Shown piece by piece: positions 1 through 64,000 of a stretch of DNA of 64,000 nt. The position numbers were made by a program, and so were the translations under genes. The stretch is from Anaerolineae bacterium (lineage in GTDB: Bacteria; Chloroflexota; Anaerolineae; B4-G1; DUEL01), in assembly GCA_034434635.1 (NCBI GenBank), contig DAOTYX010000184.1:3880-67879 (forward strand), given 5' to 3'. Every line of letters begins with the position of its first letter. The stretch's first letter is position 1. The notes beneath the pieces are model-generated. The model was given only the letters and a program-made list of their open reading frames with translations, was not told the origin of the DNA and ran no database searches.

Positions 1-149
1 TGAAAACGATTAACCCGGTCTCGAAAGTTGTGCCCTGGCAGGGAAAGGAGGTGGTCCATCGCCCACGCACAGCAGAGTGATCCGTCACGGATCGCCAACT
101 GTCCAGTAGCAGCGTCGTCCGTACCCACAGGTTCAAGGAGGAACGCGAT

Positions 150-788
150 ATGTCGTCTAGGGCACCTGTAAACTATGGCCTCAAGTGGAACCCCAATCCA
201 CCGGTGACGGTGCCGCAGTTGGTGGCTTATGCCCTGGCTACCGGAATCTACACCATCCTCGCCTGGCTGGGGGTCATCGGCTTGCCCGTGGGGATTGCTG
301 GAGTCTCGGCCCTCTTCGTCGCCGTCGGCTTCGGGGTCCCCTTTGCGATGTGGTTTGGTCTCTGGGGCTTGGTGATGGGCTTCATCGGCACCACCGTCGG
401 CGCAGGGATCCTGACTGGCCTGCCCATCCCCATTGCCCTGGCCTTCGGTGTGGGGGACGTTATCCTTTATGGCAGCCTGTTGCTGCTGTATCGTGGATTG
501 GCCCCGCGCTTCGGTGTGGACCCCATCGGCCGGGATGTCTTCACCCCCAAAGGTTTTCTTTTCTTCTTCATCATGGCGGCCAATCTGCCCCACATCCTCG
601 GCGGCATCTACGGCACCTGGCTACTGTATACGGTCGGCTTTGTCCCGCCAGATGCGATCCTGCTGACCTTCTTGGGTTTCTGGTTGGGCAACGTGATTGT
701 TGTGACCGTGATTGCCCCGATCCTGCTGCGGCTCTTGGGGCCGGTGGTCGAGCGGTTCGGGCTGACCAACTACGGTTGGCTCACCTAG
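150..788 (+). CDS. Small polytopic membrane protein, paralog 1 of a tandem pair (about 5-6 TM; ECF-transporter S-component-like)
   Basis: 212-aa ORF, hydrophobic throughout with Gly-rich TM helices. About 55-60% identical to the ORF immediately downstream (shared YGLKWNPNPP, GVSALFVA.GFG.PFA.WFG.WGLV.G.IG motifs). Family assignment is only by size and topology. Confidence 0.55.
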   Translation: MSSRAPVNYGLKWNPNPPVTVPQLVAYALATGIYTILAWLGVIGLPVGIAGVSALFVAVGFGVPFAMWFGLWGLVMGFIGTTVGAGILTGLPIPIALAFGVGDVILYGSLLLLYRGLAPRFGVDPIGRDVFTPKGFLFFFIMAANLPHILGGIYGTWLLYTVGFVPPDAILLTFLGFWLGNVIVVTVIAPILLRLLGPVVERFGLTNYGWLT

Positions 789-808
789 CACTTCAGGAGG
801 GAGGAACG

Positions 809-1456
809 ATGTCCGAACGTATGTCAAAGATGACGACCTCTTACGGTCTGCGCTGGAACCCCAACCCGCCGATCACGGTGGTCAGCCTGGTGACCTACGC
901 TGTGGCCGCGGGGGTATACACGATCCTCTCCTGGTTGGGGGTGATCGCTCTGCCGGTGGGCATCGTCAGCGTTTCGGCGTTGTTCGTGGCCATCGGCTTT
1001 GGCATCCCCTTCGCCATCTGGTTTGGCGGCTGGGGACTGGTGATCGGCTACATCGGCTCCTTCATCGGCGCGGGCATCCTGGCTGGCACGCCGGTACTCT
1101 TGACCATTCCCTTCGCCTTCGTGGACTGGATCCAGTTCGGCATCCCGCTGCTGGCCTACCGTCTGCTGGCGCGACGCTTCGGCCTGCATCCGCTCGGCAA
1201 GGACGTCTACAGCCTGAAGGGTTTTCTGTTCTTCCTGGTATTCGCCGTCATCATCCCCAATGGCCTCGGCGCCCTGTACGGGATCACCATCCTCTACCTG
1301 GGCAACCTGGTGCCGCCGGATGCCTTCTGGCCCGCGGTCTCCGCCTGGTGGATCGGCAACATGATCGTCACCGTCATCATCGCCCCTATCCTCCTGCGTG
1401 TGTTGACGCCGGTGATCGAGCGGTACGGCCTGGCCACCCACGGTGTCATCTCCTAA
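809..1456 (+). CDS. Small polytopic membrane protein, paralog 2 (tandem duplicate of 150..788)
   Basis: ATG at 809 preceded by AGGAGGGAGG. Protein MSERMSKMTTSYGLRWNPNPP... aligns along its whole length to paralog 1. The ORF-track 185..1456 entry is a frame artefact over paralog 1. Confidence 0.6.
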   Translation: MSERMSKMTTSYGLRWNPNPPITVVSLVTYAVAAGVYTILSWLGVIALPVGIVSVSALFVAIGFGIPFAIWFGGWGLVIGYIGSFIGAGILAGTPVLLTIPFAFVDWIQFGIPLLAYRLLARRFGLHPLGKDVYSLKGFLFFLVFAVIIPNGLGALYGITILYLGNLVPPDAFWPAVSAWWIGNMIVTVIIAPILLRVLTPVIERYGLATHGVIS

Positions 1457-1462
1457 GCCAGC

Positions 1463-1509
1463 AACAGATCAGACCTCCGAGGTCCCCAGAGGCCTCGGAG
1501 GTCTGATTG
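1463..1509 (+). terminator. Perfect 15-bp-arm inverted repeat (ATCAGACCTCCGAGG...CCTCGGAGGTCTGAT) immediately after paralog 2; no U-tract
   Basis: Read directly: cagatcagacctccgaggtccccagaggcctcggaggtctgattg. Confidence 0.35.
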
Positions 1510-1562
1510 AGGCAACCGTTTGCCCTGTATCCTTCCGCAGGGCAGTTCTGACTGAGAGGTGA

Positions 1563-2561
1563 GTGATGTTGCGAGCGGATCGCGTCAAAGAGGCTCACAC
1601 GAAGATCGTACCACCCTTCTCCCTCGATGAGAGTATGACGTTTTTCTGCCCGCAGGAGAACCTGGAAGCGCTGGAGCATCCCCGCGTGCGCGCATTTCAG
1701 GAGTATCTGCTTAACGAATATCAGCCTCCGCTGCACGGAAAACGGGCGGTGATGCTGCTCCTGCCGTGCACCAAGACCAAGCCCTATATCCTGAGCGCGG
1801 AGCATCAGGCGATCAACGGCTTTCTGCTGGCGCAGGGGTTCGGTCCCCTGGAGGAGGCGCAGGTACCCGCGGGACTGGCCGAGGCGCTGCCGGCGTGGGC
1901 CGATCCCCGGCTGCTCAACAACGGCATCTGGGCGCGGGGCGATCTGTTGTTGCATCGCTTCGTTGTCTCCGAGCCGATGGCTCTGGTGCCCTATGAGCTG
2001 ATCTACACCTTCCAGGGCGGGGTCTCGCCGGCCAGCCAATATGACGACCCGGGCCTGTTCGAGCATCGCGGCACGGCGGTCTGTCCCTGGCGGGCTGACT
2101 ACACGGGCATCCCGGCCGCCGACGGTTACCGTTGGGGAGATCGGGAGAAGGCGGCCTACGTGGAGGTGCACAACCGGTTGGTGCGCATCATCGTGGCCTT
2201 GTTGGATCGCTTCGGTGACGCCTACGTGGCGCGGCTGGCCTATGTCAGCCCCGGCCTCACCCATCGCAGTTTCCTGACCAGCGTCGAGGAGAAGCGGCGG
2301 GCAGGACTCCCGCTGGGCCGACGCACGACAGCGGGCTTGCTGCGCCTGGAGGGGGTCAATGACCTGCGGCCGGGCCGGGTGCGCGTTATCCCCGACGAGG
2401 TGGAGATTGAGAAGATCCTCACCCGTCTGGGCAGGCGCATGCCCGGCGCCAGTTCGCGCCAGGTGCGTGGCTTCTTCGCCACTGGCGGCGGCGGGGCAAC
2501 CCCCTTGATCCTTCCGGAGACGCTGGAGGTCCTGCGCGAGCACCTGCTGGACTGGTGTTGA
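1563..2561 (+). CDS. DUF5591-like protein (ArcS C-terminal-domain-like; contains PC-x3-K-x-Y-x2-S motif)
   Basis: 332-aa ORF with LLLPCTKTKPYILS, resembling the conserved PCx3KYx2S motif of the archaeosine-synthase C-terminal/DUF5591 domain. Assigned from the motif only. Confidence 0.35.
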   Translation: MMLRADRVKEAHTKIVPPFSLDESMTFFCPQENLEALEHPRVRAFQEYLLNEYQPPLHGKRAVMLLLPCTKTKPYILSAEHQAINGFLLAQGFGPLEEAQVPAGLAEALPAWADPRLLNNGIWARGDLLLHRFVVSEPMALVPYELIYTFQGGVSPASQYDDPGLFEHRGTAVCPWRADYTGIPAADGYRWGDREKAAYVEVHNRLVRIIVALLDRFGDAYVARLAYVSPGLTHRSFLTSVEEKRRAGLPLGRRTTAGLLRLEGVNDLRPGRVRVIPDEVEIEKILTRLGRRMPGASSRQVRGFFATGGGGATPLILPETLEVLREHLLDWC

Positions 2562-2565
2562 ATCT

Positions 2566-2616
2566 CTTTTTTTGGAACCCTTTGGTATACAATATAATAT
2601 ATGAAAGAGAGGAACG
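2566..2616 (+). promoter_or_regulatory. AT-rich promoter island upstream of the first operon (TTGGAA ... TATAAT / TATAATATA, then GAGAGGAAC RBS)
   Basis: Only AT-rich stretch in about 20 kb. -35-like TTGGAA at 2572-2577, TATAAT at 2593-2598. Shares GTATA-CAAT-TATAATATA segments with the island at 21440-21500. Confidence 0.5.
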
Positions 2617-3849
2617 ATGGACGAAGCAACCCGGCAGGCCTATATCCAGATGGATCGCCGGTACATCTGCCGCACCACCCCCTTCCCCAAAGACATGGTC
2701 ATCGCTGAGTCGCACGGCTGCACCATCACCACCGTAGACGGACAGGAATACCTCGATCTGCTGGCCGGCATCGCCGTCTGCAATGTCGGTCACCGCAACC
2801 CTGAAGTGGTGGAGGCGGTCAAAGCGCAACTGGACCGCTCCATGCACGTGATGGTCTTCAGCAAGTTCATCATCCCGATCCAGGTCGACGCCGCGCGGCT
2901 GCTGGCCGAGGTCACCCCGCCAGGTCTGGAGACCACCTTCTTCACCAACAGCGGCTGTGAGGGGATCGAGGGGGCACTGAAGACGGCGCGCAAGTACACC
3001 GGACGCAGCCGCATCATCTCCTGCCAGCGCGCCTTCCACGGCCGGACCTTCGGCGCCCTCTCGGTGACCTGGCGCGAGACCTACCGCAAGCCCTTCGAGC
3101 CGCTCGTGCCCGACGTGCATTTCATCCCCTTCAACGACCTGGAGGCGGCCCGTGCGGCGATTGACGACCGCACCGCCGCGATCATCCTGGAGCCGGTACA
3201 GGGGGAGGGCGGGGTGCGCATCCCCGATGACGACTACCTGCCGGGCCTGCGGCAGATCTGTGACCAGACCGGGGCGCTGATGATCCTGGATGAAGTGCAG
3301 ACCGGCTTTGGGCGCACCGGGCGTTGGTTCGGCTGCGACCACTGGGGGGTGAGCCCCGACATCATGGTGCTGGCCAAGGCGCTCGGCGGCGGCATGCCCC
3401 TCGGCGCCTTCATCGGCCGGCCGGAGGTGATGGACACGCTGTGCGACCCCATGCTCTCCCACCTCACCACCTTCGGCGGTCACCCGGTCTGCTGTGCGGC
3501 GGCAGTGGCGGCGATCCGCTTCATGCAGCAGGAGGACCTCCCTGCACGCGCCGCGGAACGGGGGGGGCAGTTCATGGCCGGCCTGCGCCTGATGCAAGAA
3601 CGATACCCCGCGGTGATCAAAGAGGTGCGCGGCCTGGGGCTGATGATCGGCATCGAACTGCACAGTCGAGAGGTGATGGCCCGCTTCGTGGACGAGGTGC
3701 ACCGCCAGCATCTGATCATCGGCGACTCGATCAACGACGACCTCACCGCCCGTCTGGAGCCGCCGCTGACCATCACCCCGCAGGAGGTGGACGAGGCGCT
3801 CTCTCGCCTCGAGGCTGCCTGCCGGGCTACTGCACAGATGAAACCATGA
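2617..3849 (+). CDS. Class-III PLP aminotransferase (acetylornithine/omega-amino-acid aminotransferase family), paralog A
   Basis: 410 aa; Gly-rich PLP region, [11 protein letters not shown] motif, LAKALGGG (Schiff-base Lys region). Paralog of 28327..29547. Confidence 0.9.
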   Translation: MDEATRQAYIQMDRRYICRTTPFPKDMVIAESHGCTITTVDGQEYLDLLAGIAVCNVGHRNPEVVEAVKAQLDRSMHVMVFSKFIIPIQVDAARLLAEVTPPGLETTFFTNSGCEGIEGALKTARKYTGRSRIISCQRAFHGRTFGALSVTWRETYRKPFEPLVPDVHFIPFNDLEAARAAIDDRTAAIILEPVQGEGGVRIPDDDYLPGLRQICDQTGALMILDEVQTGFGRTGRWFGCDHWGVSPDIMVLAKALGGGMPLGAFIGRPEVMDTLCDPMLSHLTTFGGHPVCCAAAVAAIRFMQQEDLPARAAERGGQFMAGLRLMQERYPAVIKEVRGLGLMIGIELHSREVMARFVDEVHRQHLIIGDSINDDLTARLEPPLTITPQEVDEALSRLEAACRATAQMKP

Positions 3850-4322
3850 CTCCCCCGATGACCTTCCAGGTCCTCGCCAGCAGAGATGGGGAGGACAGAA
3901 CTTGGAGGCGGCAGATGTATCTCGTCCGGGAACACGAGGTGACCGGCGATCGCATGGACCCGCCCTACGCACGGGTGGTCAAGCACCTGGTGGCGGCGTG
4001 GAACGCCGGTGCAACCCATCTCTGGTTGGGTGTCTCGGTCATTGACCCGCTCAGCAGTTCGAACCTTCATGTCCACGAGGGTCAGGAGGAGGTCTTCTAC
4101 TGCCTGAGCGGCCGGGGGCGCATCCGCGTGGGTGACGAAGAGGCTTCCTTCGAGCCCGGCTGTTGCGTCTTCGTGCCTCCCGGGGTGGCACACCAGCTGA
4201 TCAATACCCAGAGTGACGAGGTGCTGCGCGTCCTCTCGGCGACTGCCCCCCCCTTCAGCCGTGAAGGCTGGTCCAACGTTCATGCCGCCGGTGGCGCGGA
4301 TGAAACGGTCCGAAAGGAGTAG
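3846..4322 (+). CDS. Cupin-domain protein
   Basis: ATG overlaps the upstream stop (ATGA). 159 aa with two-His cupin motifs (HVHEGQEEVFYCLSGRG...PPGVAHQ). Confidence 0.7.
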   Translation: MTPPMTFQVLASRDGEDRTWRRQMYLVREHEVTGDRMDPPYARVVKHLVAAWNAGATHLWLGVSVIDPLSSSNLHVHEGQEEVFYCLSGRGRIRVGDEEASFEPGCCVFVPPGVAHQLINTQSDEVLRVLSATAPPFSREGWSNVHAAGGADETVRKE

Positions 4323-4326
4323 AGAC

Positions 4327-6267
4327 ATGCGCGATGGTCGAGCAGTGGCGTTCACGCCGATCCTGATCGGCGGCATGACGGTGAAGAACCGTCTGGTGGC
4401 GGCGCCGATGGTGATGAACCACGCGACGGAGGATGGGCACGTCACTCCCCGGATGCTGGACTACTACGCCGCCAAGGCGGCCGGTGGCTACGGCCTGGTG
4501 CAGGTCGAAGCCTCCTACATCCGCCCCGATGGCCGGATGTTCGGGCGCATGCTGGGCATCTATGATGACCGGCAGATCCCGGGCCTGAGTGAACTGGTGG
4601 AGGCGATCCACCAGCAGGGGGCCAGATGCACGATTCAACTGGTGCACGGGGGACGGGTGGCCGCCCGCCGCTTCACTGGCGTGCAACCTGTCGCCCCTTC
4701 CGATGAGACGCCGCCGCTGAGCGAGAAGCCCCGTGGCCTGCGGGTGGACGAGATCGCCGCGCTGGTGCAGTGCTGGGTGGAGGCCGCCTTGCGTGCCCAG
4801 GCGGCTGGCTTCGATGGGGTGATGATCCACGGTGCCCACGGCTTCCTGCTCTCCCAGTTTGTCTCCCCGTACTGCAATCGCCGCACCGACGAGTATGGCC
4901 GCGATCGCTACCTGATCGTCAAGCAGGTGGTGCAGGCTGTGCGGCAGGCGGTGGGTCCCGACTACCCCATCCTCTACCGTGTCAGCGCTGACGAGTTTCT
5001 GGGGGATGCCGGCCTGACCATTGACGAGACGGCCAATGTGTACGCGCCGCTCCTGGAAAGCCTGGGCGTGGACTGCATTGACGTCTCCGCTGGGATCCAG
5101 GAGCGGGTCTTCTACAACATCCAGCCGCTCTACTCCCCCCGCGCGGCCATCCTCCACCTGGCCCAGCAGGTGCGTCAGAAGGTCACCATCCCGGTCATCG
5201 GTGTGGGACGGATCAACGACCCGCGGCTGATCGAGCATATCTTCGCGACCGACAAGGTGGATATGGTGTCCCTGGGGCGCCAGAGCCTGGCTGACCCCGA
5301 CCTGCCCAACAAGATGCGCGCCGGACGGTATGACGACGTGCGCCGATGCATTGCCTGTGACATTGGCTGCTCCTACCGCCACATCGTGCAGTGGGTGGCT
5401 GACTGCGCGATCAACTACGAGGTGACCCGCGAGCCGCAGTTCCGCCAGATGATGGAGCGAGCGACGAGCCCCAAGAAGGTCGTTGTCGTTGGCGGTGGGC
5501 CGGCCGGGTTGGAGGCGGCCCGCCTGGCAGCGCTCAAGGGGCACACCGTCACGCTCTACGAGAAGAACGAGACGCCCGGTGGGCTGCTCAACCTGGTCTC
5601 ACGCATGCCGCGGGTGTACATGGCCGAATTGCACAACATCGTCGAGTGGGAGATGCACGCGCTCGGCGCGCTGCCGGTGGAGGTGCGTTTGGGCGTGGAG
5701 GCGACGCCGGACATGCTGCGCGAAGTTCCGCCCGATGTGATTATCCTGGCCATGGGCGCGCGCATGCGCCGCCTCGACCTGCCCGGTGCGGACGATCCGC
5801 GAGTGATCAGCCTGCTGGATTATCTGCGGGATGGGGAGCACGTGGGAGAAAGAGTGGTGGTGATCGGCGGCCATGAGGGAGCAGAGGCGGCGCTCTCTTT
5901 GGCCCGCACTGGCCACAAGGTGGTCCTGCTCGAGGCGGATGACCACATCGCCGATGCGCCTTACCTCAAGTACGTTGGCCGTCAGATGTTGCTCAGGAAC
6001 ATGCTCTCCGAGGAAGGCATTGCGGTGAGCACCGGCGCGAAAGTGGTGGCAATTCGGGATGAAGGGGTGGTAGTGCGGACGGATGGCCGTGAAGGGTTGG
6101 TTCCTGCCGATACGGTGGTCGTGGCCCTGGGCCGCGAGGTGGACTCGCTGTCGCTGGCTGCCTGGCAGGGGGCGGCTCCCAAGGTCATCCTTGTCGGCGA
6201 CTGTGCTGAACCGGGAACGGTGCGCAACGCCATCCACACCGCCGCCCGTGCGGCGCTGAGCCTGTAG
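4327..6267 (+). CDS. Old-Yellow-Enzyme-like FMN oxidoreductase fused to an FAD/NAD(P)-binding domain (2,4-dienoyl-CoA-reductase / NADH:flavin oxidoreductase family, with Cys cluster)
   Basis: N-terminal OYE TIM-barrel motifs (VQVEASYIRPDG, HGAHGFLLSQF), CIACDIGC Cys motif, C-terminal VVVVGGGPAGLEAA Rossmann domain. ATG 4327 chosen over the track start at 4213. Confidence 0.85.
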   Translation: MRDGRAVAFTPILIGGMTVKNRLVAAPMVMNHATEDGHVTPRMLDYYAAKAAGGYGLVQVEASYIRPDGRMFGRMLGIYDDRQIPGLSELVEAIHQQGARCTIQLVHGGRVAARRFTGVQPVAPSDETPPLSEKPRGLRVDEIAALVQCWVEAALRAQAAGFDGVMIHGAHGFLLSQFVSPYCNRRTDEYGRDRYLIVKQVVQAVRQAVGPDYPILYRVSADEFLGDAGLTIDETANVYAPLLESLGVDCIDVSAGIQERVFYNIQPLYSPRAAILHLAQQVRQKVTIPVIGVGRINDPRLIEHIFATDKVDMVSLGRQSLADPDLPNKMRAGRYDDVRRCIACDIGCSYRHIVQWVADCAINYEVTREPQFRQMMERATSPKKVVVVGGGPAGLEAARLAALKGHTVTLYEKNETPGGLLNLVSRMPRVYMAELHNIVEWEMHALGALPVEVRLGVEATPDMLREVPPDVIILAMGARMRRLDLPGADDPRVISLLDYLRDGEHVGERVVVIGGHEGAEAALSLARTGHKVVLLEADDHIADAPYLKYVGRQMLLRNMLSEEGIAVSTGAKVVAIRDEGVVVRTDGREGLVPADTVVVALGREVDSLSLAAWQGAAPKVILVGDCAEPGTVRNAIHTAARAALSL

Positions 6268-6283
6268 AATTCAGGAGAGGGAG

Positions 6284-7636
6284 ATGTCCGAGAACAGCGA
6301 GCAACTGCAACGGAAAGCGCGTGAACATGTTATCTTCCCGGCGGTGACGCCGGCTCAGGTGGCCGAACTGGGCCCTATCGTCTTCACCCGCGGGGAGGGC
6401 ATCTACCTGTGGGACGCCGCCGGCAAGCGGTACATGGATTCGATGTCCAGTGGTGTCTACGCGGTGCACATCGGCTACGGGCGGGAGGAAATGGCCCGCG
6501 TGATGTACGATCAGGCGCGGACCATGCATTACTTCTGTCCTTACGGTTACATCTCTCCACCGCCGATCGGCTTCGCCGAGAAACTGGCCCAGTTGCTGCC
6601 CGGCGAGATGCCCTACGTCTTCTTCACCCAGGATGGCAGCGAGGCGGTGGAGTCGGCCTTCAAACTGGCCAGACAGTGGGCTTATCACAAGGGTTATCCG
6701 CGCAAGTACAAGATCATCTCCCGACAGCGCGCCTATCACGGTTCGACCATGGGGGCGCTGGCCGCCACGGGCACGATGGCCCCGTTGCGCCAGATCATGG
6801 AACCCCTGCCGCCTGGCTACTGTTTCGCCCCTCCACCGTATTGCTACCGTTGCCCCTTCGGCCTGAAATACCCCGCCTGCGACGTGCGCTGCGTCGAGGC
6901 GATTCGCCAGATGATCGAGTTCGAGGGCCCCGATTCGGTGGTGGCAGTCATCGGCGAGGTGGTGATGGCCGCTGGCGGCTGTATCGTCCCGCCACCAGAG
7001 TACTGGCCGCGCCTGCGCGACATCTGCTCCCGCTACGGTGTGTTGCTGATTGACGATGAGGTGGTCTGCGGTTTCGGGCGCACTGGCAGGATGTTCGCCA
7101 TCGAGCACTTCGGGGTAGAACCGGACATCGTGGTTATGGCCAAGGGGATCACCTCCGGCTACGCCCCGCTAGGGGCCACCGCCTGTCGGCGCTTCATCGT
7201 CGAGGAGATGCCGGTCTTCATGCACGTTCACACCTACAACAACCACCCTGTCACCACCGCTGTGGGGCTGCGCAATGTGGAGATCATCGAGCGGGAAGGG
7301 CTGGCGCAGAACGCTGCTGAGGTGGGTGACTACCTGCTGGATGGGCTGCGCTCCCTCTCCGGCCACCCCAGCGTGGGGGACGTGCGCGGGTTGGGACTGC
7401 TGACCGCCATCGAGTTCGTGCAGGACAAGGACAGCCGCGCCCGTTTCGACGAGAAGGCGGGCTTCTGCAACCGAATCATGGCTCTGGCGCTGGAGCAGGG
7501 GTTGATCCTGCGCCAGGTGGAGGACATCATCGAGTTCTGCCCGCCGCTGGTGGTCACCCGTAGCGAGGTGGACGAGATGATCCGCATCACCGACGCAGCC
7601 ATCACCCAGGCGGAGCAGGAGTTTGGCCTGCGGTGA
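6284..7636 (+). CDS. Class-III PLP aminotransferase (omega-transaminase / beta-alanine-pyruvate type), paralog B
   Basis: 450 aa; [13 protein letters not shown] motif, MAKGITSG Lys region. Confidence 0.9.
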
Positions 7637-9347
7637 GCGGAGCGAGACCGTGACCGCTGACTGGCCCAGCCGACAGGTGGTCTCCGGCCCGGAGCGGGCT
7701 GCTCAGCGCGGGTTGCTTCACGCGCTGGGGCTCTCCTCGGGCGATCTGGCGCGGCCGTTCATCGGCATCGTCAACACCTGGAGCGGTGCGCACCCCGGTC
7801 ACGTCCACCTGCGTGCGCTGGCGCGAGACGTGGCCGAGGGCGTGGCCGCTGCTGGCGGCACGCCCCTGGAGGTGAACACAATCAGCCTGTGCGACGGTCT
7901 GGCGATGGGGCATGCCGGCATGCGCTTTTCGCTGCCCAGCCGCGAACTGATCGCCGACTCCATCGAGACGGTGGCCGTGGCCCACGGTTTCGACGCTCTG
8001 GTTATCCTCACCTCCTGTGACAAGAGCCTGCCTGCCGCGCTGCTGGCCGCCGCCCGGCTGAACCGGCCCACGGTCGTTCTCCCCGGGGGGCCGATGCTCC
8101 CCGGCCTGCTGGATGGCCAGGAACTGGCGGTCTATCAGGCGCGGGAAGCGACGGCGCGCTTCCTCCGCGGAGAGCTGAGCGCGGACGGGCTGGCGGAGGT
8201 GGAGCGCTGTCTGTGCCCGGGCCCCGGTTCTTGTTCGATGATGGGCACGGCCAACAGCATGGCCTGTATCACTGAGGCGCTGGGGCTGGCCCTTCCTGGT
8301 AGCGCGACCAGCCATGCCGTCACAGCCACCAAGCGGGTCGAGGCCCGTCGTGCGGGGGAGCGGGCGGTGGCTCTGTTGCGCGAGGATCTGCGCCCACGTG
8401 ATATCCTCACCTCGCGCGCGCTGCGCAACGCCGTCATCGTCAACGCGGCCATCGGCGGCTCGACCAACGTCGTCCTGCACCTCCTGGCTCTGGCGAGCGA
8501 ACTGGGCCTGCCATTGAGCCTGACTGACTTCGACGCGCTCAGCCGACAGACTCCCTTCATCGCCGATGTCAGGCCCAGCGGCCGCCACTCGCTGCTGGCG
8601 TTCGACCAGGCTGGCGGCGTACCGGCGGTGCTGGCCGAACTGGGTGAGCGGCTGGAGTTGGATGGGCCGGTGGTGAGCGGCGGGACATGGCGGGACCATC
8701 TGCGCGAGGGAGTTCGCTGCGATCATGCCGTGATCCGCCCGCTGACGGAGCCACTGGCCGCAGAGGGAGGGCTGGCGGTACTCACCGGCAGCCTGGCGCC
8801 CGATGGGGCGGTGGTCAAACAGAGCGCTGTGGCGGAGGACATGCGCCGCCATCGCGGGCCGGCGCGGGTCTTCGATAGCGAGGCGGCGGCGGTGGCGGCG
8901 TTGCGCGCGGGCCGTGTGACCCCTGGTGATGTGGTGGTCATCCGCTACGAAGGGCCACGCGGCGGGCCGGGGATGCCGGAGATGCACGTCCCGGCCACGC
9001 TGTTATCTGGACAGGCACTGGGGCGCGCCGTCTCGTTGGTCACCGATGGACGCTTCTCTGGTGCATCGCGCGGCGCCTGCGTGGGCCATGTCTCGCCCGA
9101 AGCGGCTGCTGGCGGCCCTCTGGCGCTGGTGGAGGATGGGGACGAGATCGAGGTGGACATCCCGGCGCGGCGGATCGAACTGCACGTGGGGGTGGAGGAA
9201 CTGGCCCGACGCCGCGCCCGCTGGCAGCCGCCCGCCCGACGCCTCGATGGCTATCTGGCCCGCTACGCCGCACTGGTAGGTCCCAGCCACACGGGGTGTG
9301 TGCTCTCCGCCCCCCAATACTTGCCTGCGGCGGGAAGGGATGAGTGA
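7623..9347 (+). CDS. IlvD/EDD-family dehydratase (dihydroxy-acid / sugar-acid dehydratase)
   Basis: Motifs [18 protein letters not shown], and the Cys ligands of the FeS cluster in [16 protein letters not shown]. Start is TTG 7623 or GTG 7650; the 3' end overlaps the next gene. Confidence 0.85.
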
Positions 9348-10392
9348 GATGTGCCCGTCCGATAATGCCTATACCCTCCTGGATATGCTGACCGGCTATC
9401 AGGCTCCGGCGATCCTGATGGCGGCGCACCGTCTGGGCCTCTTCCGTGCCCTGGGTACAGGCCCGGCCACTCTCCAGGACCTGGCAGTGACCCTGTCGCT
9501 GCCCGAACGCTCCCTGGGCATTCTGCTGCGTGCTCTGGTGGCGCTGGGGTTGGTCCTTCAGGAAGACGGGCGGTATGCCAACGGCCCGCTGGTCGGGCAG
9601 ATGTTGGTCCCGGGTCGGCCTGGCTACCTGGGCCGCCTGGTAGACAAAGAGGCCTTCTTCTACAGTGCCTGGAGCCATCTGGCCGACTGCGTGCGCGAGG
9701 ACCACGCGGCGATTCCCCCTATCCGCGAGCGGGCCCGCCAGGACCCGCAGACGACGCACAACTTCCTGCTGGCTCTGGATGACATCGCCGCCTTGTTCGG
9801 CGAGATGTTCGTCCCCAGCGTGGAACTGGGCGATCGTCGGCGGCTGCTGGACGTGGGCGGCGGTGTGGGGAGTTACGCCGTCCGCCTGGCCCGCCGCTGG
9901 CCTGACCTGCGGGTGACCATCCTGGAGCTGCCAGAGGTGGTCCCGTGGGCGCAGCAGTTCGTCGCCGAGGCCGGCCTGGCCGACCGCATCGCCGTCGTGC
10001 CGGGGGATTTCCTGGTCGGTGGGTTCCCGTCGGGGCACGACGTTATCCTCTTCGCCAACATCTTCCACGACCAGCCGCCAGCGGTCAACCAGGGATTGCT
10101 GGTCGAAGCCTACCGCGCTCTGCCGCCAGGTGGACAGGTGCTGGTCTATGAGTTCCTGTTGGAGGAGAACCGCGTCGCTCCGGCAGCGAGCGCCCTCTTC
10201 GCGGTGATGATGCTGGTGGAGAACGAGGGCGGTAACGTCTATACCGCTCACGATATCGAGACCTGGCTGGCTGGGGCAGGGTTCGATGGCATCGCTACCA
10301 CTCCTCTGCCTGCTCCCAGCCCCATGGGCCTGATCGTTGGCCACAAGCCGCTGGCGCGGGCTGGAGGAGCCGTTCAGGCGTCTCAGCGGTAA
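9340..10392 (+). CDS. Class-I SAM-dependent O-methyltransferase (dimerisation domain + Methyltransf_2; ASMT/COMT-like)
   Basis: [16 protein letters not shown] motif and an N-terminal winged-helix dimerisation segment. ATG 9340 overlaps the upstream stop. Confidence 0.75.
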
Positions 10393-10423
10393 GCGCTTAT
10401 CAGATGACGGGAGGTTCTATTCT

Positions 10424-11431
10424 ATGGAATGGCCGATTGACTATCTACACTACGTGCCGGCCCCATCCAGTTTCATCGAGATGATGCGCGGCGCCATGCG
10501 GGCGATGGACTGCGCCGGGGCGCAGCCGGGGGAGAATGTGGTCATCTCCACCGACACCAACAAGATGCGCATCGCCGAAGCACTGGCCGCGGCGGCGCAC
10601 GCCGTGGGGGCTGTGCCGACGATCGTGGTCATCACCCCCACCGGCGCCCACGGGGCGCAGTTGCCCGCGCCGGTGGTGGCTGCCTGCCGCGAGTCGGACA
10701 TCTTCTTTCTGCCCAGCACCTTCTCCCAGACGCACACCGACGCGCGCATCCAGGCGATCCAGAACGGTGCACGCGGGGCGACGATGTGCGAAGTGACTGA
10801 GGATGCCCTGTGCGTCGGCGGTATCCTGGCCGACTTCGAGGCCTGCGATCGCCTGGGACATGCCTTGGGCGCGCTGGTGAGCCAGGCGGTCGAGTTGCGC
10901 ATCACCACCCCGAGCGGCACGGACGTGCGGGGCGTCATCCGGGGCCGCCCAGTGCAGTATGAGACCGGGCTATTCCGTCAGCCTGGGCAATTCGCCGCTC
11001 TGCCCAACAGCGAGATCAACATCTCTCCGGTCGAAGGGAGCGCTGAGGGAGTGGCGGTGGTGGACGTGCGGATCATGAGCGTCGGCATTACCCGCCGTGA
11101 ACCGGTGACCCTGGTGATCAGAGACGGGTTGGTGCGCGAGGTCACAGGGGGCGCGCTGGCTGACGATCTGGCACGCATCCTGGCCGGTTTCGGCGACCCA
11201 ACGGCCTATAACGTGGCCGAGTTCGGCATCGGCCTCAACCCACAGGCCCGTGAGTGCGCGACCAACCTGGAGGACCTGGGGCGGGCCGACCATGCGCATA
11301 TCGGCATTGGCTCCAACTATGCCATCGGTGGGAGTGTCAAGGCCCCCTGTCACATTGACGCGATCATGCGTCAGGCTACCATCTACCTGGACGGCCGCCC
11401 GGTTTACGAGTGTGGGACCTTGTTGGTGTAG
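10424..11431 (+). CDS. M29 aminopeptidase (AmpS)-fold protein; same fold family as 2,5-dihydroxypyridine dioxygenase NicX
   Basis: About 335 aa from ATG 10424 (GGGAGG RBS). Size and scattered Asp/His/Glu pattern fit the AmpS/NicX family. Peptidase versus dioxygenase cannot be distinguished from sequence alone. Confidence 0.4.
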   Translation: MEWPIDYLHYVPAPSSFIEMMRGAMRAMDCAGAQPGENVVISTDTNKMRIAEALAAAAHAVGAVPTIVVITPTGAHGAQLPAPVVAACRESDIFFLPSTFSQTHTDARIQAIQNGARGATMCEVTEDALCVGGILADFEACDRLGHALGALVSQAVELRITTPSGTDVRGVIRGRPVQYETGLFRQPGQFAALPNSEINISPVEGSAEGVAVVDVRIMSVGITRREPVTLVIRDGLVREVTGGALADDLARILAGFGDPTAYNVAEFGIGLNPQARECATNLEDLGRADHAHIGIGSNYAIGGSVKAPCHIDAIMRQATIYLDGRPVYECGTLLV

Positions 11432-11468
11432 AGCAGCCTCATCCTGATTCGAGGGAGAAGAAAACCTG

Positions 11469-13115
11469 ATGTCCGACTTCGACTACATCATCATCGGCGG
11501 CGGCCACAATGGCCTGGTCTGCGCCGCCTACCTGGCCCGCGCCGGCCAGCGGGTTGCTGTCCTGGAGCGTTACGCCATCCTGGGCGGTTACATCACCACC
11601 GAGGAGATTCCCGCGGCCCCGGGGTACAGGCTGAACATCGGGGCGATGGAGCACATCTCCATATTCGACACGCCGATCCTCTCTGACTTAGAACTGGAAA
11701 AGTATGGCCTGGAGTACCTGTTCCGCGAACCGCTGTATCTTTTTCCGTTTCCCGACGGCAGCGACCTGCCCGTCTACCGGAGCATCGAACGGACGGCAGC
11801 GGAGATCGCCCGCTTCAGCGCTCATGATGCGGCCGCGTACCGGCCGTTCATGGAGTTCTCGGCGGCCTTCCTGGGGATCCTCGGCGCGGTCAGTTTCGGC
11901 CCGCCGCCGACCTTCGGGGAACTGGCAGGGATGATGAGCGCGCAGGTGGGGCTGGACACCGACCGGGCGCTGCGTGTGCTGTTGACCGACCCGCGCACGG
12001 TGCTGAACGAGTGGTTCGACCACCCCAAGGTCAAAGCGGCGTTGGGCTACTATGGGGCGCACACGCAGACCGCACCCTCGCAGCCGGGAGCCGGTTTCGC
12101 GCCGATGATCATGGTCGGCTCGCATCTCTCCGGCGTGGCCCGTCCACGCGGCGGCTCCGGCCGGCTGAATGACGCCCTGGCCGCGGTCATCATCGCCCAC
12201 GGCGGTACGGTGCGCACCAACGCTGGCGTGCGCCGTGTGCGGGTCGAGAACGGACGGGCCGTGGGGGTCGTTCTGGAGAGCGGCGAGGGGATCACGGCCG
12301 AGAAGGGCGTGGTCTCCGCCGTTGACGCCGTCCGTCTGTTCCTTGACTTGGTGGACGAGGAGCACACCTCGCCCGAACTGCGCCGCGCGCTGCGCAACGT
12401 CCGTATCGCCGGCACGAACATCTCCGAGTTCAAGGTGGACTGTGCCCTGAGCGGCCCGCTGGATTGGAGTCGCTTCCCGCATGGCGAGGAGTTCAGCGTG
12501 GGCATGTACCTCATCTGCCCGTCGCTGGAGTATCTCGACCTGGCCTTCGCCGACATTCGCCGGGGTCTGCCGCCGGAGGAGCCGGCGATGATGGTCTGTA
12601 CCCCCTCAGCGCTCGATCCCACCCTGGCCCCGCCTGGCGGCCATACGCTGTGGCTGTCCGCTTTCGCCCCCTACGACCGCCGCGACGGGCGCTCGTGGGA
12701 CAAGACGAAGGAGAAATACGCCGACCTCCTCCTGGACCGGCTGGCGCAGTACGCCCCCAATGTCCGCGACGTGATCATCGCGCGCGAGGTCACCTCCCCG
12801 CTGGACTGGCATCGGCGCACCGGCAGCATCCGCGGCAACCCCAACCACCTGGACATGACCCTCGACCAGATCCTGGGGTATCGTCCCATCCCGGCGCTCT
12901 CCCGTTACCGCACGCCGATCCGCGGACTCTACCTGACCGGCAGCGGCACCCACCCTGGCGGGGGCTTGAGCGGCAATCCGGGCTACAACACCGCCCAGGT
13001 CGTCCTGCAGGACCTGGGGCTGGTGCCGCCGCCGGAGCGTAAGGGGTTGGTCGAGCGGGTCAGGCGGCTGACCAGCCTGTTCGACATCTACCGTCGCCTG
13101 CGTAAGTACCTCTAA
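11469..13115 (+). CDS. FAD-dependent oxidoreductase (phytoene-desaturase/CrtI-like amine-oxidase fold)
   Basis: N-terminal DYIIIGGGHNGLVCAAYLARAG dinucleotide-binding motif; 548 aa. Confidence 0.8.
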   Translation: MSDFDYIIIGGGHNGLVCAAYLARAGQRVAVLERYAILGGYITTEEIPAAPGYRLNIGAMEHISIFDTPILSDLELEKYGLEYLFREPLYLFPFPDGSDLPVYRSIERTAAEIARFSAHDAAAYRPFMEFSAAFLGILGAVSFGPPPTFGELAGMMSAQVGLDTDRALRVLLTDPRTVLNEWFDHPKVKAALGYYGAHTQTAPSQPGAGFAPMIMVGSHLSGVARPRGGSGRLNDALAAVIIAHGGTVRTNAGVRRVRVENGRAVGVVLESGEGITAEKGVVSAVDAVRLFLDLVDEEHTSPELRRALRNVRIAGTNISEFKVDCALSGPLDWSRFPHGEEFSVGMYLICPSLEYLDLAFADIRRGLPPEEPAMMVCTPSALDPTLAPPGGHTLWLSAFAPYDRRDGRSWDKTKEKYADLLLDRLAQYAPNVRDVIIAREVTSPLDWHRRTGSIRGNPNHLDMTLDQILGYRPIPALSRYRTPIRGLYLTGSGTHPGGGLSGNPGYNTAQVVLQDLGLVPPPERKGLVERVRRLTSLFDIYRRLRKYL

Positions 13116-13123
13116 GGTGAGAA

Positions 13124-14605
13124 ATGGACATCCTGATCGAAAACGTCACCCTCTTGAGCCCTGACCAGGAGCAGATACTGGCGGGGCAGAATGTAGTTAT
13201 CGAGGGCAACCGCATCGCCCAGGTTACCGCATCCCCCGTGGAGCCGGGGCCGGGGACGAAGCGCATCAACGGCCGGGACCGCCTGCTCATCCCCGGCCTC
13301 GTCAGCGCCCACGCCCACTCGCCGGAGAACTTCCTCAAGGGACGGATCGAGGCAGTGCCACTGGAGTTCTGGCTGGTGGACCTGTTCGGCTCCTCCTTCG
13401 CCTTCACCGAGCGGGAAATCTACCTGGCGGCGATGGTCGGCTGCATCGAGATGCTGAAGACCGGCACCACAGCGGTGGTGGATCACTTCTGGGTCAACGG
13501 GGCGATGAGTGAGCCAGCGCTGGACGCGGTGATGAGCGCCTACCGTGATGTGGGCATCCGCGCCGCCGTCGCGCCGCTGGTGGAGGATGATCACAAGATC
13601 AACGAGATGATCCTCCGCCAGAACCCCGATCTGGCCGGCGGGGCCATCTATGGCGCGGCGCCCCCCATCACCGCCGAGGAGTACCTCCAGGTGCTCGAGG
13701 GCTTCTTCCGCCGCTGGCATCGTGCTGAAGGAGGGCGCCTCCTGTGCATGGCCGGCCCTTCGGGCGCGCAGTGGTGTTCCGAGCGGCTGATGACCGGCAG
13801 CATGGAGATCGCCCAGCGCTACGGCGGCGGCTATCACATGCATGCCGAAGAGACCAAACTGCAGGCCGTCAGTTGCCGCCAGTTCTTCGGCCACTCGGCC
13901 GTGGCCCATCTGGATGCGTTGGGGCTGTTGGGCGAGCGGACCTCGCTGGCCCATTGCGTCTGGGTGGACGACCATGACATTGACCTGCTCGCCACCTCCG
14001 GGACAGCCGTGGCTCACAACTCGGTCTGTAACCTGAAACTGGGCAGCGGTTTCGCGCCCGTGCTCAAGATGGTCGAGCGGGGGGTGCACGTGGCGCTCTC
14101 GTGCGATGGCGCGGCCAGCAACGACAACCAGGTGATGTTCGATGTGATGAAGGTGGCCGGGCTGATGCACACGGTGCGCGACCCCCATCATCAGCGCTGG
14201 CTGCGCTCACGGCAGATCTTGCGCATGGCGACGATGGAAGGGGCGCGGGTGCTGGGGCTGGAGGGGAGCCTGGGGGTCATCCGTCCCGGCGCGTTAGCCG
14301 ACCTGACGCTGCTGGACATGACCACGCCGGCCTTCACTCCTCTCAATGACCCCTTCCAGCACCTCGTCTACGCTGAGACCGGTTCCTCGGTGCGCACAGT
14401 GCTGGTGGACGGTCGCGTGGTGGTGGAGGAGGGTCGCCTGCTCACCGTGGACGAGGCGGCGCTGCTGGCGGAGGCCCGTGACGTGTGGGCGCGCCGGCGG
14501 CAGGACATCCCGCCCGTTGGCCCCGAGGTGCAGGCCTTCCTGGCCGCCCAGGAGCGCTTCCAACAGCGCATCCTGGCGATGCCGTTTCCGGTGAACAGTT
14601 ACTGA
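13124..14605 (+). CDS. Amidohydrolase-superfamily enzyme (chlorohydrolase / deaminase / SsnA-like)
   Basis: LIPGLVSAHAHSPE metal-binding HxH motif; internal HMHAEE and C-terminal Asp region. Confidence 0.85.
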   Translation: MDILIENVTLLSPDQEQILAGQNVVIEGNRIAQVTASPVEPGPGTKRINGRDRLLIPGLVSAHAHSPENFLKGRIEAVPLEFWLVDLFGSSFAFTEREIYLAAMVGCIEMLKTGTTAVVDHFWVNGAMSEPALDAVMSAYRDVGIRAAVAPLVEDDHKINEMILRQNPDLAGGAIYGAAPPITAEEYLQVLEGFFRRWHRAEGGRLLCMAGPSGAQWCSERLMTGSMEIAQRYGGGYHMHAEETKLQAVSCRQFFGHSAVAHLDALGLLGERTSLAHCVWVDDHDIDLLATSGTAVAHNSVCNLKLGSGFAPVLKMVERGVHVALSCDGAASNDNQVMFDVMKVAGLMHTVRDPHHQRWLRSRQILRMATMEGARVLGLEGSLGVIRPGALADLTLLDMTTPAFTPLNDPFQHLVYAETGSSVRTVLVDGRVVVEEGRLLTVDEAALLAEARDVWARRRQDIPPVGPEVQAFLAAQERFQQRILAMPFPVNSY

Positions 14606-14609
14606 CAGG

Positions 14610-15746
14610 ATGGCGATGACAACCGGCTACGTGTATGACGTGCGCCATCGGGCGCATACTCATCCCGAGGCTCCTGAGTCGGCAGCCCGGCTGGACGCGC
14701 TGCTGGACACACTGCGAGCGCGCGGCGAGTTGGAGCCGCTGCTCCACCTGGAGGTGGAGCCGATCCCGTGGGAGTGGGTGGCCGCAGCGCACACCGCCGC
14801 TCACGTGGAGGCCGTACAACGGTTGTCCCAGACCGGCAAGCGCCGCATCAGTTTCGATACCTACCTCACCCCTGCCGGCGCGGAGGTAGCCCGCCTGGCT
14901 GCCTCCGCGGCGGTTCGGGCCACGCAGGCGGTGCTGGAGGGACAGGTGACGAACGCTTTCTCCCTGATGCGCCCTCCGGGTCACCATGCCCTCTCCACAC
15001 GGGCGATGGGCTATTGCATTTTCAACAACATCGCCATCGCCACGCACGCGGCCTTGCGCCAGCACGGCCTGGAGCGGGTGATGATCGTCGATCTCGACGC
15101 CCATCACGGCAACGGCACCGAAGAGATCTTCTACAGCAACCCGCAGGTATTGACGATTTCTTACCATCAGCACCCCTGGTTCCCCAACACGGGTGACTGG
15201 TTCCGCAACGGAGCGGAGGCCGGCCTGGGTTACAACTACAACATCGAGATGCCACAGTGGAGCGGCGACGCGGCCTACCTGCAGGCGTTGCAGGAACTGG
15301 TGGTCCCCCTGGCTGAACGGTACCAGCCGCAACTCGTCCTCGTTGCGGCCGGGTTCGATGCTCACTGGGTTGACCACTCCTCGGTGCTGGGCCTGAGCGT
15401 GCGGGGGTACTATGACCTGGTAGTGGGATTGCGCCGTCTGGCCGAGCGACACTGCGCAGGGCACATCGTTCTGTTCCTGGAGGGAGGGTACAACCTGGCT
15501 TCGCTGAGCGCCTGTGTCGCTGCAGCGCTGCGCGCGCTGCGCGGAGAGCCACCTCCGGCCGACCCTTTTGGCCCGTGCCCAGACGCACCGGTGGCCCCGG
15601 TGGATGGCGTGCTGGCGTTGCTCAAGGGCTTCGTGAGTCTGGTCGCCCCACCGGATGGCCCTGACTTCTTTGATCAACCGGCCCAGATTCCCTATCCGAT
15701 CCGGGCAGTAGGACCACGTGAAAAAGGAGGCGATATGGAGAGATGA
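14610..15746 (+). CDS. Histone-deacetylase-superfamily hydrolase (AcuC / acetylpolyamine amidohydrolase-like)
   Basis: HDAC signature ...RPPGHHA... and DLDAHHGNGTEEIF. Confidence 0.85.
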   Translation: MAMTTGYVYDVRHRAHTHPEAPESAARLDALLDTLRARGELEPLLHLEVEPIPWEWVAAAHTAAHVEAVQRLSQTGKRRISFDTYLTPAGAEVARLAASAAVRATQAVLEGQVTNAFSLMRPPGHHALSTRAMGYCIFNNIAIATHAALRQHGLERVMIVDLDAHHGNGTEEIFYSNPQVLTISYHQHPWFPNTGDWFRNGAEAGLGYNYNIEMPQWSGDAAYLQALQELVVPLAERYQPQLVLVAAGFDAHWVDHSSVLGLSVRGYYDLVVGLRRLAERHCAGHIVLFLEGGYNLASLSACVAAALRALRGEPPPADPFGPCPDAPVAPVDGVLALLKGFVSLVAPPDGPDFFDQPAQIPYPIRAVGPREKGGDMER

Positions 15747-15801
15747 GGAAGAGATCGGTTGCGTGGGTAGGAGAGAGCAAGAAACCTAAACGGGGGAAAA
15801 G

Positions 15802-16857
15802 ATGAAGAAGAGGACGTTCGTTGCTGCTGTGCTGGTCTGCCTTCTGGCGTTGATGCTGTCCGCGGGGTGCAGGGGAGGCGCACAGCCTACCGAGGCGCCC
15901 ACTGCGGCACCTACTGAAGCACCCACCGAAGCCCCGACAGAGGCCCCCACTGCAGCCCCGCTGCGCGTGGCGGCGGTCTTCCCTGGCTCCATCAGCGACC
16001 AGGGTTTCAACCAGGCCGGATATGAGGGGCTGATGATGATCCGTGACCAGTTGGGGGCCGAGGTGGCCTTCTCCGAGAACACCCCGGTCGCCAACTTCGA
16101 GCAGGTCTACCGCGACTTCGCCGAGCAAGGCTACAACGTGATCATCGGCCACGGCTTCGAGTTCGGCGATGTCGCCTTGGCGGTCGCCCCTGACTATCCC
16201 GACGTCCGCTTCATCGTGGACAGCAACCCTGTCGTCTCCGCGCCCAATGTCGCCGGCATCACCGGCAAGTCATGGGAGGCCGCTTACCTGTGCGGCGTGG
16301 TGGCTGGCCTGATGAGCGAGACCGGCCACATCGGCGGTATCGCTGGCTTCGACTTCCCCATTCTTGTCGCTCAGATGGAAGCCTTCCGCCTCGGCGCCCA
16401 GTCGGTGCGGCCGGACATCGAGGTCACCATCGTCTACATCGGCTCCTTCGAGGATGTGGCCAAGGCTAAGGAGGCGGCTCTGGCGCAGGCTGCCGCTGGC
16501 GTGGATGTCATCTTCCACATCGCCGACGCCGCTGGTGTTGGGGTGATCGAGGCCTGCCAGGAGTCGGGCATCTACGCCATCGGTTGGGGGTTGGACCAGA
16601 ACCATCTGGCGCCGGACACCGTCCTGACCAGCCTGCTCTTCAGCGGCGCGGAACTGCTGTTCCAGGACGTGCAGCGGGTGGTAGATGGCACGTGGACTGG
16701 CGAGGTGCGCCTGTACGGGCTGGAGACCGGCGTGGTGGACATCGCCGATTTCCACGGCCTGGTGCCAGATGACGTTGCGGCGCGGGTCGAGCAGGCGCGA
16801 CAGGACATCATCGCTGGCAACATCGTCGTGCCTTACATCACCGAGCCGTCCGAGTAA
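15802..16857 (+). CDS. BMP-family (PnrA/Med-like) ABC transporter substrate-binding lipoprotein
   Basis: Signal peptide plus lipobox LSAGC, then a Pro/Thr/Glu/Ala linker, then a BMP domain (AAVFPGSISDQGFNQ). Confidence 0.85.
   Translation: MKKRTFVAAVLVCLLALMLSAGCRGGAQPTEAPTAAPTEAPTEAPTEAPTAAPLRVAAVFPGSISDQGFNQAGYEGLMMIRDQLGAEVAFSENTPVANFEQVYRDFAEQGYNVIIGHGFEFGDVALAVAPDYPDVRFIVDSNPVVSAPNVAGITGKSWEAAYLCGVVAGLMSETGHIGGIAGFDFPILVAQMEAFRLGAQSVRPDIEVTIVYIGSFEDVAKAKEAALAQAAAGVDVIFHIADAAGVGVIEACQESGIYAIGWGLDQNHLAPDTVLTSLLFSGAELLFQDVQRVVDGTWTGEVRLYGLETGVVDIADFHGLVPDDVAARVEQARQDIIAGNIVVPYITEPSE
15886..15960 (+). repeat. Imperfect 12-bp tandem repeat encoding the (P-T-E/A-A) x6 linker of the lipoprotein
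   Basis: cctaccgaggcg/cccactgcggca/cctactgaagca/cccaccgaagcc/ccgacagaggcc/cccactgcagcc. Confidence 0.6.
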
Positions 16858-16864
16858 TCCGAAC

Positions 16865-16897
16865 GAGGTGCGACGCATGACCCATGCGTCGCACCTC
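16865..16897 (+). promoter_or_regulatory. Intra-operonic 15-bp-stem hairpin between the binding-protein gene and the ATPase gene (GACGCAT...ATGCGTC core, related to the REP family)
   Basis: gaggtgcgacgcatg-acc-catgcgtcgcacctc. Typical position for differential-expression hairpins in ABC operons. Confidence 0.5.
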
Positions 16898-16916
16898 CTC
16901 TAACAGGGGGTGAGGC

Positions 16917-18488
16917 GTGGACGCGCTGCTGCGGATGGATTCCGTGACCAAGTCGTTTCCCGGCGTGCTGGCCAACGACCGGATTTCCTTCGAGGTTGCG
17001 GAAGGGGAGGTCCATGCCCTGCTGGGTGAGAATGGCGCAGGCAAGACCACGCTCATGCGCATCCTTTACGGGATGACCTCGCCCGATAGCGGCACAATCT
17101 ACTGGCGCGGCAAGCCGGTGCGCATTCCCTCCAGCCATGTGGCGATCGGGTTGGGGATCGGCATGATCCATCAGCACTTCATGCTCATCCCGGAGTTCAC
17201 CGTGGCCGAGAATGTGGCTCTGGGTTTGCGTGGCGATCGCTCCCCCCTTCTGGATCTGAGGGGCACAGCGCAGCGGCTGGAGGCGCTCTCCGCACAGTTT
17301 GGCCTGCGGGTGGATCCCTGGGCGCGGGTGAAGGACCTCTCGACGGGCGAGCAACAGCGCGCCGAGATCGTCAAAGCGCTCTACCGTGGGGCCCATCTGC
17401 TGGTGCTGGACGAGCCGACGGCCGTCTTGACCCCCGGCGAGGCGGATGAACTGTTCGCGGTCCTCGACAGCCTGCGCGCGCAAGGCCGCGCCGTGGTCTT
17501 CATCAGCCACAAACTGAGAGAGGTCATGCAGATCAGTGACCGGGTGACGGTGTTGCGTCGCGGGCGTGCGGTGGCCACGGTGCCCACCTGCGAGACCTCC
17601 CAGGAGCAACTGGCAAACATGATGGTGGGTCGCCCGGTGGTGCTGCAGATCGAGCGCTCCCCCGCGCGCCCAGGGAAGGAGGTCATCCGCCTGGACGAGG
17701 TCGCCATTCGCTCCCGCGAACACCACCGTAACGAGGTCGAGGACATATCGCTCACCGTGCGGGAGGGGGAGATCGTCGCCCTGACCGGCGTGGCCGGCAA
17801 TGGCCAGCGCCCGCTGATTGAGGCGCTCTTTGGCCTGCGGCGGGTCTCCGCAGGGCACATCTCCATTCTTGGCCGAGACGTCACTGCCTGCCGCCCGTGT
17901 GACCTGGTAGCGCTCAACGTCGGGCGCATCCCGGAGGACCGCCAGACGATGGGGCTGGCGATGAGCCTGTCGGTCTATGAGAACCTGGCTCTGGAGACCT
18001 ATGATCGCGAGCCGACCTGCCGTTGGGGGGTGCTGCGGCGCGGGGAGTTGCGCCGACAGGCCCAGTTGTTGAGGGAGGAGTACGACATCCGCATGCCGTC
18101 CATTGACCTGCCGGTGGGAAAACTCTCCGGCGGCAACCAGCAGAAGGTGATCCTGGCGCGGGCGTTGCGCCGTCGTCCGCGGGCGATCATCGCTGTGGAC
18201 CCCACGCGCGGGTTGGATGTGGGGGCGACGGAGTTTGTCTACCGTCAGCTCCTGGCGGCTCGTGACCAGGGAGCGGCGGTCCTGCTCATCTCGACGGATC
18301 TGGAGGAAGTGCTTTGTCTGAGCGACCGGATCGGAGTGATCTACAACGGGCAAATCATGGGGGTATTGCCGGCGACGGAGGCGGACGAGACCCGGCTGGG
18401 GCTGATGATGGCCGGGATGCCGTTGGCGAACATGCCCGACGTACTCCCACCAACCCACACCTTCAGCAACTGCTCGCCCCAGCCCTGA
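16917..18488 (+). CDS. ABC transporter ATP-binding protein with two fused nucleotide-binding domains
   Basis: Two Walker A motifs (GENGAGKTT / GVAGNGQR), LSGGQQQ and LSGGNQQ signatures. GTG start. Confidence 0.9.
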   Translation: MDALLRMDSVTKSFPGVLANDRISFEVAEGEVHALLGENGAGKTTLMRILYGMTSPDSGTIYWRGKPVRIPSSHVAIGLGIGMIHQHFMLIPEFTVAENVALGLRGDRSPLLDLRGTAQRLEALSAQFGLRVDPWARVKDLSTGEQQRAEIVKALYRGAHLLVLDEPTAVLTPGEADELFAVLDSLRAQGRAVVFISHKLREVMQISDRVTVLRRGRAVATVPTCETSQEQLANMMVGRPVVLQIERSPARPGKEVIRLDEVAIRSREHHRNEVEDISLTVREGEIVALTGVAGNGQRPLIEALFGLRRVSAGHISILGRDVTACRPCDLVALNVGRIPEDRQTMGLAMSLSVYENLALETYDREPTCRWGVLRRGELRRQAQLLREEYDIRMPSIDLPVGKLSGGNQQKVILARALRRRPRAIIAVDPTRGLDVGATEFVYRQLLAARDQGAAVLLISTDLEEVLCLSDRIGVIYNGQIMGVLPATEADETRLGLMMAGMPLANMPDVLPPTHTFSNCSPQP

Positions 18489-18508
18489 CCTCGGCCCGGG
18501 CGGCCCTG

Positions 18509-19540
18509 GTGCCGCTGCTGGCGATCCTGGCCGCGCTGGCTGTTGGCGGTGGAGTGATGGCCATCAGCGGCATCAACCCCTGGGAGGGGTACGTGGCCAT
18601 GGCGAGAGGGGCGTTCGGTGGCCCCTCGCGGATCGGCGTCACGGTGACTAAGGCCACACCGCTCATTTTGGCCGGTCTGGGAGTGGCGCTACCGTTCCGC
18701 TGCGGCCTGCTGAACATCGGCGGCGAGGGGCAGATTTACATCGGCGCGCTGACGGCCACCCTGGTCGCCCTCGGGCTGCCTGGCCTGCCGCTGGCACTTC
18801 ACCTGCCCCTCGTCATCCTGGCCGGCTTTGTCGGCGGGGCGGTGTGGGGTGGAATCCCCGGCTTCCTGCGCGCCCGCTTCAAACTGAACGAACTCATCAC
18901 CACCATTATGCTCGGCTACATCGCCTTCTGGATCGTCAGTTATCTGGTGCACGGAGTGATGAAGGACCCGCAGGGGGGCGGTTACCCCTGGAGCGTGCGC
19001 ATTCCGGATTCGGCCATCCTGCCGATCATCCTGCGCGGTTACCGCATCAACCTGGGTTTCATCCTGGCGCTGGTATGTGCAGCGCTGGCCCACCTCGTCC
19101 TGTGGCACACCGCCTTCGGCTTCGAGATGCGCGCGGTGGGGGCTGGACCGCTGGCCGCGCGTCTGGCCGGCATCAATCCCGAACGCACCACCGTGTTGAC
19201 GTTCGCGCTGGGCGGCGGACTGGCCGGGCTGGCCGGAATGGCCGAGGTGATGGGGGTGCAGTACCGCCTGAGCGATTTCTTCTCGCCAGGGTATGGCTGG
19301 GATGCCATCGTGGTGGCGCTGGCAGGCCAGAGCAGCCCTGTCGGTGTCGTGCTGGTGGGGTTGTTCTTCGGCGCGCTGCGCAACGGTGCGGAGGGGGCAT
19401 CCCGTTCCATCGCTATGCCGACCTCGATCTCGCTGATCATCCAGGCGCTCACCCTGCTGTTCGTGGTGGGCAGCAACTCGGTGGTGCTGCGTCGCGCCTG
19501 GGAGAGGAGGGTGCGAAGACGTGTGGGAGATTCTGGCTAG
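18509..19540 (+). CDS. ABC transporter permease (BMP-system, first)
   Basis: Multi-TM protein. The start is uncertain: GTG 18509 is chosen as the first start after the ATPase stop; ATG 18557 is an alternative. Confidence 0.7.
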   Translation: MPLLAILAALAVGGGVMAISGINPWEGYVAMARGAFGGPSRIGVTVTKATPLILAGLGVALPFRCGLLNIGGEGQIYIGALTATLVALGLPGLPLALHLPLVILAGFVGGAVWGGIPGFLRARFKLNELITTIMLGYIAFWIVSYLVHGVMKDPQGGGYPWSVRIPDSAILPIILRGYRINLGFILALVCAALAHLVLWHTAFGFEMRAVGAGPLAARLAGINPERTTVLTFALGGGLAGLAGMAEVMGVQYRLSDFFSPGYGWDAIVVALAGQSSPVGVVLVGLFFGALRNGAEGASRSIAMPTSISLIIQALTLLFVVGSNSVVLRRAWERRVRRRVGDSG

Positions 19541-20456
19541 GCTGTTTCTCTCGATAGACTTCCTGTCGGCCAGCATTCGCTTCTCCACCCCCCTGCTCGG
19601 TGCGTCTCTGGGTGAGAGCATCTCCGAACGGGCAGGGGTGGTCAACGTCAGTCTGGAAGGGATGATGCTGTGCGGCGCGCTGGGCGGAGTTCTCGGATCG
19701 TACTACACCGGCAGTCCATGGGCCGGCATGCTCTGCGCCATCCTGGCCGGCATGCTGGTCGCCCTGATCCAGGCGGTGTTCAGCGTCACCCTGGCGGTCA
19801 ACCAGGTCGTCGTCGGCATCGCTCTGAACATCGGTAGCATAGGGCTGACCACATACGTCTCCCGCGCCGTCTTCGGTCTGACGGAGCGCGTGCAGGTAAC
19901 CGGCTTTGGACCGTTGCGCATCCCCTTCTTGAGCGACCTGCCGGTGGTGGGGCCGTTGTTGTTCAGCCAGAGCGCTCCGGTCTACATCACCTACTTCATG
20001 GTGCTCGTTTTGGGGTTCCTGCTGATGCGCACGGAGCACGGCCTGGGCCTGCGGGCGGTGGGTGAGCACCCGGAAGCAGCAGCCAGCGTGGGCATCTCGG
20101 TGACGCGCACCCGTTACCTGGCGGTATTGGTGTGCGGCGCGTTGAGTGGGCTGGCGGGCAGTTTCTTCTCCCTGGTGCAACTGAACACCTTCGTCGAGAG
20201 CATGACCGGCGGGCGGGGTTTCATCGCCCTGGCGGTGGTGGTGGTGGGCAAGTGGACGCCGTGGCGGTTGGCGCTGGTGGCGCTGCTGTTCGGGATGCTG
20301 GACGCCCTGGCGCTGCACGCCCAGGCGCTGGCCATCGGCCTGCCCTATCATCTGCTGTTGGCCCTGCCATACCTGGGGGCGCTGCTGGTCTACGCTGGCC
20401 TGGTGGGCCAGGCGCGGCCGCCAGCGGCGCTGGCTCAGCCCTTCATCCGCGACTGA
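19521..20456 (+). CDS. ABC transporter permease (BMP-system, second)
   Basis: Multi-TM protein; overlaps the upstream gene by 20 nt. Confidence 0.8.
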   Translation: MWEILARLFLSIDFLSASIRFSTPLLGASLGESISERAGVVNVSLEGMMLCGALGGVLGSYYTGSPWAGMLCAILAGMLVALIQAVFSVTLAVNQVVVGIALNIGSIGLTTYVSRAVFGLTERVQVTGFGPLRIPFLSDLPVVGPLLFSQSAPVYITYFMVLVLGFLLMRTEHGLGLRAVGEHPEAAASVGISVTRTRYLAVLVCGALSGLAGSFFSLVQLNTFVESMTGGRGFIALAVVVVGKWTPWRLALVALLFGMLDALALHAQALAIGLPYHLLLALPYLGALLVYAGLVGQARPPAALAQPFIRD

Positions 20457-20470
20457 CGGGAGGAAACGTC

Positions 20471-21427
20471 GTGGCAATCGAACGGGTCGCTGTCGTCGGG
20501 GCAGGGTTTATGGGGCACGCCATCGGCCAGGAGTTCGCCCTGGCCGGGCACCCCGTTGCGTTGCACGACCTGACCGAAGCCCACCTTCAGCAGGCAATGG
20601 CGCGAGTCGAGCGGAATCTGCAGGAGATGGCCCATTGGGGCATCGTCGCCGAAGAGGCCGTCTCGGAGGCGCTGGCACGTATCCGCACCACCACCGTGCT
20701 GGCCGATGCGGTCGGCAACGCCGACCTGGTGGTGGAGGCGGTTTTCGAGAACCTGGAGTTGAAGCGCGAGGTCTTCTCTGCCCTGGACCGTCTCTGTCCT
20801 CCGCACACCATCCTGGCCAGCAACACCTCCACGCTGATGCCCAGCCTTCTGGCGACGGCGACGCGTCGGCCTGAGCGGGTGCTGGTGACCCATTACTTCT
20901 ACCCGCCGTCGCTCCTGCCGCTGGTGGAGGTGGTGCGCGGGGAACGGACCGCTGAGGGTGTTGTGCAGGCGGTTTGTGCGCTGTTGCGCCGGATGGGCAA
21001 GAGTCCCATCGTGGTGCAGAAGGAGGCGCCGGGGTTCATCGCCAACCGGCTGCAGTTTGCCCTGCAGCGGGAGGCGTTGTACATCGTCGAGCAGGGGATC
21101 GCCACGGCGCAGGATGTGGATAGGGCGGTACGGGATGGTTTTGGGCGGCGGCTGGCCTTCGCCGGCCCCTTCGAGATCGCCGAACCGGTGGGCTGGGACC
21201 TGGAGTTGCAGATTCAGCGGTATCTCTTCCCCGACCTGGCGGGTTCCCTTACGCCTTCGCCACTGGTAGTGCAGAAGGTGGAGGGCGGGGAGTTGGGAGT
21301 CAAGACGGGGCGGGGATTCTATGATTGGACGCCTGAATCGGCCGAGGCCTGGCGGCGGAGGATGACGGAGGGGTTGCTGCGGCTGCGTCAGTGGCTGCAG
21401 AGCGGTGGCGAAAGGCTGGCGCTATGA
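20471..21427 (+). CDS. 3-hydroxyacyl-CoA dehydrogenase family (NAD-binding + C-terminal domain)
   Basis: VAVVGAGFMGHAIG Rossmann motif and ANRLQFAL C-domain. GTG 20471 chosen over the track start at 20132. Confidence 0.85.
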   Translation: MAIERVAVVGAGFMGHAIGQEFALAGHPVALHDLTEAHLQQAMARVERNLQEMAHWGIVAEEAVSEALARIRTTTVLADAVGNADLVVEAVFENLELKREVFSALDRLCPPHTILASNTSTLMPSLLATATRRPERVLVTHYFYPPSLLPLVEVVRGERTAEGVVQAVCALLRRMGKSPIVVQKEAPGFIANRLQFALQREALYIVEQGIATAQDVDRAVRDGFGRRLAFAGPFEIAEPVGWDLELQIQRYLFPDLAGSLTPSPLVVQKVEGGELGVKTGRGFYDWTPESAEAWRRRMTEGLLRLRQWLQSGGERLAL

Positions 21428-21439
21428 GGCGCAGACAGG

Positions 21440-21500
21440 GCTGTCCTTGACAGCCATTCTGTATATTGTATAATATACAATTGCCCGCCCGAACGGCAAA
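21440..21500 (+). promoter_or_regulatory. Consensus sigma70 promoter (TTGACA-16-TATAAT) with a perfect 15-bp palindrome TTGTATAATATACAA overlapping the -10, followed by AGGAGG RBS
   Basis: TTGACA 21447-21452, TATAAT 21469-21474, palindrome 21466-21480. Small hairpin GGCTGTC/GACAGCC at 21438-21455 may terminate the upstream operon. Confidence 0.65.
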
Positions 21501-21517
21501 CTCTCAGGAGGAAAAGC

Positions 21518-23221
21518 ATGGGAATCATTCGGCGACTGGATCTCTCGAACGGCACCTGGGCGACATCTCCCCTCGACCCGGCTCTGCGGCGGGACTTCCT
21601 GGGCGGGCTGGGACTGGCCGCCCGGCTGATGGCGGCCGAGGCCGACCTCTCCCTTTCCCCGCTCGACCCGAACCTCCCGTTGATCGTCACCGTCGGGCCG
21701 CTGACCGCGACCGGCTTCCCTGGCGCCAACCGCGTCTGCTTCTTCGGCGTCTCCCCGCTCACCGGATTGGTCGCTCCCAGTTGGATGGGCGGCGAATTCG
21801 GCACCGCCCTGGCCCGCAGCGACACGCAAGCCCTCATCCTGGAAGGGCGCGCCCCTCAACCCTCCATCATCATCCTCAGCGACCAGGGAAACCAACTCCT
21901 CCCCCGCCCTGATCTGTGGGGGCTGACGGCCTCCCAGACCCACGCCGCGCTCAAAAGGGACTATCCCGACCTGCACGCAGTGGTCATTGGTCCGGCGGGC
22001 GAGCGACAGGTGGCCTTCGCCAACGTCCGCGGCAACGAGTCCCACTCGGCAGGGCGATGCGGCATGGGCGCCGTGCTGGGCAGCAAGAACGTCAAGGCGA
22101 TCCTGGCCGGCGGTCAGGCCAGACCGGCCGTAGCCGATCCTGACGGGCTCAAGAAAGTCACGCGCCAGGCAACGCGGGCTGTCCAGGCTTCGGACTTCCT
22201 CCAAAATGTGCAGGGGCCCATCGGCACGCCCAACCTGGTCGCTCCCGTCAACGAGTTCCACGCCTTCCCCACCGCCAACCACCGCGAGCGTTTCTTCCCC
22301 ACCGCCGACCGGGTCTACGGCGAGCGCATCGCTCAGGACTTCGTCGTCCGCCGCAGCACCTGCCCCTTCTGCGCCGTTCGCTGTCGCCTGCACGTGCGCA
22401 TAGACGGCGAGGAGATGGATGCCGCTGAGTACGAGGCCCTCTGGGCCTTCAGCGGCGAGAACAACCTGGATGATTACCCGCAGATCGTCCGTGCGGTCAC
22501 CCTGTGCAACGACCTGGGCATGGACGCCATCTCCGCCGGGGTGACGGTGGCCTTCTACCGCGAACTCACCGGCACGCTGGACAACCCCGACAACATCCCC
22601 GACATCATCCGGCAGATCGCCTATCGCCAGGGGGATGGAGATATCCTGGCGCACGGCACCCGACACGCCGCGGCCCACTTCGGCGTGGACTACGCCATGC
22701 AGGTGAAGGGGCTGGAACTGGCCGCCTACGACCCGCGCAAACTGATCGGCATGGCCATCTCTTATTCCACCGCCAACCGCGGCGGCTGCCACAGCCGCGC
22801 CTGGACGGTGGGGGATGAACTGAGCGGGCGCGACTTCTCGGGCGCGGAACTGGCGGAGATGGTGGCCCGTTACCACGACGCTGGCTGCGTGCGCGACTCG
22901 CTCATCGAGTGCACCTTCCTCGATGGCACCGTGCGTCCCTTCTACGCCCCTGCGCTCACCTGCATCACCGGCGAGTCGTTCGACGACGAGGCGCTGGCCC
23001 GCACCGGCGAGCGGATCTACACCCTGGAACGGGCGCTGAATGTGCAACGCGGCGTCCATGCTGGGTTGGACACCCTCCCGCGCCGCCTGCTTGATGGCCT
23101 GGTCAGCCCCGTCAAGTACTACGACGGCATGCGGGTCTACTACCAACTGCGCGACTGGGACGACCAGGGCCGTCCCAGTCCTCGTCGGCTGCAGGCTCTG
23201 GGGTTGGACTTCCTCGCCTGA
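21518..23221 (+). CDS. Aldehyde:ferredoxin oxidoreductase (AOR) family tungsto/molybdo-pterin enzyme
   Basis: AOR N-domain (GPLTATGFPGANRVCFFGVSPLTG), FeS Cys motif CPFCAVRC, C-terminal AOR domains. Confidence 0.85.
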   Translation: MGIIRRLDLSNGTWATSPLDPALRRDFLGGLGLAARLMAAEADLSLSPLDPNLPLIVTVGPLTATGFPGANRVCFFGVSPLTGLVAPSWMGGEFGTALARSDTQALILEGRAPQPSIIILSDQGNQLLPRPDLWGLTASQTHAALKRDYPDLHAVVIGPAGERQVAFANVRGNESHSAGRCGMGAVLGSKNVKAILAGGQARPAVADPDGLKKVTRQATRAVQASDFLQNVQGPIGTPNLVAPVNEFHAFPTANHRERFFPTADRVYGERIAQDFVVRRSTCPFCAVRCRLHVRIDGEEMDAAEYEALWAFSGENNLDDYPQIVRAVTLCNDLGMDAISAGVTVAFYRELTGTLDNPDNIPDIIRQIAYRQGDGDILAHGTRHAAAHFGVDYAMQVKGLELAAYDPRKLIGMAISYSTANRGGCHSRAWTVGDELSGRDFSGAELAEMVARYHDAGCVRDSLIECTFLDGTVRPFYAPALTCITGESFDDEALARTGERIYTLERALNVQRGVHAGLDTLPRRLLDGLVSPVKYYDGMRVYYQLRDWDDQGRPSPRRLQALGLDFLA

Positions 23222-23281
23222 GCGACGAGCAGAACCCCGGCACGGGCAAGATGCCGGAGGTATAAGGATGGAGGATGAACG

Positions 23282-24586
23282 ATGAAGATCGGCGCACGTC
23301 TGGCAGTGACGATGACGGATCAGGGGGTGATCCGCAACCCCCTCATCGAGGTCGCCGGGGAGCGGATCGTCCGCGTTCAGGCAGAGGGTGCTGACGAGAA
23401 ACCCGACCTGTACGTGGATGGCATCATCATCCCCGGCCTGATCAGCAGCCATACCCATTTGCACGGCCTGGTGGCCTATGGCCACCCCGTGCCGGCGCCA
23501 GCGGGTTTCTGGCCCTTCCTCCGCGAGTACTGGTGGCCCTACGTCGAGGACGTGCTGCGTACAGATGACGTGGCCAGCCTGGCCGCCTACGCCGCGATCC
23601 TGCACCTGAAGAACGGCTACACCTGTTTCTGTGACGTGATGGAGGCCCCCTATGCCGAGCCGGGCTTCATGCTGGCCGAAGCGGAGGCGGTCGCCGCAAC
23701 CGGAGCGCGCGCGTTCGTCTCCAACGAGGCCACAGAACGGGCCGGCCCGGAGATCGCCCGCAAACTCTTGGCGGAGAACGAGCGCATTCTCTCCCTCGAC
23801 GGCCTGGTGCGCGGGGTGATGAGCGTGCACACCACCTTCTCCTGTAGCGGCCCCTACATCCAGCAGGCCAAGGAGATCGCCCGTCGCCACGGAGCGATCT
23901 TCCACCTGCACGTCTCCGAGGGGACCTACCACGTCGAGGATACCCTGCAGCGCTTCGGCCAGCGGCCCGTCCCCTATTTGCGCGATCTGGGCGTGCTGGA
24001 TGAGTACACCCTGGCCTCACAGTGTGTCCACCTGACCGATGAGGAGATCGCCATCATGGCGGAGACGGGGACGCGCATCAGCCACAACCCGGTGTCGAAC
24101 ATGGAGATCGGCACCGGCGCAGCCCCGCTGGCCAGGATGCTCAGGGCTGGCGCCGAGGTCAGCCTGGGGGATGATGGCTTCATCCGCGCCTTCGACCCCT
24201 TCGTCAACTTCAGCACCACCCTCCTGCTCCACTCGCTGATCAGTCCTGGCGAGGTTTCCGCTGCCGAAGTCTTCGCCCTGCACACGACCAGCGCAGCGCG
24301 GGCGCTTCACCTGGATGCGGGCCGGCTGGCCCCCGGCGCCCTGGCCGACCTGGTGATCCTGCGCGACCACTCTCCCTCCCCGCTGCTGCCGGAGAACGTC
24401 ATCTACCACCTGGTCGTCGGCGCGCTGAGCAGTGATGTGAGCCACGTGATGGTGAACGGACGCATGGTGGTGGCTGACGGCCGTGTGACCACAGCGGACG
24501 AGGAACAGGCGCGCGCCCGCGCTGCCGCCACGATCTCCCGTCTGTGGGAGGGGGCACGCCGCGGCCGGGCAGGAGGAGGAGTCTGA
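23282..24586 (+). CDS. Amidohydrolase-superfamily enzyme (second; deaminase / chlorohydrolase-like)
   Basis: IIPGLISSHTHLHG HxH motif, HLHVSE, and the C-terminal Asp. Confidence 0.85.
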   Translation: MKIGARLAVTMTDQGVIRNPLIEVAGERIVRVQAEGADEKPDLYVDGIIIPGLISSHTHLHGLVAYGHPVPAPAGFWPFLREYWWPYVEDVLRTDDVASLAAYAAILHLKNGYTCFCDVMEAPYAEPGFMLAEAEAVAATGARAFVSNEATERAGPEIARKLLAENERILSLDGLVRGVMSVHTTFSCSGPYIQQAKEIARRHGAIFHLHVSEGTYHVEDTLQRFGQRPVPYLRDLGVLDEYTLASQCVHLTDEEIAIMAETGTRISHNPVSNMEIGTGAAPLARMLRAGAEVSLGDDGFIRAFDPFVNFSTTLLLHSLISPGEVSAAEVFALHTTSAARALHLDAGRLAPGALADLVILRDHSPSPLLPENVIYHLVVGALSSDVSHVMVNGRMVVADGRVTTADEEQARARAAATISRLWEGARRGRAGGGV

Positions 24587-27500
24587 TGTGGCGCTCATAC
24601 CATCTGGCGACCTCGGTTGAGGATGCGCTGCAGGCTCTGCAACGGGAGCAGGGCCAGGCGCGGCTCGTCGCCGGCGGCACCGATCTGGTGTTGCAGGTGC
24701 GCGAGGGCAAGTTCACCCCTCAGTGTTTGGTGGACACCACGCGCATCCCCGAACTTGAGGAGATCGCTATCGAAGGGGATCGCATCCTGGTGGGGGCCAA
24801 CGTCACCTTCCATCGCCTGTGGACCTCGCCGCAGGTCAATGCAGCCGGCTTTGTGCTGGCCGAGGCGGCTCGCCACGTCGCCGCCTGGGCCATCCAGAAC
24901 GTGGGCACGCTGGCCGGCAACGTCGTCAGCGCGCAGCCGGCCGGCGATGGTAGCATCGCCCTGGTGGCCCTGGGAGCCGAGGCGGAGATTACCCGCCTCG
25001 ACGGCCGTCGCTGGGTGGCGGTCTCCAGCCTCTACGCCGGCCCTGGCCGCTCCCGCCTCGACCCGACGCGGGAGATGATCACCCGCTTCCGCTGGCGGCT
25101 CCCCGCGCCGCACCAGGCCTCAGCCTATGAGCGCATTGCCCGCCGCGAGGTGATGTCGCTTCCCATCGCCTGCTGCGGCGTGGACCTGGAACTCACGCCC
25201 GACCTGGAGCACATCGCCTGGGTGCGCATCGCCCTGGGGCCGGTGGCCGACACCCCCTTCCGCGCCACCTGCGCCGAGGACGCCCTGCGCGGCGCCCGCT
25301 GCGAGGAGGTGGACTACGCTTACGCTGCCGAACAGGCCGCCTTTGCCTGTACCCTGCGCAGCAGCCGTCTGCGCGCCAGCCGCGAGTACCGCGAGGAAGT
25401 GGTGGAGGTACTGGTGCGACGGGCGCTGCGGCGGGCGGTCGAAGCGGCGCGCAGCGGCGAGCCCCGCAGCGTGGCTGGCCGCTTCACCTGGGAGCGGCGC
25501 TGGGCGAATGGCGTGGCCAGTCCCCCGGAGGGTGGTCGCATCACCTTCACGCTCAACGGTCAGCCCTGTACTGTGAGGGTGGACCCGGCAAGGACGCTGG
25601 CCCAGGTGCTGCGCGAGGACCTGGGGTTGACCGGCACGAAGATCGGCTGCGACGAAGGGGACTGTGGCGCCTGTATGGTCCTCCTCGATGGCCAGCCCGT
25701 GACCTCGTGCATCCTCCCGGCCTTCAAGGTGCACGGACGACAGGTGCGGACCATCGAGGGAGTATCCGACGGAGAGCAACTGCATCCCATTCAGCAGGCT
25801 TTCCTCTACCACGACGCCATCCAGTGCGGCTACTGCACGCCGGGGATGGTGATGGCTGCCAATGCCCTGCTGGCCGACCTGCCCGACCCGACGCCGGAGG
25901 AGATCAAGATCGCTCTGGGGAGCAACTACTGCCGCTGCACCGGTTATGTGAAGATCGTGGACGCAGTACAGGATGCGGCTGCGGTCCTTCGCGGAGCCAG
26001 GCAGGAGATCACCCGTCGCGCCGCGCCGCGCAAGGGGGCCCTGGCCCGCGTGACCGGGCGTGAGGTCTACGCTGGAGACATGCGCCTGGACGGGATGCTT
26101 TATGGCCGTCTGGTCTGGAGCCAGCACCCCCACGCGGAGATTCTGAGCATAGATACGCGCGCGGCGGAGGAGACACCAGGGGTGGTGCGGGTGATTACCC
26201 ACCGCGACGTGCCTGGCACCAACGCCTTCGGCTCCTGGGGCTACGACCAACCAGCCCTGGCCGAGGGCAAGGTGCTCTACGTGGGTGAGGTGGTCGCTGC
26301 GGTCTTTGCCGAAACGCCGGAGGCGGCGGAGGCGGGCGCCGCGCGGGTGCGCGTCGAGTACCGTCCGTTGCCGGGGGTCTTCACCCCACAGGACGCGCTG
26401 CGGCCCGACGCCCCCGTCCTCAAGGGCGACGACAACATCTTCTACCGCTCGCGGGTGGAGAAGGGAGATGTGGAGGCAGGCTTCGCCCAGGCGGACGTGA
26501 TCATCGAGGATGACTACACCACCCCGGCCATCGAGCATGCCTTCCTGGAGACCGAGGCGGGGGTAGGGGTGATGGAGGGTGACGTCGTCACCATCTACCA
26601 GGCCACCCAGTGGCCGCCCGGTGACCGGCAACAGATCGCCGACATCCTCGGCCTGCCGCTGGAGCGGGTGCGCATCGTCCAGACGCCGGTAGGTGGGGCG
26701 TTCGGCGGCAAGATGGACCTGACCACTCAGCCGGTGCTGGCCCTGGGTACCTTCCTGACCGGTCGCCCGGTCAAGGTGGTGCTCTCGCGCCCAGAGTCCA
26801 TCCGCATGCACCAGAAACGCCACCCCTTCTGGTTACACTACAAGGTGGGGGCCACCCGCGATGGCCGTATCGTGGCCTTCGAGGGGCAATTGCTGCTCGA
26901 CGGCGGGGCCTACCGCTCCACGACCGATGACGTGCTCGAACAGGCAACGGTCTTCTCCTCCGGCCCTTACGCCATCCCCAACGTGCGCGTCACCGGCATG
27001 GCCGTGCGCACCAACAACGCCCCTTGTGGAGCCATGCGCGGCTTCGGCGCCAACCAGGTCTGCTTTGCGATGGAGTCCACCATTGACCAGCTGGCGCGGC
27101 GGCTGAACATGGACCCCTTTCAGATCCGCCGCATCAACATGTACGATGTGGGGTCGGAACTGGTCACTGGCCAGATCCTGCGGCACAGTGTGGGGGCGAA
27201 ACCCACACTGGATGCTGCGGAGGCGGCGTTGCGCCGCGAGCGGCTGCCTGCGCCACGCCCGGGCCGACGCATCGGGGTAGGGGTGGCCTCGGGGATGAAG
27301 AACGTGGGCCTGGGCATCGGCGGCGACGACAGCGTGCACGTGGCGATGTGCCTGCAACCGGACGGCAGGCTGCTCCTCCGAGAGGGAGCCATTGACCTGG
27401 GCCAGGGAGCCAACACGGTGATGGCCCGTATCGCTGCCAGCGCTGTAGGGGTGGAGGACGGGTTGGTGGCCGTCATCGCGGGCGATACGCGCGAGGGGGA

Positions 27501-28287
27501 GGACGGCGGCATTACCGCCGCCTCACGTCAGACCTTCGTCACGGGCCGCGCCTGCGCCGAGGTGGCGCAGCAGTTCCGCGCGCGCCTGCTGGAGGTCGCC
27601 GCCCGGACCTATCAGGTGGACCCGCGGCGGTTGACGTTGACGCCAGAAGGACGGTTTGTCGATCTGGAACAGGAAACGCCCGTGGCCACGCTGGAGGACC
27701 TGGCCCGCGTCCTTCACGAGCGTGGCGAAGACCTGGCCGTGACCTATCACCATCAACCCCCCCGCACCTATCGCATCCTTACCCCTGCCCAGCGGCAGGA
27801 GGCAGGCATCACCGAGGAGGACTACATCAACTATCCGGCGCTGTGCTACATGTGCCACGTCGTCATCGTGGAAGTGGACGAGGAGACGGGTCACGTGGAG
27901 GTGCTCAAGGTCATCGCCGCGCATGACGTGGGCCGGGCGATCATCCCCACAGCGGTCGAGGGCCAGATCGAGGGGGCTGTGGTGATGGGCCTGGGCTACG
28001 CGCTGACGGAGGAGTTCGTCCAGGAAGAGGGGCGCATCCTTTCCGACTCGCTGCACAAGATCGCGCTGCCGCGCAGCACGCTGCCAGTGCAGATCGTGCC
28101 GCTGATCGTGGAGGACCCCGACCCGGGCGGTCCTTTCGGCGCCAAGGGGTTGGCCGAAGCCGGCGCAGTCGCCACAGCGCCGGCGGTGACCAACGCCATC
28201 TTCGACGCGGTGGGGGTGCGCATCCGCAACCTGCCAGCGACGAAAGAGAAGGTGTTGTTGGGGATGCGGGGTGTGGAGACGCGGTGA
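24586..28287 (+). CDS. Single-polypeptide xanthine-dehydrogenase-family molybdenum hydroxylase: FAD (CoxM-like) + [2Fe-2S] (CoxS-like) + MoCo (CoxL-like) domains fused
   Basis: Continuous 1233-codon ORF. N-terminal FAD_binding_5 segment (GGTDLV), two 2Fe-2S motifs (CDEGDCGACMV, CGYCTPG...CRCTGY), then an aldehyde-oxidase/XDH Mo domain of about 750 aa. ATG overlaps the upstream stop (TGATG). Confidence 0.85.
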   Translation: MWRSYHLATSVEDALQALQREQGQARLVAGGTDLVLQVREGKFTPQCLVDTTRIPELEEIAIEGDRILVGANVTFHRLWTSPQVNAAGFVLAEAARHVAAWAIQNVGTLAGNVVSAQPAGDGSIALVALGAEAEITRLDGRRWVAVSSLYAGPGRSRLDPTREMITRFRWRLPAPHQASAYERIARREVMSLPIACCGVDLELTPDLEHIAWVRIALGPVADTPFRATCAEDALRGARCEEVDYAYAAEQAAFACTLRSSRLRASREYREEVVEVLVRRALRRAVEAARSGEPRSVAGRFTWERRWANGVASPPEGGRITFTLNGQPCTVRVDPARTLAQVLREDLGLTGTKIGCDEGDCGACMVLLDGQPVTSCILPAFKVHGRQVRTIEGVSDGEQLHPIQQAFLYHDAIQCGYCTPGMVMAANALLADLPDPTPEEIKIALGSNYCRCTGYVKIVDAVQDAAAVLRGARQEITRRAAPRKGALARVTGREVYAGDMRLDGMLYGRLVWSQHPHAEILSIDTRAAEETPGVVRVITHRDVPGTNAFGSWGYDQPALAEGKVLYVGEVVAAVFAETPEAAEAGAARVRVEYRPLPGVFTPQDALRPDAPVLKGDDNIFYRSRVEKGDVEAGFAQADVIIEDDYTTPAIEHAFLETEAGVGVMEGDVVTIYQATQWPPGDRQQIADILGLPLERVRIVQTPVGGAFGGKMDLTTQPVLALGTFLTGRPVKVVLSRPESIRMHQKRHPFWLHYKVGATRDGRIVAFEGQLLLDGGAYRSTTDDVLEQATVFSSGPYAIPNVRVTGMAVRTNNAPCGAMRGFGANQVCFAMESTIDQLARRLNMDPFQIRRINMYDVGSELVTGQILRHSVGAKPTLDAAEAALRRERLPAPRPGRRIGVGVASGMKNVGLGIGGDDSVHVAMCLQPDGRLLLREGAIDLGQGANTVMARIAASAVGVEDGLVAVIAGDTREGEDGGITAASRQTFVTGRACAEVAQQFRARLLEVAARTYQVDPRRLTLTPEGRFVDLEQETPVATLEDLARVLHERGEDLAVTYHHQPPRTYRILTPAQRQEAGITEEDYINYPALCYMCHVVIVEVDEETGHVEVLKVIAAHDVGRAIIPTAVEGQIEGAVVMGLGYALTEEFVQEEGRILSDSLHKIALPRSTLPVQIVPLIVEDPDPGGPFGAKGLAEAGAVATAPAVTNAIFDAVGVRIRNLPATKEKVLLGMRGVETR

Positions 28288-28326
28288 CGCGGAAAGGTTT
28301 TCTTGCAAGAGACAGGGAGGTAAACG

Positions 28327-29547
28327 ATGAACAGGAGTCCGCAGGAGATTCGTGAGATTGATCAGAAGTACGTGGCGCAGCTCTTCCCGACGCCCAAGTC
28401 CATCCTGGCAACGGAAGGGCGGGGTTGTATCCTCAAGACGGCTGAGGGACGGGAGTATCTCGACCTCATCGGGGGCATCGCCGTCACCGCCACCGGCCAC
28501 TCGCATCCCAAGGTGGTCGAGGCGATCTGCGAACAGGCCCGGCAGATCATCCACGGGAACGCCTTCGGCAACTTCATCTACCCCATCCAGGCCGAACTGG
28601 CGCAACTGATCGCCGAACGCGCCCCCGGCAACCTGGAGAGCACCTTCTTCTGCAACAGCGGGGCGGAGGCGGTGGAAGGGGCGATCAAACTGGCGGTCAA
28701 GGCCACACGCCGTCGCCGCCTCATCTACTTCAGCCGCGCCTTCCACGGCCGTACCTACATGACCCTCTCGGTCAGCGCCAAGCGGCTGTATAAGGACCCC
28801 TTCGAGCCGCTCTACCCCTGGGCGACGGAGGTGCCCTTCAATGACATCCGCACCACCCGGGCGATGATGAACGACGATGTCGCCGCGGTCATCGTCGAGC
28901 CGATCCAGGGCGAAGGCGGCATCCGCCCGTGCGATGATGACTTCCTGCCCGCCCTGCGTGAGGTGACCCGCGAGTTCGGGGCGATGCTGATCGTGGACGA
29001 GATCCAGACCGGCTTCGGGCGCACCGGAGCCTGGTTCGCCTGCGAGCACTACGGCGTGGTGCCCGACATCATGACGATGGCCAAGGGCATCGCCTCCGGC
29101 ATGCCGCTGGGCGGCTTCATCGCCTCGCGGGAACTGATGGCCGAGATGTCCGACCCGCCGCTGGTCCACTGCACCACCTACGGCGGCAACCCGGTCTGCT
29201 GCGCGGCGGCGGTGGCGACCATCAAGGTGATCGAGGAGGAGAACCTGCTCCAGAACGCGCGCGATCGTGGCGCGGAACTGATCGGCGGCATGAATGAACT
29301 GAAGCAGCGGTACCCTCATCGCATCAATGAGATTCGCGGACGTGGCCTGCTGACGGCGATGGATTTCCATCGCCCGGAGGACACCGCGGCCTTCGTCGGC
29401 AAGGTCAACGAACTGGGCGCGGTCGTCTGCTGGACCGTCAACTCGGGCACGACGGTGCGCGTCTCACCGCCGCTGGTGATCACCAAAGAACAGGTGGCGC
29501 GGGCGTTGGACATCTTCGACCGTGCCCTGGCGGCGCTGGACAGATAG
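28327..29547 (+). CDS. Class-III PLP aminotransferase, paralog C (closest paralog of 2617..3849)
   Basis: [20 protein letters not shown]; aligns to paralog A at roughly 50-55% identity. Confidence 0.9.
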
Positions 29548-29550
29548 ACG

Positions 29551-30684
29551 ATGAAAGCCTCCACAGCCATTCTTGTCGTCAACCTGCTGGTAGATATGGT
29601 GGAGCGGGGCAAGCCGTTCCCCATGCCGCCCGAATACGGCGAGATCGCCGCGCGCACCGTGGCCTTTGTCCGCCGGGCGCAGGAGGCCGGCTACCCGGTG
29701 ATCTTCATCCAGGACCAGCACCGTCCCGACGACAAGGAGTTCACCGATTTTGCTGTGGGCCAGCCGCACGCTGTGCGCGACACAGAAGGGGCGCAGTTGA
29801 TCGCCGGGTTGGAGCCAGTGGCGGGGCGGGACTACGCTGTGGGCAAGCGACGCTTCAGCGCCTTCTTCGGCACCGATCTGGACCTCTACCTGCGCGAGGA
29901 GGGCATCCGTCGGCTGGTGGTCGTCGGGCGCCCCAGCAACGTCTGTGCGCTCTACTCCGCCGCCGACGGCCTCTTCCGCCGCTACGAGATGATAGCCATC
30001 TCTGACTGCCTCTACTCGCGGGACGGGGCGATGCATGAGCGGAGCATGCGCGAGTTCGCGGCCACGCTGGGTGAGGTGATGACCTCGGAGGCCTTCCTGG
30101 CTGCCCCGCCGCCGGAGCCGCCCCCGTTCCCGGAGCGGTTGGCGGTGCTGGTGGTGAACGTCAACAAGGACCTGGTGGAGAACAACCTCCCCGAGAGCGG
30201 CGCGCGGGTCGCTGCCCGGTTGGGGGAGATGCGCGCGCTGCTGGAGGTGGCCCGCGGTGGCGGCCTCCCGATTCTGTACGCGATGGACGCCCACCTCCCC
30301 GACGACTGGGAGTTTCGCCGCCGCGTGCCGCACGGGATCGCCGGCACTCCCGGCGCAGCGGTGGTGGACCCGTTAGCGCCGTTGCCGGGGGACGTCCTCT
30401 TCTCGAAGCGCACCTACGACGCTTTCTATGAGACGGGTCTTGATCCCTGGCTGCGCGAGCGGGGGATCACCCGCCTGGTGGTCATCGGCGCGCCGACGAA
30501 CGTGGACCTGCGCTACACCGTCGTCTCGGCCTACAATGCCCGCTACCGCCCGATCGTGGTCAAGGACTGCACCGATGCCAGCACCGAGGAGTTCTACGCC
30601 GAGACCCTGCAGGACCTGTTCTTCTGTCGCCGCATGACCCTGGAGCAGTTCCGAGAATTCATCTCCGAGGCTTCCGAGGCTTGA
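29551..30684 (+). CDS. Tandem fusion of two isochorismatase-family (cysteine-hydrolase) domains; domain 2 has Asp in place of the nucleophilic Cys
   Basis: Domain 1 has D..K..C (VVVGRPSNVCALYSA). Domain 2 has the aligned segment VVIGAPTNVDLRYTV. Internal repeat of about 185 aa. Confidence 0.75.
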   Translation: MKASTAILVVNLLVDMVERGKPFPMPPEYGEIAARTVAFVRRAQEAGYPVIFIQDQHRPDDKEFTDFAVGQPHAVRDTEGAQLIAGLEPVAGRDYAVGKRRFSAFFGTDLDLYLREEGIRRLVVVGRPSNVCALYSAADGLFRRYEMIAISDCLYSRDGAMHERSMREFAATLGEVMTSEAFLAAPPPEPPPFPERLAVLVVNVNKDLVENNLPESGARVAARLGEMRALLEVARGGGLPILYAMDAHLPDDWEFRRRVPHGIAGTPGAAVVDPLAPLPGDVLFSKRTYDAFYETGLDPWLRERGITRLVVIGAPTNVDLRYTVVSAYNARYRPIVVKDCTDASTEEFYAETLQDLFFCRRMTLEQFREFISEASEA

Positions 30685-30720
30685 GAGGCCTCGGGAACCT
30701 GGAGAGGAGGAGAGACAAAA

Positions 30721-31875
30721 ATGGACCTGAGCATCCGTATCGGCAACCTGGAACTGGAGAATCCGTTCATCGTCGCTGCCGGCCCGCCTGGGGTGACCGG
30801 CGCCTCGCTCAAGCGCATGGCCTCTGGCCGCCCCGGCGCAGTGGTCACCAAGTCCATCGGGGTGGTCCCTTCGCCGGGCCAGCGGCTGAGCCTCTCCCAC
30901 GTCAAGGGGGACCGCCACAGCCTGATCCTCACCGATCCCTGGTCGGCGCACACCTTCGAGGAGTGGTGCGAGCGGGAGATGAAGGTCGCCAGGTCGGGTG
31001 GGGTGCCCGTCATCATGAACCTGCAGGCGGTGACGCACACCCCGGCAGAGGACATCGCCCGCATGGCTCCGCGCGCCGTGGAGGCCGGAGCCGACGCCAT
31101 CGAACTCTCGGCCTTCGGCTCCGCTCCCAACGTGGTGGAAGGGGCAGGGATCGGCGCGGTGCAGAGCCCCCAACGCACCTACGAAGTCGTCCGCGCCGCC
31201 AAACAGGCGGTGAAGGTGCCCGTGATCGCCAAACTGCTGCCGGAACCCTCCAACCTGATTGACCTGGTGCGGGCAGCGGAGGAGGCCGGGGCGGACGCGA
31301 TCGCCTCGCGGGACACCATCTTCCCGGCCATCTCGTTCGACATCTATACCCGCCGCCCCAAGGTGGCGCGCACCATCGGCACCTGGATGCCGGAACTCTC
31401 CGGGCGGGCCATCCGCGCCAACGCGGTCGGCTACGTCGTGGAGATTTATCGCCTCACCCGCCTGCCGATCATCGGTATCGGCGGCGTGGCGACCTGGGAG
31501 GACGCGGTGGAGATGATCATCGCCGGGGCCACGGCGGTAGGGGTCTGTACGGCGGCGATGGTCGAGGGGCCCAAGATCTTCCCCCGCCTGGTCAAAGGGC
31601 TGGCCACCTTCCTGGAGGAGCAGGGGGTAACGATGGAGGAACTGCGCGGCAGCGGCCTGGAAGGCATGCGCCAGGTCAATGAGATGGCCCTCCATCGCCT
31701 GCATGTGACGATTGACAAGGACCTGTGCACCCAATGCAATATCTGCGACACCGTCTGCCCGGTGCAGGCAGTGCGCCAGGGCGAGGGATATAACTTCATC
31801 GTAGACGAGGAGTGCATCAACTGCGGCTTCTGCGCCGCCAACTGCCCAGAGGAGGCGATCCGCGTGGCGGCCTAG
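30721..31875 (+). CDS. Dihydroorotate/dihydropyrimidine-dehydrogenase-fold FMN protein with C-terminal 2x[4Fe-4S] ferredoxin domain (PreA-like, copy 1)
   Basis: DHOD TIM-barrel N-terminus plus CTQCNICDTVCP / CINCGFCAANCP. Confidence 0.8.
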   Translation: MDLSIRIGNLELENPFIVAAGPPGVTGASLKRMASGRPGAVVTKSIGVVPSPGQRLSLSHVKGDRHSLILTDPWSAHTFEEWCEREMKVARSGGVPVIMNLQAVTHTPAEDIARMAPRAVEAGADAIELSAFGSAPNVVEGAGIGAVQSPQRTYEVVRAAKQAVKVPVIAKLLPEPSNLIDLVRAAEEAGADAIASRDTIFPAISFDIYTRRPKVARTIGTWMPELSGRAIRANAVGYVVEIYRLTRLPIIGIGGVATWEDAVEMIIAGATAVGVCTAAMVEGPKIFPRLVKGLATFLEEQGVTMEELRGSGLEGMRQVNEMALHRLHVTIDKDLCTQCNICDTVCPVQAVRQGEGYNFIVDEECINCGFCAANCPEEAIRVAA

Positions 31876-31901
31876 ACCTCCCGTGGGCGAGAGGTAGAAC
31901 A

Positions 31902-33290
31902 ATGAGCAAGACGATCAGCGAACAGATAGCCGACCTGACTCTCAACCTCCGTTACGAAGACCTGCCGGAACCGGCGCGTCGGCACGCCAGGAACCTGGTG
32001 TTGGACCTGCTGGGCTCGATGATCGGCTCCCGGCGCGTCCCCTCCAGCCGGATCGCCGCCGAGGCGGCGCTGGAGTTGGGCGGGCCGGAGGAGAGTACCG
32101 TCATCGGTCACAACCGCAAGGTGGCAGCCCCCAATGCCGCCTTCGCCAACGCCATTCAGTCCTACGCCTTCGACTTCGCCGACGACCACAATGAGTCCAA
32201 CGCCCACCCCAGCGTGGCGACCATCCCTGCCAGCCTGGCTCTGGGAGAGCATCTACACGCCAGCGGGCGAGAGGTGCTTACGGCCATTGCTCTGGGCAAC
32301 GAGGTGGTGTGTCGGCTCGGGGCGGCCTTCCTGGGTAAGACCTACTACCAGGGCTTTCACCCCTCCAGCACCTGCGGCACCTTCGGCGCGACGGTCTCTG
32401 CTGCCCGCCTCTTGGGTCTCGACTGGCAGCAGACGGTCTGGGCGCAGGGTATCGCTGGCAGCCAGGCCGCCGGGCTGATGGCCTGGAACACCGCTGGCTC
32501 GATCACCAAGCGGCTCCAGGCTGGCCATCCCGCGTGGGTGGGGATCATGTCCGCCCGGCTGGCGAAGAAGGGCTTCGACGGCCCACGGGAGATCATCGAG
32601 GGCACCGATGGCTTTATGCAGGCTTACTCCTACAACCGCCAGTACGACACTCGGCTCATCACCGAAGGCCTGGGCCAGGAGTGGACCTTCGCCCGCTCCA
32701 GCATCAAGGTCTACCCGTGCTGTCGCTACTCCGGCGGACATCTGGACGCCTGTCTGGACATCTACGCCCGTTATCGGCCCGATCCGCGGCGTATTCGCCG
32801 CATCTTCATCCGCTCTTCCGATTACACCATCCGCCTGCTGGCCGCGCCGCGCAAGCGTGACCCCCAGACGATCGTGGACACACAGTTCAGCATGCCCTGG
32901 CAGGCGGCTATCGCCCTGATTGACGGCAAGATTGACGTGGACACCTTCACCGAGGCGAACATCCACCGCCCCGACGTGCGCGAACTGATGAGCAAGGTAG
33001 AATGGGTGGTGGACGAGGAGTTCGAGCGGCGTTACCCTGCCCACTACTCCTGCGCCGTGACCGTGACGATGGACGACGGCACGGAGTACACCACCGTGGT
33101 GGATGACCCCAAGGGGGACTTCCGTAACCCGGTGACACAGGAGGAATTGGAGGCGAAGTTTACCAACCTGGCTCGCCGGGAGATCGCTGACGGGGAGCGG
33201 ATCGCCCGCATCATCGCCTTCGTGCGTGACCTGGAACAGGCGCCGGATATCGGCGCGCTTTTTGCGCTGCTCCAGACTTCCGATGTCTGA
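31902..33290 (+). CDS. MmgE/PrpD-family protein (2-methylcitrate-dehydratase-like)
   Basis: Collinear with PrpD N- and C-domains. ATG 31902 chosen over the track start at 31812. Confidence 0.85.
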   Translation: MSKTISEQIADLTLNLRYEDLPEPARRHARNLVLDLLGSMIGSRRVPSSRIAAEAALELGGPEESTVIGHNRKVAAPNAAFANAIQSYAFDFADDHNESNAHPSVATIPASLALGEHLHASGREVLTAIALGNEVVCRLGAAFLGKTYYQGFHPSSTCGTFGATVSAARLLGLDWQQTVWAQGIAGSQAAGLMAWNTAGSITKRLQAGHPAWVGIMSARLAKKGFDGPREIIEGTDGFMQAYSYNRQYDTRLITEGLGQEWTFARSSIKVYPCCRYSGGHLDACLDIYARYRPDPRRIRRIFIRSSDYTIRLLAAPRKRDPQTIVDTQFSMPWQAAIALIDGKIDVDTFTEANIHRPDVRELMSKVEWVVDEEFERRYPAHYSCAVTVTMDDGTEYTTVVDDPKGDFRNPVTQEELEAKFTNLARREIADGERIARIIAFVRDLEQAPDIGALFALLQTSDV

Positions 33291-33336
33291 AAGACATCGG
33301 AAGTCCGAATGGGAAGAGAATGAGGAGGAATTGACG

Positions 33337-34329
33337 ATGGACCTGTCTCTGCGACGCCGCGCCAGCCTGAAAGGGCGCGACTTCATCACCCTGGCCGACT
33401 ACGACCAGGAGGACCTGTACTTCCTGTTGGACACCGCCGAAGAACTCAAGCGGGCTCAGGCGATGGGCGCACCTCATCGCTGGCTGGAGGGCAAGAGCCT
33501 CGGCATGCTCTTCGGCAAACCCTCTACTCGCACGCGCATATCCTTCGAGACCGGCATGACCCAGTTGGGCGGCCACGCCCAGTTCTACACCGCCGACGAC
33601 CTGCAACTGGCGCACAAGGAGAGCTGGGTGGACACCGCGCGGGCGATGGATCGTTACCTGGATGGCATCGCCGTCCGTCTCTACAACATCCAGCCCTATG
33701 GCGAGTCGCGCCGGGTGCTGAACACCCTGGCCGAAGCGGCGCGCATCCCGGTCATCAACATGCTCGACGACGGTGAGCACCCCTGCCAGGTGCTGTGTGA
33801 TGTGATGACGGTGCGCGAGAAACTGCGCACCTTCGAGGGCAAGAAGATCGTCGTCTCCTGGGCTTACTCCCCGCGTGACAAGTCGGCCGGTGTGCCGCAG
33901 GGTTGGGTGGTGGCTGCCGCGATCCTGGGCATCAACCTGACCCTGGCCTACCCGGAGGGGTTCGACCTGGACCCGGAGTACATGGAGAAGGCTCGTGGCT
34001 TCGCCGCGATGAGCGGCGCTCGCCTGGAGATCGTCCACGACATGGCCGAGGCCGCCCGCGATGCCCACATCTTCTACGCCAAGTCCTGGGGTAGTTTCAC
34101 CCTCCCGCCCGAAGAGGTAAAGCGGCGTGACGCGGAACTACGGCAGTGGATCGTTACGGATGAGTTGTTGGATCGGGCCGATCGGACGGTGAAGTTCATG
34201 CACTGCCTGCCGGCCGACCGCAACCTGGAGGTCACCGACGCGGTGATAGACGGTCCCCGTTCCATCGTCTATGACCAACTAGAGAATCGGCTGCACGCAC
34301 AGAAGGCGATCCTGGCCCTCACGCTGTGA
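33337..34329 (+). CDS. Ornithine/aspartate-carbamoyltransferase-fold enzyme (OTC/YgeW-like transcarbamylase)
   Basis: STRTR carbamoyl-phosphate motif, HCLP motif. ATG 33337 after GAGGAGG. Confidence 0.85.
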   Translation: MDLSLRRRASLKGRDFITLADYDQEDLYFLLDTAEELKRAQAMGAPHRWLEGKSLGMLFGKPSTRTRISFETGMTQLGGHAQFYTADDLQLAHKESWVDTARAMDRYLDGIAVRLYNIQPYGESRRVLNTLAEAARIPVINMLDDGEHPCQVLCDVMTVREKLRTFEGKKIVVSWAYSPRDKSAGVPQGWVVAAAILGINLTLAYPEGFDLDPEYMEKARGFAAMSGARLEIVHDMAEAARDAHIFYAKSWGSFTLPPEEVKRRDAELRQWIVTDELLDRADRTVKFMHCLPADRNLEVTDAVIDGPRSIVYDQLENRLHAQKAILALTL

Positions 34330-34354
34330 GCAGCGCCCGGAGAGACAAGAAGCA

Positions 34355-35629
34355 ATGGGCATGACCTTGACCGAGAAGATCCTCGCCCGCGCCTGCGGGC
34401 GAGAACAGGTCCGGGCGGGGGAGATCATCCGCGCGGCTGTGGATCTGGTCTTCGCCAGCGATGTGACCATGCCGTTGGCAGCCATCGAACTGGAGCGCAT
34501 GCAGGTCGAGCGACTCTTCGACCCGGAGCGGGTGGCCATCATCTGCGACCACTTCACGCCGAATGCTACGGTGGAGGGGGCGCAGAGGGTGAAGCAGTTG
34601 CGCGACTTCGCCCGCCGATACGGAGTGCACCACTTCTATGAGCCGGGGTGCGGGGGGAACTTCGGCGTCGAGCACACCCTGCTGCCAGAAGAGGGGTTGG
34701 TCCGCCCCGGCATGGTCATCGTCGGCGGTGACTCGCACACGACCTCTTACGGGGCGCTGGGGGCCTTCGCTTCCGGCTTCGGCAGCACCGACATCGCTGC
34801 AGCGATGGCCCTCGGCGAGTTGTGGCTGCGGGTACCTGCGACGATGCGCTTCGTCTTCTCGGGCGCGCTGCCCCGGTGGGTGGGCGGCAAGGACCTCATC
34901 CTCCACACCATCGGGCGCATCGGCGTTGCCGGCGCGCTCTACCGGGCCATGGAATTCGACGGTCCGGCTATCGCCGCGTTGAGCGTAGAGCAGCGGCTGA
35001 CGATGTGCAATATGGCCGTCGAAGCCGGGGCGAAGAACGGTTTGATGCCGGTGGATGAGGAGACCTGCCGCTATCTGGCGGCACACGGTGTTGGCGAAGC
35101 ACCTTCTCTTTCCAGTGATCCCGATGCCAACTTCTACTCTGTGACCGAGATAGACGTCAGCGACCTGGAGCCGCAAGTGGCCTGTCCCTTCTCCCCCGAT
35201 AACGTGCAACCGGTCAGTGCCCTGCGGGACACGCGGCTGGATGCCGTCTTCATCGGGTCCTGCACCAACGGCCGCATCGAGGACCTGCGCGTGGCCGCGT
35301 CTATCCTGGGCGGCAGGCGCATCTACCCCGGCGTTCGCCTCCTGGTCATTCCGGCCACGCAGCGAGTCTACCAGCAGGCGCTGCGGGAGGGCTTGCTGAT
35401 GGCCTTCGTACAGGCCGGGGCGGCGGTTGGCGCGCCTACCTGTGGGCCATGCTTCGGCGGACACACCGGGCTGCTTGCCGCTGGCGAGCGGGCGCTCTCC
35501 ACCTCCAACCGCAACTTCGTCGGGCGTATGGGGCACCCGCAGAGCCAGGTCTACCTGGCCTCGGCGGCAGTGGCGGCGGCCTCCGCCGTGCTGGGCCGCA
35601 TTGCCCATCCTGAGGAGGTGATGGGATGA
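34355..35629 (+). CDS. Aconitase-family hydro-lyase large subunit (LeuC / dimethylmalate-dehydratase-like)
   Basis: 424 aa; Cys ligands of the aconitase FeS cluster (GSCTNGR, CGPCFG). Confidence 0.85.
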   Translation: MGMTLTEKILARACGREQVRAGEIIRAAVDLVFASDVTMPLAAIELERMQVERLFDPERVAIICDHFTPNATVEGAQRVKQLRDFARRYGVHHFYEPGCGGNFGVEHTLLPEEGLVRPGMVIVGGDSHTTSYGALGAFASGFGSTDIAAAMALGELWLRVPATMRFVFSGALPRWVGGKDLILHTIGRIGVAGALYRAMEFDGPAIAALSVEQRLTMCNMAVEAGAKNGLMPVDEETCRYLAAHGVGEAPSLSSDPDANFYSVTEIDVSDLEPQVACPFSPDNVQPVSALRDTRLDAVFIGSCTNGRIEDLRVAASILGGRRIYPGVRLLVIPATQRVYQQALREGLLMAFVQAGAAVGAPTCGPCFGGHTGLLAAGERALSTSNRNFVGRMGHPQSQVYLASAAVAAASAVLGRIAHPEEVMG

Positions 35630-36147
35630 TCGTGCAGGGACGCGCCTGGAGGCTTGGCGACAACGTGGACACTGACCAGTTGCTGCCAGGCCGCTACCTT
35701 AGCCTGACCGAGCCGGCAGAACTGGCCCGCCACTGCCTGGAGGATGTGCGTCCCGACTTCTGCGTCGGCGTGAAAGCGGGCGATCTCCTGGTGGCTGGCG
35801 AGAACCTGGGCTGCGGCAGTTCGCGGGAGCATGCCCCGTTGGCGCTCAAAACGTTGGGCATCTCATGCCTGGTGGCGGCCTCCTTCGCGCGCATCTTCTT
35901 CCGCAACAGCATCAACCTGGGGCTGCCGGCCCTGACCTGCCCGGAGGCCGTGGCGGGCATCGCCGATGGGGATTTGCTGCGCATTGACCTGGAGAGCGGC
36001 GAGATCGAGAACCTCACCCACCCCGCGCGCTTCCAGGCCCCGCCGCTGCCCGACTTTCTGACCGAGATTATCCGCGCCGGCGGGATGACGGCTTACGTGC
36101 GCGGGGCCCTCGCCCGCCGACAGGCGGACCATCGTCTGGGGAGGTGA
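35626..36147 (+). CDS. Aconitase-family hydro-lyase small subunit (LeuD-like)
   Basis: 173 aa swivel domain; start overlaps the upstream stop. Confidence 0.85.
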   Translation: MIVQGRAWRLGDNVDTDQLLPGRYLSLTEPAELARHCLEDVRPDFCVGVKAGDLLVAGENLGCGSSREHAPLALKTLGISCLVAASFARIFFRNSINLGLPALTCPEAVAGIADGDLLRIDLESGEIENLTHPARFQAPPLPDFLTEIIRAGGMTAYVRGALARRQADHRLGR

Positions 36148-36148
36148 G

Positions 36149-37318
36149 ATGACCTTCTACGGCGAACAGAAACCCATCCGCTGCGTGATCATGCGCGGCG
36201 GCACCAGTCGGGCGCTCTTCATCATGCGCAATGACCTGCCTGCCGACCCGGCGCTGCGTGATGCGGTCATCCTGCGCCTCTACGGCAGCCCTGACGTGCG
36301 CCAGATTGATGGCCTGGGGGGCGCAGACCCGCTGACCAGCAAACTGGCCATCATCGGTCCGCCCACCCGTCCTGACGCGGACGTGGACTACACCTTCGGC
36401 CAGGTGAGCATCACCACGCCCTTTGTGGACACGGCGGGCAACTGCGGCAACATCTCCGCCGCTGTTGGCCCCTTCGCCATTGACGAGGGGTTGGTGGACG
36501 CGGTCGAGCCGGTGACGAACGTGCGCATCCACCAGACCAACACCCGCTGCATCCTTGTCGCTGAAGTGCCGGTGCGCGGCGGCAAGGCGGCGGTGGAGGG
36601 GGACTACCACATTGATGGCGTGCCGGGCAGCGGCGCGTTGATTCGCCTGGACTTCTCCGATACCGCTGGTGCGGTCACCGGGCGTCTGCTCCCTACCGGC
36701 AACCCAGTGGATCGCCTGGAGGTGCCTGGCGTGGGCGTGGTGGAGGCTTCTCTCGTAGATGCCGGGACGCCCTGTGTCTTCGTCCGTGCCGCCGACCTGG
36801 GCCTGCGGGGCGTGGAAACCCCGGCGGAGATCGACGCTGACCGCGCGCTGAACGAGCGCATCGAGCGCATCCGCGGCACGGCGGCGGTGATGATGGGGCT
36901 GGTCGAGACCTGGTCCGAAGCGGCCACACGCAGCCCCTATCTCCCTTTCTTTGCCATCATTGCCCCGCCAGCGGACTACGTGGACTTCACCACCGGGCGC
37001 ACGGTACGGGCGGATGAGGTGGATTTCCTCTCCCGTCTGCTGTTTATGCTGAAGATGCACAAGGCCTACCCTGTGACCGGCTCGGTCTGCACCGGCGCGG
37101 CGGCGCGCATACCCGGCACCATTGTCCACGAAGCGGCGAGCGCCTCCTCGCGTGAGCGCTCACTGGTGCTCATCGGCCACCCTGCCGGCGTGCTGGATGT
37201 GGAAGTGTCGGTGGAAGCGGAGGGCGCAGGCTACCGCCTGCGGCGCGCGGCGATCGGCCGTACTGCCCGCCGTCTGATAGAAGGATACGCCTTTGTCCCC
37301 TGGAGCACATTCGAGTGA
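36149..37318 (+). CDS. PrpF/AcnD-accessory family isomerase (methylaconitate / methylitaconate isomerase fold)
   Basis: 389 aa; conserved CVIMRGGTSR N-terminus and Cys/Gly-rich catalytic segments typical of PrpF. Confidence 0.8.
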   Translation: MTFYGEQKPIRCVIMRGGTSRALFIMRNDLPADPALRDAVILRLYGSPDVRQIDGLGGADPLTSKLAIIGPPTRPDADVDYTFGQVSITTPFVDTAGNCGNISAAVGPFAIDEGLVDAVEPVTNVRIHQTNTRCILVAEVPVRGGKAAVEGDYHIDGVPGSGALIRLDFSDTAGAVTGRLLPTGNPVDRLEVPGVGVVEASLVDAGTPCVFVRAADLGLRGVETPAEIDADRALNERIERIRGTAAVMMGLVETWSEAATRSPYLPFFAIIAPPADYVDFTTGRTVRADEVDFLSRLLFMLKMHKAYPVTGSVCTGAAARIPGTIVHEAASASSRERSLVLIGHPAGVLDVEVSVEAEGAGYRLRRAAIGRTARRLIEGYAFVPWSTFE

Positions 37319-37377
37319 CCGTCTCTTCCTCCGTGCGACGAGACGTGATGATTTCCTGAAAAAGAGGTACATGACCT

Positions 37378-38652
37378 GTGACTCGACTACTGGAGCATCA
37401 AGGCAAGGAACTGCTGCGACGATTCAAGATTCCCACGCCAGAGGGACGGATTGTCGGCAGCCTGGAAGAGGCGCACGAGGCTGCCCGGCAGATTGGCTAC
37501 CCTCTGTTGGTCAAGGCCCAGGTCTACACCGGCAAGCGCGGCAAGTCCGGCGGCGTGCGCCCGGCTGAGAATGAGGCGGAACTGGAGACCGCAGTGCGTG
37601 AGATGCTCAGCACGCCCATCCGCGGGCTGCTGGTGGAGAGCCTGCTGATCGAGCAACTCATCCCTCTGCGCCGCGAACTCTACGTCGCTGTCACCGCCGA
37701 TCCCAGCCTGCGCCAGCCGGTGCTGATCTTCTGCGCCAACGGCGGAGTGGACATCGAGGAGACATTTCATGACCGCCCCGAAACGGTGCTGCGGCTGCCG
37801 GTGGACATCCTGCGCGGCGTCTACCTGTACGACGCGCTCAACCTGCTGCGCGACGCACCTGAACTCTCCTCGCGCGACCGGTTGGAGGTGGCGCAGGTTC
37901 TCTGTCGCCTGTACGAACTCTACCGCGCCTGCGACGCGAAACTGGCGGAGATCAACCCGCTGGCGCTGACTGACAACGGCCCGGTGGCGCTCGATGCGCG
38001 GATAGACATTGACGGTGACGCCCTCGGCCGTCACCCCGAACTGAGCCTGGCCCTGGCGGAGGAGGCGGGAGAGCGCCACCCCACGCGCCTGGAGCAGATC
38101 GCCGCGACGATTGACCAGGGCGACCACCGCGGCACGGTGCACTTCGTGCAGATTGACCCCGATCTCTCCTATGCCCGTCAGCACCAGAAGGTGCCCATCG
38201 GCTTCGACTGCGTCGGCGCCGGTGTCAGCCTGACGATGATGGACGAACTGGTGCCGCTGGGCTTCTACCCGGTCAACTTCTGCGACAGTTCCGGCAACCC
38301 TGTGGCTTCGAAACTGTACCGTATTACCCGCGTCATCTTCTCCCAGCCGGGTATCGCTGGCTACGTCTTCGTCTCCTGCGTCTCCAGCCAGCAGCTGGAC
38401 AACACCGCGCGGGGGATCATTAAGGCGTTCAAGGAACTCTTCCCTCAAACTGGTGGGCAGCCGGACATCCCCACTGTGCTGGCCTTCCGTGGGGCATGGG
38501 ATGAGGAGGCCATCCGTCTGTTGGCCGACCACGGCATCAGCGCCGGGCGATGGGTCCGTGTGCTGGGCCGGGAGGCCACAGAACAGGAGGTCGCCGAGAC
38601 CTTCCAGGCGTTGCACAGCGCCTGGGTTGCTGAAAGGGGGGAGGCGGCATGA
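37378..38652 (+). CDS. ADP-forming acyl-CoA ligase beta subunit (SucC-like ATP-grasp)
   Basis: [10 protein letters not shown]...[24 protein letters not shown]-grasp N-terminus. Confidence 0.8.
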
Positions 38653-38933
38653 ACGACGGACGATTGGAATTCGCGGTCCGCTCCGGCGGTACGGTCAGCA
38701 TAACCCTTGAGCGCTGCGTTGATTGTGAGACCAAGGCCTGCATCAAGGTCTGCCAGGCCCAGGGAGGGCCGCTGGTGCTCGATGAGGAGCGAGGGCTGCC
38801 GGCGCTGCGCTGGTCTCTTGAGGAGATCACCCGTGGCGGCTGTGTGGAGTGTCTGGGCTGCGAGTTGGACTGTGAACTCTACGGTCGGCAGGCGGTGAAG
38901 ATCACCCTGCCGCTGGCGGGGCTGGAGGTGTAG
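38649..38933 (+). CDS. Small 2x[4Fe-4S]-ferredoxin-like protein inserted between the ligase beta and alpha genes
   Basis: 94 aa; [13 protein letters not shown] and [11 protein letters not shown] Cys clusters. Confidence 0.6.
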
Positions 38934-38934
38934 G

Positions 38935-39843
38935 GTGTCCATCCTGGTTGACCAGAACACAAGGGTCGTGGTACAGGGGGCTACCGGTCGCGAGGCCATC
39001 CTGCGCATCCGTCTGATGAAGGAGTACGGCACGAAGGTCGTCGCCGGGGTGACGCCAGGCAAGGGTGGGGAGACGGTCGAGGGGGTGCCGGTTTACAACA
39101 CGGTTTTGGAGGCCCGTGAACATCATCCGGAGATCAACACCGCCACCATCTTCGTGCCGGCGATGGTGGCGAAGGTCGCGGCGCTGGAGGCGCTGGACGC
39201 CGGAATCTCGGTGATCACGCTGCACCCGGAACGGGTGCCACAGCAGGACATGCTGGAGGTGATCGCCTACGCCCGGCGCTGCGGAGGCTACGTCATCGGC
39301 CCCAACACCATCGGCCTGATCAGCCCTGGCAAGGCGCTGGTGGGGATGATCGGCGGTAATGCCACTTCGGCGCGCGAGTTCTTCCGCCCAGGGCCGGTGG
39401 GGATCCTCTCCCGTAGCGGCGGGAACACCACCACGCTGGCCTTCTATATCAACCAGGCAGGGCTGGGACAGACCACAGCCATCGGTATGGGCGGCGATGC
39501 CTTTGTCGGCACGACGCTGCGCGATCTTCTGGCCCTGTTCGAGCAGGACCCGGAGACGCAAATGGTCGCTTTCTTTGGCGAGATCGGCACGAGCATGGAG
39601 GAGGATGCAGCCACCTTCATCCGCGATGGCGGCTTCACAAAACCGATGGTGGCCTATGTCTCCGGCGTCCATGCCCGCCCGGACGTCCGCTTTGGCCATG
39701 CCGGGGCGATGATCAGCCGGGGAGTAGGCTCAGCGCAGGCCAAGCGGGAGGCGCTACGTGCCGCTGGGGTCCATGTGGTGGAGCACTTTGGCGAGATCGG
39801 CCGCGTGGCCCGCGAGATTCTGGGCGGACTGGGCCCGCGATAG
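38935..39843 (+). CDS. Acyl-CoA ligase alpha subunit (SucD-like CoA-binding / His-phosphorylation subunit)
   Basis: CoA-binding N-terminus ([11 protein letters not shown]). GTG start. Confidence 0.85.
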
Positions 39844-39866
39844 TCCAGAGGGATCGGAGGAACGGC

Positions 39867-40814
39867 ATGGAGCCATCATCCACACTCTGGGAGGCGCTTC
39901 TGCCGTCGGCGGTGGAGATCATCGAGGTGGGGCCGCGTGACGGCTTCCAGAACCTGCCCGACTTCATCCCGACGGCGGACAAGGTTCGCATCATCAACGC
40001 GCTTATCCGCGCGGGCATTCGCCGCATGGAGGTGACCTCTTTTGTCCACCCCAAGGCGGTGCCGCAGATGCGCGATGCCGCCGAGGTGCTGCAGGGGATC
40101 ACCCGCAATGGTTGCCAGTGTTTCGCCATGGCCCCTAACCTCAAAGGGGCGGAGCGTGCGATTGAGGCTGGTGCCGACATGCTCAATCTGGTCGTCTCGG
40201 CCAGCGATGCCCACAACCGCAGCAACGTGCGTATGGACGTGGAGGAGTCCCTGGCTGGCTTCCCGCCCGTGCTGGCTCTGGCCAGGGAGGCCGGAGTGCC
40301 GGTACGCGCCAGCATCGCCACGGTCTTCGGCTGCCCCTTTTCTGGGGAGGTACCGCTGACGCGGGTGATCGGGGTGGGTCAGCGGCTGGTGGAGATGGGA
40401 TGTGTCGAGTTGAACCTCTGCGATACGACCGGGATGGCCAATCCTCGCCAGGTGGCCCGCGTGGCCCAGGCGGTGCGGGCGGCTTTCCCCGCCACAAGAC
40501 TGACGATGCACTTTCACAACACCCGAGGCGCAGGCGCCGCTAACCTGCTGGCGGCCTTGCAGAATGGCATCACCTCTTTCGAGGCATCCTTCGGAGGCCT
40601 TGGCGGCTGTCCGTTCGCCCCGGGGGCCACGGGTAACGTCTGCACCGAGGACATGGTGCACATGTTGCACGAGATGGGCATAGCGACAGGAATTGACCTG
40701 CCAGCGCTGCTGGCGGCAGTGCAGGAGGCGGAACCGTTGCTCCACGTGCCACTGAGCGGGCAGGTCATCCGCGCTGGCCGCACCTGTGACCTTCATCCTC
40801 TCCCCACGGCTTGA
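39867..40814 (+). CDS. HMG-CoA-lyase-like DRE-TIM metallolyase (citramalyl-CoA / hydroxymethylglutaryl-CoA lyase family)
   Basis: EVGPRDGFQN...HFHNTRG motifs. Confidence 0.85.
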   Translation: MEPSSTLWEALLPSAVEIIEVGPRDGFQNLPDFIPTADKVRIINALIRAGIRRMEVTSFVHPKAVPQMRDAAEVLQGITRNGCQCFAMAPNLKGAERAIEAGADMLNLVVSASDAHNRSNVRMDVEESLAGFPPVLALAREAGVPVRASIATVFGCPFSGEVPLTRVIGVGQRLVEMGCVELNLCDTTGMANPRQVARVAQAVRAAFPATRLTMHFHNTRGAGAANLLAALQNGITSFEASFGGLGGCPFAPGATGNVCTEDMVHMLHEMGIATGIDLPALLAAVQEAEPLLHVPLSGQVIRAGRTCDLHPLPTA

Positions 40815-40850
40815 GTGGGGACAGCAATCCATGATGGGAAGGAGGAAGAT

Positions 40851-42206
40851 ATGAGTGTAGGGATGACAGCCACCCGCCTGACGGTGGCCGAGCGGCTCAA
40901 GGGGTTCGACGAGGTGGAGCAGGCTTTCAACCCCACCCAGGCTACCCTTGAGGCCAACCGCTGCCTGCTGTGCGACAACGCTCCCTGTAGCCAGGGTTGT
41001 CCGGCAGGCATTGACGTGCGCGGCTTCATCCGCAAGATCCGCTTCGGCGAGTACCGGGGCGGTGTCCGCTTGCTGCGGGAGGAGAACATCTTCGCCGGCA
41101 CCTGTGGGCGGGTCTGCCCTACCGAGGCGCTGTGCGAGCAGGCCTGCCGTAGCCAGGCGCTGACCGACCCCATCCGTATCGGCGCACTGCAACGTTTTCT
41201 GACCGACTGGGAGATGGCTGTAGGGCGGCGTCCGTTCGATCTGCCCCCAGCAACCCTCAAACCGGTCGCCGTCATCGGTGCCGGGCCGGCCGGGCTCTCC
41301 GCCGCTGCTCTCCTGCGGCAACTGGGCCACCCGGTCACCGTCTTCGAGAAAGAGGGATACGCTGGCGGGGCGTTGGTGAACAGCATTCCTGCCTTCAAAC
41401 TCCCCCGCGCCGTGGTAGACTACGAGGTCGGCCTGGTGCGCGATATGGGGGTGGACATCCGCCTCAATACCCCGGTTGATGAGCAGCGCACGCCGCAGCA
41501 GTTGCTGGAGCAGGGCTTCGGCGCGGTGCTGCTGGCCGTGGGGCTGCAGGAGTCCTACTCACTGGGCATCCCTGGGGAGGAGTTGGAAGGCGTGATCACT
41601 GCCCTCGAGGTGCTGCGGCTGGCCAACGGCCTCACCCCACAGCGACCGGTGCGTATCGGTCGGGACGTGGTGGTCATTGGTGGCGGCAGCGCCTCGATCA
41701 ATGCTGCCTGCGCCGCGCTCCGACTGGGAGCGGAGACCGTGACGGTCACCGCGCTGGGCACCCCGGCGGAGATGGACGCTTTCGAGAAGGACAAGCAGCA
41801 AGGGCTCGAGGAAGGCATCCAGTTCCTCTCCCGTGTGCGCCCCTTCCGCTTCCTGGGAGAGGGCGGCCGTGTAACGGGTGTGGAACTGAGACGTGTGACC
41901 TGGCGGGAACCGGGCCGCTTCACCCCAGATAACGCTGTGGATCTGCCCGCACCGTCGCTGGTATTGCTCGCCGACACTGTGGTCATCGCCATCGGCCAGC
42001 GGCCAGATGAGGGCTTCCGGCGTTGTATCCCCGAATTGCAAGCCGCAGCCAACGGTTGTCTCCTGGTAGATCCGGAGACGAAGGCCACGTCTCTGGAGGG
42101 CATCTTCGCTGCTGGCGACATCCTGGTGGGACGGCACACCGTGGTGCAGTCGGTGGCCGAAGGCAAGGCCGCGGCCCGCGCCATTCACGAGTACCTGAGC
42201 GCGTAG
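40851..42206 (+). CDS. preT: GltD/PreT-family FAD/NAD(P)H oxidoreductase with N-terminal FeS domain (dihydropyrimidine dehydrogenase PreT-like)
   Basis: CLLCDNAPCSQGCP / CGRVCP FeS motifs and VAVIGAGPAGLSAA Rossmann. ATG 40851 after GGAGG. Confidence 0.8.
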   Translation: MSVGMTATRLTVAERLKGFDEVEQAFNPTQATLEANRCLLCDNAPCSQGCPAGIDVRGFIRKIRFGEYRGGVRLLREENIFAGTCGRVCPTEALCEQACRSQALTDPIRIGALQRFLTDWEMAVGRRPFDLPPATLKPVAVIGAGPAGLSAAALLRQLGHPVTVFEKEGYAGGALVNSIPAFKLPRAVVDYEVGLVRDMGVDIRLNTPVDEQRTPQQLLEQGFGAVLLAVGLQESYSLGIPGEELEGVITALEVLRLANGLTPQRPVRIGRDVVVIGGGSASINAACAALRLGAETVTVTALGTPAEMDAFEKDKQQGLEEGIQFLSRVRPFRFLGEGGRVTGVELRRVTWREPGRFTPDNAVDLPAPSLVLLADTVVIAIGQRPDEGFRRCIPELQAAANGCLLVDPETKATSLEGIFAAGDILVGRHTVVQSVAEGKAAARAIHEYLSA

Positions 42207-42217
42207 AGGAGGTAGAC

Positions 42218-43432
42218 ATGTCTCTCTATAAACTACCTGCAGTGGACCTGTCTGTCGAATACGCGGGTCTCCGCTTCGATAGTCCCTTCATCCTGGCCTC
42301 TGCGCCTCCTACCGACACCTACGAGATGGTGCGTGATGCCTTCCGCGCTGGCTGGGCCGGGGCGGTGCTCAAGACGACCTCGATGGAGGACTACGTCGTG
42401 GACATCGCCTACCCTTGCATCGCCGGCGTGCGCCACCAGGGCAGCCTCTTCGGCCTGGGCAACATTGACAACATCTCCGAGTTTCATATGGACAAGATGG
42501 AACAGGCCGTGCGGCTTCTGAAGGAGGAGTTTCCGGAGAAGATCGTGGCCACCAGCATCTGGGGCACCGACAAGGCTTCCTGGCAGATGCTGACCCGTCG
42601 CTCCATCGCTGCGGGGGCGGATTACCTGGAGGTCTCCATGTCCTGCCCCACCGACTCCCCCTTCGAGGGGACGCACCTGATGATCGGTCAGGTGCCGGAT
42701 GAAGCCTACAAGATCGTCCGATGGATCGTCGAGGCGGCGGATGGCCTGCCGGTGGTGCCCAAACTGACGTCGCAGGTCACCGACATCCTCTCCATCACCC
42801 GTGCGGTCAAAGAGGCCGGAGCCGCGGCGTTGACCGCCTGTGACTCGGTGCACGGCATCATCGGCATTGACCTGGAGACCTTCGCCCCGCTGCCGATCAT
42901 CGAGGGCAAGGGCACCTTCGCCGGCATGGTTGGCCCCATCCTCAAGCCGTTCGAACTGCGGGTGCTGGCGACCCTTGGCATGGGACAGGGGCTCAAGGTG
43001 GCTGCCAGCGGTGGCGCGACCACCTGGCAGGATGCCGCCGAGTATATGGCGGCGGGGGCCACGCTGGTGCAGTTCTGCACGGCGGTGATGCTCTATGGCG
43101 TGGGCATCATTGACGACCTGAAAGAAGGCCTGGCCTACTTCCTGGAGTCGAAAGGAATGCGTTCGGCGCAGGAACTGGTGGGGCGGGCACTGCCCAACAT
43201 TGTCCCTCAACCCGACCTGAACCCCATCAAGCATGCGGTGGCCTTCGTGGACCGCGAACGGTGTACTCGTTGTGGTCGGTGTGTGATCTCCTGCCAGGAT
43301 GGCGGTCATCGCGCCTATATCATCACCGCCGACGGCTACCCGGAGGTAGACAAAGACAAGTGCTACGGCTGCGGGCTGTGTCCTGACGTCTGCCCGGCGC
43401 AGTGTATCTCCCTGCTGCCGCGCCAGGTCTGA
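42218..43432 (+). CDS. preA: PreA-like DHOD-fold FMN / 2x[4Fe-4S] subunit (copy 2), partner of PreT
   Basis: DHOD-like barrel plus CTRCGRCVISC / CYGCGLCPDVCP. ATG 42218 after AGGAGG. Confidence 0.8.
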   Translation: MSLYKLPAVDLSVEYAGLRFDSPFILASAPPTDTYEMVRDAFRAGWAGAVLKTTSMEDYVVDIAYPCIAGVRHQGSLFGLGNIDNISEFHMDKMEQAVRLLKEEFPEKIVATSIWGTDKASWQMLTRRSIAAGADYLEVSMSCPTDSPFEGTHLMIGQVPDEAYKIVRWIVEAADGLPVVPKLTSQVTDILSITRAVKEAGAAALTACDSVHGIIGIDLETFAPLPIIEGKGTFAGMVGPILKPFELRVLATLGMGQGLKVAASGGATTWQDAAEYMAAGATLVQFCTAVMLYGVGIIDDLKEGLAYFLESKGMRSAQELVGRALPNIVPQPDLNPIKHAVAFVDRERCTRCGRCVISCQDGGHRAYIITADGYPEVDKDKCYGCGLCPDVCPAQCISLLPRQV

Positions 43433-43466
43433 GGGTCGGGCAGTAAGGGCCTATCCGAATGACCCT

Positions 43467-43499
43467 GTAACCGACGCATCCCTATGCGTTGGCGGGCGG
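43467..43499 (+). repeat. Solitary REP-like palindromic element (GTAACCGACGCATCCCTATGCGTTGGCGGGCGG), same family as the array at 49.8 kb
   Basis: Direct sequence identity to the array unit core. Confidence 0.7.
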
Positions 43500-43620
43500 T
43501 TCTTGGGAGACCGCCCTCTGGCGCTTCGGATGGGCGGTAGGAGCGCCGGCCGGCCTGTGTACCTGGTGATGGAGCGCCAGGTGTGTCGTGACCGTGTCTT
43601 CCGTCACCTCGAGCCGTGCG

Positions 43621-43657
43621 CAGAAAAAAGAGAGGGCCGGGATACCCCCGGCCCTCT
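43621..43657 (-). terminator. Rho-independent terminator for the sigma/anti-sigma operon (11-bp GC stem AGAGGGCCGGG/CCCGGCCCTCT followed by T-run on minus strand)
   Basis: On the minus strand the hairpin is followed by CTTTTTTCTG. It also lies 3' of the convergent + operon. Confidence 0.7.
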
Positions 43658-43671
43658 TGCTGTCGTGCGCT

Positions 43672-44688
43672 CTACGGGTTGGACTCGGTGGGGCCTTCCC
43701 CTGCCTCTGCCGGCACCATTGACATGGCAATCCTGAGCATCTCTTCCTCCGGCAGGTTCGAGAGCATCTCGATCCGGATGTTGCCAGTATACCAGATGAG
43801 CTGCTTGCCATCTGTGTAGGAGACGGTCTCGGCAGACCCAACCCCCGGTTCCAAAGCCACCACCTGGTCCGGCCCGGACGGCGAGGCGACAGGAGCCGAG
43901 GGAGTTGGCGGGATGGAGACGAAAGAGACCTGCCCTTCCAGACCGGTGATCAACACCGCTGGCTGGCCGTTGACCGTCACGTTTGCGCCAGCAGGCAAGG
44001 ATCTGTCGTCATCAGGGGACGACAACCGCTCATCAATGATGAGAATCTGATGGGTGGCGCTGTTCCAGTAGTTCAGGCTTGCCGCTTCCGGATTCAATCC
44101 TACGGCCATCGCCTCAAAACCATCCGGCAGATAGGCCGGACGCAGCGGCGTGAACTCCACCGAACCTGGGATAGATGCTACCGAACTTGGGACGGACACC
44201 TCTTCCCCCCCCGCAGGGCTCTCAAAGCGGAACCACCTGAGGAGCTCTCCCACCTGCGCCCGCACCGACGGAACGAAACCCGCCGTCCCGAGGACGATGA
44301 GCAGGGCTGCGATAGCGACCAGAGCAAGCCTTTTCTTCATCATCACACCTCCGAGGATTTGATTGATGTGGCCAACACCTTTCGACAGGCTCAGGGTACC
44401 GCCTGGCGCCAGACGGTGAAGCCATGTCGGGAGCCATGATGGTGAGGGGCGCGCTTCCCTCGCCAGCCTCGCCCGCAGGCGGCTCCAGACCTGTGGCGAA
44501 GGGACTGCCTGGGCAGCCCTGACTTGAAGGGACCGGCTGATGCGGCTCTGCAGCGCCGATAGAGCAGCCAGTTCCCGCTGACAGGCATCACACCCGGCCA
44601 GGTGAGCCTGGATCAATGCACGCTCTGAAGGGGTCACCTCATGATCCAGATAGGCAACCAGCAACTTGTTCACTTCCTGACATGTCAT
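43672..44688 (-). CDS. Anti-sigma factor (N-terminal zf-HC2, TM segment, extracytoplasmic domain)
   Basis: MTCQEVNKLLVAYLDHEV...HLAGCDACQ zinc-finger motif, hydrophobic segment, Pro/Ser-rich C-terminus. Confidence 0.85.
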   Translation of the reverse strand: MTCQEVNKLLVAYLDHEVTPSERALIQAHLAGCDACQRELAALSALQSRISRSLQVRAAQAVPSPQVWSRLRARLAREARPSPSWLPTWLHRLAPGGTLSLSKGVGHINQILGGVMMKKRLALVAIAALLIVLGTAGFVPSVRAQVGELLRWFRFESPAGGEEVSVPSSVASIPGSVEFTPLRPAYLPDGFEAMAVGLNPEAASLNYWNSATHQILIIDERLSSPDDDRSLPAGANVTVNGQPAVLITGLEGQVSFVSIPPTPSAPVASPSGPDQVVALEPGVGSAETVSYTDGKQLIWYTGNIRIEMLSNLPEEEMLRIAMSMVPAEAGEGPTESNP

Positions 44689-45254
44689 TTCGCCACCTCT
44701 CTTTGGGACACAGCGCGCAGGACTGGGGCATCTTCTGTCAGCGTTCCCAGTTCTTTGTGCAGGGTCTTGAGAGCCAGATCGAGCCGTGATTTGACCGTAC
44801 CCACAGGGATATTCAGGATTTGCGCGATGTCAGCGTATGAGAGTTCCAGGTAGTAGCGCAGGATCACGACCGCGCGCAGTTTGTCGCTCAACCGCCTCAG
44901 TGCCTGCTGGATCACCTCCTCATCCTCCAGTCGGTTCTGGAAGAAGGATGGTCGGTCTGGCGACATGGGCGGAACTTTGTCCAGCGAGATGAAGGGAAGA
45001 CGGCGCTTTCGCCGCCAACTGACGCAACGGTTCACCGTAATGCGATACAGCCATGTCGTGAAGGAGCCTTTTGACGGTTCAAAAGTGGAGAGAAACCTGT
45101 GTACCTGGAGGAAGACCTCCTGGAGCACATCCTCGGCTTCCTCAGCGCTGCCCAGCATCAGGTAGGCGGTCTTGTAGACCAGGTTTTTGTACTGATGGAA
45201 GAGAGTGGCGAAAGCCTCTTCATCCCCTGTCTGGCAGCGGCGTATCAGGTCCAC
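44685..45254 (-). CDS. ECF-subfamily RNA polymerase sigma-70 factor
   Basis: Sigma region 2 (LVYKTAYLMLGSAEEAEDVLQEVFLQV) and region 4 (LSYADIAQILNIPVGTVKSRL). Stop overlaps the anti-sigma start (ATGA). Confidence 0.9.
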   Translation of the reverse strand: MDLIRRCQTGDEEAFATLFHQYKNLVYKTAYLMLGSAEEAEDVLQEVFLQVHRFLSTFEPSKGSFTTWLYRITVNRCVSWRRKRRLPFISLDKVPPMSPDRPSFFQNRLEDEEVIQQALRRLSDKLRAVVILRYYLELSYADIAQILNIPVGTVKSRLDLALKTLHKELGTLTEDAPVLRAVSQREVAK

Positions 45255-45297
45255 GCTCTTGTCTCCTTGAGGTCGCGGTTCTGCTAAATTATACGCC

Positions 45298-45328
45298 GTT
45301 TTCGAATCGGAAGTTCGGAAACATACGC
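45298..45328 (-). promoter_or_regulatory. ECF-type autoregulatory promoter candidate (minus strand: CCGAACTT -17- CGTATAAT)
   Basis: GAAC...CGT spacing matches ECF -35/-10 architecture; 44-nt leader with AAGGAG RBS. Confidence 0.5.
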
Positions 45329-45490
45329 AGGTCGTAACCGCTCAGGCTGGCCGTTGAAACCGCGCCCGCTCTCTGCCTCCGAACGTTCGTAGGGCGGGAC
45401 CCTACGTGTCAAGTCAAATGATAATGTCACTGTGGCGTCCGTACTCTTTTCGTAGGACTTGCGCAGTTGGCGGATAAACCTTTGAAATTC

Positions 45491-45568
45491 GCCACGAATT
45501 TCACGAATGGACACGAATTTCGCCTCTCTCCATCCGTGAAATTCGCGCAATTCGTGGCAATAAAGATC
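45491..45568. promoter_or_regulatory. Compound repeat/operator-like element: three tandem CACGAAT(T/G) decamers plus nested inverted repeats (GCCACGAATT...AATTCGTGGC; CGAATTTCACG...CGTGAAATTCG)
   Basis: Read directly from 45488-45570; lies about 240 bp upstream of the sigma gene. Confidence 0.45.
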
Positions 45569-45654
45569 AACTGCGTAACTTCTATCGTTAAGGTTAGGGG
45601 CCTGGCGCGACTCAAAGTCGGCCCCACGTCGGAATGAACGACAGCCAGATGCTT

Positions 45655-45695
45655 GCCGTGTCAAGGGCACAGAGCGAAGCGTCCCTTGACACGGC
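45655..45695. other. 13-bp-arm inverted repeat (GCCGTGTCAAGGG...CCCTTGACACGGC)
   Basis: Direct observation; function unknown. Confidence 0.4.
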
Positions 45696-46035
45696 CAAGC
45701 ACCTGGCTAAAGTGAAAGAGGCGTTGGGCCGCCGGTGAGCAGGTCGGGCCTTGTTGTGACCGGCTACCGTTTGAGTTCGGTACGCTCGAAAGCCAATTGC
45801 AGTTCATCGTCTCCTTTCGGCCGATTGTGGGCCAAGGTTAAGCGAACGTCCTCGGTGTGGTCAGAGGAGATGCCAGGGAGGAGGAAGACCTGCTCGATGG
45901 CGTCGTAGATTTCTTGGCGCAGGCGGCGCGGGTTGGTGGCATCACGTTAGTGAATACGTGGCATGGCTGAACAGTCCGGATGTGCTATAATTGGAACCTG
46001 CGGAAGGGGAGGGTGAGAGGGGGGCTGAGGAGGCT

Positions 46036-47022
46036 ATGAAGGGACGACAGGTTCTGGCTGCTGTGATGGTCGCTGCTGCGCTGGCGCTGAGTGGCTGCGG
46101 CTTCCTGATCACGCCGGAAGGGACCCCTGGCCCGTCCGTCGCGCCGACGGGGGGCGCGCCGCCGGCCACGCCGCTGGCGTCGCCGGTGGAAGAGTCCTAC
46201 GTGCCGCCGCCGGCCACCGCTGCGCCCACCGTCACGCCGACGCCCATCTTTTACGAGGTGCAGTCGGGGGACACCCTGGGGGGCATCGCCCTGGCCTACG
46301 GGGTCAGCGTGCAGGCGCTGCAGGTTGCCAACGGCATTGACAACCCGCTCCTCTTGCAGCCAGGGCAGGTGCTCATCATCCCCACGGGGGACGAGGCGGC
46401 CGGGCTGTCGCCAGGCCTGCTCCTGCCTACGCCCACCCCGATGACCTTCGTCATTCGTGGGGTGAGCTTCTACGAGACTCCAGTGGGCAGCCTGTGGTGC
46501 CTGGGGGAGGTGTTCAACGGCACCGCCATCACGCTCACCAACGTGCAGGTGCAGGTGACGCTGTACGATGCCGCCGGGGTGCCGCTCGTCAGCGGCGACG
46601 CCTTTGCGGCGGCTGACCTCGTGCCTCCTGAGGGACGGGCCCCCTTCAGCCTGCTGTTCAGTTCACCGCCCCCTGGCTTTGTCAGCCATAGCGCGCTGCC
46701 TCTGCGCGGGGAGCCGGCGGGGGAACTGGTCGCCAACTACCTGTCCATTGCTGTAGAGGGGGTCAGCGGCGCACCCTCTGGCCCGCAGTTTCGGGTGAGC
46801 GGGACGGTGCGCAATGGCGACCCCGTGCGCACGGCGACGGAGGTGACCGTCGTCGCTACGACCTATGACGCGGAAGGGCGGGTCAGCGGCTACCGTCAGC
46901 AGCGGCTGGAGGTGGGCGAGGGCCTGGCTCCGGGAGCGACGATCCCCTTCGAGTTGCTGTTCAGCGTCTACGGGGGCGAGCCGGCCGATTTCTCGGTGAT
47001 CGCCTTCGGGCGCACAACGTAA
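46036..47022 (+). CDS. LysM-domain lipoprotein with C-terminal beta-rich domain
   Basis: Signal peptide plus LSGC lipobox, Pro-rich linker, LysM (YEVQSGDTLGGIALAYGVSVQALQVANGI). ATG 46036 after GAGGAGG. Confidence 0.8.
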   Translation: MKGRQVLAAVMVAAALALSGCGFLITPEGTPGPSVAPTGGAPPATPLASPVEESYVPPPATAAPTVTPTPIFYEVQSGDTLGGIALAYGVSVQALQVANGIDNPLLLQPGQVLIIPTGDEAAGLSPGLLLPTPTPMTFVIRGVSFYETPVGSLWCLGEVFNGTAITLTNVQVQVTLYDAAGVPLVSGDAFAAADLVPPEGRAPFSLLFSSPPPGFVSHSALPLRGEPAGELVANYLSIAVEGVSGAPSGPQFRVSGTVRNGDPVRTATEVTVVATTYDAEGRVSGYRQQRLEVGEGLAPGATIPFELLFSVYGGEPADFSVIAFGRTT

Positions 47023-47062
47023 CCAACCCCACAAGTGCCTGGCACCTTCGGGAGGAGTCGAG

Positions 47063-47686
47063 ATGTTACGCGTGCTGAAAGCCATCGTCCGCCTGCTCTT
47101 GCCCCTGCTGATGCGGATCGAGGTCGTGGGGAGAGAGAACTTCCCGCCGCAGGGGCCGTACATCCTGGTCACCAATCATCTGTCGGCCTATGACACGCCG
47201 TTGCTCCTGGTGGTCTGCCCGCACCCCATCCGCGCCTTTGCCGCCTCCAAACATCGGCGCAACCCGTTCTACTTTGTGGTGCTGAGCATGGCCGGTTCCA
47301 TCTGGGTGCGGCGGGGGGAGATTGACCGGCAGGCGCTGCGGGGGGCGATGGGGGTGCTCGGACGGGGCGAGGTGCTGGGGATGGCACCAGAGGGGACGCG
47401 GGCGCGCCAGGTTTACGCCCTGGGTCCGGGGAAGACCGGGGCGGCTTACCTGGCCACTCGCGCGGACGTGCCCATCGTCCCCGTTGGCCTGACCGGGACG
47501 GAGAAGATCAAGCAGAACCTGCCTCGCCTGAGGCGCACGCCGGTGCGCGTGGTGATCGGCGAGCCGTTCCGCCTGCCCGCGAGCGGGCGGGTGCGCGGCC
47601 CCGCGCTGGATGAGTACACTGACCTCATCATGCGGCGCATCGCCGCGCTGCTGCCGCCCGAGTATCGCGGGGTGTATGGGCCGTAG
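47063..47686 (+). CDS. 1-acyl-sn-glycerol-3-phosphate (lysophospholipid) acyltransferase, PlsC-like
   Basis: NHLSAYD (HxxxxD) and PEGTR motifs. Confidence 0.85.
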   Translation: MLRVLKAIVRLLLPLLMRIEVVGRENFPPQGPYILVTNHLSAYDTPLLLVVCPHPIRAFAASKHRRNPFYFVVLSMAGSIWVRRGEIDRQALRGAMGVLGRGEVLGMAPEGTRARQVYALGPGKTGAAYLATRADVPIVPVGLTGTEKIKQNLPRLRRTPVRVVIGEPFRLPASGRVRGPALDEYTDLIMRRIAALLPPEYRGVYGP

Positions 47687-47742
47687 GGCTGGTGCCCCCT
47701 GCCCCCCTGTCGTCCGTGGTCTGTTGTCTGTGGTCCGCTGGT

Positions 47743-49158
47743 CTAATCCGCCAGCCCCTCGATGTCCCCCAGCGCGGCGGTGACGCCGAAGTCGGCGGGG
47801 GTCTTGTGGATTTCCGGTGCCTGCACGTGGCGGGTCACCATCTCCCGCGTCCCGACGATGCCCAGTTGCTCGAACAGGAAGCCGAACTGTGCCTCCAGGT
47901 CGCGGCCCATGTTGACGCGGATCTCCGGCGGCAGGCTCCAGAACTCCCGCTTGAAGGGCCCCAACCCCTTCTTGCGCGTCTCGTAGAGGAATTGCTCCTC
48001 GGTCTTGCCCTCTTTCCACTCGTTGGCGTGATGCTCTTTGATGTAGGCGTAGATTTCGTCGCGCAGTGAGGCCGGCAGGAGGGGGTGGTCGTAGATCAGG
48101 TTCTGGAAGCCGGTGGCCAGGTGGACCTCGCAGGCTTCGGCCTCAGGGAAGGTGTGGAAGGCCTCGTCGGGCAGGGTGGACGCGCCGTGCTGTACTGCGC
48201 CGGCCAGGCCGTATTCCTCGCGGGCGACGCGGCTGAGCCGGGCCAGGGTGTCGAAGTCAATCTTCACCCGCGCCAGCGTGCCGTCGGGCAGCACCACACC
48301 GCCGTGCGAGGTGCCGGTCTGGATGCTCAGTTTGCTCAGGCCAGCCATCCCCGGCGGGAGAGAGGCGTTGTAGCCGTCCATGAAGGCGCGCAATTCTTCT
48401 TCCGTGGAGTTCTTGCCCCCCACCTCGCCGATCTCGCCACCGACGGAGATGGTCACTCCGGCGGGTTGCTTCTGGCGGATGACCTCGGTGAAGCGAGCGC
48501 AGATGGTGAAGTTGGCCCGCTGTTGCTCCTCCACGGTAGGCTGTGCCAGGTCCACCAGGGTTGAGGAGTCAATGTCAATGTTGAAGAAACCGGCCCCGAT
48601 CGCCTCGCCGATCAGGTCGTCCACAGCCCGAAGTTCGGAGCCCGGGTCGCTGGCGTACTTCTTGGCGTTCATCTGGAAGTGGTCGCCCTGGATGAACAGC
48701 GGGCCGTGGTAGCCCTCGCGCATGGCGGCGCCGATGATGACGGCGGCGTACTCCGCCGGGCGCTGGTTGGTGTAACCGATCTCCGAGCGGGCGATCTCGA
48801 AAATGAAGGCGGCGGCGTCGCGGGCCAGCGCGGCGCGGAAGACGGCGCGGGCCATGTCGTAGGTGAGCAGCCGCAGGTTCATCGCCGGCACGGTCCAGCC
48901 GCCGGGCGTCTCCCCACGCCCGCGGGCCATATACAGGTCGTGGATCGAGGCCGGGCGCACGCCGACGGCCTGTCCCATCTCCCAGAGCAGGTAGCGGGCC
49001 ATGGCCTGCGTCTCGCCGGTGGCGAAAACGGCGTGTTCTACCAGTTCATCCAACGCCGGCCCGCGCAGATGGGACTCATCCACCTGTACCCGCCCTTTCT
49101 CCAGGGTCACGATGCTCTTCACCTGCTGCAACAGTTCTGTCGGGCTTGTTGCGGTCAT
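47743..49158 (-). CDS. Class-II (metal-dependent) aldolase-family protein, FBA-like, long form
   Basis: Motifs resemble class-II FBA zinc sites (IQGDHF; SVGGEIGEVGG; IQTGTSHGGV). At 471 aa it is longer than canonical FbaA. Confidence 0.4.
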   Translation of the reverse strand: MTATSPTELLQQVKSIVTLEKGRVQVDESHLRGPALDELVEHAVFATGETQAMARYLLWEMGQAVGVRPASIHDLYMARGRGETPGGWTVPAMNLRLLTYDMARAVFRAALARDAAAFIFEIARSEIGYTNQRPAEYAAVIIGAAMREGYHGPLFIQGDHFQMNAKKYASDPGSELRAVDDLIGEAIGAGFFNIDIDSSTLVDLAQPTVEEQQRANFTICARFTEVIRQKQPAGVTISVGGEIGEVGGKNSTEEELRAFMDGYNASLPPGMAGLSKLSIQTGTSHGGVVLPDGTLARVKIDFDTLARLSRVAREEYGLAGAVQHGASTLPDEAFHTFPEAEACEVHLATGFQNLIYDHPLLPASLRDEIYAYIKEHHANEWKEGKTEEQFLYETRKKGLGPFKREFWSLPPEIRVNMGRDLEAQFGFLFEQLGIVGTREMVTRHVQAPEIHKTPADFGVTAALGDIEGLAD

Positions 49159-49194
49159 CTCCTTTCCTCCTTGCCTTTACCACCAAAGGTAATG

Positions 49195-49653
49195 TTACTT
49201 GATCGCCGGGCCTGCCGTCCAATCGTAGCCGATGGTTGGGTCGTCGTGAGGGATGCGCCCCTCGTCCGAACCGTCGTACTCGTGAGAGACGATGTAGAAA
49301 ACGTGAGCGGGTCCCTGCAGCACGCGGTAGCCATGCGCCACGCCGGGCGGAATCTTCAGCAGGACTGGCGGGTGGCCATCCCCCATCAGCAACTCCTGGA
49401 TCTGGCCGTAGGTGGGCGACTCCGGACGGGTGTCGTAGAGCGCGGCCTTGACCGTGCCGCAGGCCACGTACCACCAGTCGGTCTGCCGGTGGTGGACATG
49501 CCAGGCCTTGGCGGCCCCGGTGTGGGTCATCGTGTGGCTCCACTGGCCGAAGCCTTCCGGGAAGATGGGGTCGCTGGCGCGCAGGACCTCGCGGAAGAAG
49601 CCCCGTTCGTCGCTGTGGGTGACCAGTTGCTTGATTTCGACGCCGTGAATCAT
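49195..49653 (-). CDS. rfbC: dTDP-4-dehydrorhamnose 3,5-epimerase (RmlC cupin)
   Basis: MIHGVEIKQL...ERGFFRE...HGYRVL motifs. True start is ATG at 49653 after GGAGG; the longer track ORF (to 49968) reads through the repeat array. Confidence 0.85.
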   Translation of the reverse strand: MIHGVEIKQLVTHSDERGFFREVLRASDPIFPEGFGQWSHTMTHTGAAKAWHVHHRQTDWWYVACGTVKAALYDTRPESPTYGQIQELLMGDGHPPVLLKIPPGVAHGYRVLQGPAHVFYIVSHEYDGSDEGRIPHDDPTIGYDWTAGPAIK

Positions 49654-49778
49654 GGGCAGCACCTCCTGAGATGGGCGACAGAGGAGATTATAGCGCAAGT
49701 GGGGCGGCTGTCCAGTCGCCTTGAGGGACTTTTTGTCTGCTGTGGGCGGTGGGGTATAATCAACACCTGTCGGGCTAT

Positions 49779-50325
49779 GGTTACCCGTAGCCGACGCATC
49801 CCGATGCGTTGGCGGGGCGGCATAGGATGCCGCCCCTACGGTAAGCCCCGTAGCCGACGCATCCCTATGCGTCGGCGGGGCGGCATCGGGATGCTGCCCT
49901 ACGGTGGTCACCCGTAGCCGACGCATCCCTATGCGTCGGCGCATCCCTATGCGTCGGCAGGGCGGCATAGGGGCGGGCCGGGATGGCGGACGGCATAGGG
50001 ATGCCGCCCTATGGTGGTCACCCGTAGCCGACGCATCCCTATGCGTCGGCGCATCCCTATGCGTCGGCGCATCCCGATGCGTCGGCAGGGCGGCATAGGG
50101 GCGGGCCGGGATGGCGGGGCGGCATCGGGATGCCGCCTTACGGTGGTCACCCGTAGCCGACGCATCCCTATGCGTCGGCGCATCCTATGCGTCGGCGGGC
50201 GGCGTTGGGATGGCGGGCGGCATCGGGATGCCGCCCTACGGTGGTCACCCGTAGCCGACGCATCCCGATGCGTCGGCGCATCCCGATGCGTCGGCGGGGC
50301 GGCATCGGGATGCCGCCCCTACGGC
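49779..50325. repeat. BIME/REP-like array: about 6 composite units (60-130 bp) of two palindrome types
   Basis: Units share CCGTAG...CTACGG flanks and are separated by GGTGGTCA linkers. P1 is GCCGACGCATCCC(T/G)ATGCGTCGGC, in 1-3 copies per unit. P2 is GGGCGGCAT(C/A)GGGATGCCGCCC. Confidence 0.85.
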
Positions 50326-50412
50326 GTCGGCGGGCGGTGTTGGGGGTTGCCCTGCGATGATGCGGGCATGCTCTGAGTGGTCAAGATGTGCGGGGAAAAC
50401 AGGGGGAAGCGA

Positions 50413-51621
50413 ATGGGGTATTTGACGCATCTGGAATGCTCCTGCTGCGGCGCGGTGTACGATGCCGACGAGCGGCATAACCTGTGCCCAGTCTGCGACC
50501 GTCCCTTGCTGGCGCGCTACGACCTGGCGGCAGTCGCCGCGCGCCCGCGCCGGGCGGTCATCGGCTCCGAGCCGACGCTCTGGCGTTACCGGGCGCTGCT
50601 GCCGGTGCGCGACTCGCGTCACGAGGTCAGCCTGGGGGAAGGGTTCACTCCGCTCCTGCAAGCCCGGCGGCTGGGGGAGGCGCTGGGACTCTCCCATCTG
50701 TACATCAAGGAAGAAAGCCTCAATCCCACCGGCTCCTTCAAGGCCCGTGGGATGGCGGTGGCCATCTCCCGCGCCCGCGAGTTGGGCGTGAGGGAGGTGG
50801 TCATCCCTTCGGCGGGGAACGCTGCTGGCGCGGCCGCCGCCTATGCAGCCCGTGCTGGCATGCGGGTCCACGTCTTTATGCCCCGCGACGTTCCCGCGCC
50901 TTTCCTCCAGGAGTGCCGCGCCCTGGGGGCGGAGGTGACGCTGGTGGACGGGCTGATCGGCGACTGTGGCCGGGAGGCGCGGCGGGTCGCTGCTGCCTCC
51001 GGTGCGTTCGACCTCTCGACGCTCAGGGAACCGTACCGCCTGGAGGGGAAAAAGACCATGGGGTACGAACTGGCCGAGCAGTTCGGCTGGTGGCTGCCCG
51101 ACGTCATCATCTACCCCACCGGCGGCGGTACCGGCCTGGTGGGGATGTGGAAAGCGTTCGCAGAGATGGCCGCCTTGGGCTGGATTGGCGAGGGGCGCCC
51201 GCGGATGGTCGCCGTGCAGGCGGAGGGGTGCGCCCCCATCGTCCGTGCCTTTCACGCTGGCGAAGAGACCGCCACGCCGTGGGCCGATGCGCATACCGTG
51301 GCGGCGGGACTGCGCGTCCCTTCTGCCGTGGGCGACCGGCTGATCCTGCAGGCGCTGCGCCAGAGCGGCGGCACGGCGGTCGCCGTCAGCGACGCGGCGC
51401 TGCTGGCCGCGCAGGGCCGTCTCTCCCGTCTGGAGGGGGTCTTCGCCTGCCCGGAGGGCGGGGCGGCCCTGGCGGCGCTGGAGGTGCTGTTGGCCCAGGG
51501 TTGGCTCGCCCCCGATGAGCGCATCGTCCTTTTCAATACCGGCAGCGGGCTGAAGTACCCGGACTGTGGGGGGCAGGAAGTGGGCGGCGCTGGGACGACG
51601 CCCTGCGGTGGTCACCCGTAG
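50413..51621 (+). CDS. thrC: Threonine synthase
   Basis: N-terminal Cys4 zinc-ribbon (LECSCCG...CPVCD), PLP-fold-II SFKARG Lys motif. ATG 50413 after AGGGGGAAG. The last 7 codons (TPCGGHP*) are supplied by a REP copy. Confidence 0.9.
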   Translation: MGYLTHLECSCCGAVYDADERHNLCPVCDRPLLARYDLAAVAARPRRAVIGSEPTLWRYRALLPVRDSRHEVSLGEGFTPLLQARRLGEALGLSHLYIKEESLNPTGSFKARGMAVAISRARELGVREVVIPSAGNAAGAAAAYAARAGMRVHVFMPRDVPAPFLQECRALGAEVTLVDGLIGDCGREARRVAAASGAFDLSTLREPYRLEGKKTMGYELAEQFGWWLPDVIIYPTGGGTGLVGMWKAFAEMAALGWIGEGRPRMVAVQAEGCAPIVRAFHAGEETATPWADAHTVAAGLRVPSAVGDRLILQALRQSGGTAVAVSDAALLAAQGRLSRLEGVFACPEGGAALAALEVLLAQGWLAPDERIVLFNTGSGLKYPDCGGQEVGGAGTTPCGGHP

Positions 51622-51650
51622 CCGACGCATCCCTATGCGTCGGCGGGTGG
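51606..51650 (+). repeat. REP-like element copy overlapping the thrC stop
   Basis: GGTGGTCACCCGTAGCCGACGCATCCCTATGCGTCGGCGGG is identical to the array unit. Confidence 0.8.
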
Positions 51651-51652
51651 GG

Positions 51653-51688
51653 CTTTGTAGGACAACTGCGAGCAGTTGTCCTACAAAG
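51653..51688 (+). terminator. 17-bp perfect-stem hairpin (CTTTGTAGGACAACTGC...GCAGTTGTCCTACAAAG) downstream of thrC
   Basis: Direct observation; no strong U-tract. Confidence 0.5.
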
Positions 51689-51801
51689 CGGCCGGCCCCA
51701 CTGGCTCCCGACGGTTCTGGGGCACACCTCCTCAGATTGAGGTCTTGTCACCGTCGGGGAGGTGTGGTAGAATAACGCCACTCTCTTGCTGAGGAGCGCT
51801 C

Positions 51802-52818
51802 GTGTACAACCTGATGGTCACCGGTGGGGCCGGGTTCATCGGCTCCAACTTTACCCGCTACGTTCTACACCGCTACCCCCAAAGCCGCGTGGTGGTCTAT
51901 GACAAACTGACCTACGCCGGCAATCTGGCCAACCTCGCTGACGTGGCCCGCGACTTCCCCGACCGCTATGCCTTCGTCCAGGGGGACATCTGCGACGCGC
52001 CGCGGGTGCGGCAAACGATCCAGACGTATGGCGTGGAGGCCATCGTCAACTTCGCCGCCGCCACCCACGTTGACCGGTCGCTGATGGAGCCGGACGAGTT
52101 CATCCGCACCGACGTCTACGGCACGTATGTCCTCCTGGAAGCGGCAAAGGACCTGGGATCCCTGCGCTATCATCAGGTCAGTACCGATGAGGTCTACGGC
52201 GAGGTGCTGGAAGGGCGCTCGCGGGAGACCGATCCTCTGCGTCCGCGCAGCCCTTACTCCGCGGCGAAGGCGGGCGGCGACATGCTGTGCCTGGCCTACC
52301 ACACCAGTTTCGGCCTGCCGGTGACGATCACTCGCGGTTCCAACAACATCGGCCCCTACCAGTACCCCGAGAAGGTACTGCCGCTGTTCATCACCAACGC
52401 CATTGACGGCAAGCCGCTGCCGCTCTACGGCGATGGTTCGCAGATGCGCGATTACCAATACGTGCTCGACCACTGCGAGGGGATTGACCTGGTGCTGCAG
52501 CGCGGCCAACCGGGGGAGGTCTACAACCTGGGCACCGGCGTGGAGACGCGCAACATAGACATGGCCCATGCTATCCTCGACCTGCTGGGCAAGCCCTACT
52601 CGCTGATCCAGCCGGTGCGCGACCGGCCCGGCCACGACCGCCGCTATGCGCTGGACATCAGCAAGATTTGCGCCCTGGGCTGGGAGCCGGCGACGACCTT
52701 CGAGGAAGCGTTGCGGCAGACGGTGCGCTGGTACGTGGAGCACGAGGACTGGTGGCGCCCGATCAAGTCCGGCGAGCATTACCAGGAATACTACAGGAGG
52801 CAGTACGAAGGACGCTGA
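51802..52818 (+). CDS. rfbB: dTDP-glucose 4,6-dehydratase
   Basis: VTGGAGFIGSNF Rossmann, YSAAKAGGD (YxxxK) catalytic motif. Confidence 0.9.
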   Translation: MYNLMVTGGAGFIGSNFTRYVLHRYPQSRVVVYDKLTYAGNLANLADVARDFPDRYAFVQGDICDAPRVRQTIQTYGVEAIVNFAAATHVDRSLMEPDEFIRTDVYGTYVLLEAAKDLGSLRYHQVSTDEVYGEVLEGRSRETDPLRPRSPYSAAKAGGDMLCLAYHTSFGLPVTITRGSNNIGPYQYPEKVLPLFITNAIDGKPLPLYGDGSQMRDYQYVLDHCEGIDLVLQRGQPGEVYNLGTGVETRNIDMAHAILDLLGKPYSLIQPVRDRPGHDRRYALDISKICALGWEPATTFEEALRQTVRWYVEHEDWWRPIKSGEHYQEYYRRQYEGR

Positions 52819-52830
52819 TCCTCGACGTGT

Positions 52831-55800
52831 ATGAGCAGCCCGCCCATCCTCACCCGGCTCTCCGTCCCACCCATCTCCCCCGATCTGCTTCACCGTGAGC
52901 GGCTGACGGACTTCCTCCATGAACAGATCGCCCGGCGCCTGATCGTCGTCGCCGCGCCGGCGGGTTACGGCAAGACGAGCCTGCTGGCCGATTTCGCCCG
53001 CGAGACCGATCTGGTCACCTGCTGGTACTCCCTCGCCCCTCTTGATAACGACCCCTCTGTCTTTCTGGAGCACCTGCTGACCAGCCTGGCGAATCACTTC
53101 CCTGGCTTCGGCAAGAAGACGCGCAGCGTGCTGACCGCGGCCTTGCCTCACGGTGACCCCCTGACCGTGGTGGGCGCGCTGGTCAACGAGATGGTCAGCA
53201 CGATCCCCGAATGGTTCGTCCTGGTGCTTGACGACTTTCACTACGTCGAGGATTCCCCCCCGGTGGTGTCACTGCTTTCTTCCTTGCTGGCCTATCAGCC
53301 AGAGAATTGTCACCTGATCATCTCCTCACGCACCGTTCCCCAAGGTCTGCCGCTGTTTTCTATGATGGCGAGGGGCACAGCGGCCGGCCTGGGAGTTGAC
53401 GCGTTACGCTTCACCGCTGATGAGGTGGAATCGCTGTTCTGGCGCTCTGGCTGTCGCATCTCGCCTCAGGAAGCGCAACGGCTGGTTGCCGAGACCGAGG
53501 GCTGGATTATGGCCATCCGTCTCACCGGCGGCCTTTGGCGCCAGGCCTGGAAGGGGTTGGAGCAGGGGAGCCTGGACGCCCAGCCGCTGTACGATTACCT
53601 GGCCGGGGAGGTGCTCAGTTGCCAGGAGGCGGAGGTACAACAGTTCCTCCTCTTGTCCTCCACGCTGGCGGAGATGACCGCCGAAACGTGTCAGCAGGCG
53701 TTGGGGATAAGAGATGCGGTGCATTGGTTGGGGGAGGTTGAACGGCGCAACCTGTTCGTGACGCGATCGGAAGCGGAGAAGAGGGGGCAGCGTTACCATG
53801 CCCTCTTCCGCGAGTTCCTGCAGGCGCGATTGAGAGAGGCTTCGCCGGAGGCGTTCTCCCTTCTTCATCGCCAGGCAGCGGCCTGGTTCGAGGCGCATGC
53901 CGCGCCGGAGCAGGCCGTCGAGCATTACCTGATGGCGGGGGCGGCCTTCGAGGCGGCGCAGGTGATGGATCGCGCCGCGCCGGAGTTGCTCAGGGTCGGC
54001 TACTTCCAGACGCTGGTCACCTGGGCGGAGCAGTTGCCGGAGGATGTGCTGTGTGCTGTACCCTCCCTCCTGCTCAACGCGGCCAAGGCTGCCTCCCGCA
54101 TTGGCTGCCCAGAACAGACGGAGCGTTGGCTGGAGATGGCGGAGGCTGGATCGCGGGCGCGGGGAGATACGGATGTGCTGGGCATGGTTCTCTCTGCCCG
54201 GGCGCTGGTGCGCCTGAACGAGGGGCACCACGCCGAGAGCCTGCGCCTCGTTGAAGAGGTGCTCTCCCTGGCCCCTCCCGACCAGGAGGGGATGGCTGAG
54301 GCGACCATTGAAAGCCGCCGGGTCCAGGCGGCTTGCCTGACGCACCTGGGTCGCTTCTCGGAGGCCCGCCAGCGCTTCCAGGAGGCTCTGGAGGCGAGCC
54401 AGGCGGCCGGGGCAGTGGACCGTGAGTTGCTGAGCCGTGAGGGGTTGGCCTGGTGCCTGCACTGCCAGGGACACCTGGAGGAGGCGGTCTCCCTGTATCG
54501 TACCCTGACCGCCACCTGCCGTAGCCTGGGGCGGCCAGCCCAGCTCTCTGGCGTACTGAATGACCTGGCCTACAGCCTCTACCTGCTCGGTCAGTACGAG
54601 GAAGCCCTCCAGGCTGTAGGTGAGGCGATGGAGGTGGCCCGCTCCATCGGCCATCGCCACCTGGAGGCTGTCGCCAGGGTGAGCCTGGGTGAGATGCTGC
54701 GTGACCTGGGAGACCCGCTCGGGGCGGTGGCCGAAATCGGACGGGGTCTGGAGGTCGCCGAACGTCTGGGCCTGACTTCCCTGCGCGTCTCTGCACAGGA
54801 TGCTCTGGCCCTGGCTCACCTCTGCAAGGGGGACCCCTGCATGGCAGTGGCGCTCTCCCGTGCGGCGGTGGAACTGGCCGAGAGACAGAGCGCGACATGG
54901 CTGATCGGGCATTGCTGTGCTACGTTGGGACTGGCGCAGGTGGAAGGCGGGGCCGTCGAAGAGGGGTTGGCCAGCCTGGAACAGGCCTGTGCCAGCCTGG
55001 AGCGGAGCGAGTCGGCGCAGGAACTGGCGCGTGCACGGCTCTTTCTCGCTGCGAGCCTGTGGCGAAGCGGGTGGCATGAGCGGGCGAAGGAGGTATTAGT
55101 ACAGAGCCTCCAATCCTGCCCGGACGCTGACCGTCGGCGGCGCCTGCTGGTCGAAGGGCAACCTGTGCTTTCCTTTCTGCAAGAGGCTCTCCCGCAGACG
55201 GCCAATGGGGGCGAATGGGCCACGCTGTTGGCGGATGGGGAGAAGGCCCGGGTACACGCGCGGGAGGCCCTTCCGCAGCCGAAGAATCTGCCATCTCCGC
55301 CACCGACCCTGCGCGCCTACGGCTTTGGCGTGAGCCGGGTGGAGCGGGACGGGGAGACGATCCCCGCTGCCCGGTGGCGTACTGCTACCGCCCGTCACCT
55401 TTTCTTCTACATCCTGAATCACCCGCTGCGCACGCGGGAGCAGATCGGCGCCGATATGTGGCCCGACCTGTCCCCCAGCCGGCTTTCAGGCACGTTCCAC
55501 AACACCCGATACCGCATGCAGCAGGCGCTGGGGGTGAATCCCATTGCCTGCCAGGACGGGTTGTATGCCATCCGCGAGGACCTGGAGGTCTGGTATGACG
55601 TGCACGAGTTCGAGCAGTTGCTGGATCGCGCCGCCGGCCGGTCGGACGATCGGGCCATCCGCGACCTGCGTCGGGCCATCGCCCTCTACCGCGGCGACTT
55701 CCTGGAGGATTGTTACGCTGACTGGTGCGTCACCCGCCGCGAGGCGCTGCGCGCGCGCTTCCTTGAGGCTCTGGAGCGTCTGGCGGACTATCTGCTGGAG

Positions 55801-56058
55801 CGTGGGGAGACGGGTGAGGCGATCGGCCTGCTATGCCGGGGGGTGGAGGCTGACCCCTTCCGTGAGAGCCTTCGCTGCAAGATGATGCGGGCCTATGCGC
55901 TCATCGGTCGGGTTGACGAGGCCGTCGCCCACTACCGGCGCTATGCCCGCCTCCTCCGGGAGGAACTGCAGGCCGAGCCGGAGCCGCAGACGCAGGCGCT
56001 GCTGACGGCCATTCGTCGGGGCCACGTGCCGATCGCCAGCCATGACCGCCTTTCATAA
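52831..56058 (+). CDS. STAND-class NTPase transcriptional regulator: MalT-like N-terminal ATPase, central TPR repeats, C-terminal OmpR-type wHTH + BTAD (SARP) module
   Basis: N-terminus aligns to the MalT P-loop region (VVAAPAGYGKTSLLADFA...CWYSL). C-terminal 260 aa have a DnrI/AfsR-like winged helix plus BTAD. 1075 aa. Confidence 0.8.
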   Translation: MSSPPILTRLSVPPISPDLLHRERLTDFLHEQIARRLIVVAAPAGYGKTSLLADFARETDLVTCWYSLAPLDNDPSVFLEHLLTSLANHFPGFGKKTRSVLTAALPHGDPLTVVGALVNEMVSTIPEWFVLVLDDFHYVEDSPPVVSLLSSLLAYQPENCHLIISSRTVPQGLPLFSMMARGTAAGLGVDALRFTADEVESLFWRSGCRISPQEAQRLVAETEGWIMAIRLTGGLWRQAWKGLEQGSLDAQPLYDYLAGEVLSCQEAEVQQFLLLSSTLAEMTAETCQQALGIRDAVHWLGEVERRNLFVTRSEAEKRGQRYHALFREFLQARLREASPEAFSLLHRQAAAWFEAHAAPEQAVEHYLMAGAAFEAAQVMDRAAPELLRVGYFQTLVTWAEQLPEDVLCAVPSLLLNAAKAASRIGCPEQTERWLEMAEAGSRARGDTDVLGMVLSARALVRLNEGHHAESLRLVEEVLSLAPPDQEGMAEATIESRRVQAACLTHLGRFSEARQRFQEALEASQAAGAVDRELLSREGLAWCLHCQGHLEEAVSLYRTLTATCRSLGRPAQLSGVLNDLAYSLYLLGQYEEALQAVGEAMEVARSIGHRHLEAVARVSLGEMLRDLGDPLGAVAEIGRGLEVAERLGLTSLRVSAQDALALAHLCKGDPCMAVALSRAAVELAERQSATWLIGHCCATLGLAQVEGGAVEEGLASLEQACASLERSESAQELARARLFLAASLWRSGWHERAKEVLVQSLQSCPDADRRRRLLVEGQPVLSFLQEALPQTANGGEWATLLADGEKARVHAREALPQPKNLPSPPPTLRAYGFGVSRVERDGETIPAARWRTATARHLFFYILNHPLRTREQIGADMWPDLSPSRLSGTFHNTRYRMQQALGVNPIACQDGLYAIREDLEVWYDVHEFEQLLDRAAGRSDDRAIRDLRRAIALYRGDFLEDCYADWCVTRREALRARFLEALERLADYLLERGETGEAIGLLCRGVEADPFRESLRCKMMRAYALIGRVDEAVAHYRRYARLLREELQAEPEPQTQALLTAIRRGHVPIASHDRLS

Positions 56059-56060
56059 CC

Positions 56061-57188
56061 TCACAGCCTTCGGCTGTAGACGCGGTGGTTCTTGTAGGGC
56101 TTCCCGCCCAGGTTGACCAGGTCGCTGCGCATCTGCACCGCCGTCTCCGCCACCTGGGTCAGATCGGCGTGCTGGAAGTGGAACTCGCGCAGTGTCTTCT
56201 CGATCTCCGAGTAGAGCAGGGCGTTGCCCCCGCGCCCCTGAAACTCCGGCAGGATGCCCGCGCCGTTGAGCGCCACCCAACGCGTGCGGCGCATCTCCAG
56301 CAGCAGGTCGAACAGGCCGAAGGGGAAGAGACGTCCCCGCGCCCGTTGCAGCGCGGCGGAGAGGTCGTGAAAGGCGAACAGAAACCCCACCACCTTCTCC
56401 CCGTGGGTGATGATCTTGATCAGCCGCGGATCGGCGATGGTGAGCAGGTTCTGGAGCAGGAACTGAATCTCCCGCTCGGTGAGCGGGTAGTACTCCCAGT
56501 TGTCCACGAAGGCGCGGTTGTACGCCTCACCGATGCGCTCCGCCCAGGCGACCAGTTCCCGTTTGCTGCGGAAGCGCTTCACCGTCAGCGTGCCGCGCTG
56601 TTGTACCCGCTCGGCGATGCGGTGGATGCGCTCCGGCATGCGGAAGGCGGTGGCGTCCAGATAACAGGAGACAAAGTCCACCTCTTTCTCGAAGCCCAGC
56701 CCCTCAACCAGGCGGGGGTAGTATTCGTAGTTGTAGTTCATCATCGTCATCAGCTGACGGTGCTCGAACCCCTCCACCAGCAACCCGTAGCCGTCGAGCA
56801 CGCCGAAGCCCTTGGGGCCGACCATCTGATCCAGGCCCCGCGCCCGCGCCCACTCGAAGGCTCGCTCGAACAGCGCCGCTGCGGCTTCGGGGTCGTCCTC
56901 GCACTCGAACAGGTAGAACTGCGCCTGGCATGTGCCGTGGTAGGCGTTGAAGCGGCGGTTCTGCAGCACGGCCAGCCGCCCCACGTCGCGCCCATCCCGC
57001 GTGGCGATGAAGAAGTCGGCTTCTGAGTGCTCGAAGAAGGGGTGCTTCTGCCGGTTGAGGAAGGTCTCGGCATCCATCCGCAGGGGCGGGACCCACTGCG
57101 GGTGGCCGGCGTAGAGCCGGTAGGGGATGTCCACAAAGCGACGCACCTGCGCTTTCGATTCGGTGTCCACCTGCTGAATGGTGAGCAT
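56061..57188 (-). CDS. GNAT-fold acyltransferase-like protein (function uncertain)
   Basis: 375 aa; conserved C-terminal GILPEFQGRGGNALL-type acetyl-CoA-binding segment. Converges on the regulator gene with a 2-bp gap. Confidence 0.4.
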   Translation of the reverse strand: MLTIQQVDTESKAQVRRFVDIPYRLYAGHPQWVPPLRMDAETFLNRQKHPFFEHSEADFFIATRDGRDVGRLAVLQNRRFNAYHGTCQAQFYLFECEDDPEAAAALFERAFEWARARGLDQMVGPKGFGVLDGYGLLVEGFEHRQLMTMMNYNYEYYPRLVEGLGFEKEVDFVSCYLDATAFRMPERIHRIAERVQQRGTLTVKRFRSKRELVAWAERIGEAYNRAFVDNWEYYPLTEREIQFLLQNLLTIADPRLIKIITHGEKVVGFLFAFHDLSAALQRARGRLFPFGLFDLLLEMRRTRWVALNGAGILPEFQGRGGNALLYSEIEKTLREFHFQHADLTQVAETAVQMRSDLVNLGGKPYKNHRVYSRRL

Positions 57189-57218
57189 GGGGTCTCCTTG
57201 GGGGAGCGCCGCAAGGGG

Positions 57219-58646
57219 TCACTCCACAGGGTTGAAGTAGTTGTAGACCGCCGTGGCGATGTCGCCGATCAGAGGGTCTGACGTTTCCGGCTCCGCGCCC
57301 AGGGGGTTGTAGAGAAAGACGACCAAAATGAAGTCACCGCCAGGACTGGAGAGGATGGCCCCGTCGGCGGCGACGGTGGCGGTACGGGCGGAGCGGCTGG
57401 CGACTCCAGCCGCTGCCGGCAGTCCGCCGCCGATAGGGCTGGCGGCCCGGTTGGTGGCCAGCGTCTCCATCATCTGCTGGCACTCGTCGGGCGTGAACGC
57501 GCCGGGGTAGGCCACCAGCAGCGCGCCACCGCCCCGGCTGCACTGGTAGACCATCTCCAGCAGCAGCCCGATGTCCTGCGCCGTCGTCTGCCCACGGAGG
57601 TCGGGCTGGGTGTCCACGTCGCTGCGGGAGTTCGCCGGGGTGACGATGGTGGGGGGCACGGCGGTGTCGCCGTAGGGCACGGCGAGGAAGGAGTTTTGCA
57701 GTCCCAGGTAGCGCAGTGCGCCGTTGAGGTTTTCCAGTCCCTGATAGACGTCACCACCGCCGCTCAGGTCACGCAGCAGGTCGTTGGCCGCGCCATCGTC
57801 GGTGCCGGTTACCGTCTGCGTCAGCAACGTGGTCTGTGCGGCGGTAGGGGGGCCATCCAGCGCGCGGTAGGCTTCGACCGCGACGGCCAGCCGCAGCACG
57901 TCCATCCCGCTGAAGGCCACATCGGCGTTGAGGGCCAGCTCTTCACCAGTTTCCAGGCCCTTCACGAACACAGCGGCGACGCCGGGGAAGTCGGCCAGGA
58001 GGCCGTTCAGCATCTCCCCCAGTTGCGCCATGCGCAGGGGTTCTGCTTCCTCCACCAGCACGGCCAGTTCCGCCCGCCGGTCCACCGCTGAGAGGAGCGC
58101 TGCTCCCACCCGCTGCGCGGAGACCTGGCGGTCCATCCGATAGCCCGGCAGGCCAGCGCGGAAGGTGAGGCGTTCCAGCAGGGGGACGGGCGGTTGTGCC
58201 GGCCGGTCGTACTGTTGCGCCACGCGGGCCAGAAAGCCGTCCAGCCGCTCCGCGGAGTAAGTGGCCGCGGGTGGGAGGAAGATCGGCGCCACAGGTCGGC
58301 GCAGCAGGTAGGCCATGAAGCCGTTCAGGCTGCGCCGGGCGGCAGCAGCGGCCTCCAGCGTCGCGCGCATCTCCGCAGGGTCGAAGCGGAACTCCACGAC
58401 GTCAGGGGAGAGGGAGAGCATCTCTCCCTGGTAGGAGACCTCGACCGGCTGGGCGAAGGCCGATTCCAGGCGCGCCGTTGCCTCTTCGGCGCTCATCCCG
58501 CCGACGTCCAGGCCGGCCACGGTCATGCCAGGGGGTAACAGCCGCAGGCTGGCGCGATAGCCCACGAACTGCCAGCCCAGCAGGGCCAGCAACACGCCGC
58601 CCAGCGCTACCAGTAGCCATGCCAGCACGCCCGATTCTCTGCGCAC
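57219..58646 (-). CDS. Membrane-anchored protein with peptidoglycan-binding-like N-domain and serine-hydrolase (beta-lactamase-class-A-like) C-domain
   Basis: N-terminal TM, PG_binding_4-like segment, C-terminal region with a GDF-type motif. Weak assignment. Confidence 0.35.
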   Translation of the reverse strand: MRRESGVLAWLLVALGGVLLALLGWQFVGYRASLRLLPPGMTVAGLDVGGMSAEEATARLESAFAQPVEVSYQGEMLSLSPDVVEFRFDPAEMRATLEAAAAARRSLNGFMAYLLRRPVAPIFLPPAATYSAERLDGFLARVAQQYDRPAQPPVPLLERLTFRAGLPGYRMDRQVSAQRVGAALLSAVDRRAELAVLVEEAEPLRMAQLGEMLNGLLADFPGVAAVFVKGLETGEELALNADVAFSGMDVLRLAVAVEAYRALDGPPTAAQTTLLTQTVTGTDDGAANDLLRDLSGGGDVYQGLENLNGALRYLGLQNSFLAVPYGDTAVPPTIVTPANSRSDVDTQPDLRGQTTAQDIGLLLEMVYQCSRGGGALLVAYPGAFTPDECQQMMETLATNRAASPIGGGLPAAAGVASRSARTATVAADGAILSSPGGDFILVVFLYNPLGAEPETSDPLIGDIATAVYNYFNPVE

Positions 58647-58774
58647 GGGATGATCTCCGGGCGGGGATTATAACACAGGCGGGGGAGAGCGCCAACCGCC
58701 AACGAGACAAAGCGAACGGGCTTGCGCGTTTCTGGCAGGTATGATATGATTTCCGTTGTAGTTGCTTACCCTTC

Positions 58775-58857
58775 ACCCTCCCGCAGGTTAGAAAGTGGCT
58801 GGCAACGGAGCGAAGGCAGCCTGTTGTGGCTTACCATGCCCAAACCTGCGCGAGGGT
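58775..58857. promoter_or_regulatory. Conserved hairpin motif copy A (ACCCTCCCGCAGGTT ... AACCTGCGCGAGGGT; 54-nt structured loop)
   Basis: Same arms as copies at 60510-60553 and 63309-63347; one mismatch. Confidence 0.55.
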
Positions 58858-59043
58858 AGGCAGTTACGTTCCATCAAGGTTGTTTCCGTTCTACAGCAGT
58901 GTCCGAAGGAGTAGCGGTCATGTTTTACTGTCGCCGCACCTGAGACGTAGCCCGTGGCGCCGGTTGGCGCCTTCAGGCCGGGCTGCACATGCCAGGGGGC
59001 GGCGAGATGACCGACCCCTGAGTCCGGGCACGGGTCCCCTCTG

Positions 59044-59094
59044 TTTGGGCGACACGCCGCCACTGGTATGTGCAGTGGCGGCTTTTTGTCGCCC
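59044..59094 (+). terminator. Terminator/attenuator-like structure in the yeeE-like leader: GCCGCCACTG-gtatgtg-CAGTGGCGGC followed by TTTTT, enclosed by GGGCGACA/TGTCGCCC
   Basis: Lies about 60 nt upstream of the start codon. The outer 8-bp arms could give an alternative longer helix. Confidence 0.45.
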
Positions 59095-59156
59095 AATGCG
59101 TGTCCCTGTTGAGGCGGAGGACACGTTTGGAGACCATATTTCCAGGAGGTGGACCT

Positions 59157-60281
59157 ATGTCCGAAAAACTGACCCGCTTCTTTGCCTCGCGCTGGGGCAT
59201 CATCGTGGCTGGGGCCGTCATCGGCATCCTGGCCCCGCTGCTCCAGAGGCTGGGCAACCCGCCCAACATGGGCATCTGCGTGGCCTGCTTCGAGCGGGAC
59301 ATCGCCGGCGCCCTGGGGCTGCACCGGGCGGACGTCGTCCAGTATCTCCGGCCGGAGATCATCGGCTTCGTGCTGGGCGCGACGGTCGCGGCGCTCTTGT
59401 TCCGCGAGTTCAAGGCCCGCGCCGGCTCCGCCCCCATCGTCCGCTTCGTGCTCGGCGTTTTCGCCATGATCGGCGCCCTGGCCTTCCTGGGCTGCCCCTG
59501 GCGGGCGCTGCTGCGCTTCTCGGCGGGCGACCTGAACGCCCTGGTCGGCCTGCTCGGTCTGACCTTCGGCATCTTCATCGGCGTGCTCTTCCTCAAAGCC
59601 GGCTACAGCCTGGGCCGCTCCTACAAGACCCACACTGCGGTTGGCTGGATCATGCCGGCCATCATGGTGGTGTTGCTTCTCCTGCTCGTCTTCCGCGTCA
59701 AGGTGAGCGACACCGGCGCCCTCTTCTTCAGCACGAGCGGTCCCGGCTCCATGCACGCGCCGCTGATCATCTCGTTGGTCGTCGGGCTGGTGATCGGCTT
59801 CCTGGCCCAGCGGACGCGCTTCTGCACCATGGGCTCGATCCGCGACGTGATCCTGATGGGCGACACGCACCTGATCAGTGGTGTGGGCGCGCTGTTCGTG
59901 TTCGCCGTCCTCACCAACTTGATCCTGGGGCAGTTCCGCACCCCTGCCTTCTTCGGCCAGCCGATCGCCCACAGCCAGCACCTGTGGAACTTCCTGGGAA
60001 TGACCCTGGCCGGGTTGGCCTTTGCCCTGGCCGGCGGTTGCCCGGGACGGCAGCTCTTCCTGGCTGGCGAGGGGGACGGCGATGCCGCCGTCTTCGTGCT
60101 GGGGATGATCACCGGCGCGGGGATTTCTCATAACTTCGCCCTGGCGGGCCGGCCCGACAGCGTGGTGGAAGGCGTGCAGACGGTCGGCGGCATCACCCCC
60201 TACGGGATGGCTGCGGTCGTCCTGGGGTTGGTGGTCTGCATCGTCATCGGCCTGACGATGCGCCAGAAGATGGAGGGATAA
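59157..60281 (+). CDS. YedE/YeeE-family membrane protein (sulfur/selenium-compound transporter family)
   Basis: 374 aa, about 9 TM, two internal repeats each with the conserved Cys (GICVACF...; FCTMGSIRD) typical of YeeE/YedE. ATG 59157 after CAGGAGGTGG. The track ORF 58826..60133 is in the wrong frame. Confidence 0.8.
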   Translation: MSEKLTRFFASRWGIIVAGAVIGILAPLLQRLGNPPNMGICVACFERDIAGALGLHRADVVQYLRPEIIGFVLGATVAALLFREFKARAGSAPIVRFVLGVFAMIGALAFLGCPWRALLRFSAGDLNALVGLLGLTFGIFIGVLFLKAGYSLGRSYKTHTAVGWIMPAIMVVLLLLLVFRVKVSDTGALFFSTSGPGSMHAPLIISLVVGLVIGFLAQRTRFCTMGSIRDVILMGDTHLISGVGALFVFAVLTNLILGQFRTPAFFGQPIAHSQHLWNFLGMTLAGLAFALAGGCPGRQLFLAGEGDGDAAVFVLGMITGAGISHNFALAGRPDSVVEGVQTVGGITPYGMAAVVLGLVVCIVIGLTMRQKMEG

Positions 60282-60285
60282 TGCC

Positions 60286-60495
60286 ATGGCTCAGACAGTA
60301 GATGCGCGCGGGCTTTCGTGCCCCCAACCGGTCATCCTGACACGCCAGGCCATTCAGACCGGGCAGTTCCCTATCGAGGTGCTGGTGGACACCGTGACCT
60401 CGCGGGAGAACGTCCGGCGTCTGGCGAAGAGCCTGGGCTACAAAGTGCAGGTGAAGGAGGAGGGGGGCGAGTTCAGGCTGACGCTGACGAAATGA
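60286..60495 (+). CDS. TusA/SirA/YedF-like sulfur(selenium)-carrier protein
   Basis: 69 aa; LDARGLSCPQPV (CPxP) motif. Confidence 0.85.
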   Translation: MAQTVDARGLSCPQPVILTRQAIQTGQFPIEVLVDTVTSRENVRRLAKSLGYKVQVKEEGGEFRLTLTK

Positions 60496-60509
60496 GCAAC
60501 TAGACCCTG

Positions 60510-60553
60510 TACCCTCCCGCAGGCTAGAGAGCACCCAAACCTGCGGGAGGGTA
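60510..60553. promoter_or_regulatory. Conserved hairpin motif copy B (TACCCTCCCGCAGG -16 nt- CCTGCGGGAGGGTA, perfect 14-bp arms)
   Basis: Intergenic between the TusA-like and desulfurase genes. Confidence 0.6.
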
Positions 60554-60581
60554 CAAAGGTCATTTTCTTCAGGAGAGTTGA

Positions 60582-61736
60582 ATGATCTACTTCGACAACG
60601 CAGCCACCTCCTGGCCCAAGCCGCCGGGAGTGGCTGAGGCGATGGTGCGTTTCCTGGAGGCCGTCGGGGCCAACCCCGGCCGTGCTGCCCACCGTCTGGC
60701 CGTGGAATCTGGGCGGATCCTCTACGACGCCCGCGAGGCAGTGGCGGACCTTTTCCACGCCCCCGACCCGCTGCGCGTGGTCTTCACCAAGAACGTGACC
60801 GAGGCGCTGAACCTGGCTCTGCGGGGCCTGCTGCGTCCAGGCGACCACGTGGTCACCAGTTCGATGGAGCACAACTCGGTGATGCGTCCCCTGCGCGCCT
60901 TGGAGCGCGACGGCGTCCAGGTGACGGTGGTGACCTGCTCGCCGCAGGGGGTGTTGGCTCCCGCTGACGTGGCAGCAGCCATCCGGCCCGCCACCCGTCT
61001 GGTTGTGCTCAACCATGCCTCTAACGTGGTGGGCACGCTGCTGCCGGTGGCTGAGGTGGGCGCGATCTGTCGCCAGCGCGGCGTGCTGCTGCTGGTGGAC
61101 GCTGCCCAGACCGCTGGCGCCTACCCTATTGACGTAGAGGCCGCACGAGTTGACCTGCTCGCCTTCACCGGCCACAAGTCTATGGGCGGCCCGATGGGCA
61201 CGGGAGGGTTGATCATAGGAGAGCGGGTGGAGGAGAGACAACTGGAGCCGCTGGTGCGCGGCGGCACGGGCAGCCGTTCGGAGTACGAAGTGCAGCCGGA
61301 TTTCCTGCCCGACATGTGCGAGAGCGGCACCCCGAACGTGGTAGGGTTGGCCGGATTGGAGGCAGGGGTACGCTGGGTTTTGGAACAGGGCGTGGAGACG
61401 ATCCGTGCCCATGAGGTGACGCTGGCCCGTGCGTTGATCGAGGGGTTGCTGGTCATTCCCGGTGTGACCGTCTATGGCACGCTGGATGCCGAACGGCAGA
61501 CGGCGACCGTCTCGTTCAACATCATCGGGATGGAGCCTTCGGAGGTGGGCCTGCGCCTGGACGACGAGCACGAGATCATGTGCCGGGTGGGGTTGCACTG
61601 CGCGCCGGCGGCTCACAGGACTATGGACACGTTCCCCGACGGCACGGTACGCTTCGGCCTGGGCGCTTTCAACACGATGGCCGAGGTGGAGGCCGCGCTG
61701 GCCGCCGTAGAGGCACTGGCCAGGGAGGTCCGATGA
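60582..61736 (+). CDS. Class-V aminotransferase: cysteine desulfurase / selenocysteine-lyase-like
   Basis: IYFDNAATS, HKSMGGPMGTGGL (PLP-Lys in HK), ...CESGTPN... Cys loop. Confidence 0.85.
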   Translation: MIYFDNAATSWPKPPGVAEAMVRFLEAVGANPGRAAHRLAVESGRILYDAREAVADLFHAPDPLRVVFTKNVTEALNLALRGLLRPGDHVVTSSMEHNSVMRPLRALERDGVQVTVVTCSPQGVLAPADVAAAIRPATRLVVLNHASNVVGTLLPVAEVGAICRQRGVLLLVDAAQTAGAYPIDVEAARVDLLAFTGHKSMGGPMGTGGLIIGERVEERQLEPLVRGGTGSRSEYEVQPDFLPDMCESGTPNVVGLAGLEAGVRWVLEQGVETIRAHEVTLARALIEGLLVIPGVTVYGTLDAERQTATVSFNIIGMEPSEVGLRLDDEHEIMCRVGLHCAPAAHRTMDTFPDGTVRFGLGAFNTMAEVEAALAAVEALAREVR

Positions 61737-61960
61737 CCACCGGCCAGTACACGGTCATTCTTCTACACTCCACCAGCCACGCCATCCACGCCGAGAGGCT
61801 GCTCAACAGGGCGGGCATCCCGTCGAAGATGATCCCCGTCCCGCGCCATATCAGTTCGAGTTGTGGTGTCTGCATCCGTGTTGGTCGGCCCGACCGGGAG
61901 GCGGCCCAGCGGGTGCTGCAGGTGGCGGGCGTGGAGATCGAGGGAACTCACGACATCTAG
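61733..61960 (+). CDS. DUF3343-family small protein (putative Se/S-carrier-like)
   Basis: 75 aa; ILLHSTSHAIHAERLL...PVPRHISSSCGVCIRV conserved pattern. ATG overlaps the upstream stop (ATGA). Confidence 0.7.
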   Translation: MTTGQYTVILLHSTSHAIHAERLLNRAGIPSKMIPVPRHISSSCGVCIRVGRPDREAAQRVLQVAGVEIEGTHDI

Positions 61961-62090
61961 AAGCCGTAACGGCCTGCGATGTCTGCGATCCACGCCGGCA
62001 GGGGAGAAGGGAACAGGTGGATGGGGGCTGGCGGCCGGCCGCCGGGCGGAGTGGGACGCCGGTCTGGCCAGCCTGATGGAGAAACGCCAG

Positions 62091-62164
62091 CGCCCCCGGT
62101 GGGACTCGAACCCACAACCACCGGATTAGAAGTCCGATGCGCTGTCCACTTGCGCCACGGGGGC
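62091..62164 (-). tRNA. tRNA-Arg(TCT): tRNA-Arg (anticodon TCT)
   Basis: 74 nt cloverleaf: acceptor GCCCCCG/CGGGGGC, D-stem GCGC, anticodon stem TCGGA/TCCGG with loop CTTCTAA, T-arm GTGGG-TTCGAGT-CCCAC, discriminator G. CCA is not encoded. Confidence 0.85.
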
Positions 62165-62174
62165 AGGTGACCCT

Positions 62175-62202
62175 ATTGTAACCCGCCCTGACCGGCTGTC
62201 AA
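62175..62202 (-). promoter_or_regulatory. Consensus sigma70 promoter for the tRNA (minus strand TTGACA-16-TACAAT, 10 nt before tRNA 5' end)
   Basis: Reverse complement of 62175-62202 read directly. Confidence 0.65.
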
Positions 62203-62221
62203 CCCCTCCAGGCCGGCCACT

Positions 62222-63289
62222 TCAAGGCAGATGGTCCAGTATCTGCTGCGTTGAGGGGCGGTCGTCCGCCGCCCGGCCCACATACGACCACGCGATCCGC
62301 CCGTCCCGGCCAATGACGAATACCGCCGGCGCGGCGTAGCCATCCTCCAGCAGATTGTAGACGCCGTAAGCCTCGGCAACCCGATGGTCGGCATCGGCCA
62401 GCATCGGGAAGGGGGCCTGCACAGCGCTCATGGCCCCCGCCACCGCCTCCCGCGAGGCGACCGCTACCGCCACCACCTCCGCCCCACGCGCCTGAAACTC
62501 CGGGTAGGCCTGGCGCAGCTCGACGAGCTGCGTGCGGTCAGGCCCTCAAGAGCACCTCTGGAAAAAGACCACCACCACCGGCCCCCGCGCCAGGCTCGTG
62601 GAGAGGGTGAAAGTGCCCGTATCCGCGCGCGCCAGAGCGAAGTCGGGCGCGGGAGGGGGGAGAGGGGTGGGTGTGGGAGGGGGTGAGGGCGGGGGCGACG
62701 GCACAACGGCCGCAGTGGGCAGACCGCTCGCGGCAAGCCCTTCTTGATTCACCTGGATCTCGGCCCGTTCCCGCGCCTGCGCCAGCCAGTCGTCCACCGC
62801 GACGCCCTGCGCCTGTAGCGCCTGCTGCGCCCGCTGCACCATCAGCAACCGGCCGATCGTCCGCTCCAACGCCGCCCGCTCCAACCCCGCGTCCCTCAGC
62901 GCGGCGACCAGTTCCTCGTCCCCGATCCCCAACGAGGCCTCGAGGTTGCCCAGGTAGGCCTCGACCTCTCCCGCCGTGGGGGTTGCCTGGGGCAACTCCT
63001 GGAGCAGCAGCACCCCGTTGATCAACCGCTCCAGGCTTTCTTCGGCCGTGGGCTCCGGCACGCCAGCCAGGCGGCTCATCACCCCATCTACACCCGCTGC
63101 CTCCAGCCAGAGGGCGCGGCTGATCGGTTGCCCGTTGACGATAGCCACCACCGTCTCCGTTGTCACAGGGATGGCTGTCGGCGGCTGGCTTTCGTGGCTC
63201 AACAGCAGGATAACCACCACCAGCAGCACGAGGGCCACCCCTCCCGCCGCCGCCATCGCCGCCCAGCGGCTGGTAGACCTTTGTTCCAT
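62222..63289 (-). CDS. Candidate selenoprotein: membrane-anchored SurA-N-like + Pro-rich linker + peroxiredoxin/redoxin-fold domain, with single in-frame TGA (62546-62548) in the active-site segment
   Basis: Track ORFs 62546..63289 and 62222..62476 are in the same frame and separated only by one TGA. The readthrough gives a collinear Bcp-like Prx domain. A stable hairpin follows 13 nt downstream. Confidence 0.5.
62514..62532 (-). promoter_or_regulatory. SECIS-like hairpin (mRNA CGCAGCUCG-U-CGAGCUGCG) starting 14 nt 3' of the in-frame UGA, apical G/U about 22-24 nt from UGA
   Basis: Read from the reverse complement; geometry fits bacterial SECIS spacing. Confidence 0.4.
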
Positions 63290-63308
63290 AACCCGCCTCC
63301 CAACTGCC

Positions 63309-63347
63309 TACCTCCCGCAGGTTTGGGCGCACCTGACCTGCGGGAGG
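63309..63347. promoter_or_regulatory. Conserved hairpin motif copy C (TACCTCCCGCAGGT -13 nt- ACCTGCGGGAGG) in the divergent region between the selenoprotein candidate and a thioredoxin-like gene
   Basis: Same arms as copies A and B. Confidence 0.55.
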
Positions 63348-63447
63348 AGTTGCCCGGCCTCCTCAAGTGGATGTAGACGATAGCACGACTTGGCCTGGAT
63401 GTCAACCGCCGGCCCGGCACCCTGCGCCTCTGCGGCAGACGGACACC

Positions 63448-63476
63448 TTTACAATCTGTCGCGATTGTGGGATAAT
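63448..63476 (+). promoter_or_regulatory. sigma70-like promoter (TTTACA-17-GATAAT) with dyad ACAATC-TGTCGC-GATTGT in the spacer
   Basis: Direct reading; 41 nt upstream of ATG 63518. Confidence 0.5.
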
Positions 63477-63517
63477 CGTCCCGCCTGATACTCAGACCGA
63501 TGAGATGCATGAGGGAT

Positions 63518-64000
63518 ATGCGTAGAACCCTGTTCGCCATCCTTACCGCCACGCTGGTCTTGTTCGGCGTCACCGCCATGGTCCATGCTCAGGGGACCCC
63601 CCCACTGGATGGGCCAGTGGTCCGCATCCTCTATTTCTACTCTGTGGACTGCGTCCACTGCCAGGCAGTGCAGGAAGAGGTGTTGGCCCCCCTTCAGGAA
63701 CAGTACGGGTCGCGGTTGGACCTGCGGATGCTGGAGATCAGCGATCCGACCAACTACGAACTGTTGGTGCGTGTCGAGGAATACTTCGGCGTGGGCGCGG
63801 AGGAGCGCGGCCTGCCGACGCTCGTGCTCGACGGCCAGGTGCTCATCGGTGAGGAGGAAATCCGTCAGCAGTTGTCCTGCCTGCTGGAGAGCTGTCTGGC
63901 TGCGGGCGGGTCGGGCTGGCCGCCCATCCCCGGCCTGGAAGAGGGGCTGCCGTCTGGTTCGACTGGCCCCCTGGTGGGGCCGCCGGGCGGCCCGGGGCTG
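63518..64000 (+). CDS. Secreted thioredoxin-fold protein with CxxC (YFYSVDCVHCQ), 3'-partial at window end
   Basis: Signal-peptide-like N-terminus (MRRTLFAILTATLVLFGVTAMVHA) and CVHC motif. No stop before the window end; alternative in-frame ATGs at 63500 and 63509. Confidence 0.6.
   Translation, partial: MRRTLFAILTATLVLFGVTAMVHAQGTPPLDGPVVRILYFYSVDCVHCQAVQEEVLAPLQEQYGSRLDLRMLEISDPTNYELLVRVEEYFGVGAEERGLPTLVLDGQVLIGEEEIRQQLSCLLESCLAAGGSGWPPIPGLEEGLPSGSTGPLVGPPGGPGL

Follow-up and report, generated by a model that had tools for sequence, protein, structure and literature searches.

A gene on the minus strand at 63289..62222 of the window, the 64,000-nucleotide stretch of Anaerolineae bacterium DNA analysed here, very probably encodes a single membrane-anchored selenoprotein of 355 residues, with the selenocysteine (Sec, U) of its active site specified by an in-frame TGA. 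The evidence for a selenoprotein is strong. The gene, which public annotations split in two, extends a type of bacterial selenoprotein that is already known; it adds to known biology and introduces no new principle.

The layout of the gene can be read directly from the minus strand. Codons 1-247 (62549..63289) encode an anchor, a SurA-like domain, a linker and the first strands of a redoxin domain, and terminate as ...VVVVFFQRCS. Next comes the TGA at 62546..62548, the proposed Sec codon and residue 248 of the protein, in the motif C-S-U-G-P-D. It is followed by GPDRTQLVEL, and the same frame extends 107 codons past this TGA, as codons 249-355 plus a terminal TGA at 62222-62224 (62222..62545 as a whole). 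The preliminary description had presented two open reading frames as one frame, divided by a single TGA at 62546-62548, and this layout is confirmed.

When U is entered as C, Pfam finds AhpC-TSA at aa 213-334 (E 2e-26) and Redoxin at aa 213-349 (E 5e-22) of the read-through product. Both matches straddle codon 248, so the domain is genuinely split by the TGA. The second open reading frame had been listed with a GTG start at 62476. Given that coding resumes directly after the TGA, this start is arbitrary.

One alternative is that the TGA is a true stop, caused by pseudogene decay, a sequencing error or a recent nonsense mutation, and that only a fragment of 247 residues is made. Gene callers and NCBI do describe the locus in this way, as a 'hypothetical protein' plus a separate 'redoxin domain-containing protein'. 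TGA is also the commonest stop codon in the host genome: 42 genes in the window have 24 TGA, 12 TAG and 6 TAA as their true stops. From the same count it follows that TGA is not reassigned in this genome. Yet gene calls on 13 contigs, from separate assemblies, give exactly the same 247-aa N-terminal product, which excludes a read error as the source of the TGA. The frameshifts or other stops expected of a decaying pseudogene are not seen, and the Pfam domain split by the TGA likewise argues against a true stop.

The same holds for the conservation of the TGA itself. It is found at the Sec site in 42 of the 42 distinct homologues recovered, down to about 33% identity. These homologues comprise 38 genome loci, all from Chloroflexota MAGs (Thermoflexales, Anaerolineae, Caldilineaceae), together with contigs from metagenomes. 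They end on different stop codons (16 TGA, 16 TAG, 8 TAA), and the 106-110 codons 3' of the in-frame TGA remain in frame and conserved. What is looked for in a selenoprotein, a conserved in-frame UGA with conserved coding on both sides, is therefore found here.

Comparison of homologue codons shows that synonymous variation begins immediately after the TGA. For example, the Pro at +2 uses all four of its codons, and the Arg at +4 is written as CGN and as AGG. Over codons +1 to +21 after the TGA dN/dS is 0.30, versus 0.24 upstream. Such codon usage strongly supports the view that the codons right after the TGA are under protein-level selection. Purifying selection that starts at the first codon after the TGA speaks against a true stop, which has a practically negligible probability.

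Another option is that translation stops at the TGA, and that a C-terminal redoxin fragment is made as a second gene, from an internal start or by reinitiation. Many homologues indeed have an in-frame GTG (the Val of QLVEL) 8 codons past the TGA, and public calls of the second open reading frame begin at various points, resulting in 83-108 aa. But the window itself reads GTC at this position, and still other sequences read GTT, GGC or GGT, which leaves no conserved start codon. The seven codons from the TGA to this position (GPDRTQL) are conserved at the protein level, with synonymous variation. In addition, the fragment would be an incomplete fold, without strand beta-1, the active-site loop and the membrane anchor. 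Two separate products are thus extremely unlikely, and a single read-through product is the preferred reading.

Downstream of the TGA lies a hairpin with the properties of a bacterial SECIS element. The preliminary description gave it as a palindrome, CGCAGCUCG-U-CGAGCUGCG, starting 13 nt after the TGA. That position is correct, but the 1-nt loop this implies is physically impossible. The palindrome instead forms a stem of 8 bp capped by a GUC loop (62514..62532, minus strand, -13.6 kcal/mol), the conserved upper stem-loop of the proposed SECIS. One in 200 shuffled sequences folds as well as this. Its apical loop is 21 nt downstream of the UGA. The bacterial SECIS model of PMC13188914 has a loop of 3-9 nt, a stem of 4-16 bp and a G among the first two loop positions, located 16-37 nt from the UGA, with an MFE of -7.5 kcal/mol or lower. 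The hairpin fits the model on every one of these points, which bears out the earlier claim of a SECIS-like hairpin at SECIS spacing.

Across the family the stem is 7-8 bp long and the loop reads G[U/G]N. The hairpin is conserved with compensatory changes over 41 distinct homologues, and a low-GC homologue with a lipoprotein-type signal retains it. There are seven conserved pairs, with 92% of cells paired, and three of these pairs have two-sided compensatory changes (GC 34 / CG 7, AU 37 / GC 4 and CG 25 / GC 10). One-sided variation is seen at none of the conserved pairs. The covariation score of the hairpin is 0.200, versus 0.055 in shuffles, and 0 of 500 shuffles reach 0.200.

Part of this conservation is driven by the protein, since the hairpin lies within the codons that encode a conserved peptide, QLV(E/Q)L. 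It is only the synonymous covariation that is independent of protein constraint. The AU 37 / GC 4 pair for example comes from a change of CAA..TTG to CAG..CTG, which is synonymous on both sides.

Searched against Rfam at E up to 10, the hairpin region matches no SECIS family. Bacterial SECIS elements are diverse, so the lack of a match carries little weight. The window sequence by itself also folds into an extended structure (62506..62545, minus strand, MFE -24.3 kcal/mol, z -2.2), with a lower stem GGGCCUG/CAGGCCU right after the UGA. This lower stem is not recovered in the consensus fold of the homologues and was rejected as part of the SECIS element; its relevance is uncertain.

The residue encoded by the TGA falls on a catalytic position. 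Alignment with Cys-containing homologues, which the preliminary description had named as a check, matches U to a Cys in 101 of 111 representatives of the wider family. In 100 of these the motif is CxxC, with U at the first Cys. Aligned to solved structures, U falls on the first Cys of the motif, which is CGPC in DsbE and CEPC in ResA. The model of homologue P0149 has the Sec-site residue directly before helix 69-80. The earlier placement of the TGA at a motif of peroxidatic and resolving Cys is right in that this is an active-site position, but the site is that of the nucleophilic N-terminal Cys of a thioredoxin-type CxxC.

The Cys that partners with U does not stay in one place. The sole Cys of the window protein is two residues upstream of U, and every homologue has exactly one Cys within three residues of U, which is usually the only Cys of the protein. 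This partner is at -2, with an Asp at +3, in 31 of 38 scored sequences, and at +3 in 7 of 38. It is also found at +1 (L011) and at -3 (L047 and L048). The position shifts by lineage, which leads to UxxC, CxU, UC and CxxU motifs. UxxC or UxxU is absent from the window protein (C-S-U-G-P-D, with the Asp at +3), and U-G-x-C is present in the Caldilineaceae-group homologues and in L050.

It could also be that the UGA is read through with Trp, Cys or Gly by near-cognate decoding, without Sec, and that the hairpin stimulates this read-through. Structure-stimulated stop-codon read-through exists in other systems. The nucleotide after the TGA is G in 38/38 scored sequences, with GGG in 33/38, which would suit such decoding, as would the fact that support for Sec machinery is at the lineage level only. 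The match to a catalytic CxxC Cys however stands against a standard residue. A single point mutation would give TGC or TGT, yet no homologue in the clade has a Cys codon there. With Trp or Gly there would be no redox site left, and yet the partner Cys is strictly retained. Finally, the form and spacing of the hairpin fit the SelB-dependent bSECIS model, and selA and selB are encoded in related organisms. Insertion of a standard residue is highly unlikely, and Sec remains the preferred residue.

The support for Sec machinery comes from related organisms only. Table S4 of PMC8129789 lists both selA and selB for Thermoflexus hugenholtzii JAD2, and SelB has been reported in Anaerolinea thermophila and in Anaerolineales SAGs (PMC4959059). 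The 64-kb window and the flanks of the fetched loci (up to 10 kb each side) contain no selA, selB, selD or tRNA-Sec. About 45 window genes were scanned with Pfam and NCBIfam, and no sel gene came up; ARAGORN and Rfam found tRNA-Arg only in the window. In the fetched loci, which total about 670 kb, ARAGORN and tblastn with approximate E. coli SelA/SelB/SelD queries had IF-2 in L047 as their only match. ARAGORN also called a 'tRNA-???' in L034, which Rfam does not recognise as a tRNA. A scan of the window and the fetched loci for further genes with an in-frame TGA gave none that were convincing.

The read-through protein starts with an N-terminal transmembrane anchor, a hydrophobic stretch at about aa 9-31 (63197..63265, minus strand) with Arg residues on its N-terminal side. 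The AlphaFold model has a helix at 7-31 here, and the topology is probably N-in/C-out. Next is a SurA-N-like helical chaperone domain at about aa 45-180 (62750..63157, minus strand), called from Foldseek and the model of the N-terminal product, which has a pLDDT above 95 over these residues. The 16 best Foldseek PDB matches are all SurA or SurA-like (PEB4/Cj1289, LIC12922), with probabilities of 0.96-1.0 and modest E-values of 2e-3 to 1e-1. Superposition on the SurA N-domain 2pv3_A has an rmsd of 3.6 A over 127 alignment columns, with a probability of about 1. The Pfam SurA_N families do not appear, as there is no Pfam match in aa 1-212 at E up to 0.1. The SurA-N-like domain proposed earlier therefore holds at the level of the fold.

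A Pro-rich linker follows at about aa 190-214 (62648..62722, minus strand), recognised by its sequence and low pLDDT. The last part is the AhpC/TSA-Redoxin domain, identified with Pfam, which has a Prx-like fold and holds the Sec codon (aa 213-349, 62243..62653, minus strand). All parts of the read-through architecture in the preliminary description (anchor, SurA-like domain, Pro-rich linker and redoxin) are found, and the redoxin Pfam matches span the TGA. This layout suggests an extracytoplasmic thiol-disulfide oxidoreductase that may act on unfolded envelope proteins.

Structures were modelled for the N-terminal product and for homologue P0149. The latter model has a pLDDT of 88, and its best Bcp/AhpE matches have TM-scores of 0.83-0.86, normalised to target. 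On the same normalisation, scores are about 0.8 for Bcp/AhpE in general and 0.63-0.81 for other Prx. PF00578 (AhpC/TSA) gets 92.8 bits, versus a cutoff of 26.

Given this fold, the protein might be a true selenoprotein and still be something else, namely an extracytoplasmic GPx/Prx-like peroxidase, in which peroxide would lead to a selenenic acid that is resolved by the neighbouring Cys. AhpC-TSA is the best Pfam family, and the homologue model is structurally closest to Bcp, AhpE and typical Prx. Fold and Pfam family are also what is shared with the peroxiredoxins (BCP/PrxQ, AhpE) and PrxU. Glutathione peroxidases carry Sec at the same fold position (UxxT motif, PMC13188914), and the TlpA-like WCPPC domain that is fused in Caldilineaceae-group homologues may resemble Trx-Prx fusions.

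The catalytic signature of Prx, PxxxTxxC or PxxxT/SxxC(p), is however absent. In the alignment with BCP 2cx3, Sec takes the Thr/Ser position of TxxC, three residues before the Cp position, and there is no Pro at -7. The peroxiredoxin part of the earlier active-site claim does not survive this, since the peroxidatic Cys position aligns with the Asp at +3 and not with Sec. By sequence, the closest solved structure is DsbE (3gl3, 1.8e-9), with ResA at about 3e-8; after 3gl3, matches to ResA and to Bcp/AhpE are mixed, at similar E-values. The fusion to a SurA-like chaperone points to polypeptide substrates. Also, one homologue is immediately followed by the cytochrome c maturation genes ResB and CcsA. 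A peroxidase is a possible but unlikely reading, and a thiol-disulfide oxidoreductase is preferred.

Prx-like thiol:disulfide oxidoreductase selenoproteins have been described before, with PF00578 and UxxC or UxxU (Zhang & Gladyshev, PMC1794560; PMC13188914). The present family shares with them the Pfam domain, Sec as the first residue of a thioredoxin-type CxxC, and a SECIS that follows immediately inside the coding region; the Caldilineaceae homologues have exactly U-G-x-C. By contrast, the window protein and most Thermoflexales/Anaerolineae homologues have U-G-P-D, with the partner Cys mostly at -2. The present proteins are also all membrane-anchored, or lipoprotein-type in the case of L050. 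Most are fused to the SurA-like domain, and some to a TlpA-like one.

None of the NCBIfam models reaches its cutoff on the read-through protein. The best match is SelL_rel_redox NF040769 (E 2.8e-16), where 59.7 bits is below the cutoff of 120, so the protein is not a member. WAxxUGC_long NF041054 gets 30 bits versus a cutoff of 300, and PrxU NF040737 gets 26.6 versus 270. The likeness to the SelL-related family consists of the Prx-like fold and a CxxC-type motif that hosts Sec. The SelL active site itself is UxxU.

ResA, TlpA and DsbE (CcmG) similarly combine an N-terminal anchor with an outward-facing thioredoxin-fold domain, and U falls on their nucleophilic Cys. Here however there is Sec for this Cys and Asp for the second motif Cys, the fold is nearer to Bcp/AhpE, and the link to cytochrome c genes is present in one locus only. 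SurA and PrsA are alike in the N-terminal helical domain that superposes on the SurA N-domain, but they differ in that the present protein has no parvulin PPIase domain, with the Sec-redoxin domain in its place. PrsA is anchored on the outer side of the membrane, as is proposed for the window protein.

The mechanism proposed is as follows. The ribosome reaches the UGA at codon 248, where the stem-loop, through its apical loop, would recruit SelB carrying Sec-tRNA(Sec). Selenocysteine would then be inserted and translation would continue. In the finished protein, the anchor would hold the SurA/PrsA-like domain, the linker and the Prx-fold redoxin domain outside the cytoplasmic membrane. Sec sits just before the first redoxin helix, the place of the nucleophilic CxxC Cys in thioredoxin-fold enzymes. 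The chaperone domain would present unfolded envelope proteins to this redox site. The selenolate would attack a disulfide in the substrate, though its target might also be a peroxide or sulfenic acid, and the neighbouring Cys would resolve the adduct, leading to an intramolecular selenenylsulfide. An external reductant would reduce this in turn, which in some homologues may be the fused TlpA-like WCPPC domain.

From fold, motif and domain fusions, we infer a selenium-based extracytoplasmic thiol-disulfide oxidoreductase or foldase. A more specific version, tentative and somewhat doubtful, is that of a Chloroflexota class of envelope enzymes that always use Sec. These would be outward-tethered PrsA/SurA-like chaperones in which a one-Sec/one-Cys module replaces the prolyl isomerase, working as a selenium-based disulfide reductase/isomerase (or sulfenic-acid/peroxide reductase) on unfolded secreted proteins. 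If this is true, the moving partner Cys (from UxxC to CxU, CxxU and UC, with Asp in the old place) would be a natural redesign of the thioredoxin active site, centred on a short-range selenenylsulfide ring. Thioredoxin reductase has a C-terminal GCUG motif, which is reminiscent of such short-range pairing of Sec and Cys.

Upstream of the gene there is a Shine-Dalgarno-like GGAGG, 6 nt before the ATG (63296..63300, minus strand). A promoter-like site, TTGACA and TATCGT with a 17 nt spacer and a TG extension, is located at 63377..63405 on the minus strand; this is a 10/12 match to consensus only. The scanned region has 4 promoter-like sites, versus 0.1 expected from shuffles.

The preliminary description also noted that the gene is adjacent to a selenium-associated YedE/YedF cluster. 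The cluster is real, with YedE (TIGR04112, 485 bits versus a cutoff of 200), a 69-aa TusA/YedF-like protein, a TIGR01977 cysteine desulfurase and a Se_S_carrier protein. The adjacency however is not conserved; beyond this species, only the sister contig L008 probably shares it. The cluster is convergent to the selenoprotein gene, and a tRNA-Arg gene with its own promoter-like site lies in between. Co-orientation and conserved adjacency, as in an operon, are thus both absent. For these reasons the adjacency is weak evidence. A search of neighbours across the family found no conserved operon partner beyond a close clade.

For annotation, the result corrects a systematic error: redoxin fragments in the databases, and dozens of 'hypothetical proteins' as well, each cover half of a single selenoprotein gene. 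Chloroflexota gain a widespread outward-facing membrane selenoprotein, common to Thermoflexales, Anaerolineae and Caldilineaceae. Only the Sec form was found within the clade, and a widespread envelope protein of this kind implies that these thermophilic and hot-spring lineages depend on selenium for an envelope redox function. The natural series, in which the Cys paired with Sec takes four positions, is useful for learning how the chemistry of the thioredoxin fold is tuned by selenenylsulfide geometry.

The redoxin fragments that are halves of this gene number more than 170 in the databases (E up to 1e-8). Among the best 120 of these, all but one are fragments of 83-126 aa, named 'redoxin' or 'peroxiredoxin family protein'. 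A few database entries are translated with Trp at the Sec codon.

The minus-strand gene at 63289..62222 is very probably a selenoprotein gene. It begins with an ATG at 63289, preceded by GGAGG and, further upstream, by a promoter-like site at 63405-63377 on the same strand, and its first part ends at the TGA at 62548-62546. The same minus-strand frame then continues for 107 codons, up to a TGA stop at 62224-62222. This is the layout given in the preliminary description, two ORFs in one frame parted by a TGA, and it holds. The read-through product has 355 residues. The Pfam families AhpC-TSA (aa 213-334, E 2e-26) and Redoxin (aa 213-349, E 5e-22) both match across codon 248, which means that the TGA splits one domain.

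A read error can be dismissed, since 13 contigs, drawn from separate ENA and JGI assemblies, all yield an identical 247-aa N-terminal product ahead of the TGA. Nor does the codon reflect a genome-wide reassignment, because genes of the window truly end in TGA more often than in any other stop (24 of 42).

A protein search returned some 27 orthologues of 40-73% identity, all terminating at one point, ...VFFQRCG. The DNA was looked at for 8 of these, and for 38 more loci that came from scanning species-representative genomes. The genome loci are all from Chloroflexota MAGs: Thermoflexales, Thermoflexus sp., Anaerolineae/Anaerolineales, Caldilineaceae and Caldilinea aerophila. Wherever the redoxin domain is present, the codon-248 site is a TGA (46 loci, 41 distinct sequences). 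Downstream of it lie 106-110 conserved in-frame codons, or 133 in one locus (L013), and the homologous genes finally stop at TGA (16), TAG (16) or TAA (8).

Of the best 120 database matches to the redoxin domain, all but one are C-terminal fragments of 83-126 residues, annotated as 'redoxin domain-containing' or 'peroxiredoxin family' protein. These are mis-called second halves of selenoprotein genes. The exception comes from locus L050, whose homologue is more distantly related, low in GC and carries a lipoprotein-type signal. Its database protein (P0149, L050 52-579) shows a Trp where the DNA has TGA, and the contig was evidently translated with a code that reads TGA as Trp. The database proteins P0152, P0155 and P0202 also have Trp at the Sec position, probably with the same origin.

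Right after the TGA, the homologues vary the codon and keep the amino acid. Counting in codons from the proposed Sec (U), the Pro at +2 is written CCT (7), CCC (7), CCG (14) or CCA (3), the Arg at +4 uses CGC, CGG, CGA and AGG, and the Asp at +3 uses both GAC and GAT. The median pairwise dN/dS is 0.30 for codons +1 to +21, versus 0.24 for the 36 codons upstream. There is no conserved downstream start codon: at the Val of QLVEL many homologues have GTG, but the window has GTC, and GTT, GGC or GGT also occur. Judged by sequence, translation does appear to run on across the TGA. Of 38 sequences, 33 write the Gly at +1 (columns 16-18 of A2, the alignment around the TGA) as GGG, and in all 38 a G directly follows the UGA. 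This GGG bias may be a context requirement for recoding. In the window, the +1 GGG opens a lower stem.

A palindrome 13 nt past the TGA had been described as a SECIS-like hairpin at bacterial spacing. It is indeed found, and its fold has 8 stem pairs capped by a GUC loop (-13.6 kcal/mol). For the 41 distinct sequences, RNAalifold gives a consensus of a 7-bp stem and a 3-nt loop. The loop starts 21 nt past UGA and comes as GUG, GUC, GUU, GGC or GGU. The bacterial SECIS model of a 2026 review (PMC13188914) has a loop of 3-9 nt, a stem of 4-16 bp, a spacing of 16-37 nt, G followed by G/U in the first loop positions, and an MFE of -7.5 kcal/mol or lower; the hairpin lies within every one of these limits. 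No Rfam family matches the hairpin region.

Three stem pairs show two-sided changes in the 41 sequences, and no pair varies on one side only. The stem base pair is GC in 34 and CG in 7, the middle pair AU in 37 and GC in 4, and the closing pair CG in 25 and GC in 10, with 6 sequences where it is open and the loop wider. Overall, 92% of cells are paired, compared to only 23-44% in slid registers. The covariation score is 0.200 versus 0.055 in shuffles, and was reached by 0 of 500. Because the stem doubles as coding sequence for a conserved peptide, QLV(E/Q)L, only synonymous covariation is a signal free of protein selection. The middle pair changes synonymously on both sides (Gln CAA to CAG, Leu TTG to CTG); in the closing pair, Leu CTC to CTG compensates Glu GAG to Gln CAG.

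The genes selA, selB, selD and tRNA-Sec are absent from the 64-kb window and from the flanks of the fetched homologue loci. Indirect support comes from relatives: the BlastKOALA list for Thermoflexus hugenholtzii JAD2 has selA (K01042) and selB (K03833) (PMC8129789 Table S4), and the gene family is present in two Thermoflexus sp. MAGs, intact in L014 and disrupted in L033. SelB has also been reported for Anaerolinea thermophila and for Anaerolineales single-cell genomes (PMC4959059). That some 40 species would keep the TGA, the hairpin and the downstream frame without Sec decoding is, from these sequences, hard to explain.

In Cys homologues, U does lie opposite a conserved Cys. An exhaustive HMMER search led to 111 representatives that cover the site, with Cys in 101 (100 as CxxC), Ser in 5, Thr in 1 and Trp in 4; some of these Trp residues probably stand for a TGA as well. 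Aligned to solved relatives, U takes the position of the first Cys of CGPC in DsbE (3gl3) and of CEPC in ResA. Against the peroxiredoxin BCP (2cx3), U falls on the Ser/Thr of TxxC and the Asp at +3 on the peroxidatic Cys. The earlier placement of the TGA in the Cys-pair region of Prx and Trx folds thus stands for the first Cys of CxxC, but not for the peroxidatic Cys.

In a confident model of P0149 (pLDDT 88), the residue is immediately N-terminal to the first long helix, where thioredoxin folds classically have their nucleophile. The closest structural matches of the model are to Bcp, AhpE and other peroxiredoxins (best Bcp/AhpE target-normalised TM-scores 0.83-0.86). Given these neighbours and the position of U, the domain combines a peroxiredoxin-like fold with a thioredoxin-type active site, as in the known 'Prx-like' arrangement. 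As to function, the chief alternative to a thiol-disulfide oxidoreductase is a peroxidase.

Every homologue has exactly one Cys within 3 residues of Sec, in most cases the sole Cys of the whole protein. The motif is U-G-x-C (Cys +3) in the Caldilineaceae group and L050, C-(G/S)-U-G-P-D (Cys -2, Asp +3) in the window and most Thermoflexales/Anaerolineae, C-x-x-U (Cys -3) in L047 and L048, and U-C (Cys +1) in L011. Among 38 scored sequences, Cys at -2 is always paired with Asp at +3 (31), and non-Cys at -2 always with Cys at +3 (7). This pattern argues for a Sec-Cys selenenylsulfide pair as the working unit.

Bacterial selenoprotein lists include a 'Prx-like thiol:disulfide oxidoreductase' (PF00578; UxxC/UxxU), and also a cd02970 peroxiredoxin-like UxxS, a UGC TlpA-family protein and several CxU families (PMC1794560; PMC13188914). 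The first of these covers the Caldilineaceae homologues, whereas the window protein has UGPD instead of UxxC/UxxU. It also stays below every NCBIfam cutoff (SelL-related comes closest, 59.7 bits vs 120), and text searches of PMC13188914 turned up no counterpart of its architecture. The protein therefore looks like a variant of the known Prx-like kind. Of note to specialists are mainly the SurA-like fusion, the mobile partner Cys and the apparent lack of Cys forms within the clade.

The N-terminal part is modelled as a single transmembrane helix with a helical domain behind it (pLDDT 83.6 overall, >95 for aa 45-180). The preliminary description called this domain SurA-N-like. The fold agrees, as SurA or SurA-like chaperones make up all of the best 16 PDB matches (Foldseek, probability 0.96-1.0, modest E-values), but at the sequence level there is no Pfam match. 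Three architectures occur: anchor, SurA-like domain, linker and Sec-redoxin domain, as in the window protein; the same plus an internal TlpA-like thioredoxin domain; and an anchor or lipoprotein signal with the Sec-redoxin domain alone. The TlpA-like domain has WCPPC in the Caldilineaceae group. In the Thermoflexales-type homologues of L007, L010 and L031 this is replaced by a degenerate F-C-A-S-W-S-E-P-C, some 150 residues before Sec, with Ser at the first Cys of CxxC and an additional Cys upstream.

In locus L033 (1955-2476; Thermoflexus sp. 629H.11, JAGHYO010000102.1) the SurA-like part ends past the linker and unrelated sequence replaces the redoxin domain, which suggests a disrupted or rearranged orthologue. 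The homologue in L046 (10001-10420; JAFGNR010000253.1) is a SurA-like domain alone, with no redoxin domain behind it.

From sequence and models, the most likely function, with about an even chance of being right, is that of an extracytoplasmic thiol-disulfide oxidoreductase acting on unfolded envelope proteins. The chaperone domain would hold these proteins for the Sec-redoxin domain. No neighbour gene is conserved family-wide. Downstream of single homologues lie ResB and CcsA of cytochrome c maturation system II (L009 7157-8997), and YqeC with an NTP_transf_3/hydrolase gene (L005 11301-13480).

The selenium cluster noted as adjacent is real, and lies on the plus strand at 59070-61960. It has YedE (TIGR04112, 485 bits vs cutoff 200), a 69-aa TusA/YedF-N-like protein, a TIGR01977 cysteine desulfurase that scores 394 for the SclA selenocysteine lyase, below the cutoff of 525, and a Se_S_carrier protein (PF11823). 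It is however convergent with the selenoprotein gene, and a minus-strand tRNA-Arg(TCT) at 62090-62164 sits between them, directly downstream of the gene. This tRNA has its own sigma-70-type promoter match at 62175-62202 on the same strand (TTGACA, 16 nt spacer, TACAAT; 11/12). The same tRNA-Arg lies downstream of the orthologue in L008 and L010. The adjacency of gene and cluster is found only in the window species, and probably in its 72%-identical sister contig (L008). The cluster shows that the organism handles selenium, but this does not link it to the selenoprotein gene.

The cluster could serve a fused xanthine-dehydrogenase-family molybdenum hydroxylase of 1269 aa at 24478-28284 on the plus strand (FAD, 2Fe-2S and MoCo domains), which would then be selenium-dependent. 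Its surroundings (~13000-43500) hold amidohydrolases, dihydropyrimidine-dehydrogenase-like genes, class-III aminotransferases, an aldehyde:ferredoxin oxidoreductase and a PnrA-type ABC transporter. GC content drops to 0.55-0.58 at 44500-46000, versus 0.66 window-wide, and at this stretch are two unannotated minus-strand ORFs (43672-44688 and 44685-45254).
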